Assembly (NCBI GenBank): GCA_044892505.1
Contig: CM097883.1
Coordinates: forward strand, 81,592,001 to 81,656,000
DNA from: Schmidtea nova
Lineage: Eukaryota
Direction: 5' to 3'
Length of the DNA stretch: 64,000 bases
Positions 1 to 64,000 of the stretch are shown in pieces. Made by a program: the position numbers and the translations under genes. The notes under the pieces were generated by a model. The model searched no databases, had not been told where the DNA came from, and saw only the letters and a list, made by a program, of their open reading frames with translations. Each line of letters starts with the position of its first letter. The first letter of the stretch is position 1.

Positions 1-524
1 AAACTTAAATAAAAAACTATAAAAATAGTAAAAATAGTAAAAAAATTGAAATTTTTCTAAATATAGTCCGTCGTAGATATTATGAAATAGTTAAATTTAG
101 CTCTAGTGAAATTCCATCCTACAATTTGGTAAATCAAATTTTTAATAATTTCATCAGTGAAACACTTTCAATGAATATTAATTATAATCCACGCTCCCTC
201 TAAAGTAGGCAAGCATGCGATTGAGCCGGGAAATTTTATGAATTTTAAACTATAAAAATTTTGAACTTCGTGTTATTTTGCTTATTAAGCGAAATATTTA
301 ATTTAATTTTAAAAAATTTAAATCACATTTTGTCATTAATTTTGGAATTATTTATTATTAAAATTGTCAATAATATCTACAAAAATTCAACATATGCAAC
401 ACCCTTATTTTAAAAAAAAAGTAAAATTAAACCAAATAATTACTTGGTAGGTTTACAGAGATTTAAACATAAAAATCAATTTGTTTTACTTTTTCTAAAG
501 CTCTTGCAATTTCATTTATAATTT

Positions 525-722
525 GGTTCCTTGACAACTGGGACCACACGACAATTCGGGTCTTTCACAACTGGGGCCATTATACAACTGAGACTTAATC
601 CTTAACCCTAATCCATATGTCTAACCCTAATCCCCTAACCAGTTGCAGGTGGACTCAGATGTATAAGGCTCCAGTTGTCAATGGCCCCAGTTGTGAAATG
701 CTCGAATTGTAGTCTGGTTACC
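525..722. mobile_element. MITE-like element with ACAACTG/CAGTTGT subterminal inverted repeats and a (C)CCTAA-rich core
   Basis: Three ACAACTG copies (535-585) are mirrored by CCAGTTG copies (639-695) around CTTAACCCTAATCC...CTAACCCTAATCCCCTAACC. No clear TSD. Confidence 0.45.
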
Positions 723-3433
723 TTTTAATTTATATTATTAAAATAAAAGTAAATATTTTTATATAAAAATAAGTGAACAATATTGTAATATAATTTTGTA
801 GCTTAAAATTTAACATGCGCTAGTTTTATATTGTTAATTATACTAGTCTTATAGAATAAACAAAAAAGGAACCCATAAAAACAAGTTTTTAATGTAACTC
901 TTTCTTTTTCTCATGTACTAGGTAATTTTATTGTTGTTTCGTTGTTTGGTAGTTTCTTGGCAACAGTAAATCAAAAAATCACATTGTTTCAAAATTTTTC
1001 AATATTATAATTTGTGGGCCACCACGAGTCTGCTCGCAAATTTTCAGATCGATTGGATATCGGGAAGTGGGTTAAAAATCGATCCAAAGTTTGACAAGAA
1101 AACAAACAGGAATTGGAAGTTAATAGAAAGAGTTTAAAAAAATAGCAACTAGTTTTAAATATCGCAAAGATTTCACCCCCAAAATAAAAAAACATTGAAA
1201 AGAAAAAAATGAGCTAATGATGAATTAGGAAGACAAGTGAGACAATTAATAATTGAATGGGTTTCTCTTTATAATAAAATAACCATACCAATGAAAGTAA
1301 TAAATTAAATGAAATTTTTATATTAGTGTTGCAAATGTAATTTTCGCGATCAGGCTAAAATCAGTGTAGAATTTGCATATCCAATCATATAATTGCATAT
1401 ATATAAAGATAGACAGTTGGATATGAAAAACGTCTTTTTACTCTTTTACTTCTTCTCTTTAAATGAAGTTATTAATAGAAGTCTAAAAATATTTTATTCT
1501 AATTTGAAAAACGCAGGTATTTTGTTTATTTTATTCTATTTATTATCACATTTCATTAATATTTAGAAATTATTACAATAAATTCACATATTGCATATAA
1601 TAAATTGGTACCAGCCGAAATTAGTATAAGTTTTCAATTTTACGAGCAAAAACGGCTGTTTCATTAATAAAAATTTCTCACAAAATTCCCATACAAAAGA
1701 CAAAAGAACAAAATGTGTTGAGGTCTCAAAGAGTAAGCTACGTAAGCTAGTTCTTACATAAATGTAATGAATATGTATTTATTAATACACAAAATCTATG
1801 ATCCTTGAAGTAATACATTATGATTCCCTCTTATCAATAGTTTTAGAGTTCATCAATAAATGTAAAATGTCTAATTATCTATTTTAATGTTTGTAAGCCG
1901 GCTTTTGTTTACTTAAAATTAACTACGCTAAATGAAAAATGTGGAGATCAAAATACACCAATAAAATATTTGAACTATATGTATTAAAGAGCGTAACACT
2001 CCAAAAGTAGAGACAAATATACCAGTCTAATAAAAGTGTTCATTATATCAACGCTATATGCTACATCACCAAAGAACGAAGTTCATATAAACAAATTGAT
2101 TTAAAATTGAATAATTGAGCTTTGCATATCTTGCATGTCCTAACATTTTCATTTGCTAACCACTCAAAAAATTTCCTACAGAATTTTAATTGATTTTCAC
2201 TGACTTTGTTGAGCATTTATATAATATTTGTACTTATTTACGTAACCTAAACAATAGGTTTTAAGTTAAAACGGGTTGTTTTGTAATAGAGTTGAATTTG
2301 TTACAAAATAAGAATGTTTAAGAAAATTTTAATTTTAAGAATTTTCTCGTTTTACATGACACCGAAACTATTTCTAAAAAGACCTCCAGTTTAATGCATA
2401 CAGTTTTTATAAATATTAAATCCACCAGAACTGCTTATCCTTTATATAGCCAAGCTAATATTGGGTGTAGGCAAAAGATAAAAAAAATTGAAATTTTAAA
2501 ACATTTATAATTAATAACATAAACGAGAAATATTGAAAATACAAAAAAGAATAGAGTCAATAAAAGTTTTTAGCAAAAATAAAATAAGGGAAAGATTAAA
2601 AAAGTAATAAATAAATTACAAAAATTAAGTTAAATTTGAAAAAAAATCAAAAATAATATTTTGTGGGAGAAACAGATATGGGTGGATGGAAAATATTGAG
2701 ACATGCAAATATAGTAAAAAATCAATCGGGATCCTTAGAAAAGGTTATTTAAAAATACAAATTAATTAATTAAGAAAAAGATATAAGCTTAATTATTGTA
2801 TGAAAACACCGAGCGATAACAAAATTAAAAATTATATTCTTTTGTTGAGTCGGTGGCCTTTAAGGAAAAAATTAAATACTTTTAAGACAAATACGATAGC
2901 GAAAAGACAATGATCGAAGTTGCCCTTAATTATTAAATTATTTTCAAGAGAGTTCCTTTTCAGTTTTTACTTTAATTATTTTGTTTTTAAAGAGAACCCG
3001 ATAAAAGCAGCCGCAATTCTGGAAAATTTTTCAGCTGGTCAAAAAATCAAAAATCAAAAAGAAAAGCGTCAAATTGAAGAAATCGAGACAGAGTAAAGAA
3101 ACTAATAAAAATTACAAGTATCTAAAGGCGGTCTCCTTTTACCTACTTTTTTATTTGATAAAAAGAGTAGAACAGTTTTAAAAGTGTAGTAAAAATCTTG
3201 TAAATTGTTTTGAAAGTTAATAAATCTACTGTGTTGAGTTTTATATTCAATTTGCACAAAGAGAACGGGGTGTTAGATTTCGATACTGATTGAAATAAAT
3301 ATAACCAAACATATTTTTATGGGAATATGTCCGAATTCTTAATTTTTAAGAATTATATATTTTAAATTTAATATCTACAATTAATAATTACTTGTATATT
3401 CTTCACTTCCGTTTTAAAAATGGCAATTGTCTG

Positions 3434-3952
3434 CTGCGCCGTGCTGTAACTTTTGGGGGCCCTGTGCAGAAACTAAAATTTTTTTTTTAAATTTGAATTT
3501 TTTTTTATTGATTTTATTTAAAAAAATAATACAAAGCAATTATAAAGTAATTTTTCTAGCTTTTTTGCTGACAAATTCATTAATTATATCATTGCGATCA
3601 ATTGCTCTGACTGTTGCATTTCCAATCGGCAGTATTGCCAATCCAGGAAGTCTTTCCTGTGACATTGTAGACCGTAGATAATTTTCAATTAATTTTAGTT
3701 TTGAAAACGATCGTTCACAATGAGCAAAGGTAAAATGGGTACTGTTAAAATTATTCGATATGTGATACATACATTTGGATCTAATTCTTCCAAACTTCTT
3801 TCTAAAATGTATTCCAAATTCTCCATAATAGTATAATTATCTTCTAAAATATATTTTTGCTAATGGAGAAGTTTTTCCAATGTATTTAATATTTGGGGGC
3901 CCCTCAAAAATAGGGGGCCCAGTGCCATTGCACTTGCGATAGTACGGCGCTG
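3434..3952 (-). mobile_element. Internally deleted hAT transposon retaining only the C-terminal dimerisation domain (ZMYM1-like)
   Basis: TIRs CTGCGCCGTGCT / AGTACGGCGCTG; perfect 8-bp TSD ATTGTCTG (3426-3433, 3953-3960); ORF 3540-3770 reads CERSFSKLKLIENYLRSTMSQERL. Confidence 0.85.
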
Positions 3953-4484
3953 ATTGTCTGCCTTTGGTCTTATAATACAAAAAATTAAATCATATGGAAA
4001 TTAATAATTAATTACTTCCATTTCAAGACTTATTAGATGTCATATTTAAAAATTTAATATTAGTTATTTTATTTTCCATGTAATTATATTTATTTGAAGT
4101 AATTTTTAAAAAATGAGATCATGTAGACTCTGTTGCTATTCACAAATAAAAATTTCAAGTGCAATTACTTTTAATCGTAATTTTAAAATGTAATACGCAA
4201 TTTTCAGAATTATCAAGTGTTGAGATATAGCTGAATTACTTTTTTTAACACTGCATTTATATCATTTTTCTTGAACTCGTTATATCTTGTGTAAATTATC
4301 TGAAAATGAAATCTAAAAACTATAATTAAATTACTTACATATCTTATAAAATGACAAGAATTAGAAAATCTGAAAATAAAATCAGAAAGATTTTTTAATT
4401 CAATAATGTCAATGTTGTTTAAATACGTAAAATTAATCAACGTTTTTAAAAAATCTTGTTAAATTTATCTTATAATTTTAATAA

Positions 4485-7400
4485 ATGGCGTTTGCTACTA
4501 ATAAACCATTATTCGGCAACACAACGATGAATGTAACCCAGAATGCGATTAAAGATATCGAGGTTCCTAATCCGCCTTTAGATACAGTTTCTTGCCTTAG
4601 ATTTAGTCCTTCTAGTCTTTCGCAAACTTATCTAATGGCAGGGAGTTGGGATAAAAGTATACGCATGTGGGAAATTAGTAACAATGGCGATGTGATTCCT
4701 CGCATACACCAAGCCCTACAAGCCCCGATATTGGATGCATGTTGGAGTTCTGTATGCCATTGATCATTGAATATAACGAAGCTTATTCAATGAATATTAA
4801 GGACGGTACAAAAGCATACATTAGTTCTGTTGATAAATCCGGGTACATGTGGGATTTAGCCGCAAATCAAGCCTCTAAAATTGCAGCACATGATGCACCA
4901 ATTAAAACCATTCATTATATCCAAGCCCCCTCTTACACTTGTGTTATGACAGGCGGATGGGATAAGAAACTTAAGTTAGGATTGCTATCGTTGTTATTGA
5001 CGATAACGATTTTTCAATTCAGATTTTGGGATTTGCGTAGTCAAAATCCAATGTCATCAATTGATTTGAGTGATAGAGTCTATTGTGCAGCTGTTCATTA
5101 CCCTATGGCTGCAGTAGCAACTGGGGATAAATCAGTTTTTGTTTATAATCTAGAAAATGGTCCTGTTGAATACAAGAGATTGGAATCACAGTTAAAATAC
5201 CAAGTAAATATCATCAACTTTTTATAAGAATCAACTCTATTTTTATGTATAACTTATTTATTAAAGTGAATAATTCTTATTATTCGTCTTTTAATTAGAA
5301 AAATAGAAAATTTTATTAATTTTTTATGTAAAATCATATATAATTATTTAAATAAATAACAATTTGTAAAAATAAAATCAGCCGGTTGAGATCCGATTGG
5401 CTAAGCTATGTTTGTATATTAACATTTATCAACACATGATAATTATGTTAATAGCGTTTCTCAAGCAGGATATTCTCATGGTATTTATACATATTTTACT
5501 TTATTATAGTAAAAAATTGCTAATATTTCTTAATTTTACATTTCCATTCAAACAAACAAAAATTAAAAAAATTATTACATCTTAAGCGCTAGATACATTT
5601 CTGAAAAATGTCGCTTTGTGGGAGGCATTAATTCCATACAAAAGGGAGGGGCGTTCGGTGCTAAAAGTATTTTAAGGTTTTTGAAAATGAAATAATTCAC
5701 ATTCTTAAATTACATTACTTACAATTGAATAAGAAACATTATCAGCAATACAGACTTGTCTGCTCACTTCCGTCCTGCTTTAACAGCTTATAAACTCCTC
5801 AATAGTGATATAATTGTCTCCTTGGTAACAATCATTGGATATGATTCCCTCGACTGCCCGCCGGATATACGCGTGACTAGGCACACCCGCACCGGTACTG
5901 TATATCAATAATCAACTGCTTCCTTTTAAATTTAAAAATTCCATGTAATTTAACCTACAACACTTGGAATGTTACACAAACTCTATATCAGTTCGCCTTC
6001 AATATCTGAGAGGAGTTGCTGATCCATTGTTCTACTGGAATTGGTTCCGAGAATTTCCTAACTAGCATCCGCATTTGTTGCCTGGCCAACTACTCTTTCT
6101 TTGTTTATGTTCGTTATTAGTTATGGATTAGGATCAGCCTCAGCAGCTCTGGATAATCTTCCTACCCCAATATCTTTGTGACCGACGTCTTTTCTTTCTT
6201 TGTCATTGATTTTAGGGTGGCATTTTCCGTTAGGCTTAGCCCGCTTCAAATTGATGAGTATCCTGTGGATTGTATGTACTTTCTCACGCTTAACCACTTG
6301 GCCGTTTTTTTGTGCAAGTGTTCTTCATCTTCACCTCTGCGTCATCGCATTTGCATACTTTATACCGTTTCGAAGGTCCTGACATTTATGAAAGAAAAAG
6401 CTTTAACAATTCGTTCAACAGATCAACAGAGTCGCTTTCTGTGCTCGTCCACCAAAATGGTAATAGTTTAGTCAATGTTACGATCATAGAAAAGCATCGC
6501 CTACATAGGTTATTCTAAGAAAACTCATTAAATTTACTATTAGGAACAACAATTTTATTCACATTATAACAATATGCCCAGTTTACGCCAGATAAGTAAT
6601 TAATGTACAGTTTTGAACACTCTAGGGCAGCGATTCTCAACCAGAGGTACGCGAAAAAAAATTTAGTAATGGTGAATGTTAAAAATATACAATTCTCCTC
6701 TCGTCTTTGTCCTGTTTCAGAACTTTATGGCTATAATAGTTTATATTTATTATGTTATTTTTCATAATAAAATTATGTATCTATAAAAGATCTTTTAGTT
6801 TGTATCAATAAACATTCTGTCATACTCCTTGACACGGTTTTGCTATTTATTTACTGTTAGAACAAGTTTAAAATAATAAAAACTGCGAGTATCTAAATCA
6901 GTGATGGGGAGTCAATTGGAAAACGATCTACTCCCGACTCCGTAGTCGATATTTTCTTTTATCGACTCCGACTCCTTTCAGTTTCAATAAGGCACGACAC
7001 GATTTCGAAAATTGATCACTGAAAAATTTGTTAACATTTGAAATTTGATTGTCACTACAAGATACTTTTTTAGATCGTTGTTTTACGTTACGCCGATAAA
7101 ACAAGCTTCAGGAAATTCTAAAATATTAATCACACACATATATATATATATATATTATAAATGTACGTTCTTTTTGCTATTTATGTTGCGAATGTGTGTT
7201 TAAGGTTATATTCTGTTTTACGGCTCTAGAAGAGTGTAAGTTCCCGAGAGAGTCTGGCGTTAACAGTGTACCGACACTCGGGGTGTATGTTTTGTAGTGC
7301 TCGAGTGTATGCAATAAAATAAGACAACCAATAATGAAATAAATTAGTTATTAACGCTAAACGCAACTATTATCACCAATGTCAAACACGCAATTTTATA

Positions 7401-7963
7401 AAAGTTACTTTAGAGGGATTGATATTGATCAATCGAAGTTTCGGATAGAATTGTTACGCTATACTCTCCTTACAATCAGCTTTGATGTCGGCCAAAATAT
7501 TTCTTTAGGATGAACTCTTCTGTTAATTCTTTGATTATTGTTTCCTTTTAAAAATCAGCTTTGATGTCGGCGAAATTATTTCTTTAGGATGAACTCTTCT
7601 ATTAATTCTTTGATTATTCCTTTCTATGTTAATTCTGAGATATCTAATTCTTTGATTATTCCTATATACGTTGATTCGGAGATGTCTAATTCTTTTTACA
7701 ATTTTTACTTTATTTATTTTCGATCAATTTTTCTAATTAATTGTTTGTAATCTCATAGCTTACTATAGTTTCCTATAGTAAGCTATTTGAATTTTATTAT
7801 TTGAATTTTATTTAAATTATTATATTATTTTTAATCTAATAACAAAAGTCACCACTATAAACAAATAGGGGGGTCCCTGGTGACCGCAAAGGCACCGTCC
7901 ATAACAATGACGGCGCTTACAACCTCATAACCGGATAACAATATAAAAATAAAATATGACATT

Positions 7964-7994
<31 letters not shown>

Positions 7995-8744
7995 GATAAA
8001 TATGAATGAAGTTACGAATTTCGAAATCCAGCTGAAGAAATTTAATCACGGGAAATGGTCACACTTTGAAATAAGACTGTCACTATTAAATATTGTTTGG
8101 AGAACGATGCATTTCATGGTATCGATAGAGAAAGCTAACAGCAATTAGAAGTGTTAATCTGATTGTTATACGATAAATATTAATGAAGTTACGGATTTCC
8201 AAATGCTGCTGAAAAAATTCAACATCAGAAAAAAGGTCACACTTTGAAATAAGGCTTATATATTATTTTGAGAACGATGTATTTCATTGTATCTGAGATT
8301 TCAGAAAATGGTCCTACATTAAATGTTTTAAATACACAAGCAACAATTCAAGAAGTTCGGGGTTTTCTTTTGTGTGAAGGAATGATTTTTATTCGAAAAC
8401 CAAGAAAAGATATATGGTTTCTTGATTTCTTCAAATCCGCCATAAATTTATTTAATTAAAATTTTATAAAGAGCCAAATAATCACTTAGTTAAACGGAAG
8501 TTAATTTAACTATTCAATTCTCCCCTTAAGAATTTTTCCACTTCGTCAGTCACTCGATTCTTCCTTTCGTTCCTATTTGCAAATGTAGTTTGACTCGGTG
8601 AGGTGATAGTACTGCATACTATCCTTATGCCAGTTCTGCGGTTTTTTTCGTACGAGTATCTCTTCCCCCTCGAAAACACGACTGCCTCTCTGTCTTATCC
8701 ATGGCTCTCATAATGTCTGCGGCTTTAATCGAGTTATAAATAAC

Positions 8745-8804
<60 letters not shown>

Positions 8805-11800
8805 TAATAAATATGAATGAAGTTACGAATTTAGAAATCCAGCTGAAGAAATTTAATCACGGGAAATGGTCACACTTTGAAATAAGACTGTCACTATTAA
8901 ATATTGTTTGGAGAACGATGCATTGCATTTTAATGATAGAGAAAGCTGCCAGCAATTTCAAAGTGTTAATCTTCTTGTTATACGATAAATATTAATGAAG
9001 CTACGAATTTCCAAATAAATGTTCTCTCTAGACACATTATTTCTTATCTCTTTTGGGCTCTTGTTTAGTACAACTATCCCTCGCTCTGTATCCATGCTTT
9101 GTTCGTTTTTAGACCGCTAATCTGGGGCCTGGTGTGCATTTTATTTGATTAGCATTCATATTTTTCGTAATTTTAACATGCGTCCGTAAAATAAAGAGAA
9201 GTTTAATTATTTTTTTCCGAAGTGGAAAAGGAGCCAGAGTCGATTAATTTCTATCGACTCCGACTCCCCATCCCTGATTTGGGTCTCCGAATGGAGACGT
9301 GGGTTCAAATCCCACTTCTGACACTATTTTCGTAATTAACTTTTTCCAATTGACTTGGGAATAAGTATGTGCTTCCCAAATAATAAGCTTCGAAGTTATT
9401 AAAGATCTAATTTACAATAAATGTTAAAAAAATATATCAACCACTAATTTTTATTTTTGAAAAAATCTCCTCTAAATTAAACACAAAACCGATTATTTAA
9501 ACAAAAAAATCTCCACCTCGCCTCGATTCCGCCATTGACTTCGACTCCCCATCCCTGATTTAAATTATAAACATTTTTCTAATGTAGGGGGTACAATCTA
9601 GGATAATAAACTGCCAAGGGATATGCAAGCCAAAAAAGGTTGATAACTGCTGCTCTACGGCGTCATTTTGGGTATTGTTGTTTAGACACAACCACTGCTT
9701 CTTCCACTTTAACTAGGAAGAAGTGTTCTCCCCCAGTCTGATGAACTCCTTGTCAAATAAGGTTTTATTTTGTTCCGATATAAACCAGCTTGTATCCCAT
9801 AAAATTGTCGGGTCCCACAATTCGTCCAGGATGCTTCTTTTCACCGACTAGATACCTGAGGTGTTTCCTATCAAGCGATGGGACCGTTGCTGTTATTCGA
9901 CCTTGGGTTTCATCGGGTGATTCCTGTGATTCCCATTTTGGAATGGTATTTTGAGTAGTAACCACTTGTATGATTTAACTGAATTGCATTAGTAAGGTAT
10001 ATCATGAGCGTTGTTAAACTACATCAAATTTCTCTCCGAATTGGTTTCCTCTAAGGCATTATGTGACAACTGTGCTTATTTTCAAGTGAACTCTACAAAT
10101 TGGTTACAGCTGGAGTGATAATGTAGAATGATTTTTACTCAAAATGTTTAATTCAGCGAAAATTCTAGTTAAAATAAAATTTGAGTGAAATTACGACAAG
10201 GAAACAGAACGATGACGAAATTATGAATTGGATGTTTATAACAAACAAAATCGACATTGAAATAATTTTGTTTGGGAAATTATTTGACCTGAAAGAGAAT
10301 ATTTGTTACATAAAGTTATTTGTACATATAGCTATAAATTACAGACTATAAAACAAACATAAAATACAAGTACTTTAATTATATTAATACAAAAACAACA
10401 AATTATTATATGTATTAAATGTAAATTTAAAAAAAATATGATTTACCTAAATATGTAACAGTTGTCTCTATTGTAATTATTATTTATTTCCCGTGGTTTC
10501 ATCTGTAATACGCTATTAAATCTGTCTGAACTATGTAATCACAAATTTGTGGAACATTGTATCTGATCATCGAAATTTATAGACCTTTGCATCAATACCT
10601 ATTGAAGAACCATTGTGCTTATTTCATCTAAACAAAGATTAACTACCGAGTTACTTTCTTTACTTAAAATCGCTTAACTACTACCATGAGTAAAGTCATT
10701 ACGAATTAATGAAATTTCTACGGGGCTCCACCATAAAGAGAAAATACGAAACAAAGCAAAACAACGTCTTTATTTGCTAAAACACCGCCATGTCATAGTA
10801 ACTCGACGTCTAACGTAATAACAATCTCCAAATCGAGATCGATTAAATAAAATTTTCTGAAAGTCTTTTCGGACTCGAATTTATCATCGTATTTAGTATT
10901 TCTTTCTCATACTTTCTTTTCCGTTTTAGTCGATTTTTCTTGTGTTGTCTGTTTTTCCGAGATCTCGGGTTTTTTTTCGACAGGTTTCAAAGCGCAACTC
11001 ACTATGGGCTTTGCGTTTTTATTTCCTAGGCCTAGCAGCTCAGCCATAGGGTGGATTTGTCGGGTGAGTTCCTGGCTAGTAAACGATTCAGCCAAGGCAG
11101 TTTTCAACCGTCGCGCTGCAAGTTTTAAGGAACTAATTTCCGTCATCAGGTCGACTTTCACCCGTTCTATGTTGGCAATCTTTTTGTGCAACTGTTGAAC
11201 TTGAAAGTGCGTGAACCTTGTAGACTTAAGTCGTTCTACTAAAGGACGTTCAAATAGCAAAGTAAGAACAACTAATCTTTTTGAACTTCCTTGATTCCAC
11301 ATTCAGCCTGAAGGCATCCGCATAACTTAGATCGTTTAGAAGACATTGACATCTTAAGATTTATATTAAATTATAAGTGAAATCGGGATATGTTTTCAGT
11401 CCTCTCACGACTTCTACCTAGTTTCACATTGTTCTCCATATTCCCCATTTAAAATTTTAAAGTTGAAAGTGTCAAATAGTCATTAGTGAATGTATAAAGG
11501 AGTTATTGTAATAGTTCTTCGTTGGAATAGAAAATCATATAATGGTTGATTCAAACAATTTATTATGTTCATAAATTAAATCAGCTTACAAGATTGATTG
11601 AGAAATTTTTTCTAATTATTGGTTATTTTACTTCAGAATTAATTATTTAAACTTAATTTAATACTTAAACCGAAACTGTATCTTATAAATTCGCTATTAC
11701 ATATTGCATTTATTGTTAAACCGCTTTCAGCAACTAATTCTGCAACAATGCACCATTATTATCAGAATTGGCATAAAAATAATAATTTTACTATCTTTTC

Positions 11801-14395
11801 CCATTTATTTTATGTATGTCTATGCAAGCATGTTCTAGAAGATGATTTTTATTGCAAATTTTTTTGTACAATCTGGTATGTTGCTGTCTCTGTATTTGAA
11901 TTTTTATCTCAAAATTATCTCAAGCATTTTCGTAACTATTTTTATATGGACTAAAACTAAAATATTAAAAAATAAGATTATAATTATTTCTATATAATTA
12001 TTACATATTTACATAAATTCAATTTATAAAATTCCAAGAATTTATAGTGGCTCATTATTTATATTTAAATTATAATTTTCTTATTTTCATATATAATATA
12101 TTTAAATAAGGTGACCATTTATATTTTTTTCTAAACGCGTACATTATAAAAATGAACTTTAATTTTTACCAAATAAACAAAAAAAAGTTATTTTATTTCA
12201 ATAAAATACTGATTTAAATCACATTTTTTTGTATTAAATTTCAATGTATTAAATTTTTAAATAGCTAAATTTATTATTTATTAATAATATTATTTAAGCA
12301 ACGACTTCTCAATTTCAAATACATAAATTCATGACAGAATTGTCATGTATAAATTGTTGAAAACTAAATTTACGAACATCAAACAATATAGCCTAATAAG
12401 CAAACAAGGAATTAATACCAAATTGAAAATTGTTTCACTGTATGAATTATAAACGCATAGAGTTAAGAAAAGTTCGGATTTTTCCGTCAGAAATAATTAA
12501 AGAAGTTATTTTTTTTCTTTTGAGAATCTCAAAAAGATAGATTTTGAAATTCACAAAATTTTGCATTTTCTCGGAAATTACCATTGATTATTAAGTTTAT
12601 GTATTTTTTATTAATATAACAAAAAAGAAAATATGAACAATATTTTTTTAAAACAGTAATACTTTAGTTAAAGAAATGATGAAGTTAAAAAATAAATAAG
12701 ATTTTATGTAGACTACATTGTCCAGCAAAATATTTCCAAATTGCATTAAATGTTGGTTAGATAAATAAATGTCCAGATGTGGGAGACAGAAAGAAAAAGA
12801 AGTTTGTTTAATAGATAAATTTGATAGGGGTATCTAGATTTTTTAAAATTGGTAATTATTTTTAGTATTTATACGGTTATGGATTGAATCAGCGGACTAA
12901 GGAATTATGATATATTTGATTATAATGTTTATAGAAGAATGATTTCAATAAATTGTATAAGAGGGACATAAGACAGATCTTCCTAAGTGACAAAAATATC
13001 ATCCCGAACATTAGAAATTTCATATGCTAAACAAACTGCAAATTCCAAATTTATTTCGTATCTATGATAAAAAAATGAAAATTTGTATGTTCGGTATGAA
13101 CAGGTATTTAGTTAGCAAAAGAAATTCAATGGGAAATGAAAGGAATATCATCTCTTTATCATCAAAAGAAGGTTTGAAATGTTTGATGAAGAATGGGAAT
13201 TATTATGTGAAGTCAAGAAATTTTCATAATGGAAGATCGGAAGGAAACCATTCTAAAATGGCTACGAGCTGCAAATGAAGAAAGGATGATTGCAGTAGAG
13301 GTGCGTTTAAAAAATGCAGAACAAGAAGTACCATGTCATCAATTTATTCTGAAGAAATGTTAAAAAGAAAAATATTCTTCATCCGACAAGAAATAGATAT
13401 TGAATGAAGTCTGTAGCTAAATATTCTTTATTAACGGCAATTCCAAAACGTGTATGATGGTACCATTATCAACATAGAGAATTACGGGGGAAATATCAAG
13501 AATGTTTACATTATATCTAGAGTGAAAATACAATATTTTAACTTATCCATTCACGGAATCCGTCAGCATAAACCAACTCAGTCGGTATACTGATATGTGA
13601 GATATTATCAAATATTCAAAACCTTCATTAGACATAATTCGTAGGTAGTGTTGCAATACCTGAAAATTTGGATAAATCTTTTATAAGGATTTATGTATTT
13701 GGCAGCATCATCAGTATTTCAATATATTTATATAGTAAGAGAGTGATACAAACTAAAATGCTGGCGCAGGAAATATGCGGGTAAAATGCATAGGTTAGTA
13801 TAATTTCGGCTATTGAGTTAACAACAAATCCGTCAGTAAGTGGAGTATCAGTGAATCGATAACATACATTGAAAAAACATTCGAGAGGAATACAGAAAGT
13901 TACCCGTGATGATATCTCATCTATTCGCCGCTTGCCAGTATTATTAGACAATGATACGTTGTCAATTTCTTTAGTCACTTTCTCTCCAAGGACAAATGCA
14001 AGTATATTCTTTTCTGCAGGCATCAACAATATTTCACCAATTTTATTTTTACTTTGCTATGGTGGGTTATTGGCTATGCGCGAAATCTAATTATCGTGGC
14101 TCTACTTTCAATTACCGCGCATATAAACATTGAATAACCATATTATTGACCGCTACAGTGTAACTTTGATACTGCAAAAAATAGGTGAACATTCGCAAAA
14201 AGTGAGCGTCAAATGAATTGAAACTATAATTGACTGAATATCGCGGGTGGGTTCAAGGGTAACTGATAGAAGGTACTGTGCCTATATTCGTCCCTTTAAT
14301 TACTATGACCATGTTCTGATTTAATTGACTAAAATGACGTAAACGCGTTATTAACTTTACGGTAATGACCACGATATGAATTATACTCTTATATC

Positions 14396-14467
<72 letters not shown>

Positions 14468-17400
14468 ATTATTTACACATTTAACCGAATTTATGATGAT
14501 TTAGTTATAATAATGATTAAATAACATGATTATTGCAATTATAAATGGGAAAATAGCAATTAATAGAAAGCCTATAATTAACTAATAGGTAACCAATTCA
14601 TAATACAAATTACTAACATTTACATTTAATTTATGCAAGAAAATGTATCACTAAAAGTCAAAGAAGTAAAAATAACGAAGTGCAACAAATCACAAAGACA
14701 TCACGACGTCTCTGGGACCTTCTCCTTTTCTGGTAGATGGTCGATTGTGAGTCCTTATCCATTTTCTTTAACTGTCCCAATAGCCTTGCTTCTTGGCGTC
14801 ATTTTCTACGAACACGGGCAAATTTACTTAATTTATATTTTTTCCTTATATTGGCATCTGTGTTGGGAGGTGTTACTGTAAACCCTCTGCAGGTAACAGT
14901 TCAGCGTTGACGGTAGTGGTCGACTATGGTAATATCGCCATTGTAAGACCAAAATCCACTTGTTGCGTCCTCAACCTGTTTGATTAAAAGATGCGCCTGT
15001 TTCCGATTGTGCTCTAAACTTTCGCCACTTACCCATGTATCTTCCATTTTTCGGCATCTGAGATTCTTCTTCACCAGGCGCTTTTTTAATTCCCGATTCT
15101 CCGTTAATTACTGGTCTTTGGAGATTTCGCTCTCTGATTTATTGTTCAGATCCCTTCATCGATACGCCGGATTGCTAATCTTATTTCTTCCATGCTCTAG
15201 AAAGAATTTAATCATGGTTCGCTATTTTCGATCGATATTTTTAATTATTCGGCATGATTAATAATACGTACAAAATTTCCAAATCATCAAATGCAAATGA
15301 AGACTCATTCATCCCATGCACCCATTCATTTCTATCTCATATCAGGTCAACTCATTTCGAAAATTCTGACGTCCTAACGACAAATTTTATTCAAAAATTC
15401 AAATTGTTTATCGTTGTACTTGACGTGGTCGTATGCCTGAGGTTTATGTTGTGGTCATTCAAAGTTATACATTCGGAAATAATCTTAATTCTCTTATTTA
15501 AAGTTCAAATTTTTACATAGTTCATTAGAAAAAGATAATCTCTAGTTGAAAATTTTATGTTCGTTCATATTCCTATTTAAGACTATGATATTCGAGGTCG
15601 CTTATGTTAATCGTCGGGTATCTTCGATGAATCGAAAAAAATATTTCATCTAATTTTAGGCGATACTTAGAATTTTATTGAGATTCTCACCGTAACGATC
15701 ATCTCCAAATTGGATATCAATTTTGTATAGAACCTTTTGATTTTCTTTCGATTCCAAAATTTTTTAAGAAAACATTTTTAAAGAGAAATGTATCCAAATT
15801 TTGAATTATAATTCATTTAATTACGTTCTAATTCGGTTTCTATTTTTAATATTGACATTGTGTGAGGTGGAAACTAAAATTTTATGATTTTCATGAAAAA
15901 TTCGCGGTTGGTACTTAAAACTTTCCACCGTTGTCTGTTACCATGTGATAGTTAGAAAAAATGGTGAGAAAAATTTTTCATCACATACTCGTTGTAGTTA
16001 TGTGTAATTCCAGTGCAATTTTGATTGGATGGCCTTTATAGTGGAAAAAAACTGAAGAATCCTAATATACATGGAACTTTCAATAGATTTTATTCTTCAT
16101 TTCTCCAAATAAATGCTATGAATCATTTTTTAGGAATTAATAAAATAATAACGACCTGAGTCAATTTCCTTTGAAAATAATGGTATTTTGATCTAATATC
16201 TTAAAAGTGATTTATGTTCCATTTTTTCCTAATATTATTACTAATTAGTGTAATTTTTATTATTTTTAAAATTTGTATGATAATACCCAAAAAGAAAATA
16301 AAATTTGTCAATCAAGGGACCTATTGACCCAATAATTTATTTCCAAGTTCAAATCGTTTCAATAAATAGGATATTGGTGAAGAATGAGAGATAATTTTTA
16401 ACTGATTCATGATTTTCCGTTAGGCATCATCAAGCATTTTGGTAATGTGAAGTTTACTAAAAGCTTTGACAATTGATTCTTGAGAGCAAAACTCTGAATG
16501 TTTTCTTTTAATAAAATCAAGAGTTTTGTCTTTTACACTTGAATGTTTACTATATAAATATCTTTTCAAAAGAGCTAGCTTCATACTACTGTTTGATAAG
16601 CACTCAAAACAAATCACGCACTGTGGAATATGTTCAGTTTCGGTTCCAAATTTCATGGCGAACCCATACTTCATCTAATTAGGATCAAAGCTCGTTTCTA
16701 TTTTTCTACTTTTGATTCTTCGCCTTTGCTAAATTTTCGTGATTGATCTTTTTTTCGGTTGAAATTAGAACTTCTAGACTGCTCTAAAAATCTCTTCATT
16801 GTATCGAGGTGATATATTGTAAAAATAATAAATAAGTAAAATGTTATGAAAACATAAAAGTATTTGGTTTTTAGTTTTTCCATTATTGGGATATATAAAA
16901 GATCATTTTAAATAAATCTTCCGAATTTAATACACTTAGCTCACGACTTCCTAATATTTTTTAATAATAGAATTATTATTAATTAATAATATGCAATTAA
17001 TTTAAAGATGATTGGAACACAGTTTTTAGTAGAATTCACACACAGTTAATTGGCAGAATATAATTTTTCGTAAACTAACTTTGAATTTTAGGCATTTTCG
17101 TTACATATATTGCTAATTTTCATGGAGCGAGTAATTCGCATATCTTGTAAATTACAGGGTCTCGATAAGCGAAGGGTCTAGTAATCTGCTTCACAGCAGG
17201 CATGTGCCAAATTTTTATGGGGTCGTCATAGATAGCACATTCAGTTAAGACGGAATCTTTTGAGATTAGGTAAATTCCAATAATGTATTACAACACAAAC
17301 AATGGGTAAGAAATTGCAAAACTAAAATATTTAAAATATGGGTTATCTTAGTAATTTCTTTTCTTTTTGCGTAATACAGATTTTTATTAGATTTTTGTTT

Positions 17401-20400
17401 TAAATTGTAGTTATTTGCGTACCTGTAGCTGTTTGTCAATGTACAAATGTTGGAAATCCTTGATTTAAAAGATTTATTATCAACATTTATTCATTCGACA
17501 CAAAGACTATTTAATATCATCGTATCTTTTGTATGACAAGAATGAGTCTTTTCTTTTCAATATTTTATCAAATTTATTTTTTGTAAAATCTTTGGTTTTA
17601 ATAAAATTAATCCGCTCAATTCCTTCGATCTGCAATACTTTTTTTCAGTCAATACTTTTTTTTCAGTAATACTTCTCATTTCCGTGGCTCGTGAACATTT
17701 GAAGCGTCTGATTTTCTCGATTATCTGATTCCTGCGTTTGTTTAATTCTAATTTTACCATGGTTAAGAATATAAAAACGATCCTATAATAATGTTACGAG
17801 ATTTTTATTAATATTTGACAAAGGGCAAAAATAAATTTTATTGATAAAATTTATAAAATGATGCAAACGTTATTTGTAACAATGCTGAAATTCATAAAAA
17901 TAATCTGAAAGATACAAAATAATGATGAAAATTGTAAGCTAGATAAAATTAGATAAAAATAATGATGAAATTAATGTTTGAAATATAAAATAATAATATA
18001 TAATGAAATATATAAAACAGCTGTCATGACAAAATCAATGAATATTTCTGGTCAAAAATTTGGTTTTGCTCGTTTCCAAGTCTAATATTAGAAATCATTT
18101 ATATTTAATATTTCGTTTTTTTTTGATAATAGAAATTCTCATCAAAATATATTTTTTTTCGTGAATACTAAATCTGTTCTAGAAAAAGTATATATTTGTG
18201 CATTTGAAATTTTATCTAGCTTGTTTTGTACATTTGGTTGACCCAATTATAAATTAATCTCTCCTAATTCTGCCTTCTTTCCTTAATTTGTATTAGCTAT
18301 TATTCCAGTTAGAATGCTAATTATAAACAATATTTTTAAATATTTATAAACAAAAATTGAAAATAATAATACCAATTTTTCGTAACACACTGATAGTTTA
18401 ACCGGAAAATAGTTTGAAAGAGAAATATAAACAGATCTTTTGTATTAAAAAAATGTCATTAATTTAGTAGGGCTGCTCTTAGGTGATAATCATTCCATAA
18501 CAACCTTTACATTCAAGTGTTCACCCACTATCGCTAGTGTGCTAACTCGAATAGGGACTTACACAAAAATAGGAATTTTCTTTTTAAAGATCGTGTTACG
18601 CGTACTACTCGTTTCTTGATAAAAAGTAGAGTACATTTTAATTATTTTAATTATAATAATAATTTAATAATTTTGAGTAGTGATTATCCGATTATAAAAT
18701 TATATTGTTTTAAATTGGTCGTAGGTTTTTTTACTTTGTAAATTAACTTCTGTTGGTGTGGTGGGGGTTAACTTTTAGGGTTAATGTCTTAGGATTTTTA
18801 ATCTACCCTTCACATACACAAGACATTTTCAGTCCCTCTCACATGTACCCATGGTTATTCTCGACAATCGCGTTGGTAATGTACATTGCGGCTTTTTAGT
18901 GTTAGTATGTAGGTGAGCTGTGTTACCACGACTACTTCCTACTATTCTTCTCATTTCGGGTTCCTTTTGGTCGCTAAAATACCTTTGGTTCTCTATTACC
19001 GCAAATTCTGGTCACAAATTTTCGCTTGCAACAATGCGTCCCTAGCTGCGACCCTTTCAGCTTTATCTCAAATCGAAAGTTGTTGATTCGGTTCCAAGAC
19101 CCATGCGATAGGGTTGATTAGTCGTATTTGGATGGTTGGAACATCGTCTTTGGTCTGCGAAATTGAATCTTCTCCAGCAGTGACTGGTTCTCCTTGCTTG
19201 CGTGACATATATGGTGATTTTATGAAAAATTATATTGATTGCACGTTTAACTTTTACTTAAGATCGTTTAGTGGCTACAACAAATCGTCTGACAAATCCA
19301 CATCCACACGTACATATATATTCTTCATTAGTGACATTATACAGTATCTAGGGCATATGTCTACTTTGCTCGTTTCTCTATTTCTTACATATCTAAAATG
19401 AGTGTCCATACGCTGTGAGAGTCGTCCATTATCACAAGTGATATCGGGATATTTCTTTGTCCAAAATCACGTTCAATTTTGTCATTTGTTGTTTCACACT
19501 CCTAATAATTCCGTTTTCTTACGAGCTCTTCTCATTTAGAGTGTTTCTTGGTCTTATATTCAGGGCGTATTTTCATCTAATAACTTATCCTCTAAACTAG
19601 TGCAATTCTGTCTGATTCCATTATGCTGTTTAGATGTAACGTTTAATTTGGCTAGATGTATCAATTCTTGCCCTTTTTTGTCTCAATGTAATTGCTAATC
19701 TGGAAAATTCATTCTATCCCGATGCGGGAAAAATATCGTTAAATTACTATTTAATAATTGTACGTACTATTTACTCCCCGAAAAAGAAATTGTGCAATTA
19801 TTCTCTTAACGAAAATATTACACGATGGTCTGAATTCCCGTTACGCCTTTAATATAGAAATGACAAAAAAATTATAACTACTATTTCTCAATTACAGGGT
19901 TCCAAAAGTACAGTAACAGTCGTTTCCAGTTTTGTAGTTTCCGTTTCGTTTTAGTTATCTGGCTGGATAAAGCTTCTCAATAAAGTTAATAGGGTGTTGT
20001 AATAGAGTAGAATGTGTGTTAGATTTTTGGGTTATTTGACATATATACTTTTTTTTATTCTGGAACTAACCAATCAGAGTGGATTCGCCGTCTCAAATAC
20101 GTTATTTTTTTTACTTTATTCCAACCAATTAAATGATTATGATTTTTCCTGATTTTATTTTCTTCTTTGTTTCTTTATTAATTTCTTTTTCTTTTACCTA
20201 ATTTTTTCATTTATTTTCTATTTCATTTCTTATTCTCATTTATGTTTTATATTAATTTCCCTTTTCTATTTTTCTTGTATAATTTACTACTTTGCTTTGA
20301 TTTGTACATACATGTTATTCTGACTGTCATTTCTAAGTGCTATTTTCAACTATATTTTGTTGGTGTTACTTGAGATACGGTTCACTGATATTTTCATTTA

Positions 20401-23400
20401 ACTTCCAATTAACGCCAAAGTTTAAGTGACCTAGTGTTAGCGCCAAAAATCGCCATAATGACGCAGGCACAAGTATTTGTATTTCAAGTGTCGCGATTAG
20501 AAATTAAATACAACACATCTTTTCTATTTATAGAACACAAATGTTATATTTATAAAAGCGTCTTATATAAGTTTTGTGATTTAGTTGAAAGTGAGCGTGG
20601 TATGTAAATTTAATTTTAATGAATAAAGAATGAAGCTCAATCTCTCCAAAATTAACCCGTACAATAAAGCTTGTTTTAACAAAGTCAATATGATTATTCA
20701 TAACCCTACAAATCATTAATCTATTTAAACGAATGAGATTTAAAAAAATATACCTTTATTATTTTTTATTCCATTTTTGTATTAAAAATATGTTTATATT
20801 GAAAAATCAAAATTGTTTAATCTTTAATCCAACTCAAAACTTTCTTTGCTTATTTTCAATGTAACCATTTATGTGAGAATTTTACCTCATTGCAAAAAGT
20901 ATAATAATTCGAATTGTATTTATTACATTTAAAGTGCTTTATTAACTATAAATGTTTTATTTCTCTGGCAAGCTTATTATAATTCAATTCTTAGAAATAA
21001 ATTTTATGTATGATCTCATTTAATACCTCCGTAAAAAGATATAAAATTCTAGAAAAATTATGCAAATTTATTGTAAAATCTGAGTATGAATAAAAAAATT
21101 AAAATAATCCGTAGGTGCATCGTGAAAGATAAATACTTTCATTTTATTACACAGTGAAATTTCTTGATATTTTGTTTATTTTTATTTTTGCTGTTCAAAA
21201 CTACATCTAAATGAATTTAAAATCAAGATAATTAGTGTGTTTTACTCTAAATTATTATTTGAAAGCTTTTCAAATTTTCATCCCACATTAAAGTGCAAAT
21301 GATTTTTTTCTCTAACATATAGATTTACCGTATCTGTGCGTCTGTCAATTGTTCTTTTTATTAAATTAAACTGTTATTATAAATTGAATTTATATCGACA
21401 TGACATATTTATTCCATTACTATCAGAAAATTACTTTCTCTCTGTCAAATGATGCATATTTGTTCAATTTCGCTAAGTATTTATTTCAAAACTGTTATTT
21501 ATTTTTTTATAAATGTAATACTTCCAAAATGCATTTTTTAACTCTTTCGTGAACGCACTTTAAAAATGTTGTTCCCGGAATATCATGTCATATTTTCTAC
21601 ATATTTTTAAAGCAGCAGATTGAGATAAATTAATTATTTATTACAATTAAATCTTTAAATTGTGATTCGTATATTGACAGATTTTGTCTCTATGACTTCC
21701 GCTGTATTTGACAATTGATGTTCTGTATCATGGCGGTTAATGTTGTCAATGCTTTTGATTTCTTATTTAAGAACATATGACAGGAATAGACGTCTATATA
21801 TTTATATTTAATATTTTATCTATAACAGTTAAAAGTATCTAAAAAACAAAACTGTAAAAAAGCCAATTCATATATAAATTACAAAATTTTTATTCACATT
21901 CAACAAGGCTAAAGCATTTTATAAAAAAAGAGATGAAAAAACAATATTATTGAAATATTTTTGAACCATTTTTCCAAACACAATCCTGGGCATGGTAGAG
22001 GTTTGCCAACTCAAGTTTTACAAATATAGGAATTTTCACGCTTTGTTTTTGTAGCATATTCTGCAGCGTAAACAACTAGATTTCTTTGGTATTTTTTCTT
22101 ATAAATTTTTAGTTTTAATTATTTTGTTGTGTTTTATTTTGAATGATTTTTTAATAATATCGTCCATAGGAATTTATTGTAATTGTAAAATTGATTTGTA
22201 GAATTATTCTTCTACTAAGATAAATAATTGTACGATAATATAATATAATTTAATAAGTAATAAGTAATCATTGATTTATTTAATTTGTGTTTCTACATAA
22301 CGTGTTTCCACGTATTTTAACATAACAATAAAACAATCACAAAAAATATATAAAAATAGTAACTACAAGAGTTACTTACATATAGCCCCCCGGAAAAAGT
22401 GCGGAGCATGTGGAAACAATTGTCTGAATGAACACACTTTTTATTTACATATTTATTTACAGGTGTGTACAGATTTGCGACAATTTTGAGGAAGTAGAGA
22501 AAAGTTTATGAATAGTTTAACCAGTTTTTAAGTATTGCAAAATTCTTTGTGAAATTGTTATATTTAATATTTTCTGGTAAATATATAAATCATTCCGAAC
22601 CGTGAAACCTAGAAGATTAAAATTCACTTGTTTGTACCAACGTATCGTTTTCTTTGACTTGAATAATAACTGTCATTTGATCTTTTTTACCGACACCTGG
22701 CATATAATAATTATAGGCTTTTGTTTCTACTGACTTCATTGTAACCTTTCCTAATCTTTTTGGTTCAAAATTACGTTTATATCTAGTTATGATACACAGC
22801 ACATTTCTATTATCTCTCCATTTACTTTGGACATTTTTATTTTTATCTTTTTGTAACTTTTTTTTGTTACCATAGGAGTTTTCTTTTCTAAATGTTGTTG
22901 ATGATAAACCATATGGACATATTAATGGTAGATTTAACAACCGAGGAGGAGAAAGATGTTAAGAAATGAGGAATCTTTTTGGCACACGGGTAAGTTTTTC
23001 AAAATTATTCTTTGCATCGAACATGCTTAGATGTCTAGTACAAGAATTGGGAGGATTTGTAATACATTTTCTTTTCGGCACTGCCTTTCACAAGTAATAT
23101 TTTTAATTTGTATCAAATTGAAAATATTTTGATCTAATAACACTACGCGACAGTAATTTTTTATTTGATCTCATCGTGAAAATATAAATTTACAAATCTT
23201 TTTTAGAAGTTAATTGTTTTAATTTACTTCTAAAAATATTTTAACGCATACACACAAACATTCACACATGATATATCCCTTAAAATCTTTTATATTCTTT
23301 TTCGTTTCGTTTTTTCTGGCAATAGATCAAAAGAAATTTGTTTCTTAAATTAAAGAAAAATTTCCTATTGTCTGAGAAAATGAAAATAATCATTTAGTTT

Positions 23401-26400
23401 AGGATTTATAAAATGTTTTTATATTTTATAATTGAACTGTTGGATTCTATTTGTTTTGTCGGTATCGAAATCTTATTTATCTTGCTCTTTATGTAAATTG
23501 AACAAAGACTACCCAATACAATAAATTTTCTGAAATCTAAAACAGTTTGACTTACAATACAGTCAATAACACTTTCAAATTTGATATGCACTCTCCATTG
23601 AATTAGGTAGGTATTTTTAATGCTTTGACTTTATATTGGTTCTATCGCTCTCGTTTATTATCTTCTATCGTCTTGTTTTATTTTTAAATCCCTTTGACCA
23701 AGTGGCAATTCAATGTGCATTGTCATTCGTTTTTTATGAGTAACGGGCAATCCAATTATCAGCCCACTAAGCCAAATAAAGGAAACTAAACCACCCATGC
23801 TCAGAACTCCATAATTCAATTATTTATTATTTTCCCTGAAAGAAAATAATTTTCTAAGGCGGTATTTCGCTTATGAAGTTCAGGGACTGTGCTTCTAAAT
23901 TAATTTATTAAAATAAATTGGTTTCTCTGAGTAGGCACCAGCCAGGTAATTCTCCTTGATTAGATTTTTTTTCTTCGATTAATTTGTATTTTTAAATAAT
24001 TTTGCTTAAGAACCACATCGATTTAAAATTATTAATTTCGTACTTGTCTTATAATTTACCACACACTCAATGTGTGTTTCACAGATAAATTTCAATTTTT
24101 CCTAACTTTAATTAATTTTTGAATTTTAATAAGTTTTGCCAATTTTATTGATTTACACATCACTTTAGACAAGCCTAACATAACTAATTTACTTCATAAA
24201 ACATTTCTTAGTCATAATATATCAAATTATAAACTGAAGTAATGCAAGTTATTACTTAACTCTTTCGAGAACAATGACGCGTGTAAACGTCATTATACAC
24301 TTTTCTGGCGAAACATGACGCGTATACAATGAGCAACTCGTATCATTTCTGCATCACACCAAATATTTGTAAAGACATTTAAAGCTTCTAATGGCATCCA
24401 GTAAGTCAGGGGTGGCCAACCTTTTTGGAAAAATGGCCATTACAATATTTTTGAACCATGCGGCGGGCCGCAGGTTTGAAAGGCGTAAATTTTTATCTGA
24501 TGCTTCTGAGCTAATTCCAACTAAAGGACAGGAGGAGCGCAGTAATCGCCCGTAGTGGGGTCTGAGACAACCGTTAAAAAAACAATAAAGCATTTGCGTG
24601 CATGTTAAATAAATTATGCTTCTTAGGTACAGGATAAACTGGCACTATTTATATTTGATGGCCCTGAATAGAAATCATAATGAATTAGGGAAATTTTCAA
24701 AATGTAATATACAATAATAATTGGTTAAAAACACATAAACATATAAAATAAACAATAAATATTGTTCAATCTTTACTGGCGGCAAGCTATTACTTTTTTT
24801 TAGTACAGTTAGTAAATCTACCAATTCAAAAAGTAAAGAAACGGGATATAAAACATTATATTGCAAAATAAATTGCTTGTACAAAAACACTACATTTTAA
24901 CTATTCGGGGCAAATGTCTTTCAGTGAGAAACCTGAGATTGTTTGCCAGATGAGAGCTCTTCTATACTAACATCAAATGCAGACACGGAAATGCGCAAGA
25001 TGTCGTGCAAATGATCATCAGTAAGTCTGGCCCTGTGAACCGACTTATTGCATTTCATTCTTGAAAATGTCTGCTCACATATGTATGTACTGCCAAACAA
25101 ACTCATCATCTTCAATGCATTCTTCCGCAATGCTGGATACTTGTCGGAAGTTAAGAGGGAATAAAACTCGATCAAGTTTCCTTCCAGATATTTTTGTTTT
25201 AAAAAGCTATCGGATTGCAGCTCAACAAGCTCCATTTGAAAATCTGTCGACACATTTTCAACATCCACCAGGAAAGGACTTCCAAAGAGCCGGATTTCCA
25301 TTTCATTAGAACGGAAGTCAACGAATCTTCTTTTAAACTACTGCAGCAGGTTCGTAACCAATTCCTCATACCGCTCGAATTTAAATGATGTGTCTCCCGC
25401 ATAAAGTGTTTTCTTGCACGTCGGAAAATGATCCAATTTGTGTTGATGTAAATGTGTCATCAAAATTTGAAGTTTCACCTCAAAGGCCTTCACTGCCTCA
25501 AACAAAGTGTGTACAAGCTGGTTGGAACCTTGAAGTTTGGTATTGAGCTGGTTAAGATGGAACATCATGTCCGTCAAAAAAGCCAAATCTTGCATCCAAC
25601 TCTTATCTTCTAACTGAGGAACAGCCGAATCTTTTTCCTTCATGAAGTTTCCAATTTCGTTGCGCAAAGCAAAGAATTTTTCAAAAACAATTCCCCTACT
25701 CAACCAGCGCACTTCCGTGTAGTATGGCATATCATTAAACTCTGCACCAGCTTCTTCCAAAAAAGTCTTGAACTGACGATGGTTTAGAGATCGTGCGCGG
25801 ATAAAGTTCACGATCTTCACCACCACAGTCATGACATGCTGCATCTGCAATGTTTTGCTGCAGAGAGCTTCCTGATGAATTATGCAGTGGTAGGTCAGTG
25901 GCTGCACGTTAAACCCTTTACAATGTTTTTTTACAAGCCCGGTAAGACCAATTTTATTACCGATCATGGCAGGAGCACCATCAGTTGTCACGGCAGAAAG
26001 GTTTTCCCATGACAGCTCTAGTCTCTCCAATACCATCTTCAGTTCATCAAATATATCGCTACCTTTTGTCGTGTCATGCATGCTGCAAAGGCCAGCAAGA
26101 TCTTCAACAATTTCAAAGTTTTCATTTACTCCACGGATGAATATCAGCAGTTGTGCTATATTTGATAAATCAGTACTCTCATCTAGTGCGACTGAATACC
26201 AGACAAAATGCCGTGAAGTACGCTGAAGCTGCTGGAGAAGATTTGCGGCAATATCTTCAACACGGCGTGTAATGGTTTGTTTTGACAGGCTAACATTAGT
26301 GAACTGTTCTTTCATTTCGGGGCAGACATGTCCAACAACTTTCAGCATACAATTTTTGACAAATTCCCCATCCGTGAATGGCTTTCCTTGCCTTGCAATC

Positions 26401-29400
26401 GCAATTGCTACTTCATAACTTGCTCTAACAGCTGTTCCTGATTGTTTTGCATATTTATTGAAAAGGTTCTGCTGCTTGGCCAGGCTTGTCTTCAGAAACG
26501 CAATCTTTTCTTCTCTGATTTTGCCTTCAAATTTAGAATAAATTTGCTTGTGACGAGTTTCGTAATGACGTTTCAGATTATAATCTTTCATGATTGCAAT
26601 TATGTCACTACAAACCAAACATAAAGCACTACCAGAGTGTTCCACGAAAAAATAATCCTTTTCCCATCTCTCTTGGAAAGTTCTGCCTTCAGCATCAATT
26701 GTTCGGGATCTTTTCTTTTCGTTAATTGTCATTATTGAATTTTAATTATTCTATATTTAATATTTTACCACGCTTGTTAACTATTAATTCGAAATATTTG
26801 TAAAAACATTAACGTCACAAAATTAACGGAAACTGTATGGGTGTGTATGAAATAAACAAAGTTTAGCATGATTATCAATTATTCAGAAGCAATATAATAT
26901 ATATGCACCGTGTATTGACGATCAACAAAAGTAACACAGTTAATAAATGATTAAATTTACCATTTTAATTTATTGCTCCGTGGTTTTTGTTTTTTGATAA
27001 AAATTTTTATAGTTTGTATTGTAATTATTAACTATATATTCATTGTGTTGTATTTATTACAAATATTTTTTTTGTATCATTTTCGTATTTTAAAAAGTTT
27101 TTATTCTATTTTTGAAATATTAAAACATTGCGGGCCGCCGGTTGGTCACTCCTGCGGTAAGTAATTAAATATAATCATTTTATAACGTATTTAAAACATT
27201 AATTTTACTTTTTAATATTAAAACATTTGTTTCTTTATTTTATATTTGCATATTTAATTTTTGGAATATATCGACCATTCTTAAGGCTATTTTTATTAAT
27301 GAATAAACGTTCCAAATATACTTGTTTCTATCATAATTATTTTCTCATAAATATCTCATTAATTAGGTGGAAGTGAGAAGCCAAATATCTCATGGGATAT
27401 GAGATATTACGCAAAAAATTATGCTGTTACGCGAATAAAATAGTATTATGTAAAGGTCTGATGGTGTGAAGTTTGACCTCTTCCGTAATATTTGACAGTT
27501 ATTTCTTTTCATTTATATGTTTCATAAAGTTGGTAGAAGTGAGGAGTAAGCCCCAAATTAAATATCACACGATTACGAATTATGATATAATATAGGGTAT
27601 TACATAATAAATTATACAGGTATGAAATTAAAATTGTATTATAAAATATCTCGATGATGTAATATTTGACAGTGAATTCTCTTCTGATAAATAACATATC
27701 ATAAGGTAGGTTAAAGTGAGGAGTAAGTCCCAACCCGAATATCCCAAGATATAGTCTTAAGTAATTATATGTGTGTGTGTGTTTACGGTAAATGTACATT
27801 TCCAGTTTAATGTACACATTTATCGGTAAATGTGTACATTAACTACAAGATTAGGTAAATTTAGATATAACATACATTTACCGATTATTTTGTTACCATA
27901 CTTACTTTAACCTAGAGGTAATGGTAAAAGTGCAAAGAAAATTTTGAAGTTAGATTCCGAAATTTCCTACAGTTTGAATTACGTTGGAGTAGATAAAGTC
28001 AATAAATCACTAACGATAAATACGCTTTGAATAAAATTTCTTTTTAGGTTATGTTTAATATTTGTGTTTATATTTTAGGCGATTATAGTCAGTTTTAAGA
28101 TTTATACAATTCGTATTAGTATTTGCAATTTTTGAAAATATTACAATTTTAAGTAATTTTTATTATAGTTCTTTATTTACGTAATATTTTTTTAAATACA
28201 GTGCGAATGAAAAGTTTGCACGCACCAATTTTTTGGAATTTTTGTTTAATTTTAGCAACTTTATAAAAAATGGTGATGACAATCTTTGAAGAGCGCCTAA
28301 AAAGCCCTTATAACAAAAAATAAAACGTAATATAGCTACTGTAATAGGTATTTACAGTTCTATTTTTAAAGCTCGTTAAAGGTTTACACGCACTTCTATA
28401 AAATTCAATTTATTCGAAAAAAGTTTCCAGCGATTTTTTTACTAATTTTTTGTGTCGAATTTTACCAGAGAATCGAATAGTTAAAATTTCAGTAATGTGA
28501 ATTGTCGGCGATATCTTCAAATGACAAATAGGGCCTGAATGAGTAAATGGTCAAATTTGTATAATAATAAGGGTAAATAACTTACTGATAAAAATCGAAA
28601 TCCAAACAAGAAATCCATATCTATCGTTGAAAATAAAAAATCAATAGTCAATATATGAGAACTTCTATAGTGGAATTGGACCAAATTTAGTCAAATGATA
28701 TTTTAAATATAGGTAAAGAAAAACGCTTAATTTTCCCAGTTGATAATAGCAATGGAAATACAAGCGTCAAATATTTGGTTCCAACGTAAGAGCTATTAGA
28801 CATAATACACAATGCTCATATCAGTATCGGACATGGTGGTCGCAATAGGTTCATAAAAGAATTGAGTAATAAATACAAAAGTGTTACAACTGAGACAATA
28901 ATGTTGTATCTAAGTTCGTGTACAGCTTGCCAACAAAAATTAGGATTTAATATTTGGTTTTTAATGTTTAATATTTGTTTATGATGATATGTACTATTCC
29001 CGATAAATAAACACATTTGTCAATTATTTCTACATTTTCCAAGGACTTAGACATAATGTATATATTTACCGGTAAATGTGTATATTTTTAACATTTGTCT
29101 AATCTTGTAGTTAATGTACACATTTACCGGCAAATGTATACATTATGACATTTTGTACTTTAGCCGTAACATATACAGTAAGACCCCGTTTAACGCGGTG
29201 GATACGTCCCATCAAAGTAGAGCGTAATGCGAAACAACGCTAAGCGAGGCTATCTTAAAATGTAAATAATGGGGTCTGGGGAAGTTGGATAGAAAATTCG
29301 TTAGGTATTAAATTTAATAATTATGATTGTTTTTTATAAAAATAAAACCAAGCATTTATTTATTACAAAAATAAATAACAATATAAACGAATATATTAAA

Positions 29401-32076
29401 AAAACAATTAAATTTTAAGTCAGTCAGATCATTCAGTCTATTCTGTGTTTCCAACTTTCTGAGTTTTTGTCAAGAAGGCATCTAATGAAGTTTGCGTTTT
29501 TCTTTTGTGTTCTGTTAGAAGTCGTTGACAAGTGGATAAAGCATCTATAACACCCAGTCTTGCTTTTGAACTCTTGTCAACATTTGGATCATTTTCATCA
29601 AATTGGTCCATAATTTCAGTTATAGTGGTCAAACTCCTTTTTACAAACGCCATCGAAAATTCTTTTTGATCTTCTTCGACATCAGTACTATCAATATTCT
29701 TGTTTTCTTCTTGCGCAGTTAATTCCTTGAGCTTATCATTAGAAAAAACTAGCTGCTATTTCTTGAAATATTTCTTCGACGTCTTCCACATTTACCTCAT
29801 CTAAACCAGTTTGTTTCGATAATTCCACTATTTCATTCATATCGACAGTGTCCAATGTCTTCACTCTTACTTAAATCCGGCCAAATGTTCTTCCATACTC
29901 CTTTCAAAGATCTTTCTGTTATCTCATTTCAACAAAGGTTTATATTTGCTACAGCATTCATGATATTGTAATTTTTCCAAAATTCTCTTATTGATTGCTT
30001 CTCTTCTCCGTCTGTTTTTTCAAACATCTGCTTAAATGTTCGCTTCAAATAATAAGCTTTAAAATTGGATATAACGCCTTGGTCCATTGGTTGGATTAAG
30101 GCAGTTGTGTTAGGCGGCAAGAAAACCACTTCGACTGGAATGCATGTTGTTAAGTCTGATAAATTTCTTGGTTGACTTGGAGCATTATCAGTTAATAGTA
30201 GTGCTCTTTGTTCAAGTTGTTAATTTTGCAATAACGTTTAACAGACGGGCAGAAATGTTCAGTGAACCAATCCCGGAATATCTTCATAGTTATCCATGAT
30301 TTTTTATTAGACTCCCAAATTACAGGTAAAGTTGATTTAAATATGCCTTTCATCGCTCTTGGGGTTTTGGAGTGGTAAACTAGTAGTGAGTTTAATTTAA
30401 AATCTCCGCTTGCGTTACGCAGCTTTAAATCCTGGTGCTCGTTTCTCTTCACGGGATAGAAATGTTAGTTTTGGCATTCTTTTCCAAAACAGGCCTGTTT
30501 CATCAACATTAAAAACCAATTCTGGAGGATAGTTTCCTTGTTCAATTATTGTTTTTAATATCGCTGGGAATTCAGCCGCCGCTTTCGAACCACCACTTGC
30601 TGCTTCTCCTGTAATCTTTATGTTGTGAAGATTATTTCGATTTTTAAATCTATTAAACCATCCTCTACTAGCAACGAAAGTTTCACTAATGTCACTTGCC
30701 TCAGTCTGAATGTAATTAAAAATTCTTCTATCTTTTTCCATTATGATAGATTGGCTTAATGGCATATTGCGTTCAATTTCGTCGTCAATCCATATAGACA
30801 ATCGTTTTTCCATTTCGTCGTCAATCCATATAGACAATCGTTTTTCCATTTCCTCTATAATGTTATTTTTAGAACGGGTAATTCTAGTTGCAGAGTTTGA
30901 CGTAGTTGCAGTTGCCGATTACATTATTTTTTCTTTATTCTTAAGAATTGTCCTTATTGTTGAAGTTGCCAAATTCAATGCAGCACTAATTTGAAATTGA
31001 CGTTTACCAAAATCTAATCTTCTAATCACTTGCATTTTAGTTTCCAGTGAAATGCTTTTTCTGGTTGCTTTATTTTCTTGTTTTTCATTATCACCCATGA
31101 TAAAAACTAAAGATCATAACATTTGTCACTGTATTAATCGTTATTTTATTTTGTAGTATTATATAAATTTATGCCTACAATAATGTCAACAAATGTTTCA
31201 AATAATAAAAATGCGTCAAACAACACCGCACCAAACAAGAAACACAATTGTACTGTTTCGCGGGGAATCCCCGTAGTTCTGAGAGCAATTTTGAGGAATA
31301 CCCGGGTTGAAATAAAACAGTGCTAAACCGAAACNNNNNNNNNNNNNNNNNNNNNNNNNNNNNNNNNNNNNNNNNNNNNNNNNNNNNNNNNNNNNNNNNN
31401 NNNNNNNNNNNNNNNNNNNNNNNNNNNNNNNNNNNNNNNNNNNNNNNNNNNNNNNNNNNNNNNNNNNNNNNNNNNNNNNNNNNNNTCGCTTGACCTCTTC
31501 CGTAATATTTGACAATGAATTCTTTTCTCATAAATATCTATTTTCAAGCATTCAATGCTAAAAATTATTATTTTTTCAATTCAGAGTCTTTTTTAAGTCC
31601 CTTTTTTCTAGAGCCGATGTATTAGTATATTTCTTGATAAAACTAACTCCAGTCCGTCAGGCTATGCTTTAGGTAGTATAGAAGGTCGAGTTGGTATTCA
31701 ATGTCTGGCTAGTCAGAATCCCAAAGATAGTTTTACTTTCAAATGTCATCGATCTCAAGTGACAAATAACAATACCCAGGATATATATGCTGTAAATGAT
31801 TTGGCATTCCATCCTATCTATCAGACATTGGTTACAGTAGGTAGTGACGGTAAATACACATATTGGGATAAAGATGCCCGTACGAAATTGAAAGGCTCAG
31901 AAACAACTGAGCAGCAATCTGTGACCAGTTGTGCCATTGATTGCAAAGGCAATGTATTCGCGTATGCATACGGCTATGACTGGAGTAAAGGATATGAATA
32001 TAATGATCCCAATAAAAAACCGAAAATTTTCATTCGACCTTGCAATGATGAAATGCGTCCGCAAACGAAAAAATAG
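4485..32076 (+). CDS. RAE1: mRNA export factor Rae1/Gle2 (WD40), join(4485..4751,4802..4974,5023..5203,31612..32076), 361 aa
   Basis: Rae1 motifs [81 protein letters not shown]. All introns are GT-AG with consistent phases; 1086 nt ends in TAG. Confidence 0.93.
7474..7690. repeat. Local tandem repeats (two ~80-bp units plus shorter TTCTTTGATTATT units)
   Basis: AATCAGCTTTGATGTCGG...TTTCTTTAGGATGAACTCTTCT..TAATTCTTTGATTATT occurs at ~7474 and ~7554. Confidence 0.8.
7998..9011 (+). repeat. Direct duplication of a ~200-bp unit (7998-8200 and 8809-9011), each copy preceded by (TA)n; a degenerate third unit follows at ~8181-8290
   Basis: Shared AAATATGAATGAAGTTACGAATTT.GAAATCCAGCTGAAGAAATTTAATCACGGGAAATGGTCACACTTTGAAATAAGACTG; (TA)n at ~7967-7992 and 8749-8800. 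Confidence 0.85.
8300..8745 (-). mobile_element. 3' relic of a Gypsy-like LTR retrotransposon (integrase tail, PPT, start of 3' LTR)
   Basis: Minus strand reads [12 protein letters not shown], then the purine tract AAGGGGAGAA immediately before TGAATAG at 8516. The left coordinate is approximate. Confidence 0.4.
9277..9323 (+). tRNA. 3' half of a tRNA-Leu (CAA-type), pseudogenic fragment
   Basis: Long variable arm GTCTCC-GAAT-GGAGAC, T-arm GTGGG-TTCAAAT-CCCAC, acceptor strand TTCTGACA, followed by a TTTT terminator. The 5' half is absent and replaced by a hAT end. Confidence 0.85.
10907..11302 (-). pseudogene. Unidentified coiled-coil-like ORF (131 aa), antisense within the RAE1 intron; probably part of a longer frameshifted ORF (~10600-11350)
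   Basis: Heptad-like [32 protein letters not shown]; GC content above the surroundings; no recognised family. Confidence 0.3.
14120..14295 (+). repeat. Unclassified dispersed repeat, copy A
   Basis: Shares GTGAGCGTC...GAAACTATAATTGACTGAA...GGGTGGGTTCAAGGG...GATAGAAGG with the copies at 47.7, 48.1 and 50.7 kb. Confidence 0.75.
14397..14466. repeat. (TTA)n microsatellite
   Basis: About 23 perfect TTA units. Confidence 0.98.
18850..20510 (-). pseudogene. Highly degraded Gypsy-type integrase relics
   Basis: Minus-strand words [18 protein letters not shown] (~20390-20500), [20 protein letters not shown] (~19600-19690) and PDITCDNG (~19430), with many stops. Confidence 0.4.
21539..21800 (+). mobile_element. 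piggyBac-like relic (TTAA-anchored end plus a transposase fragment)
   Basis: TTAA-CTCTTTCGTG end; the frame [26 protein letters not shown] resembles the piggyBac D..DQ...FF...AVVNA region. A similar TTAA-CTCTTTCG end lies at ~24256. Confidence 0.35.
22400..22940 (-). pseudogene. piggyBac transposase C-terminal relic
   Basis: [12 protein letters not shown] and [14 protein letters not shown] match the piggyBac KWRDKR and YN.YMGGVD..DQ motifs; a Cys-rich tail remnant DNCFH lies at ~22410. Confidence 0.7.
24407..27154 (-). mobile_element. Full-length hAT transposon (SPIN/GTF2IRD2-like), 2748 bp
   Basis: TIRs CAGGGGTGGCCAACC / GGTTGGTCACTCCTG; subterminal GCGGGCCGC motifs; TSD CAGTAAGT / CGGTAAGT. 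Confidence 0.93.
24921..26732 (-). pseudogene. hAT transposase, 603 codons with one in-frame TAG at 25338-25340
   Basis: BED finger [36 protein letters not shown] and [10 protein letters not shown] are all present. The ORFs 25338-26732 and 24921-25301 are in the same frame (LLQ*FKRRF). Confidence 0.92.
27330..27765. repeat. Degenerate ~170-bp tandem units; a further partial unit lies at 31486-31545
   Basis: Recurring (A)AGTGAG(G/A)AG, AATATTTGACAG and TGACCTCTTCCGTAATATTTGACA (27475 and 31491). Confidence 0.7.
27770..29171 (+). mobile_element. Ginger2-like (KRBA2/SCAND3 integrase-type) DNA transposon relic
   Basis: TGT...ACA termini, ~80-bp TIRs containing the palindrome ACATTTACCGGTAAATGT, 4-bp TSD TATA. 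Internal 28697-28945 reads [14 protein letters not shown]...[25 protein letters not shown]...CTACQQK. Confidence 0.7.
29176..31334 (-). mobile_element. Tigger/pogo (TIGD1-like) transposon with a frameshifted transposase (~29438-31098); other end lost in the gap
   Basis: TA-CAGTAAGACCCCGTTTAACGCG terminus; N-terminal [17 protein letters not shown]; [24 protein letters not shown] and [16 protein letters not shown] motifs. Confidence 0.9.
31335..31485. other. Assembly gap (151 N)
   Basis: Run of n characters. Confidence 0.99.
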
Positions 32077-32379
32077 TTTTTGTTGTACATTTTTTATGTA
32101 AATTTCTTGTTTTTCTTGACATTTGTTTTAGTATATGATTTATTATTTAATAGAAATAAAAGCATTTATATGTTTTATTTATTTTTCAATGGCCTTATTT
32201 CACATGAGAACTTTTATTCTTTCTTCTAATGAAATTTAATCAATATTATTAATTACTGAGGTGCAAACATTTTGGAAAATTTCAACCAAACCCCAAAAAT
32301 TCAATGGTAAAAAATATTCAAAATAATTCATTTAAAATAGATATTTTTATTTATTTATGTGGTAAAGATGAAAAGTCCT

Positions 32380-32720
32380 TTTACTCGTATAGAAATAAAG
32401 TTAGAACAAAGTTATTTTATATTTTCTATCGGAGAGGCTTTTCAAAGAGCAACAATATATAATTGGATTCCAGAGTTTTCATCCGATAGAACAAAGTGTT
32501 TTTGACAGTCAAATGAGAATAGACTTGAAAAAATTTCTAAATTAAAGTAAATTCTGTCTAATAATAAGAAAATCACGTAAATGAAGTTGTCTGGAAAACT
32601 CAAGGTTTGCAAAATAAAAATGCAGCGTATGTTGGATAAATTTGGAATCAGTTTAGTTCTACGTTATTTAACAGCAGAGACGATTATTAGTCGAAAAGTT
32701 GCAAAAATAATTTCCTATCT
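32380..32720 (+). mobile_element. mariner transposase N-terminal (HTH) relic
   Basis: GEAFQRATIYNWIPEFSSDRT resembles mariner S.ATVYNW..EF.RGRT; heavily decayed. Confidence 0.45.
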
Positions 32721-32964
32721 TCCATGATCAAAACCATTGTTTCTTTGAAACAGTTAATCTTTTCTTGATCCTTTTATTAAAATTGTTATCGAACTTTGAC
32801 TGATTTCTTCATATGTTGTTGGCCTTTATTGCATGCTACATTCTTTCATATCTTCTTAGTTTCTTTTATTCATTGACTTTTGTCGACTATACTAATTCAT
32901 CTTCCGTCAATTTCTTCTGAATCCTTAAAAACTTAAAATTTTTTCGTCTGCATATCAATTTCTC

Positions 32965-33480
32965 TCAAAGGTGACTGGATCGGCGCATCCAGCTCGGATT
33001 GATTTCTTTATTTTTCCGAAGCTTCTTTTCCTCATAACTTATAGCTTCCAGCTGTTTTCTACCGACCGCAACAGCTCGACGACCAGCTACAAATCCACTG
33101 GGATCGGTTTTGAATAACAGTGGCTTATCCATCTCCTTATCACACGAAAATGGGATCATTGAACAGCCTAATGGCATCATTGCAGCTGATTGAATATACG
33201 ATTGATTTATTTCGGCAATACATCGACAAATCCTGTCACAGGACATTTCGTAATCCAAATTACATTCACATCGTGCAGCTTCCATTTGTGCACGGCATAC
33301 TTGCGATCCGCAATCAGAAATCATTTCGGTCCTAACGCAACCGGTACTTTCATTTACGTTAAATAATCTTGTAGCTGAACTCTGTTTGTTCATTTTATCT
33401 GGAAATTCTCTTTATGAAGCAACTACGCCACAATTATTATCTTGAACATCCACAAAAAGTAATCCATTCAACGCCATCGC
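32965..33480 (-). pseudogene. Cys-rich ORF relic of uncertain family (142-aa ORF plus a stop-interrupted upstream extension)
   Basis: Cadherin-like words LFVDVQDNN and LFNVNESTG.VRT, then CGSQVCR...CECN...CDRICRC. An in-frame TAA lies upstream and the C-terminal end appears frameshifted. Confidence 0.35.
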
Positions 33481-33680
33481 TTTAAATGCATATTCGGTTC
33501 CCAATCGAAAACGAAACATATCCAAAATCCGAAATAAATTCCAATAAATTCAATTATTAAAGAAGAAATTAAATCAAATCCACAAGATTAAATTATATTT
33601 TTAAATTCCAATCCATTTTACCGCCATAATTAATTAATTTATACAGATAAACAAAACTCCATTATCTCAAATGTTTTTAA

Positions 33681-34100
33681 TTAACTCGTCACATAAATCA
33701 TTATAAAAAATAAGTCATTTTTGTTGCGAATAACACTTCGACAGATGTGGCACGTCTTCAGCCGAATTGAGCAATTCCTACACGAGGTATGTCCACAATC
33801 GAACGAAATGTTAACTATATTATCCAAGCAAACAACGCAAACATTTTTATTTTCTTCATTTTTAGATTTTCTTTCAAATTTTATTTTGTACAATTTTGAT
33901 AGTTTTGACTTTAAATCTTGATTTCGACAATTCTCGATTGATTTCATTAGTGACAAATTTTCCTGATTTGATGACAAACATTTAGAAATAATCAGTTTTG
34001 ATAATCTTTCAATCTTATCAGAAACATTGATGCTGTTGATCAAGAGAGAAAACGGCGTATTTCCTTGACAATCGTCCTTATTCATTAAGTTAATTCCGTA
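33681..34100 (-). pseudogene. Ankyrin-repeat end plus C-terminal C3HC4 RING (Mind bomb/IAP-type RING) fragment
   Basis: GINLMNKDDCQGNTPF resembles an ankyrin repeat; CVVCLD..VNISFDCGHTSCRNCSIRLKTCHICR is a RING. No intact acceptor upstream. Confidence 0.65.
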
Positions 34101-34589
34101 AAATAATCACGATAAAGTTACAAAGTTATTAATCAATTCATAAATCCAAAACTTCATCGAAAAATCTAATTTCCAAAATTCCTATAAATTCACAAAGCCA
34201 AGTTAAACTGGTAATCAAATTAACACATTAAAACAAAAGAAATCTCCAAAAAATGTTTTCAATAATCATCTAATCAATTCAACAAATTCCAAAAAATCGT
34301 TTCTTTTTACTAATCAGCCCAACTCACTAAGCCATTCATTTCCCTCTCGCGTCTGTGTGCGCACGCCAAGAAGTAAATCACAATCAACACTTGATGCAAT
34401 CCTATTTCTTAGCAATTTCGTCGTCATTTAAAATTAAATTGACAACCGGAACAGAATCACAATTCTCTCCTAACCAATAAAGTTTGGTCATTTTCCCTTC
34501 AGATTCTTGGCGAATAAATGCCATTAATTCTTTTGTATCTGTACAGCCGATTGAAACTTTGAGAAACTGTTTCGGATACTGTTGCAATG

Positions 34590-34676
34590 CTCCAGTTGAA
34601 TTGTATTTCAAATCCGTTACAATATTCCACTTTCATTATATTTGTCTGTTTTTGGTTTGTCTAAAAATGCTCCCAT
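34590..34676 (-). pseudogene. 5' fragment of a PPM1A/PPM1B-type PP2C phosphatase gene, frameshifted
   Basis: [17 protein letters not shown] then NGL(fs)KY matches PPM1A [24 protein letters not shown]; a TATATAAA box lies ~20 nt upstream; catalytic motifs are absent. Confidence 0.75.
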
Positions 34677-34954
34677 TTATCATATAAGATTTATATAGAT
34701 TTCGATAAATCCGTTTTTACGGCTTCCAGGCTCACTCTACAATCTCTCATAGCGATCAAGCACCCAATTAATTATTTTAATTATTATTTAATTAATTTTA
34801 AAAATATTTTAAGAGCGGGCGCGACCAGTGACTCTATTTCTTTGATATCTACGCTAATTACCATTGTTATATTAATACGATTTTGTTTTATGATAATTGG
34901 TAGACATAAAAGGAATTTTTTACTGGTGAAATTTTATTTCTTGTTATTGTAGAT

Positions 34955-35102
34955 CAGCGGTCGGAAACCTTTTTTAAGTAGAGTCAAATCAACAAAAAAT
35001 TTCAAAAAAATGAAATTTAAGTGCCGCAGTCACAGACATATTCGAGCTATATTGAAGCTAAGAGCCGCATGCGGCTCCAGAGCCGCCGGTTCCCGGCCGA
35101 TG
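34955..35102 (+). mobile_element. hAT MITE, 148 bp
   Basis: CAGCGGTCGGAAACC ... GGTTCCCGGCCGATG ends, internal GAGCCGCATGCGGCTC palindrome, perfect TSD TTGTAGAT (34947-34954, 35103-35110). Confidence 0.9.
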
Positions 35103-35265
35103 TTGTAGATTTAAGTGTTTCGTTCATTTTCATCATTTCCTCTTTAGTCTTATCATCAAATGAAGTTTTGACTCATATTGATATCAATGGCGATCTTCCT
35201 TCTCGTAGTTACTTTTCAGTAAATATTTGCAATGTTAATACATTCAAATACACACCAACATAAAC

Positions 35266-37466
35266 ATGCAAGACTTACAAAGACCATTGGCATTCTACAA
35301 AGCTATTGGGTTATTGGGTTGTTGGTGAAATGTAAAAGTTACCAATCAAATCTCTGACTCCAAAGCGTGCCTTATTTAATTCACAAAATAACAATTCTCA
35401 GACAATATAAACCTTTATTGATTATCACAGTTACACAAATTTTAATACCACGATCAATTCAACCCTGAAATAGGTAATTATACAGAGCTTATTGCAACAC
35501 TTCGTGAGGAATAGCTCCAAGTGTATAATAACCAATTACTTTAATAATCACTAGCCGCCGATTGACTGAACAATTGGGTAAATTGCTTTCGTTTGCTTTC
35601 GTGTTTTGACTTGACTTTGTTAACTGCTCTAACTCTTTTATTCAATCAAAATGTTTTATTCTGTTCAATTAAATTATCTCGATCTCCATTCTTCACAATA
35701 CAATTTAAATCTTCCATCGTTTTCCAATTTCGAGCAACTCAATTTTCTTTTCAATTACAACTCGAATTCTCTTTAATTTTCAAATATAGTACGACTTCTA
35801 TAATTCAAATTTTAGTTACTTATTTTCTTCTCCAATTTCGCTTCTACTTTGCTTCTCCAATTTTACTTTTGATTTAGTTCAGATTGCTTTCGCCTTTTAT
35901 AGTTTACCATCGTCCGTCACTCATGGCACTTCGCCTTTTCCACTCCTGTCTCTGGCATATTCCATTTTTTCTCTACAACTCCCATATTGCTCCTGACAGA
36001 TCGGCACTCGGGTAAACTTTCTTTTTTTCATTTCTGCTTCTTGCATTTCCCATACTTTTTTATAGCTCCCATGTTATCTTTGACAACTGACAAGATACCG
36101 GTTTTGTTTTCCTGTTCTGTTTTTGTTTTCCAATTTCTGAATTCCTTTCTGTTTCTTTGCACTTATTAATTATAAGTGACCTTTCTCCGCTTTGTTGTTG
36201 AGTTTCTTTTAGTTTGTTATTCCTTTTTCATTTCCCACTTTTTGCTTTTATTTTTTCTTCTCCGAACTCCAGGAGGCTATGTTAGTTACCATATCGGTTT
36301 TCCCCAATATATTTGAATTGTCTATTATATTATTTGTTTTTAGGTATCCTCAACAAAGCACTACAAAACAACATTCAGACAGATGTAGAAGAAATCACAA
36401 TTAGAAAGTATCCACATCAAGTATGTATACCAAATGAGTTTAAGGTGGATACAGAAGAAAGAGAAATGTACCTAGTTAAGTTTAACATAACAAAGAGAAC
36501 AACACTGAGAAACGTCATAGGTTATTTTGAGCAAAGTCAGAATGTAGATAGGAATACAAAAGAAGGCAAAAGAATTCCACAAAGGATAGTGACAGAAATT
36601 ACATGAAAATACAAAGAATTAACGTTAGCCACCATAAGTAAGGCTACAGTGGTATTTAAGACAATAAAAGAGAAAAATGACAAATGATTTTAATAACATC
36701 ACTGAACAGATTCATAATGTACCTTGCGTATGTTCCAAAAATAAACAGCCCATTTGAAAAGTCGGAAATAATTATGGCTGAGATTAGGATGAATGAAGAT
36801 TTTCTAGTAAATAAAACGCCATTTACAAAGAAATTGCTAACGAAGGATGAAAGAAGAGAGAAAACAGTTTTTATGGATGTAAAAACAGTAAAGGACAGTA
36901 ACCAACAACTCAAACCCATAGACATTTACATCAGAAACTACAATGGAGATTGTGTATTTAAAACGAAAATTACCCCAAGGTCCAAAATACAAATGAACGT
37001 AATAAATAAAGATTCAATTATAAGGAATGCGGATGAGTTTGGGGCCCTAATAAAAATCAAGAAACACATTTATGGAAAATAATCATCGGATTTGACATCA
37101 TGAAGAAATTAAGAAGTATATATATATATTAGTTTAGATGACGTCTTAGGAATAAAAGAAAGATCAAATAGTTACTATTTGAAGGCTTTAGTAAAGAATG
37201 TCCCAGAGGATAAAATAAAACTACCCAATCTTGCCTTCCAGACTTTGAAAAAGAAATTTAAAAAACTAAATGATATTCTGCTCAGACCAGAGCCATTTAA
37301 TTTTCAAGACGCTTGTAAAATAGTCATGATCATATACCTAATAACCGAAAATAACTGGGAAGACCATATAGGACAACAAATGAAGAAAATAAATATCAAA
37401 CTTAGAGAAAACATAAAGAAACAAACAGAGGATAATGATGAAATACAATTCATCAAGGAAGAATGA
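35266..37466 (+). pseudogene. DEDDh 3'-5' exonuclease (REX4/ISG20-like) pseudogene interrupted by a solo LTR; join(35266..35303,36360..37466)
   Basis: Removing the LTR restores MQDLQRPLAFYKALQNNIQ in frame. ExoI-like TVFMDVKTV, IRNYNGDCVF, ExoII-like IIIGFDI, KIKLPNLA, ExoIII-like FQDACKIVMIIY. One stop and at least three frameshifts. Confidence 0.65.
35304..36355 (+). mobile_element. Solo LTR (Gypsy-type, 4-bp TSD), 1052 bp
   Basis: TATTGGG...CCTCAACA termini; TSD AAGC on both sides; homologous end to end with 48473-49441. Confidence 0.85.
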
Positions 37467-40199
37467 CCAAATATTGAACTTTTGGACATAATAAATTGAA
37501 ATTAGGACCAGAGCCATTGGTCACTAGAAGATACAGAAGAGAAAAAATATATCACATTGATATACGACAAAAATGTTAATAAAACAACAGTCGTTATGGA
37601 TGATGATGAAATAAATATTTACTATGTAGAAAAAAGGTTATAAGGACATAACCTTAACGCCCCAAGGAGTAATATTAGAAGACAGGGGGACAATAAAAAT
37701 ACTAAAACTAAATAGGGGGTAATATGTACAGAATTAACATAAATATACATAAATATACTCAATATACATAAATATATATTTAATATACATAATTTAATAT
37801 ACTCAATATACATAAATATATATTTAAAAATATATTCAAAATATATTCAAAAATATAATCAAGGGCGCTCGAGTGAGAATAGCAAACATTTATGCATGGT
37901 CATGGACTGGAATCCCTAGCCACTATTAGAATCGTTCAATCTAACCCCTCCATGAACCCAGCAATAAATTACCCAAAAACTCACCGAAGAACATGGAGAA
38001 GTTGAGATACCTGAAAAATAAATTAAATTAAAATTACACAAAAATACAAATAATAAGAGTTCAAATTAAATAATTTATCTGGAGGTTGAACTGAGGACAA
38101 AGAATAGCTGGAATTAAATGAATTAAATATATGCAATATAAATTAAACAAACCATCCATGAATTCCAGATAAGATGGCCTGAATTAAGAAATAAGATAAA
38201 TATTTATAAATAATCAAAATTGCCCAACGGAGAAAGGAATTCCAAAAATCTGAAATTGATGGAAATTAAAATTACAAACAAATATTAAATAGATGAAACC
38301 TACCAATTGATTGCCAACAGAAGCCCTCTGATAGTACATGCATAATAATTTTGTTCGATCCAAACAGGGTAAGCAATTTAATTTATGTCGAGGCCGAGCG
38401 AGGTATTAGATCGATTAATTCATTGAGGACACGGAGAATTTAACCGGCAGCGAATAATGTTAAGTACACATAATCTGTTATGTCACTATCAGAAGGAGGA
38501 AAGGTACTGCCGGGAAGCCGATAATTTTCTGACAATTGATGTCGTGAACTCATAATTAGATAGCAAGTGATTAAGAAAAATCGATTTTCACGGCTTCCTA
38601 AAGAAGTTCACCCGATGCAATTTACCAATAGGTCAGTTTGGAAATAGTCGTCATAAATAACGGGGAAAATGTTTTGATAATCATTTTTATTATTTGGTTT
38701 TGACCAAGCCAAACAACAAGTATGATGGGAGTGTATATTGATAAATTTTCTTAGTGTATAAGCGTTTCAGAAATTTGAATATGAAGATACAATCGCAATA
38801 ATCCAGTTCAACGATGGTTCAATATTACAGAAATGGTATGATAGCTAAACCAGCTCAATATCGTACTAAATCACTTCCTCAAATTGTCCTCCAAGAGATG
38901 AATTTCAACATGTGGACATGACGGCGACAATTCGGATCAAAGGCTCCGTTTGGACTTTGGGAAAGATACAATTCAGATGAAATCTGGTGAAGGGGCAGTC
39001 TCACATGGCCCACCTCCAAACTACACCCTCATTGAGTGCTACCCCCGAGTGGTTCGTCTTAAAATATGATGACGAGGATCTTTCTCAATTGCTAATTCAT
39101 TTCAGGTCTATCCCGACGCAGTGGTTTAATAAGCTTGGATTTATCCTCCTGGATAATCCCCGTAACATCAAAACCGGGCAAGGTGAAAATTTCCGCAATC
39201 TTCTTTTTCAGTTCCGTGAGACATGGAGAGCAAAGTCCGAATAGGCAGCCAACATCGGGATTCGTGAAGTTTTTCTCTACAAAACAGAACTGTGCTGGAG
39301 ACCGAGCCCGGCTTTATATAATACCAACGGGATTCTTTGAGATAATATCCTCGCAAGACTGGCGTGAATCAGAAGGAGAAAATTAGAAAACTTCTTTGCG
39401 GTTCCCGTTGATCAGACTTTTGTACAATCATTTTTCCTCATGTTTTGTTTTCCTTTATTTAATAATTAATTTTCGTTTTGTTAATTAATTGTTGTTTTGG
39501 TGGTGATGATTTTGCTTGATGCCGGGAGAGTAATTGTGGGTTGTGTCAGTTGATTGTCTGATAGTATCAGAAATAATTAGATGTCGAATCTTAATAAATG
39601 TAACAAGTATTTGTATCAGAAGTAAATAATTAATAAAGTATTGGTTATGGACTTGTAAGGAACACCATTTTAAAATACGAGTATAATCGATGATGGGTCA
39701 AGACTTCAATTTTCTGAGTACCTAGAGGAAATAGTTCAATTAATATTTTTGATTAAGATTATTGGCGAATAACATCTACAGTGGGCGAATAGAGCACCAA
39801 TCAAATAAGAATTTAGTGTAAACGTTATATTTTTATTTTAGGATGGTTAAAGAAATCAAAGAGTCCATCAAATACCAACAGATGATCCGTCAACTAAAGA
39901 GTGAGAAGTCGTCGCTAGAGAGAAGGTATATCACGGGCACCATCGCGGGGGCTTTACGTTTATATGTTGGTGGAGTTTGCCCTCATACAAGACCAAATAA
40001 AACTCATCATCCACCACACCAGCATAAATGGGGGGCTCAGCCCGGATCGGGGTGGTTTTTATGCGGAAAAGCGAATTACAAACATAAGAAAGAGTTTTGT
40101 CATACACCTTTAGTGGGATGATAAGCCTTAGCAACTTCAAGGTCATTTTGACGATCAGGAACCCACCAAATTCATTATTCAGAAAATAAATATATTCGA

Positions 40200-40252
40200 A
40201 CTTAAAAGTTTGTCACCTTGTCAAGGGCGTCAAAAACCTAGTTACGCCTCTG
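40200..40252. mobile_element. Orphan hAT-type terminus
   Basis: ...AAGGGCGTCAAAAACCTAGTTACGCCTCTG (reverse complement CAGAGGCGTAACTAGG); no partner found. Confidence 0.45.
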
Positions 40253-40519
40253 ACCTCAAATATTCCAATAATAGAATATTATTTTTGCTGTTTTTGTGAA
40301 AATAAACATAGACTCCTAGCCTATATTTTAGCATTTTCCAACAAAAAACTAAATATTCTGTATTCAGATATGTATAAAGATTAATTATCGCTAATAAAAA
40401 ACTTATTTTTCACCATTATTTTTCTAATAAAACTGTCCGTTAAGGGGTCAAAAATAATATCTGAACTAAAAATATTATTGGTATTTTGAAAATATAACAT
40501 ATCCCGGCCTACCAAAAGT

Positions 40520-41320
40520 CTCCAGTCAGGCAGTAATTTACATATTGCAGTTTATAATGAACAGTTTATAATGAACAGCAATGGGAACAAATGTCACAAA
40601 CACACACGAATACTGAATGTCTTTAGTGCTGAGAGAGTTAGTACTTCGTTATATTACCTTTCATCTGGATAACAATGCGCACTCGTTTAGGCATTGTATT
40701 GTATCGACGACGAATTGTTTCTGTAATCAAAAGCTTCCTTGTGCAGTATCTGCCATAGAAACCATGAAAATGTAATGCGCGACGAATAGTGGACATGGTG
40801 GCATGCACAGGGCCAGTGTTAAATGTGGACACTAACTTGGACAGGGGGAACCGACTATGAGCCACCACAAGTCGTTTCAGCTGCCATTGTGTATGGATGC
40901 TCAGAAGTTAAGACCGGCATGAACACTGCTTCTTGATATGTGTCTGCTCCAGGCGGTATTTCCTCAGGAAGTAGTTAATAGTTCCCTTGGGATGGCCAGT
41001 CAATGCAGCAGTTTCACTCTGACTTTTTCCACAAAGTTAACATAAGTAAATAATGCCTTTCTGAAAGTTTGTAAGCTCTCTCCGAGTAGCCATATTCTAA
41101 GAAAATAACAATGCTTCATTAACATATCTCATTGTTATCACTGTTGTGTGTCTGGTGTGATTAGTCATATTGTGTGTGTCTGTGTGTGAGTGCGTGTTTG
41201 TGTATATGTGCGCATGCAGCATGCTGAAGGTGTTGGTGACTTTTGTTCCCATTGCTGTTCGTATTTGCACTGCAGGCGTTCATTATAAAATGCAATATAT
41301 AAATAACTGTCTGACTGGAG
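40520..41320 (-). mobile_element. Internally deleted Tc1-like element
   Basis: Long imperfect inverted repeats CTCCAGTCAG...CAGCAATGGGAACAAA. The transposase keeps its N-terminal HTH (MATRRELTNFQKG; STIRRALHFHGFYGR) joined directly to the C-terminal MPKRVRIVIQMKGNITKY. Confidence 0.8.
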
Positions 41321-41523
41321 AATGTTTATTATGAACCTTTAGCTATAGATAATATCAAATCACAAAGCTTTAAAAATTATCAAATTAATCAAACTTCTGT
41401 TTGTATCAAAAACATAATATAAACATTCTGATAAATAAGCGAATATGATCAAGTTTAGTTATAAATATGACAGAGTGAAATCTGTTTATTTTGGACACGT
41501 TGTATTATATAGTAGTTGTATTA

Positions 41524-43993
41524 CAGGGTTACCAACACGACTATTTTCACCCGAAGACTTCGGGTTTGATGTGGTAACTTCGGGTCTTCGGGTTGAACAC
41601 TTATTTCTTCGGGTTTGTCAAAATATTTTCAAAATGTTTGCAGGTTTAGTTTTTATTTAATTCTGCAGGGATTATTAGTTATTTTTTGCTGGGATTATAT
41701 TAATTGTTGGTAAAGTTAGCTGGGATAATAATACGAGTTGTCAATTTTGAATTTCATTTTGCAGTTGAAGTTCAAATATAATCAATAATATAATCAATAA
41801 TACAAGCAACACAACTTAATAATACTTATGTATTAAAATATAATTATTTTCTTACCTATTAAATTAGAATGTGGCAAAAAGGTAAAATAAGACATGCTGA
41901 TGCTGAGGATGAAATATCGCCAAAAAGAAGTATTACTATGCCAAATTTCAAGATGGATGGTTGAAAAAGGAAGAATATAACTGTTGGCTACATAAGGAAA
42001 ATAATGTTACTGCAAAATGTTGAATTTGTGGGATTAATTTTATAATAAAGCATGACGGAGAAAAATTTGTAAAAACTCATGCAAATAGCATTAAACATAA
42101 ACGCTTAGTTAATGCAAAAACTAGTAGTAACCTACTGACGAATTTTATGACACCAGTTAATTCAAACGCAAATTTAAGTGTAGCGATAGCTGAACTAGGA
42201 TCCGTATTTCATTCTATTCGACATCAACACAGTTACAATAGCACAGACTGTGGGATAAAATTAAATTGAAAAATATTTAAGGATTCTTGTTTGTCCAAAA
42301 AAATTAGTTGCGGTCGCACTAAAGCCTCCAGCTTGGCAGAAAATATTCTAGGTCAAAAAGCTATTGAGCTGGTTATAAAGGACCTTCAAAATTCCGACAA
42401 ACGATACTTTTCAATTTCTTCTGATGCGTCAAATAAAGGAAACGTTAAAGTGTTTCCTTTAATTGTCATCTATTTTATTATAGAAGAAGGCATAAAACAT
42501 AATATATTAGATTTGTATACAGATAGCTTTGAAGATTCTCAATCAATAAGAAACAAAATTCTAGATTGTCTGAAGGAAAAAGATCTGTCTATAGAAAATG
42601 TATGTTCCTTTTCCGCTGACAATGCACCCGTCAATTATAGAAAATCAAATTCTGTGTACCAGAAACTATGTCTTAAAAATAGTAATATCATTAAAGCCAA
42701 CTGCAACTGTCATGTTATTCATAACGCTGCACGACATGCCTGTAAATTATTGCCTTTTGACATCGAGATACTTATCAATAAAATATACGCGGAATTTGCA
42801 ACTAGTACAGTTTGCGTAAGGGAATTAAAATCCTGTTTTGATTATTTTAATATGGAATATTCTGAAATTATGCATATTGTTTGTACGAGGTGGTTTTCAA
42901 AAGCAGTAGATCATCTTATAGCTGTTTGACCCTCAATTAAACAATATTTTTTAATACAAGGTGAAGAAGAATGCGACCCGCATATTTGGAAATTTATAAA
43001 ACCTCAAGAGCATGAATTGGAGGATGATTTGAATGCGGCATCAATTCCAGAAATGTATATTTATTTTACGTCACATTTTTTAAATTTTATGTGCAAACCT
43101 TTAGTGCTATTAGAAAGTCCAAATGTTACGGCACCGGAATTGCATGATATAATGACATATTTAAAAGAAAATTTAAAAAAACGGATTGCGGAAAAATTCT
43201 TTGGAGCAACAGTATAAAAATCTTTACCTAAGTAAACAGCTTACACACAAACGAAATTTTTTGCTTCTTGTTTACAAATATATGTGCGAGCACTACAATA
43301 CATTTCCAAATTTTACAGTTTTGAAGATAATCCTTTTAGATATTTGGTATGTTTAAATTTAAAAAATGAACTTACTTGTAGTTCAATCTTGAAAGTTTGT
43401 GAAGTACTAAATTTAGAAGTTGACGAAGATAAAATATATGATGAGATTATTTCTATTAATCAGATTCTTCCAAGGATTAGAATTAATGGAAATGGAAAAA
43501 ATGAAATTTTACAATTATGGGTAAAAATATTCCAGGCGACTAATGGACTTAATGAAATTAAAAAAATAATGTCGAAAGTTTTAAGCATTCCGGTTAGTAA
43601 TGCATTTATTGAAAGAATTTTTTTAATAATGAATTCCGTTTGGAGATGAAAAAAATAAAATGAGAATAGCGCTTATTAAAGCTAAACTTTCTGTAAGAAT
43701 AAATTTCGACATGAAATGTGAAGATTTTCTTACATATTTAAAAGCACCAGAACAAAAAAATTTACTTGAATGTTCATTAAAAACAACGAAATATAATTTT
43801 AAGAATTAATTATATTTTCTGAAGTTCCTAATTTTTTTATGTTTTCTTATTGAATAAATTTTGTTGTTTTATGTTTTATTATTAATGAATAAATATATTT
43901 TGTTTTATATTCATATGTATTTATTATATATTAAATCTTCGGATGTAAAAATAATTTCTTCGGGTCTGACTCGTTCCAGAGTTGGTAACCCTG
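41524..43993 (+). mobile_element. Full-length hAT transposon (ZNF862-like clade) with a decayed transposase (~41869-43809)
   Basis: TIRs CAGGGTTACCAAC / GTTGGTAACCCTG; perfect TSD TTGTATTA; motifs CGRTKAS, FSISSDAS, FSADNA, CNCHVIHN, IPVSNAFIERIF; several stops and frameshifts. Confidence 0.93.
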
Positions 43994-44399
43994 TTGTATT
44001 ACATAGTAGTCAACTAGACGAGGAACCTCAAAATACACTAAAAATTTGGCAGGACTGAGTATCGTAGTTTAAAAGTAACTACAATACCAGTATGTTTATA
44101 CATCTACTTGTAGTCATAATAATTTAGGCATTTTTTAAAATGGCTATCAGTTTAGTTTTTTTTATTAAGATATCTTTTAATGCTTCTATTTTGATCTTAC
44201 AACGATATAAGATGACTATAGAAGCCTTGAAAGTTTGTCTATATTCTTCAATATTATTTTGATTTTATATTTATTTGCTTTTTAGAAAAATATGATTTTT
44301 ATGAAGTTTTTTGGAAATATTTTACATTAAACGTAAGAAAAATTATTTTTTAACAACAGTTTATTAAAAAATAAATCAGTCTCCAAATATTTCAATTTT

Positions 44400-45318
44400 C
44401 TTGCAACATTTGGGGAAGAATCAGCAAATATGATCATAATAATTCTTTAAATTTTTGTAGTCGTCCTTATCCAGCTCGTTATCAAAGGCTTCTTTGATCA
44501 AGCAAAATCTATCGTGAAAGGACATTGAGCCAAATCCATTTGCTCTAGATATTACCTTTCTTATGCTGAACTTTACTTTGCTGAAGACGCTTTCAATTGG
44601 ATTTAAGAAAGGATTGTATGATGTCAAATTCACAATAAAATTATTTGGAGATAAGGCTCCTCCGTGAATGGAAGTGTTGTCGTGAATGAGGTAAAACCCC
44701 GTTCCATTAAATTTGGATGATATTTCATCAATGAATTCTTGATAACTATTCTCTTTGTAAGAGTCTAAAATTATTTTTGTGATGAATTGGCCCTTTTACA
44801 CCAATGGCGAGAACCAACTACATATTTTACCCTTTGTTTGTTGGAATAGTTGCATAGAGCCTTTCTCCTTTTTTCTTTCTTCCCATTTTCTGGCTTTTCG
44901 AGGTATTGAAACCATATACGTCAATATAAATCAATTTTTATTCTCTCCAAAGTTCTTCGTCGAAGCGCGTAACATATTCCATCCTTAGTTCAAGGACACG
45001 CTCTGAATTTCCTACTGCTACTCAAGGCTTTACTTTGTTAATGGTAATCAAATGATTTTTTAGAAAATGACAAATCGTCGTTCTGGAAAAATTGTGATTA
45101 AATCCAACGAGATAATTTTGCATTGCTTCCAGTGTCGTCAAGACGTTTTCTTCAACGAAATTTAATAATTGATTTCCTTCTTCTGATATTTTAAATGTAG
45201 TGCGACCTCTTTTTTTGTTTGCCCATCGGCCAAACTTTTTTTAAGTATAAATAATTGCCTCTATTGATTTTTTGGGATCCCTAATAAATTTCCAAATTGG
45301 TAATAATCTCCATGGCAT
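44400..45318 (-). pseudogene. IS630/Tc1/mariner-superfamily transposase relic
   Basis: LIYIDVYGFN, LIHDNTSIH and SYNPFLNPIESVFSKVK correspond to the D, D and E motifs; stops and frameshifts. Confidence 0.75.
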
Positions 45319-46058
45319 TAATTATTCTAATTTTAAACTTTTAATGCATGAAACCAGGTATATACGTAATATGCAAGAAACTTCATTACACAGATTTTAA
45401 CTAATGCAAAAAACAATAAAAATTTTCATCAATTCGTCTTTTTTATTTACTTTTTCTAACTGAACACAGATTTGGAAAGAAAACAGTCAACACACTGACA
45501 TGAAAATTGCCATTCAATGTACACTGAAGACATTGATTACTGGTGCCACCAACAGCCAATCAAAATAACAAGAACTGGGCCACTCTTGAGTCATTAAACA
45601 AATTTAAGACTCAAACTGAAATATTCGCAGCGACCCAATCGCCTAAACCTTGATACAGTGATGAAAAAGTCGTTTAATAATCAGAATTCTTATTCAACCT
45701 GACCCAGAAATTATTTTTAACGAAAATTCAATTCGGTATCATGTTACCACTTTAATAAACTAGCGTAATATTATTACAATTTGACAACTGCCGTCGGGAA
45801 ATTACTAAAAAGCTGGTTGATACTGTTGCTCCAAGACGTTACCTGAACTATTATGATTAAAATTTCCTGCTCCCAATAAAAATTCGTGAAATCAACCTCA
45901 AATTTGAGCATTCATAAATTAGCTACCAAAAATAACTATTAATTAAGTTCACATGAATAAATCCCTTCAACATATGCAGTATAAAAATTAAGCAAAATTT
46001 TAATTTATTTTATTAATAAAATAATTTATAAGCTGTACAATATGATAACTAAATTTTT

Positions 46059-47213
46059 CTATACATCACTGGTTTCATTGCTATCCTTAGGCTCATCGCT
46101 GCTTTCAATAATATACTTTTTTATACATAAATCTCCATTTTCTTCACTGTCGTCACTGGAATCGAAACATTCTCGCTTTCTTGACATTTTCTCTTTCCTC
46201 GAATCCTGTTTTTTACTACTCATACGCAATTTCCTCGTCATCAACTCATGAAATATCGAATCGGCATCTGTGGAATTCTGCATTTTCAATAGAAAAGATT
46301 TAATTCCCTCTTCACTTTGTGCAGTTATACGAACCGCTTTCGCATTAGCCCGTGCCAATCCCATATCTGCCCAAATCGATGTATTCAATAGAACTTTCAA
46401 TCCACCTTTTGATCGTGCAACTAATCTTGATTTGAATTTATTTTCCAATTCCACAAGATCATTCAAATGAATATTACAGAATCCCTTTTCAATCCATTCG
46501 GTTTTTTCCGGACTGAATAAATATAATTTGCACAACATTTTAAGGACGCTTGTTTCTTCTTCTTCCCCAGTGATTACTTCCGTTTCATCATACTGTTTGG
46601 TGTGATTTCTATGCAACAATTCGTCAGCACTCTTTCTAAGTGCTTCGTTGTCAATATCAATTGCATTTTCAACGTTAGTATCAATACAAACAAGATCTTT
46701 AAACTGCTGTTGCTGTTGTGATGATTCATCCGATAGATTATTCACGGCATTAGAATCACATTTGACAACACGGGAAGATATATTCTCACCAAATACAAAA
46801 TTCGTCGATTCAGAAGCGACTTTTCCAGATTTTTCTGAAACTTGTTCAGCATTCCTAGTTAGTCTCAATTCGTTTTTATCCCCACTAAGTACGAGAAATT
46901 TATTTCCCGATGAACAATAAGTTGTTGAACTTGCACTGACTGCTTGTTTGTCAGTGCGAATTTGTTCAACTTTTTGCGTCAATAAAGATGGCTTAAGAGT
47001 GAAGAGTGACTTTTTATTAGCGGTTTGAGAGTTGTTTTGAAGTGATTTATAGTTCATTGCGTCTTCGGGAGTTCCATGAAAACTTGGATTGGCTTAATAT
47101 TAATTAATAAATCAATAACTATAAATTGATTTTTATTAAAATTTACTTTGTTCATGTATAACATTTTCATCTTTACGTTTATTTTCTGACTTTAAATTGT
47201 TAATTTCTGCCAT
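46059..47213 (-). CDS. RANBP3: Ran-binding protein 3-like (RanBD), complement(join(46059..47092,47147..47213)), 366 aa
   Basis: FTLKPS and FVFGENISSRV motifs; RanBD EVITGEEEETSVLKMLCKLYLF...WIEKG...RLVARSKGGLKVLLNT. A 54-bp GT-AG intron adds the in-frame exon MAEINNLKSENKRKDENVIHEQ. Confidence 0.85.
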
Positions 47214-47724
47214 ATTACAAGTATAACAGACTTATTTTTGAAAAAATTAATAATATGTTTTAATAGCGCCTTTTGAAAGAATAGTAATTTATATAAACAA
47301 ACGTTTATAAACATAATTTTAAAATGGATCATTTTCTGTGGAAATTTATTTACAAATTTATTAAAAAATTTTAAAAAATTTTTAATAATTTTTAAATAAT
47401 AACATATTTTTGATATAAAAATTTAGTTTATAAAATTTAGTTTTCTTATATTAGGTTAAAATAAAATAAATTGATTTATCATCGGAAATTTTAAGAAAAA
47501 ATAATAACTAAATAATAAATTCGTTAAAAAGAATAATTAATTAAAAATCTTTGTAATAATATTATTTTTGAATATAAATAGAATGTTGTCGGGAAAAACA
47601 CTGAGCCCAACTGATTTTTGGTTAAATTGAGCGTTAACATAACATGTAGAAACCGTGCAAAAAGTATATTTTAATAATTGAGCAAATATTAAGTAAACTA
47701 AAGTGTTAGGTTGTTGATAGTCCA

Positions 47725-48292
47725 TATGACCTCGACCGTTACCATGGCTCAATATCAACAACTCAACACAAAACATTAATTAACCATCTTGTTGCCCACT
47801 ACCGTGCAACGTTGGTAATGCAACAAATGGGTGGACATTCACAAACTGTGAGCGTCGAAAAAATCGAAACTGTGATTGACCGAATGTTACGGGTGGGTTC
47901 AAGGGCGACCAATAGAAGGTGCTTTGTCTATTTTAGTCTCACATGCAGTTCTTTATCCTTGGTTTGTAATATGTTCATAAAAATTTAATTACACTATTTA
48001 CCTTGGAGTTCTTGAAGTCTGTCTATTAGGGCAATTTAAATTATATTAATGGTGGGTTGTTGACCGTCAATATTACCTTGGCGTTTCTATGACTCACATA
48101 AACAACTCAACGAATAAAAATATACTTTAACCATCTTGTTGCCCACTATAGAGTAACGTAGGTAATTCAACAAATGGGTGGATATTTGCAATCAATGAGC
48201 GTCGAAAATTTCGAAACTATCATTAACCGAACACCGCAGTGAATTCAAGGACGACCGATGGAAGGTTCTTTGCCCATTTTCGTCCCACACTA
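47725..48292 (+). repeat. Unclassified dispersed repeat, tandem copies B and C (~345-bp period)
   Basis: CAACTCAAC...AACCATCTTGTTGCCCACTA...CAACAAATGGGTGGA...TGAGCGTCGAAAA...CGAAACT occurs at ~47760 and ~48105. Confidence 0.85.
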
Positions 48293-48472
48293 AGTCTCTA
48301 ACTATGACGGTTTTATCAACCAAACTGGCTTTTTTTCATTTAACGATTCAAAATATTTCACAATACGATCATTTCGATCAAACATTCATTCAATACGACT
48401 CAATTCAGTCTATTTTTAAAATCGAGAACCTTTACCAAACGAGTCATGGGTACCAAATTCAATTAGCATCAT

Positions 48473-49441
48473 TGTTGGGTTCTGGGGTTGTTGGTGAAAT
48501 GGTAAAAGTTACCAATCAAATATCTGACTCCAAAGCGTGCCTTTAATTGACCCCAATAACAATTAACACTGGAAACTTCATTGAATATTACAAAATGTTT
48601 CTTTAACACTGAATTGACCAAAATCAACAGACCAACTACTGATGATAGTGTGCTTATTACGACACGATGGTGAAGAATAGCACTTTGTAAAATCTTGGGT
48701 CGAACGATCACTCACCACTGAGGGGTATAACAATTAGTAATCTGGCTGGTTGTTTTCTGGGTTTGACTTGGGTTTACTGGTTGAGTTTCACTCTATTATT
48801 AATCGATGATAATGGGTTTCACTCAATTTTCTGTCACGTCCTTTATTTATGATTCAATATTTCGTCGTATTATTTTCTAAATCTTCTCCCAAAATTTTGA
48901 TTATTATATTCTGCTCTCTAAACTTCTCTCTCTAATTCTGTCAAAACTTCTCTCACTTCTGTCTAAAATTCTGATCACTTCTGCTGTGTTTCTCCTTTTA
49001 TATCTCTTCACTTTGTGGCATTTAATATTATCACGTGTTATTCCATTTTTTCTAACATAATTTCCCATTCATTTTTCCAGCAACGGAGTTATCTCTGACA
49101 GCCATCAAGATAACCTCTGTTTCCTTTTTGCCGCTCCGGCTTGTTTGATTTTTTTTGCCCACGTTATCTCTGACCGGTTGTCGAGATAAAATTCTTGTTG
49201 TTGTTTTTTGTTTTTCCCAACTTTAGAATTTCTTCCTGTTTGCACTAATTAATTAGTGCTGACCTCTATTTCATTTTCCTTGTCTGATTTCTTTTCTTTT
49301 GTTTCCCTTCCTCATTTCTCATTCCTTTTATTCCCGTTTTCTTTCCCAAACTCCTATCAATTGTGTCATTCCCCATGACGATTTTCCCCCAAGTAATTTT
49401 GTTTATTTATTATATTATTTCTAATTTAGGTATCCTCAACA
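48473..49441 (+). mobile_element. Solo LTR (same family as 35304-36355), 969 bp
   Basis: TGTTGGG...CCTCAACA termini; 4-bp TSD TCAT on both sides. Confidence 0.87.
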
Positions 49442-50659
49442 TCATTATTATAGGTTACAACCTCATCCAAACTTTTGACGTCACAATTATGATTTATGGA
49501 ATTATTTATCAATGCTAAAATTTAAAGATTTTTTCTTTTAAAAAAAGAATTATTTCTATTTTTCTTGAAAATTTTAATTGCACTATGAAATTTCTACTAC
49601 TTTATTACCATCAATTTGCCTAACGGACCCCCCCCGGATTTATCCTTAAAAAATCTAAATTTTAAAATTATATTTGTATTTTTCAAATGTATTCCACTGC
49701 TCTAGTATCTAAGCAACGGTTATCATTACCCAGTACGTGTAATCCTGAAGATCAAAAAATCCTTTTAACCCTTTCCAAAGATAAATTCACGGGAAAAATT
49801 CTTAAATTATTTCTACGAGTTAAATATTTGGTATTTCTTTTTTAACAAAAAAAATTATAAAATATTACTATATCGAATTTTAAATGAATATAATTCAGAT
49901 ATAGAATTTCAATAGAAATTCAATCCTCCAATTGGATTGGTTAAATTATTTTATATCACAATTTATACTATAACGTAATTTATTGAATTTTGTTTAGACA
50001 ATTATCTTTTAGGATGGAAATTTCGAAATTTCAGCTAGATTAATTGTTAATGGTGAGTTTTGTTTGGGAACTCCACTCTTATTTACCCTACCTATCATTC
50101 ACAAGCTCTGTTGGTAGATGAAGGTTATCAATAAACTCGGAGAGAATTTATTAATTAACAAATGTAGGTGAAAATTTAATGTCATTCGCTTTTATATTTT
50201 CCCGAACTTTATAGGCAGGATTCTGCTCATGATATTTGCAATTATATTCTTCTGGTGTCAAGCTGTGATTTCAGGGTAATGGGAATTTGACTATCTGTAC
50301 TATCTCGGGTTTTTGATTCTATCTTGAAGAGATTTACTCCACCCTTAGGTAAGGTATATTAATAAATTTGAGTTTTAATTTCGTTTTGTGTCTTCCAGAT
50401 TAACTTCGAATCGCTTCTAAAGACAAAATAGACAAAATATTAGCCCACGTGGCAAACTAGATTGGAAATTTTTTTCTGATGGAATCAAATATTATTGACG
50501 ATATCCTATTTATGTATCTCAATGGTTCAATTCATGAAGGATAACTCATCGGTGGAAGTTTCCATTCTTATCATGCGTAGATCATTATCCTTCTATAAAG
50601 GATACTCAGCAATCAACTAAGGAAATGTCAATATCGTGAATATTATCTGTCTTCCACAT

Positions 50660-50895
50660 GGGGGGTTCTTGACCGTCAATATGACCTTGACGTTACTGTG
50701 GGTCCTATCAACAACTCAACACATAAAACATTAGTTTAACCATCTTGTTGCCCATTACAATGTAACGTTGGTAATGCAACAAATGGGTTTATGTCCGCAA
50801 ACAGTGAGCGTCGAAAAATCGAAACTATGATTGACTGAACATCACTATGGGTTTAGGGGTTACCGATAGAAGGTTTAGTGCCCATTTGAGTCCTT
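50660..50895 (+). repeat. Unclassified dispersed repeat, copy D
   Basis: Same conserved blocks as copies A-C. Confidence 0.8.
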
Positions 50896-51203
50896 TATTC
50901 AATAAATAATCTAACAATCTTATCGGCAATTCAAAATAAATATTTACATCAATTTATTATTATTAAATCAATCATCATAAACATCCAAATTAGAACATCA
51001 ATCCAGAATTATATCTAAGTACACACATATTTGGAAAATGTTAAGATTTTGAAGAGTCCTAGCAAGAATTTTCTGCATTCGGTGTTGTTCGTCTCAAAAT
51101 CAAGTTAGATGTCAAGTAAAACGCTCTGTAATGTCTAGAAATTAAATATTTCACTCAATATTTTTACCTTCGAATTCCTTTCATCAATGACCAAATAAAT
51201 TTT

Positions 51204-51656
51204 ATGATCATCAAAGAACTTAATCTTACTGGTCTTCCGATTCGTTTGGCACATAGATCTAAGACATTAAGGCAAACCCTGTCTAACAACAAGAGAAAAG
51301 AAAATACATGTAAAATGGGAAATTGCCAAACACCGAAGAAAATATGCTTTCGCAAGAACATTGTCTATAGCATCATGTGTAATAAATGCGAAAAAATTTA
51401 CATCAGAAGCACCCTTGGGACTTTGCATCAGAGAATTAAAGAACATCTTGATCCCGGTGGAAAGTCATCTGTATATAGACATCTTCAACAATGTCAGACA
51501 GAAAATGAGGAACAATTAATATCAGTGAGAATATTGACAAGCGAAAATGACAAAAAAAATCTCAGACTTAAAGAAGCAATTCTCATTAGAAACAAACACC
51601 CAAAAATTAACTCTAAAGAGGAAATTAGCGAAATCACCCACTTACTATCTTGTTAA
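51204..51656 (+). mobile_element. 5'-truncated Penelope-like element: GIY-YIG endonuclease tail (element extends to ~52100)
   Basis: C..C...ICFRKNIVYSIMCNKCEKIYIRST...LHQRIKEH...LKEAILIR..P.IN is the PLE GIY-YIG pattern; the RT domain is missing. Confidence 0.88.
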
Positions 51657-52051
51657 AAACATGTGGTTCTATAAAGAAAAAATAAAGAAAAGAAAAAAAT
51701 AAGGAAGAAAAGAGATAGTACAGAGAATACAAGGGCATTTCAAAGAGATATAATTAAATTTAAAAAAAATTCAAATATAAAGATTTGGAAAATTTAAATA
51801 TAAAATACAGACAATAAAAGGAAAAAAGTTTTAAAATTTTAGAAAAGGATAAATTTGTTTATTCGAAAAAATATTTTAGAAAATTCTTTTAAATGTTAGA
51901 GTTTAAATGTTATGTTTAAAACTTTTAACAAAAAATATTTAGAAAACAATTTTAAATTTATATTAATCAGATTATCATCCAATGAAAAGAAAGATAATTC
52001 ACGAGAAAAAAACAGCAGAATGAATGAAGTTACCAGTTATATACCGAATTA

Positions 52052-52090
52052 GAGATTGACGAGGATTATTTTATAATCGAAAGTTTTCTC
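52052..52090 (+). ncRNA. Decayed minimal (type I) hammerhead ribozyme in the PLE 3' tail
   Basis: GAGA-TTGACGA-G-GATTA(TTTTA)TAATC-GAA-AGTT-T-TCTC: stems I and II pair; the core differs from consensus by C-to-T-type changes. Confidence 0.6.
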
Positions 52091-55000
52091 ACTTAATAAA
52101 ATTGCTTTTGCAGCAAAGGCTTATTTTGTTACTTATTAATTTATTTAATCTTAACAATTGAAATACAAAAACAAATCAAATATTCCTTTCAATTGGTATG
52201 TGTTATATTGCACAAATACACAAAATATCATCCATATATTCATTTTCTTCACAAAATCGTGCCCAAATCTATTATCACAACTCAATACGGGGTTTATTGT
52301 CATTGAAAAACACTCGCTATTTACCGATATTCGAAATTAATTCACCTACCCTAAGCGGCTTCTCTTTTTATTATTAATAGGTTTTTAGGTTTTATATATT
52401 TTAATTCAGTGGAAAATTTTCACTTAAGTATGGGTCTCCCTGAAATAAAACAGTAAACTTATTTTATCATTAAATTTAAAAATAATTAAAATTTAACTGG
52501 TACTGAGGCCTTGTAACAGCAACGGTTATATTAACAAAAAACTTGAATTTATCTGACTTTAAGGTTTCCTTGTTAACTAAATGTGAGGGTTTGCTATTTT
52601 TTATTTTATATTATGTGTTGAAGTTTCCCCCGTTCCATTATCCATTGAAATGGGCAAATTTTAGTCATACAAAAATTGATATAGGTGAGCATCCAAATAA
52701 TAAAGAGCTATTATTGGTCAATTTATATTATGGAAATTCAAATCCCATATCATAATTGTCGATTGGTTTTGTTTTTAGATTTTCTTTGGGGAATTCTAAC
52801 AATTTAGCAAGTAATTTATTTTTATTTAATTTACTTCCTGTCCTGTTTAGCCGAGGCACATTTACACCTTCCCTTTGGATATTTCATTTACACTATAACT
52901 GATATATCTTATTATGATGTTATTCACTATCTATCTTTCTGCTTGATAGACACACATGAGCGCAAATGAAAATTTGCAGAATCGCTATAATACCTAGATC
53001 TTTGTCAGGTGATATTCTAGAAAATATCTCATCTATGCTGGAACTTATATTTGGGAATATCTCTGGAAATTTTTCAGAAAGGAAAATTTTTTAAGTTCAT
53101 TTTAATGTTAGAGTACAATTGTTGATCCAAAGGCAATTTCTGGTCAAGGAAATAGGATTTTCAAATTTTTAAGAAAAGGAAATTCTTGTGGAAAATAAAT
53201 CGCTCAGGACTCACAGCTTCGTCTCATTTTGTGGATAGAACGTTTCAGAAAAATAATTATATTTCATGATATTTTTCAAGTAGTTTGACAATTCTGTGAT
53301 AATAATCAAATTTTCGAAAAATAAAAACAAATTTGTGAGTTAGTTTTGTATTTCTCCTTTTGCTTAGGCTTATAACTTATGATAAATAGACTCTTCTATT
53401 ATGATTATGTTGAATAGACGGTCAAAGAATATACAAAACGAAAAGTTTTCTACAAGGTCGTGATTTTGTATGAGGAATCTTATATTAATTTGTAAGTCTT
53501 CGGCTAAGGGTTTGAAACAAATAATTTTCACCAAATTTACGAATAAATTAAATAATCAAACTTTTTCGTAGTAAATTAAGTTCCTAAGACTTTGTAGCTT
53601 AAATATTCATTTTCGGGGAACGGTGACATAGCTTATTGAGTGTTGTTGATCAGAGCGATGCCTCTCACATAATATTACACCAGTTTTCGTTCGATAAAAG
53701 TATATCTATAATATAAAAAATAAATAACCAATAGAAAATGATAACTTACGTTGATGTTAACAGTTGATTTTACGTCGTTTAAAAGTTTTAGTATGTGGTA
53801 GACAATCTATGAGAAAAAATAAATTATGCACACAAACACAACACACAATGAAAATTGCATGCAAACTTTTAAGGGTACATTTTTTACGCGTTTAAAAGTC
53901 CTATAATTAATTTATTTATTTTTAAAATATGATTTTTAGGTAAATTTTTGGAATATTTTCTAAGGGAGTTGTCTAGAAAATGGATAAATAACATCGTAAG
54001 TTTTATTTTAATATAAAATTTCATATATTTACAAAATTTATATGACAAAATTTTCCTTTTTTTCAGTAGCCAAAAAATAATTTCGTCTAATTATTTTCAA
54101 ATTATAGACAATTAAGCATATTTACTCTGCAATTTGGATCATTTTGAAGTCTCATATAATACAGGACGATAAAATTTGGCAATTCTTGAAATAAAAAATT
54201 AAGCTTAATTAAATTATTTCTTGGAATATCCAAAAAATATTTCAAAATTAGAAATAATTATAATAATTATTAATTAAAAATGATTTTTTAACTTACGTTA
54301 AATGAAAATAATTCCCAAAAAAATGTTAAAAAAATCATGATTTCCTAGAAAGTATTTAATAATAAATAAAAATAAGTGAAGAACAAATATAATGGAATTT
54401 CATTAATAAACTATTGTTAAAAAATATTTTTACTCACGTTTAATGTAAAATACTTCCAAAAAACTTCATAAAAAATCATATTTTCCTAAAAGCTAATAAA
54501 TATAAAATAAAATAATATTGAAGAATATAGATAAATTTTCAAAGCTTCTATAGTGATCTTATATCATTGTAAAATCAAAACAGAAACCTTAAAATATATC
54601 TAAATAAATAAAATTACCTGATAGCCATTTTTAAAAAATGGCTAAATGAAAAATAAATAGCTAAATAAAAATGTAACACAAAAAATTAAACAAAGTAACT
54701 ATGAGTAACAAGTAGATGTACACACCTACTTGTATCATAGTTACTTTTAATCAACAAAAACTGGTGTATAATGAATGGTATAATGATAAAATTAATAGCA
54801 TGAAATAATACAATCATAATCTATTAACAGAACAGTAAGTACAATAGCACAGAAATTTCATAAAATGTTCTAAGTTGCAAAATAATTTGTGTATGGGATG
54901 TTATGTACTGCAATTAAGGTGATATAATGTTGTGGGATGTTGTGAGCTGCGAGCAATGTATTTTATCGGATTTTGTAAACTGCAAATTAACTAAATAAAG

Positions 55001-56978
55001 TTTTAATAGATTTAATAGTACATATTTTAGAGTATTAGCTCTCTGTAAGTGATGTTGTTGAGTGAAAAATTTCTTTTCTCTAACTGGTGTGATTGAAAGG
55101 TAAAATTTTTTAAGTGATGGGCTTGGCCGATGGATGTTTGCGAAAGAATGAAATCGTTTTGGATATATGGAGTGTTATTGTATGAAACGATGATTCTCTT
55201 TGCTGCAAGAAGGGTGTAAAATTTTACTTTTATGATTAGTGAATTAGATATTATGGGCGTTGAGGAATGGATTTTTGTACAGATTCTCTGGATGCAGCAT
55301 GCTGTGTATGCGATGTAATGAGTGAAACGATATAATTAAAGTGCATTTATAGATGAAAGAATTTTTATGCGAGGTATTAGGTGTAGATCAGTGATTCCCA
55401 AACTTATTTGACCTACCGCCCCCTTTCCAGAAAAATTATTACCCAGCGCCCCCTGGATTTTTTTTATTTTAATAGCAATTAATAAGGGATATAAATATTA
55501 TTGTATTGGTGATAAGAGGAATTAACAAGTAAGAAACCAATTTTTTCCCCGAAACGTTTGATGATTTATTTATTAAAATAATGATCATTATCAAAATTAG
55601 TCTTTTACTCGTTAATTTCTTCAGTCTTCACATTCTATGCAAGACTGTTAAATTATTTTACATCATTTTTGTATGTACGTTTTTCGTAAAATATAGTAAA
55701 GAAAGTTGTAAATTAAGAACATTGAAGTTTGAAATTATGAAACTGTTTATTAAATTCAGAATAAAGACGATACAAAAAAGTATCTTAATTTTAATGTGAA
55801 GGATAAACCTGGTGTGCTGCTACCAATTTAGCAATTTTCGGTTCTATCTTCGTCAGCAGTAATCTTAAATCACCGCGATCGACTATTTGCAATCGGTTTC
55901 TTTTTTTTGTTAATAAATTGGTTACAGCACTGAATCCACGTTCCACTAAGTATGATGACGGAAATGCAATCAACAATTTTTGAATGACAGCCCAAATTTG
56001 TGGATAAGCCGTATGATCTCTTTTTGCAGCCAGAATTGTTGGTAGCCACTTTTGAATTTAAATTTCAATTCATCATTTGTAGCTACTTCCATCAATTCTT
56101 CTTGTAACTGTGGAGAATCTTCTGTATTTGCACTTAAAAAAGGATCAAAAATCCAATCAGGTATATTCATTTTTAATATATCATCAAATTGTTTATTAAA
56201 ATCTGAATGGAGTGCATCCAAGTGCTCACAATAAGAAAGTATGTCGCCATCTTTTTTTCTGTTCCTGATAAATTTGGAAACTGGCTGAATTCCCCTCGTC
56301 CGAAATTTCGCTTGTACACAAGAAGTTTTGTCATAAATGCAGAAAGAACAGATTTTGTTTTTATTAAATTCAATTCATCACCTTGAAGTTGAAGATTGCT
56401 TTCATTAAATTTTTGAAACAAATCGGACAAGTAAGCGATGTCATTTTTGGATTGAATTAGTTTGGATCGCAAATCCTCATTTATATCTTTCAAGAACTAC
56501 AGCACCGAGTTAAATAGCTTGTAAAACCTATCTAAACAGGCACCCTTTGACAACCATCGAATTTCTGTATGAAGAAGCAAACGATTAAATTCTTCATCGT
56601 TTTCAATACAAAGCTGCCTAAATAATCTATCATTCAATGATCTGCTTTTGATTGTGTTGATAGCTTTAAATACATATTGTAATGAATTATGTAGGCGTGC
56701 ACTTAAATTTTGGGCAACAAGATGTTGGCGATGAATGACACTATGTACTGTGAATGCATTCGGTACCTCGTTTTTTAATTATGCAAGAAAACCCTTGTAG
56801 TGCCCTACCATCGCCGGAGCACCATCTGTGGCTATTGATAAAATATTACTCAGAGGTATTCCTTTTTCTTTAAAAAACTCATCTAATGCAAGAAATATCG
56901 ATTCTCCCTTCGTGTCAGTTGCAAATATTTAGCAAATAATAATTCTTGGCAAATTTCTTCTTCCTTTATGAACCGCAC

Positions 56979-57766
56979 TGTGGTGATATAATTAATATGT
57001 AAATAAATATTACATTTATAATATTCATAAAATTTATAATATTTATATTTATATTAAATATATATTTTATTATTAAAAAAGAGAAAAACTTTTGTTTGTA
57101 TTATGTAAATATTTGAAAAATAAACGACATCTTAATTTTGTTAATTTAGTTAATTTGTTAATGTATCTAATCATCTTTTATGTTTTCCCTAAATGATTAT
57201 AAAGTATTTTGTGAAGATAACAACCTTAACAATAAAGTGGAAAAATGCAATGATAATCATGAATTAAATCTCGACAATATTAATAGAGACATAAAATACG
57301 GCATTTTGCCAAGTCTTCTTCTAAATTTCGAATTTCATACTGCAATGCGAGTTAAAGTTGCGAGCTTTGATAAATTTGAACCAATAACTGAAGATATCCT
57401 TCCAAGGGAAACTTGCTCAAAAATTACTGATTTGGAATTCATTTGCAAAGATTCCTTATTTAAAGCATTAATTCATGCAAATGTTACAATGGCTGAAATG
57501 GATCTAATGAATGATGGACAGACCGATATGTTGAGCAGCCATGCAGAGTTTATCAGCAATTTAACGAGAGGTGCGATAATTATAACAACAGCAGTAGTTC
57601 ATGCCTAAGCACAGATACCTTACTCAATGAGATCACACAAAGGGTACTTAGAAAAACTCAATGTCCAACTGTTGGGCAAATAATATACTCCCTAGCGATA
57701 CATGGTCGGACTAACGAGGGAAGAATCGAGGCAAACAATATAATGATGGTAAAAGTCAATACCACA
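56979..57766. mobile_element. Solo-LTR-like insertion (788 bp, 5-bp TSD) carrying an unknown ORF
   Basis: TGTGGT...ACCACA termini; exact TSD CGCAC (56974-56978, 57767-57771); splits the transposase at AYVR|F. Confidence 0.85.
57180..57608 (+). CDS. Hypothetical protein (142 aa) inside the solo-LTR-like insertion
   Basis: Open frame in AT-rich DNA; an overlapping second frame stays open from ~57513 to the element end. No recognised family. Confidence 0.4.
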   Translation: MFSLNDYKVFCEDNNLNNKVEKCNDNHELNLDNINRDIKYGILPSLLLNFEFHTAMRVKVASFDKFEPITEDILPRETCSKITDLEFICKDSLFKALIHANVTMAEMDLMNDGQTDMLSSHAEFISNLTRGAIIITTAVVHA

Positions 57767-58791
57767 CGCACGTATGCTAAAAGCAAAGCTTCGTCTCCTG
57801 GCAAAGTTGATTCGTCAAGCTGAATAGAAAACCGAGATGTTTTTAAATAGCCACACAATGAATCTTCAACATCTTGTGCCATTTCATCAATTCTTCTTTG
57901 CACTGTATTATTGCTCAAAGAAATTTTCTTGATAATATCAAATGCTGGCTTGTGTAACACAGTACGCATTACTTCACTTATAGCCGGTATTATTAGTTCT
58001 TTACCAATAGTATGAGGTTTTCCCGATTTGGCAATCATTAGTGAAATATTATAAGAAGCAAGCAAGCCATCGCCATCTTGTGAGGTTGCGGTTGAAAAGA
58101 GTTTTGCCACTGTCGGTTGTTGGCTAAATCTTTCTTTTAGTCTACAAAAATAACTTAAATCCTTATCTTTTTTATCACCATGAATTTCAGTCAAATGTAG
58201 TCTAGAAGGCTTCATAGCTTCGTTTGATAATATTTTCTGGCAAATCAGACACATTGGCAATGTAATATTTACAGGCGACTCAATAAAGCCATATTTCAAA
58301 TATTCGATATAATATTGTCTACTTTTTTTCTTTCGTTCAGCCATTATTATCTGTAAAAACAATAAAACTTTTATGCAGGTATTTAATGAAATATTAATAA
58401 ACATGATATCATTAATTGTGAAGCACATATAATTTTAACAAAGAAATAATATTACTCACCAATTATAGTCGCACTATTTATTACTTATTTTTAACACATA
58501 TCAATCACACTGACTTACGTGACAGCAACAGTAAGAATTTGAGGTTATGTTGCATTCTTCTTCTTCTTCCAATTTATTGGAATTGGGTGGTAAGGTTATG
58601 TTTCATGTTGATATATTTTAAACTACTTCTTCTTGTTTCAAAGTTGCGATATCTTCTTTCATATATAAATTTATGAAAATAATATTTACTTTACAATTTT
58701 ACATTTTATAATTTAGTCATCTAGTCTTCAAATGCAACAGGTATTTTTTACGTATTAAATTTTTCTGTTTTGTTTTATATTATTATTACTA

Positions 58792-58850
<59 letters not shown>

Positions 58851-58919
58851 CATAATTATCTTTTTTCACCTTTGATCTTTTTTTATTATTATTATCAATA
58901 ATTCTCATAATGACTATAG

Positions 58920-59042
58920 ATCAAATTTTTTTTATAAACAATAACACAATATTTCGGCACAGCCTTTATCAAGTGTGTAAATACACACTTGATAAAGGCT
59001 GTGCTGAAATATTGTGTTATTGTTTATAAAAAAAAATTTGAT
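58920..59042. repeat. 123-bp fold-back palindrome (~60-bp arms, 2-nt loop)
   Basis: Arms 58920-58979 and 58982-59042 are reverse complements except for one G-T mismatch and one extra A. Confidence 0.97.
58985..59017 (+). ncRNA. Penelope-type minimal hammerhead ribozyme motif (U3-A8 variant); mirror copy on the minus strand at 58944-58976
   Basis: ACAC-TTGATAA-A-GGC(TGT)GCT-GAA-ATAT-T-GTGT: stem I ACAC/GTGT, stem II, palindromic ATAT in place of stem III. The minus-strand copy has a perfect GGC/GCC stem II. Confidence 0.65.
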
Positions 59043-59054
59043 AATAATTATATA

Positions 59055-59197
59055 TGTTAAGTTTATCAAAAGAGATAGACATAATTTGAATTTTTATTTA
59101 TTACAATTATCTACTTATATAAACAAATTTTACTTGTTTATATATATTTTAAATAAGTTTGGAATTAATTAACAAAATGAGTTAATTAAATCCAACA
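59055..59197 (-). repeat. 3' LTR (143 bp); PPT GAGGGGAG at 59201-59208
   Basis: TG...CA ends; identical by eye to 62910-63052. Confidence 0.96.
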
Positions 59198-59242
59198 TAA
59201 CTCCCCTCAAAGATTGGGTTCCGGCTCTATTGTTGCTCGCAG

Positions 59243-62242
59243 TCAATCAGCAGACACGATTTTATTTTTGTCGTTTATTGATATTTTGAATGTCTTGAGG
59301 TCTGGCGATCTTTCCACTACTTTAAACGGACCATCATATGGAAGATCGAGCCCTTTGGTGATTGGCTTCTGTAACCACACCCTGGTGCATGTGGCCAGTT
59401 CTTTCTGTATGAAACTGTTTTGTTTTGAATCTATCTTCTTTTCTTTTGGTATGGGATTGTAGATGGTTGGGATATTGGATTCTTCTTCGTCAACTTCTGA
59501 TGTTATGATCGATAAATCGCCAGGTAATCTGAGTTTCGTTCCAAACACGAGTTCAGCTGGTGATGGTGAGTTATCTGAGGTGCAACAGCTGCGTAAACCT
59601 AGTAGTACTGTCGGGAGATCATGAGCCCACGTTTTATTTGCGTCTGCCGCATGAGCCTTGAGCGAGTTCTTGAGACTTCTATGCCATCTTTCTACCTTCC
59701 CATTGCATTGTGGATGGTATGCTGTGGTTCGTCTATGTTCAATGCCCATATTTCTGCAAAAATTGTTAAATAAAGTAGATTCAAATTGCAACCCTTGATC
59801 ACTGATGATAACTTCAGGTACACCGTATCTACTTATCCATTCTCTATTCAGTATTGTTACCACGTTAGAACTTGAGATTTCGTTAATTGGAATGGCTTCC
59901 CCCCACGACGTTGATCTATCAATCATTGTAAGCATGAATCTCTTATTGCTTACTGGGGGTAATGGTCCTACGAGATCAATGTGAATGGTTTTGAATCGCC
60001 CAGTTGTTGGAATATCCATGAGAGGGGTCTTAGTATGACGGCTTATCTTTGATTGTTGACATTTCTGACACTGACGATTCCAAGTTCTAATATCAGATCG
60101 CATTTTTGGCCAAACATATCTTGATGCTAATAATCGCATCATTGGTTTGTAACCAGGATGTGAGATGTTGTGTAGCCTTTGAAATTCCTGGAATCTGAGT
60201 GATGTAGGAAGGATGATTCTCGGCTTCCCCAGACTGATATCTACAAGGATACCATCTTTAGATTCACATAGATCCAGTGAAGTCATCTTTAGGTTTGCTA
60301 ATAACTTGTCGGACTTTTGTTCTGTTAGGAGCTTTGCATTATCAAAGGTATTGATTGCTTCAATCTGGATCATGTCTATCTCCATAGAATGTTGTCTTGA
60401 TAGAAGGTCAGCAGTTGCATTCTCTTTACCTTTAATATATTCGATCTTGAAGGTAAACTGAGAGAGATGTTCAATGATTCTCCATTGTCTTGTAGATGGC
60501 TCTTTCATCGACATTATGTGAATGAGTGGCTTGTGGTCAGTATTTATTGTGAATGAAGAGGCTAGGAGATAGTGTTTGAAGTGTTTCGTTGCAAGTTGTA
60601 TTGCCAGAAGTTCCCTGTCAAATGTCGAATATTTTATTTCGGATTTGGATAGCTTCTGAGAATAAAATGCGATTGGTATTAAACGATTTTCTGTATCTGT
60701 TTGATTTAGGCTTGCTCCAACGGCTACTGATGATGCATCCGTGCATAGTGTGAATGGCCTGGATGGGTCTGGATATCCAGTAGGCACTGCTCTGCATAGG
60801 GCTGCTTTAGCTTGTTCAAATGCTCTATCATGGATTTCGTTCCAAATGAACTTTTTCTTGTTTCCTGAAGCTATTGTTATTAAATCATGCAATGGAGCCA
60901 AAATATCAGATAAATGTGGAGTCAACCAGTGGTAATATCCGATGGCGCCAATGAAGCTTCTTAGCATACGTACACATTTTGGTTTTTCTATTTTAAGAAT
61001 GTTTGAAGTCTTTTCTTGAAATGCTCTTACTCCATTTTTGTCCAATTCGAATCCTAGAAATTGGATCCTTTCTTTACTGAATTCGCATTTGCTAATGTTG
61101 ACTTTGAGACCGGCTGCATAAAGGTTTTTCAGAACTGTTCTGACGTGAGATTTATGGTTCTCCAGGCTGTCTGAAAATATTAGAACATCATCTACATAAG
61201 CGACACAGAATGATTGCAAGTCTCTGAGAATGTTATCTATGTATCGTTGGAATGTCTGAGATGCATTCCTTAAGCCAAATGGCATCGTATTATATTGGAA
61301 TAATCCAAATGGGGTTATCACTGCAGTTTTGTCTCTGTCTTCTTCCGCAATCGGTATCTGGTGATAGGCTTTGATCATGTCTAATTTGGTGAAGTATTTG
61401 CTCCCAATCAGGCCATCAAGAATATCCTGGATTCTGGGAAGAGGATATTTATCTGGAATTGTGAGATTGTTGAGGAGTCTGTAGTCACCACAGGGTCTCC
61501 ACGTTCCATCATGTTTTTTTACGACAACTAAAGGTGAGGCCCAACTACTTTTGCTTACTTGAATGACATTTTCTTTTAGTAATCGATCAAATTCAGCTTT
61601 GGTTGCTCTTAGTCGTTCTCCAAAAAGCTTACGAGACTTTTGAGATATTGCTTCTCCTTTTGTTATTATTTGCAATTGAACATCTGGTTTGGTGCTGATT
61701 ATTGGCTTTTTTGGGTCAAAGATAATGTCATCATATTCACAAAATATACTATTCATCTTTGATACTTTTTGATAGCCTTTTGCGTATTCTGAAGTATTGA
61801 TGTTGGAAATTTGCCTGTTCTTGCAACTGACATTCAGATCAAAGTGCGCCAAAAAGTCTGCTCCTATTATTGGTCTGCTGAGATTTGCTACGGCAAATAT
61901 CCATTTGAATGGTTTTTGAAAGCCTTCAAATTTTAGCGATATTTCTCTGTCACCATAATACTCGATGATGGAGTTGTTGGCGCTGATTAATGTTCGCTTT
62001 CTGTCAAGTGATAGATTCGGTTCAAACAGTTTTGATGGCAATACGCTGGCATCGGCACCCGAATCTATGAGAAAGTCAACGCTGTGGTTGTTGGAGACAA
62101 TTGCCGGTACGGTGAAAGTTTGATTTTGCTTCGGATTGTAGGCTGATGTGATCTCAAAGGTTCCAGGTACCGAATTTACTGGAACCTTCTCTCGTTTCCC
62201 TGCTTCTGATTCTTTTGTTCCCATGAGCAGGGGGGTTGACAT
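59243..62242 (-). CDS. Gypsy Pol (protease, RT, RNase H, integrase), probably expressed by -1 frameshift from gag
   Basis: FLIDSGAD; WRPCGDYRLLN; YVDDVLI; LCTDASS; H..SHPG...C..C; DLVGP, SDQG, KVERWH; GPF motif. Confidence 0.96.
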   Translation of the reverse strand: MSTPLLMGTKESEAGKREKVPVNSVPGTFEITSAYNPKQNQTFTVPAIVSNNHSVDFLIDSGADASVLPSKLFEPNLSLDRKRTLISANNSIIEYYGDREISLKFEGFQKPFKWIFAVANLSRPIIGADFLAHFDLNVSCKNRQISNINTSEYAKGYQKVSKMNSIFCEYDDIIFDPKKPIISTKPDVQLQIITKGEAISQKSRKLFGERLRATKAEFDRLLKENVIQVSKSSWASPLVVVKKHDGTWRPCGDYRLLNNLTIPDKYPLPRIQDILDGLIGSKYFTKLDMIKAYHQIPIAEEDRDKTAVITPFGLFQYNTMPFGLRNASQTFQRYIDNILRDLQSFCVAYVDDVLIFSDSLENHKSHVRTVLKNLYAAGLKVNISKCEFSKERIQFLGFELDKNGVRAFQEKTSNILKIEKPKCVRMLRSFIGAIGYYHWLTPHLSDILAPLHDLITIASGNKKKFIWNEIHDRAFEQAKAALCRAVPTGYPDPSRPFTLCTDASSVAVGASLNQTDTENRLIPIAFYSQKLSKSEIKYSTFDRELLAIQLATKHFKHYLLASSFTINTDHKPLIHIMSMKEPSTRQWRIIEHLSQFTFKIEYIKGKENATADLLSRQHSMEIDMIQIEAINTFDNAKLLTEQKSDKLLANLKMTSLDLCESKDGILVDISLGKPRIILPTSLRFQEFQRLHNISHPGYKPMMRLLASRYVWPKMRSDIRTWNRQCQKCQQSKISRHTKTPLMDIPTTGRFKTIHIDLVGPLPPVSNKRFMLTMIDRSTSWGEAIPINEISSSNVVTILNREWISRYGVPEVIISDQGLQFESTLFNNFCRNMGIEHRRTTAYHPQCNGKVERWHRSLKNSLKAHAADANKTWAHDLPTVLLGLRSCCTSDNSPSPAELVFGTKLRLPGDLSIITSEVDEEESNIPTIYNPIPKEKKIDSKQNSFIQKELATCTRVWLQKPITKGLDLPYDGPFKVVERSPDLKTFKISINDKNKIVSAD

Positions 62243-62937
62243 TTCCGGGCTTTTTCTCCAAACGTTCTATGATAATAACATAGAGTATCCAGTGATTGTG
62301 AAGGTGATTTGAGTGTCTGGCTGTACTTCAGTGCTGCTATTTGGTCTTCAACATTGTTTATTTTCATTAGATTATGCATAGCTTTCTTTTGATCCATTAT
62401 GTTGTCCGCCATTTTTGCTATCTTCCAGATGTCTTCTTCGGACTGAAGGATCAGTGTATTTTGAATGTTTTCTGGTAACATTCTGAGGAATAGGTCCTTT
62501 AGCAGAACTAGAGATACAGTTCCATTACCGTATTTAAATAGATTAGAATGAATGTCCTGGAGTGCTTCTGAGGGAGTACGATCTCCTAAATAACGATCGT
62601 TTAGGAGACTTTGAAGTGATACGGGATTGTTTCTGTTGTAATCTTTCAGCATTGCTTCTTTTAGATCTGTATAGGGCAATTTGCTTTCTGTTTCAAGCAA
62701 GTGAAAGAATTTTCTTGCGATTGCTGTTGGGATTGCCATTACTAAGTGCTGAAATTGGCTTCTTTCTGACTTGATTTTAGAGAATGCAAAGGCAATTTCC
62801 AGCTGTTTGATCCATGTGGGAAAATCACTGTTGTATATCGGTAATTTGATTGAGTTGGCTTGAATTTCTAGATCTTCTACTGAAGATTCTGAGGCATTTC
62901 TGACACCATTGTTAAGTTTATCAAAAGAGATAGACAT
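62176..62937 (-). CDS. Gypsy Gag (253 aa)
   Basis: KLPIY...PTWIKQLEIAF N-terminus, LGDRTPS, C-terminal CYYHRTFGEKARKCQPPC Cys/His motif. Confidence 0.93.
   Translation of the reverse strand: MSISFDKLNNGVRNASESSVEDLEIQANSIKLPIYNSDFPTWIKQLEIAFAFSKIKSERSQFQHLVMAIPTAIARKFFHLLETESKLPYTDLKEAMLKDYNRNNPVSLQSLLNDRYLGDRTPSEALQDIHSNLFKYGNGTVSLVLLKDLFLRMLPENIQNTLILQSEEDIWKIAKMADNIMDQKKAMHNLMKINNVEDQIAALKYSQTLKSPSQSLDTLCYYHRTFGEKARKCQPPCSWEQKNQKQGNERRFQ
62194..62200 (-). promoter_or_regulatory. -1 ribosomal frameshift slippery site GGGAAAC
   Basis: G-GGA-AAC in the gag frame; a -1 shift gives GGG-AAA-C in the pol frame (AGKREK). Confidence 0.8.
62896..62908 (-). promoter_or_regulatory. Primer-binding site complementary to the tRNA-Leu 3' end
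   Basis: TGGTGTCAGAAAT, 1 nt from the 5' LTR; 12/13 match to the reverse complement of ACTTCTGACA-CCA. Confidence 0.88.
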
Positions 62938-63047
62938 AATTTGAATTTTTATTTATTACAATTATCTACTTATATAAACAAATTTTACTTGTTTATATAT
63001 ATTTTAAATAAGTTTGGAATTAATTAACAAAATGAGTTAATTAAATC

Positions 63048-63052
<5 letters not shown>
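62910..63052 (-). repeat. 5' LTR (143 bp)
   Basis: Identical by eye to 59055-59197. Confidence 0.96.

Positions 63053-63139
<87 letters not shown>
63053..63139. repeat. (TA)n microsatellite (others at 58794-58846 and 63492-63518)
   Basis: About 43 perfect TA units abutting the LTR. Confidence 0.98.
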
Positions 63140-63141
<2 letters not shown>

Positions 63142-63491
63142 TCGATTTATAAATTCGTTAAGTTAGAATAAGTAAAAATAAATTAAGTGAAGAAAAAATA
63201 ACACCAAAACCATGTTAACAAATGAACACATTTATAAATCTTAACTTAACTTACATTATTTTATTTTATTTATAAATGTGTTATAAGTGTTACCATTTTT
63301 CTAATTATTTTCTTTTTTCTTTTATGCCTTCACCGCCCTCTACAGCTAATCACCGCCCCCTGGTTTCCCACAGCGGAGGCGGTAGCTGATATGGCGTAGA
63401 TGATACTAATGAATGAAAAGGATGTTTTGATTTGCAACAATGGATTTATAATTATTTCTTGATTTTAGTAAGGGTATTTTATAAAATAGTA

Positions 63492-63523
<32 letters not shown>

Positions 63524-64000
63524 ATTTTGGAAATTTTATGAAATAAATATCGATTATGAAATTTATAATTTTTCTGCGTGAATTAGGATACATTTAAATT
63601 TAAAATTTTTCATAAAATTTTATTTTTAATAACAGGTTTTTACAAAAATATCTTCGATCGTATGTGAATTCTCCAAGCAAAGTGTACACAAATTTTTCGA
63701 GACACTCCACTTGGAAACTTCAAAAACTTGAATTAAAGATCAAATTTAACCGTTTTTTAGGAAAACCTTTCCGATCATAGTAAAGCTCAACTGAATAAAA
63801 TCAATTATCAACTATATAATCTAACATTTCTATTACATTTTGAGTTATAAGCTAAAAGATTTTTATGAATTTGATTTTCAAAATTACTTTGCGATTTCTT
63901 ACGTGATGAGGTGAAGAAGATGTTCAAGTGAGCGAAGGTAATTTACAAGATGAACGTGTAATTTCGATAACTTTTATTGTGTCAGAATCTCTGTGTAGTT

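Follow-up and report, generated by a model that had tools for sequence, protein, structure and literature searches.

How does a near-perfect hairpin carrying a minimal hammerhead ribozyme motif on each arm come to lie in a simple (TA)n microsatellite? Such a hairpin is found in the window, as we call the whole stretch of 64,000 nucleotides of Schmidtea nova DNA analysed here. Each arm corresponds to the end of a Penelope-like element (PLE) that is young and very abundant and encodes a reverse transcriptase (RT) with a C-terminal GIY-YIG domain, and the object in the window is an ordinary by-product of this known class of retroelements. The architecture of such stubs and the U3-A8 variant of the hammerhead are already published (PMC3846280 and PMC4209133), and the supplements of earlier work may hold similar mini-elements. 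The interest of the locus lies in two questions, namely how the inverted insertions of PLEs form and whether their minimal hammerheads cleave in vivo. For the inverted insertions self-priming has been proposed (PMC3846280), and PMC11167929 describes the later steps of insertion as unvalidated. Tens of thousands of near-identical copies make both questions countable from DNA, with exact predictions of RNA ends.

The hairpin and its surroundings

The inverted repeat arms (58923-58979 and 58982-59038) are 57 nt long, 96% complementary and separated by a spacer of 2 nt. The predicted fold of the hairpin RNA has an energy of -87.2 kcal/mol (z -19), equalled by none of 200 shuffled sequences, so that the near-perfect hairpin reported in the first-pass annotation stands, and the arm sequence spelled out there is present in both arms. 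The 28-nt motif occurs at just two sites in the window, one per strand, whereas none is expected from 100 shuffles. The hairpin is the centre of a larger insertion of 202 nt (Table 1). Element positions are counted from U3 of the hammerhead core as 0, which places the predicted cut between +24 and +25. The long arm aligns with a tandem genomic copy of the PLE (L095) over 134 columns, the sole gap being a 2-nt homopolymer, and the short arm ends near 59049.

Table 1. Coordinates of the insertion, its parts and its flanks in the window
Feature	Position	Strand	Basis
(TA)n target, left part	58794..58847	.	sequence
Whole insertion: head-to-head PLE stub (tailed long arm and short arm) in (TA)n microsatellite	58848..59049	.	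layout as in 53/54 pairs
Long arm: PLE pLTR end, -7 to +126	58848..58979	-	alignment to tandem genomic copy L095
35-nt tail between two inferred RT start sites; ORF sequence	58848..58882	-	runs into ORF at tandem junctions
First 20 codons of PLE ORF, ATG 58908-58906	58849..58908	-	matches N-terminus of L097 865-aa frame
Minimal hammerhead motif with U3-A8 core, identical to family sequence; predicted cut between 58948 and 58947	58944..58976	-	descriptor from PMC4209133
Head-to-head junction: arms at -7 and -10, overlap 1 nt	58979..58981	.	junction found at 267 places
Short tail-less arm from -10, lacking 26 nt between two TTGAT repeats	58979..59049	+	alignment; compare L002-L030
Second minimal hammerhead motif, C>T at 59005 (G10.1.U11.1); predicted cut between 59013 and 59014	58985..59017	+	sequence
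Unrelated neighbour: 5-nt ATATA and Ty3/gypsy-type LTR element (59055-63052), splitting (TA)n target	59050..63052	-	LTRs, Pfam

In the right arm (+) the motif consists of stem I (58985-58988), core (58989-58995), an extra A (58996), stem II (58997-59005), GAA (59006-59008), AUAU (59009-59012), U17 (59013) and the second strand of stem I (59014-59017). The last base of stem II (59005) is T, and the G10.1-C11.1 pair has therefore become G.U. The left arm (-, 58976-58944) carries the exact motif of the family. The short A-tail previously noted after each motif is not a tail: the run of 8-9 A is internal, and a poly(A) tail was rejected since PLE sequence continues for about 75 nt past it.

On its right side the insertion borders a compact Ty3/gypsy-type element of 4.0 kb (-), which lies in the same (TA)n tract, has ATATA on both sides, and beyond which the (TA)n target resumes at 63053. 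Its LTRs (59055-59197 and 62910-63052) are identical and 143 nt each, and Pfam gives RT, RNase H and integrase matches. Its gag-like frame of 258 aa and pol frame of 1,007 aa lie in different reading frames, and it holds no other long frame. The positions of the LTRs led us to reject the hairpin as a part of this element. On the left side, broken frames at 55791-58434 (-) resemble by eye what we take to be a decayed transposase of hAT/Charlie type; two pieces of them searched against Pfam gave no match. Another PLE endonuclease region is represented at about 51165-51497 (+) by a divergent fragment that shares 30% identity with the parent protein of the stub; no hammerhead layout was seen downstream of it.

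The parent Penelope-like element

Where genomic arms are longer, they continue into a reading frame that encodes an RT and, C-terminally, a GIY-YIG domain. Pieces of one such locus (L020) match RVT_1 (E 2.6e-08) and GIY-YIG (E 9.6e-06) in Pfam, consistent with a single RT plus GIY-YIG ORF, while for the 865-aa open frame of L097, which differs in the second motif, Pfam gives RT only. The hammerhead motif is present at all 20 loci fetched around RT matches, mostly 99 nt after the stop codon, which provides the linkage to a PLE RT that the first-pass annotation had put forward as a check. In the element the motif lies in the pLTR on the sense strand, 66 nt before the ATG and 99 nt after the stop. 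Full units in tandem are about 2,763 nt long, the motif recurring at 2,762-2,765 nt in L095 and L100 as expected of a pLTR. At tandem junctions the 35-nt tail continues into the next ORF, of whose first 20 residues it encodes a part. The stub is thus the extremely truncated Penelope insertion suggested earlier, its arms being the pLTR and ORF start of an RT/GIY-YIG element.

The protein has DKT, a CxCX5C linker, a CxxC in the GIY-YIG core and downstream His residues; motif inspection gave no RWK, and the motifs are a mix of Hydra-like and canonical ones. Likened by motifs alone, the element shares with the Hydra clade of C-terminal EN+ PLEs, as described in PMC8557442, a unit below 3 kb, DKT, the CxCX5C linker, (TA)n targets and a hammerhead. 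The CxxC in the core and the downstream His, in contrast, are absent in the Hydra clade as that source presents it. Among the 120 homologues listed in a protein search nearly all were unnamed, and no clade name was obtained for the element.

In the genome of 1.25 Gb the core 28-mer has 40,396 exact matches, in line with the multi-copy motif predicted at first, and a downstream 26-mer has 41,010. A 28-mer reaching -23 is found 11,230 times and one from the RT 4,252 times, reversed-sequence controls giving 0. The much lower count at -23, which is partly due to sequence variation, indicates that most copies end within about 20 nt of the core on its 5' side. A search of the genome with the hairpin itself returned 1,083 candidates, 40 of which were scored and all of which were 95-100% identical. 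As to their arrangement, stubs pile up in the same microsatellite tracts at three loci (L004, L032 and L020; up to 10 motifs per 3 kb), in direct and inverted order and with fresh (AAT)n flanks for each insertion. Closely spaced runs of PLE matches at 9.06-9.09 and 17.16-17.19 Mb of contig C1 suggest local tandem amplification.

A MITE (named in the first-pass annotation as fatal to its own reading) or a foldback DNA transposon, either one with a chance likeness to a hammerhead in its inverted repeats, would account for the near-perfect inverted repeat, the TA-rich targets and the high copy number. Such a transposon would not account for arms that are the pLTR and ORF start of an RT/GIY-YIG element and that differ in length, ranging by degrees from 50 nt to 5 kb, nor for related PLE families carrying the same motif layout at the same place. 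With such a parent and such arms its probability is negligible.

One tail and one template per pair

The anatomy of the copies was studied in the first-listed matches on contig C1 (1-3.05 Mb; 281,935 bases), with the arms aligned to L095; this sample keeps a few local duplicates, drops internal tandem junctions and misses some partners by the anchor used. The 142 terminal arms comprise 34 single ones and 108 that make up 54 head-to-head pairs. Among the listed flanks of the copies scored in the hairpin search, the arms of a copy are unequal, one reaching +126 and the other stopping near +85..92, with (AAT)n or (TA)n next to each; in the C1 sample the 3' ends of the arms fall at about +85..92 or +127. 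Exactly one tail is present in 53 of the 54 pairs, the inverted copy with a one-sided tail being typical of PLE insertions. The flanks are (AAT)n on both sides in 29 pairs, (TA)n on both sides in nine, mixed in nine and other in seven, and target duplications of 12-13 bp occur in four of the seven less repetitive sites. Short pairs hold 94 of the 142 arms and are the commonest form; scaling this share from the one region to 41,000 arms, the genome is estimated to contain roughly 13,000 short hairpins. A putative consequence is that thousands of perfect hairpins of 60-100 bp could feed small-RNA silencing of the PLE.

According to PMC3846280 (Pen2a_Av) and PMC8557442 (scheme), insertions of EN+ PLEs share with those described here the head-to-head inverted 5'-truncated copy, the one-sided tail of 30-40 nt, the pLTR with the ORF start, a short target duplication and microsatellite targets. 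Unlike Pen2a_Av as reported there, the commonest form here is a stub of two 100-140-nt arms with no ORF body, and the exact motif is present in about 40,000 copies.

The two arms of a pair derive from one template. Within 47 short pairs they share 20 substitutions against 1.3 in 2,000 shuffles (maximum 10), and a 3-nt subfamily insertion is in both arms six times and never in one arm (10.4 expected). These shared variants led us to reject two independent RNA templates paired via the hammerhead palindrome; fold-back, or conversion of one arm by the other at a later time, would also explain them. The junctions, in turn, vary from pair to pair, with 38 types in the 47 short pairs. The junction of the window is found at 267 genomic places, and among 30 of these loci 11 carry the tail on one arm, 18 carry it on the opposite arm and one has none.

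The variety of junctions bears on whether the hairpin is a non-autonomous SINE- or retrozyme-like element that is transcribed whole and then copied by the PLE protein. The one junction at 267 places, the identity of 95-100% and the prevalence of short pairs (94/142 arms) would suit such copying; the 38 junction types would not, and copying would not flip the tail from one arm to the other (11 vs 18 loci). There is also no tandem monomer unit as in retrozymes, and the stubs end at the RT start site, lacking the downstream RNA that the Anolis PLE protein requires (PMC11167929). Instead of a fixed inherited structure, both junction and tail side vary, and we find copying as a unit scarcely credible. 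The tiny self-propagating family imagined in the first-pass annotation is not supported by these counts, and its retrozyme reading is not supported either. Non-LTR retrozymes, as PMC7229834 describes them, do share the small size, the non-coding nature, the hammerhead and the abundance; they are, however, head-to-tail tandems with canonical type I hammerheads, whereas here we find inverted arms of PLE sequence with a minimal motif, and where stubs are repeated in the same direction, microsatellite lies between them (L004). Retrozymes were rejected on this comparison and on that with bioRxiv 10.64898/2026.07.22.740005. Elsewhere, L126 (-) holds a repeat unit of 382 nt with a canonical-core hammerhead at about 530-600 and 912-981 (Rfam HH9, E 0.007 and 0.011, below the gathering score). 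The start of this repeat presumably resembles the 5' end of U1 snRNA, although L126 gave no U1 match against Rfam.

Joined together, the one-tail rule, the shared variants of the arms, the varied junctions and the tail-less arms that are the longer ones make it likely that the hairpins are built anew at each site. The stub was probably made by priming both target strands on a single PLE RNA in one insertion event. The PLE protein would cut both strands of an AT-rich target and let each cut end prime reverse transcription of a single shared RNA. One cDNA would start at the outer internal site (+127) and so acquire the tail; the start of its counterpart would lie about 35 nt upstream of that site (+85..92). 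Both cDNAs would begin at the start sites close to the transcript 5' end and run off that end after 100-140 nt, 10-13 nt before the hammerhead core (-13..-10). The two cDNA ends would then be trimmed and joined head-to-head by short microhomology, fill-in completing the hairpin, and a duplication of 12-13 bp would result where the target is not a simple repeat. The stub itself is probably a dead end, rebuilt at each site and not copied.

This scheme has a counterpart in another PLE, Poseidon of Anolis. According to PMC11167929 its protein, a predicted dimer with a preference for ATT, cleaves both strands of the target and extends each of them, and two internal RT start sites bound the tail. 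Poseidon thus shares with the present element the two start sites within the ORF start, the ATT-rich targets and the use of both strands; its ORF, however, starts within the hammerhead, against 66 nt after U3 here. The main text of PMC11167929 does not link two-strand priming to inverted insertions. A literature search over titles and the starts of abstracts, which took in neither subscription papers nor supplements, gave no two-strand-priming account of PLE inversions and no description of this PLE family; this does not prove that they are unpublished.

Fold-back during reverse transcription, the origin favoured in the first-pass annotation, would have a tail-primed cDNA reach the RNA 5' end, fold and copy itself back until it ends at an AAT-like stretch annealing to the target. 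It predicts arms that share variants, and the short arm does end in target-like GATAATAAT. It also predicts that the tail arm is equal or longer, as is the case in 41 of 53 pairs (further in 30, equal in 11), a count that speaks against two-strand priming. In three pairs both arms break off at an identical unusual position (-22, -76 and +44). What fold-back cannot yield is a tail-less arm longer than the tail arm, found in the other 12 of 53 pairs, six of them by more than 5 nt and two by 1,622 and 1,862 nt, as well as at L020. For the window junction the longer arm is without a tail in 18 of 29 loci including the window, which two untemplated A could mimic. The earlier claim is thereby weakened and we consider it unlikely as the general route, though fold-back may act in some pairs.

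Self-priming on an antisense PLE transcript would likewise produce a head-to-head palindrome (proposed in PMC3846280). One template and palindromic junctions would follow, and some long arms are indeed joined to short ones through the complementarity of stem I (L260-L274). The one-tail rule (53/54), on the other hand, is not predicted, nor are pairs in which both arms start at the sense-strand cut site (16/30 at +25 and 12/23 at +26), and the template of another PLE in vitro is sense RNA (PMC11167929). We regard the antisense route as very improbable, and return to priming of both strands on one sense RNA.

That reading makes the 5' ends of the arms informative. They are clustered: the furthest 5' point of 88 insertions is at -14..-3 in 53, at -22 or beyond in 19, at +1..+22 in five, at +26..+28 in six and at +37..+44 in five, three end points at +41 being likely alignment stops at subfamily indels. 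The cluster 3-14 nt before the core is likely the start of the RNA, a position read from DNA ends alone. The -10 end coincides with a predicted distal extension of stem I, and a stop caused by structure is therefore possible.

The minimal hammerhead and its predicted cut site

The motif fits the published descriptor of a minimal type I hammerhead with a U3-A8 core (PMC4209133). The descriptor consists of the core boxes with the 3-8 pair, an extra base after A9, G10.1-C11.1, a palindromic 15.1-16.1, H17 and a helix I of 4-5 bp; the left arm matches exactly and the right arm has G.U at 10.1-11.1. The U3-A8 core, bulged extra A and palindromic tetramer first read from the letters are hence confirmed by the scan, and in PMC4209133 all three, and pairs of motifs on opposite strands, were reported before. 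The minimal hammerheads of metazoan PLEs, among them the U3-A8 variant of Schistosoma Cercyon elements, share with the present motif the lack of helix III, the palindromic 15.1-16.1 tetramer, the extra base after A9, G10.1-C11.1, a 4-bp helix I and the U3-A8 core. In contrast to that account, helix II has here only 3 bp with a 3-nt loop (7-8 bp in Schistosoma), sequence variation is very low, and the opposite-strand motifs are 16 nt apart instead of about 100-700 bp.

The best fold of the 51-nt monomer contains stems I and II. The active dimer reaches -7.6 to -9.6 kcal/mol, 11-13 kcal/mol above the best co-fold (-20.9 kcal/mol). Rfam gave no hammerhead at E up to 10 in window positions 57000-61000 or in one unpaired pLTR, and for the hairpin only generic miRNA-hairpin matches below the gathering score. 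Within the PLE family no compensatory changes were seen. In 29 arms of an older subfamily, many of whose loci were picked by the core pattern, fixed differences number 0/33 at -4..+28 and 10/98 at +29..+127. In the stub the two motifs are on opposite strands, so that one transcript cannot hold a hammerhead dimer, and for a transcript reading through the window hairpin the pair probability of the ribozyme stems is 0; folding thus predicts hammerheads locked shut within the hairpin. The hammerhead would be a passenger of the parent pLTR; a small fraction of the parent RNA molecules is probably cleaved by it, and these would leave a minor class of still shorter stubs.

Such a class can be looked for at the predicted cut. 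Patterns demanding a mismatch just before +21, +24, +25 and +26 gave 242, 219, 424 and 901 matches, and truncated arms with no partner reaching the 5' side of the core made up 8/30, 15/30, 23/30 and 14/23 of the inspected loci, respectively. The genome-wide numbers of arms starting at these positions are accordingly estimated at about 65, 110, 325 and 548, from 23-30 loci per position with local duplicates kept and slightly different pattern lengths. The count covers these four positions. A step of about 5-8-fold at the predicted cut hints at cleavage of a few percent of the templates; its maximum falls at +26, a base later than the +25 predicted. Most of the listed arms that begin at +25 have an A in front of them, perhaps an untemplated addition at the end of the cleaved RNA. 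This minor class hints at hammerhead cleavage in vivo. For the Anolis PLE PMC11167929 reports no reads ending at the cut site and normal insertion of ribozyme mutants.

Tentatively, and with somewhat more doubt than conviction, the hairpins may be viewed as a fossil record of one RNP acting on two strands with a single RNA and two fixed sites, in which most stubs would place the start of the transcript to a few bases and a class of 2-3% would record cleavage in vivo by a U3-A8 hammerhead whose helix II has just 3 bp. If true, the formation of PLE inverted repeats would be answered and cutting by a minimal hammerhead in vivo shown.

The same layout, read by eye, occurs with C3-G8 and other stems in three more hammerhead families: L069 and L124, PLE families at 35-42% protein identity in which it follows a divergent GIY-YIG, and the unlinked L114. 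These families have a helix II of 6 bp and palindromes of 6 nt.
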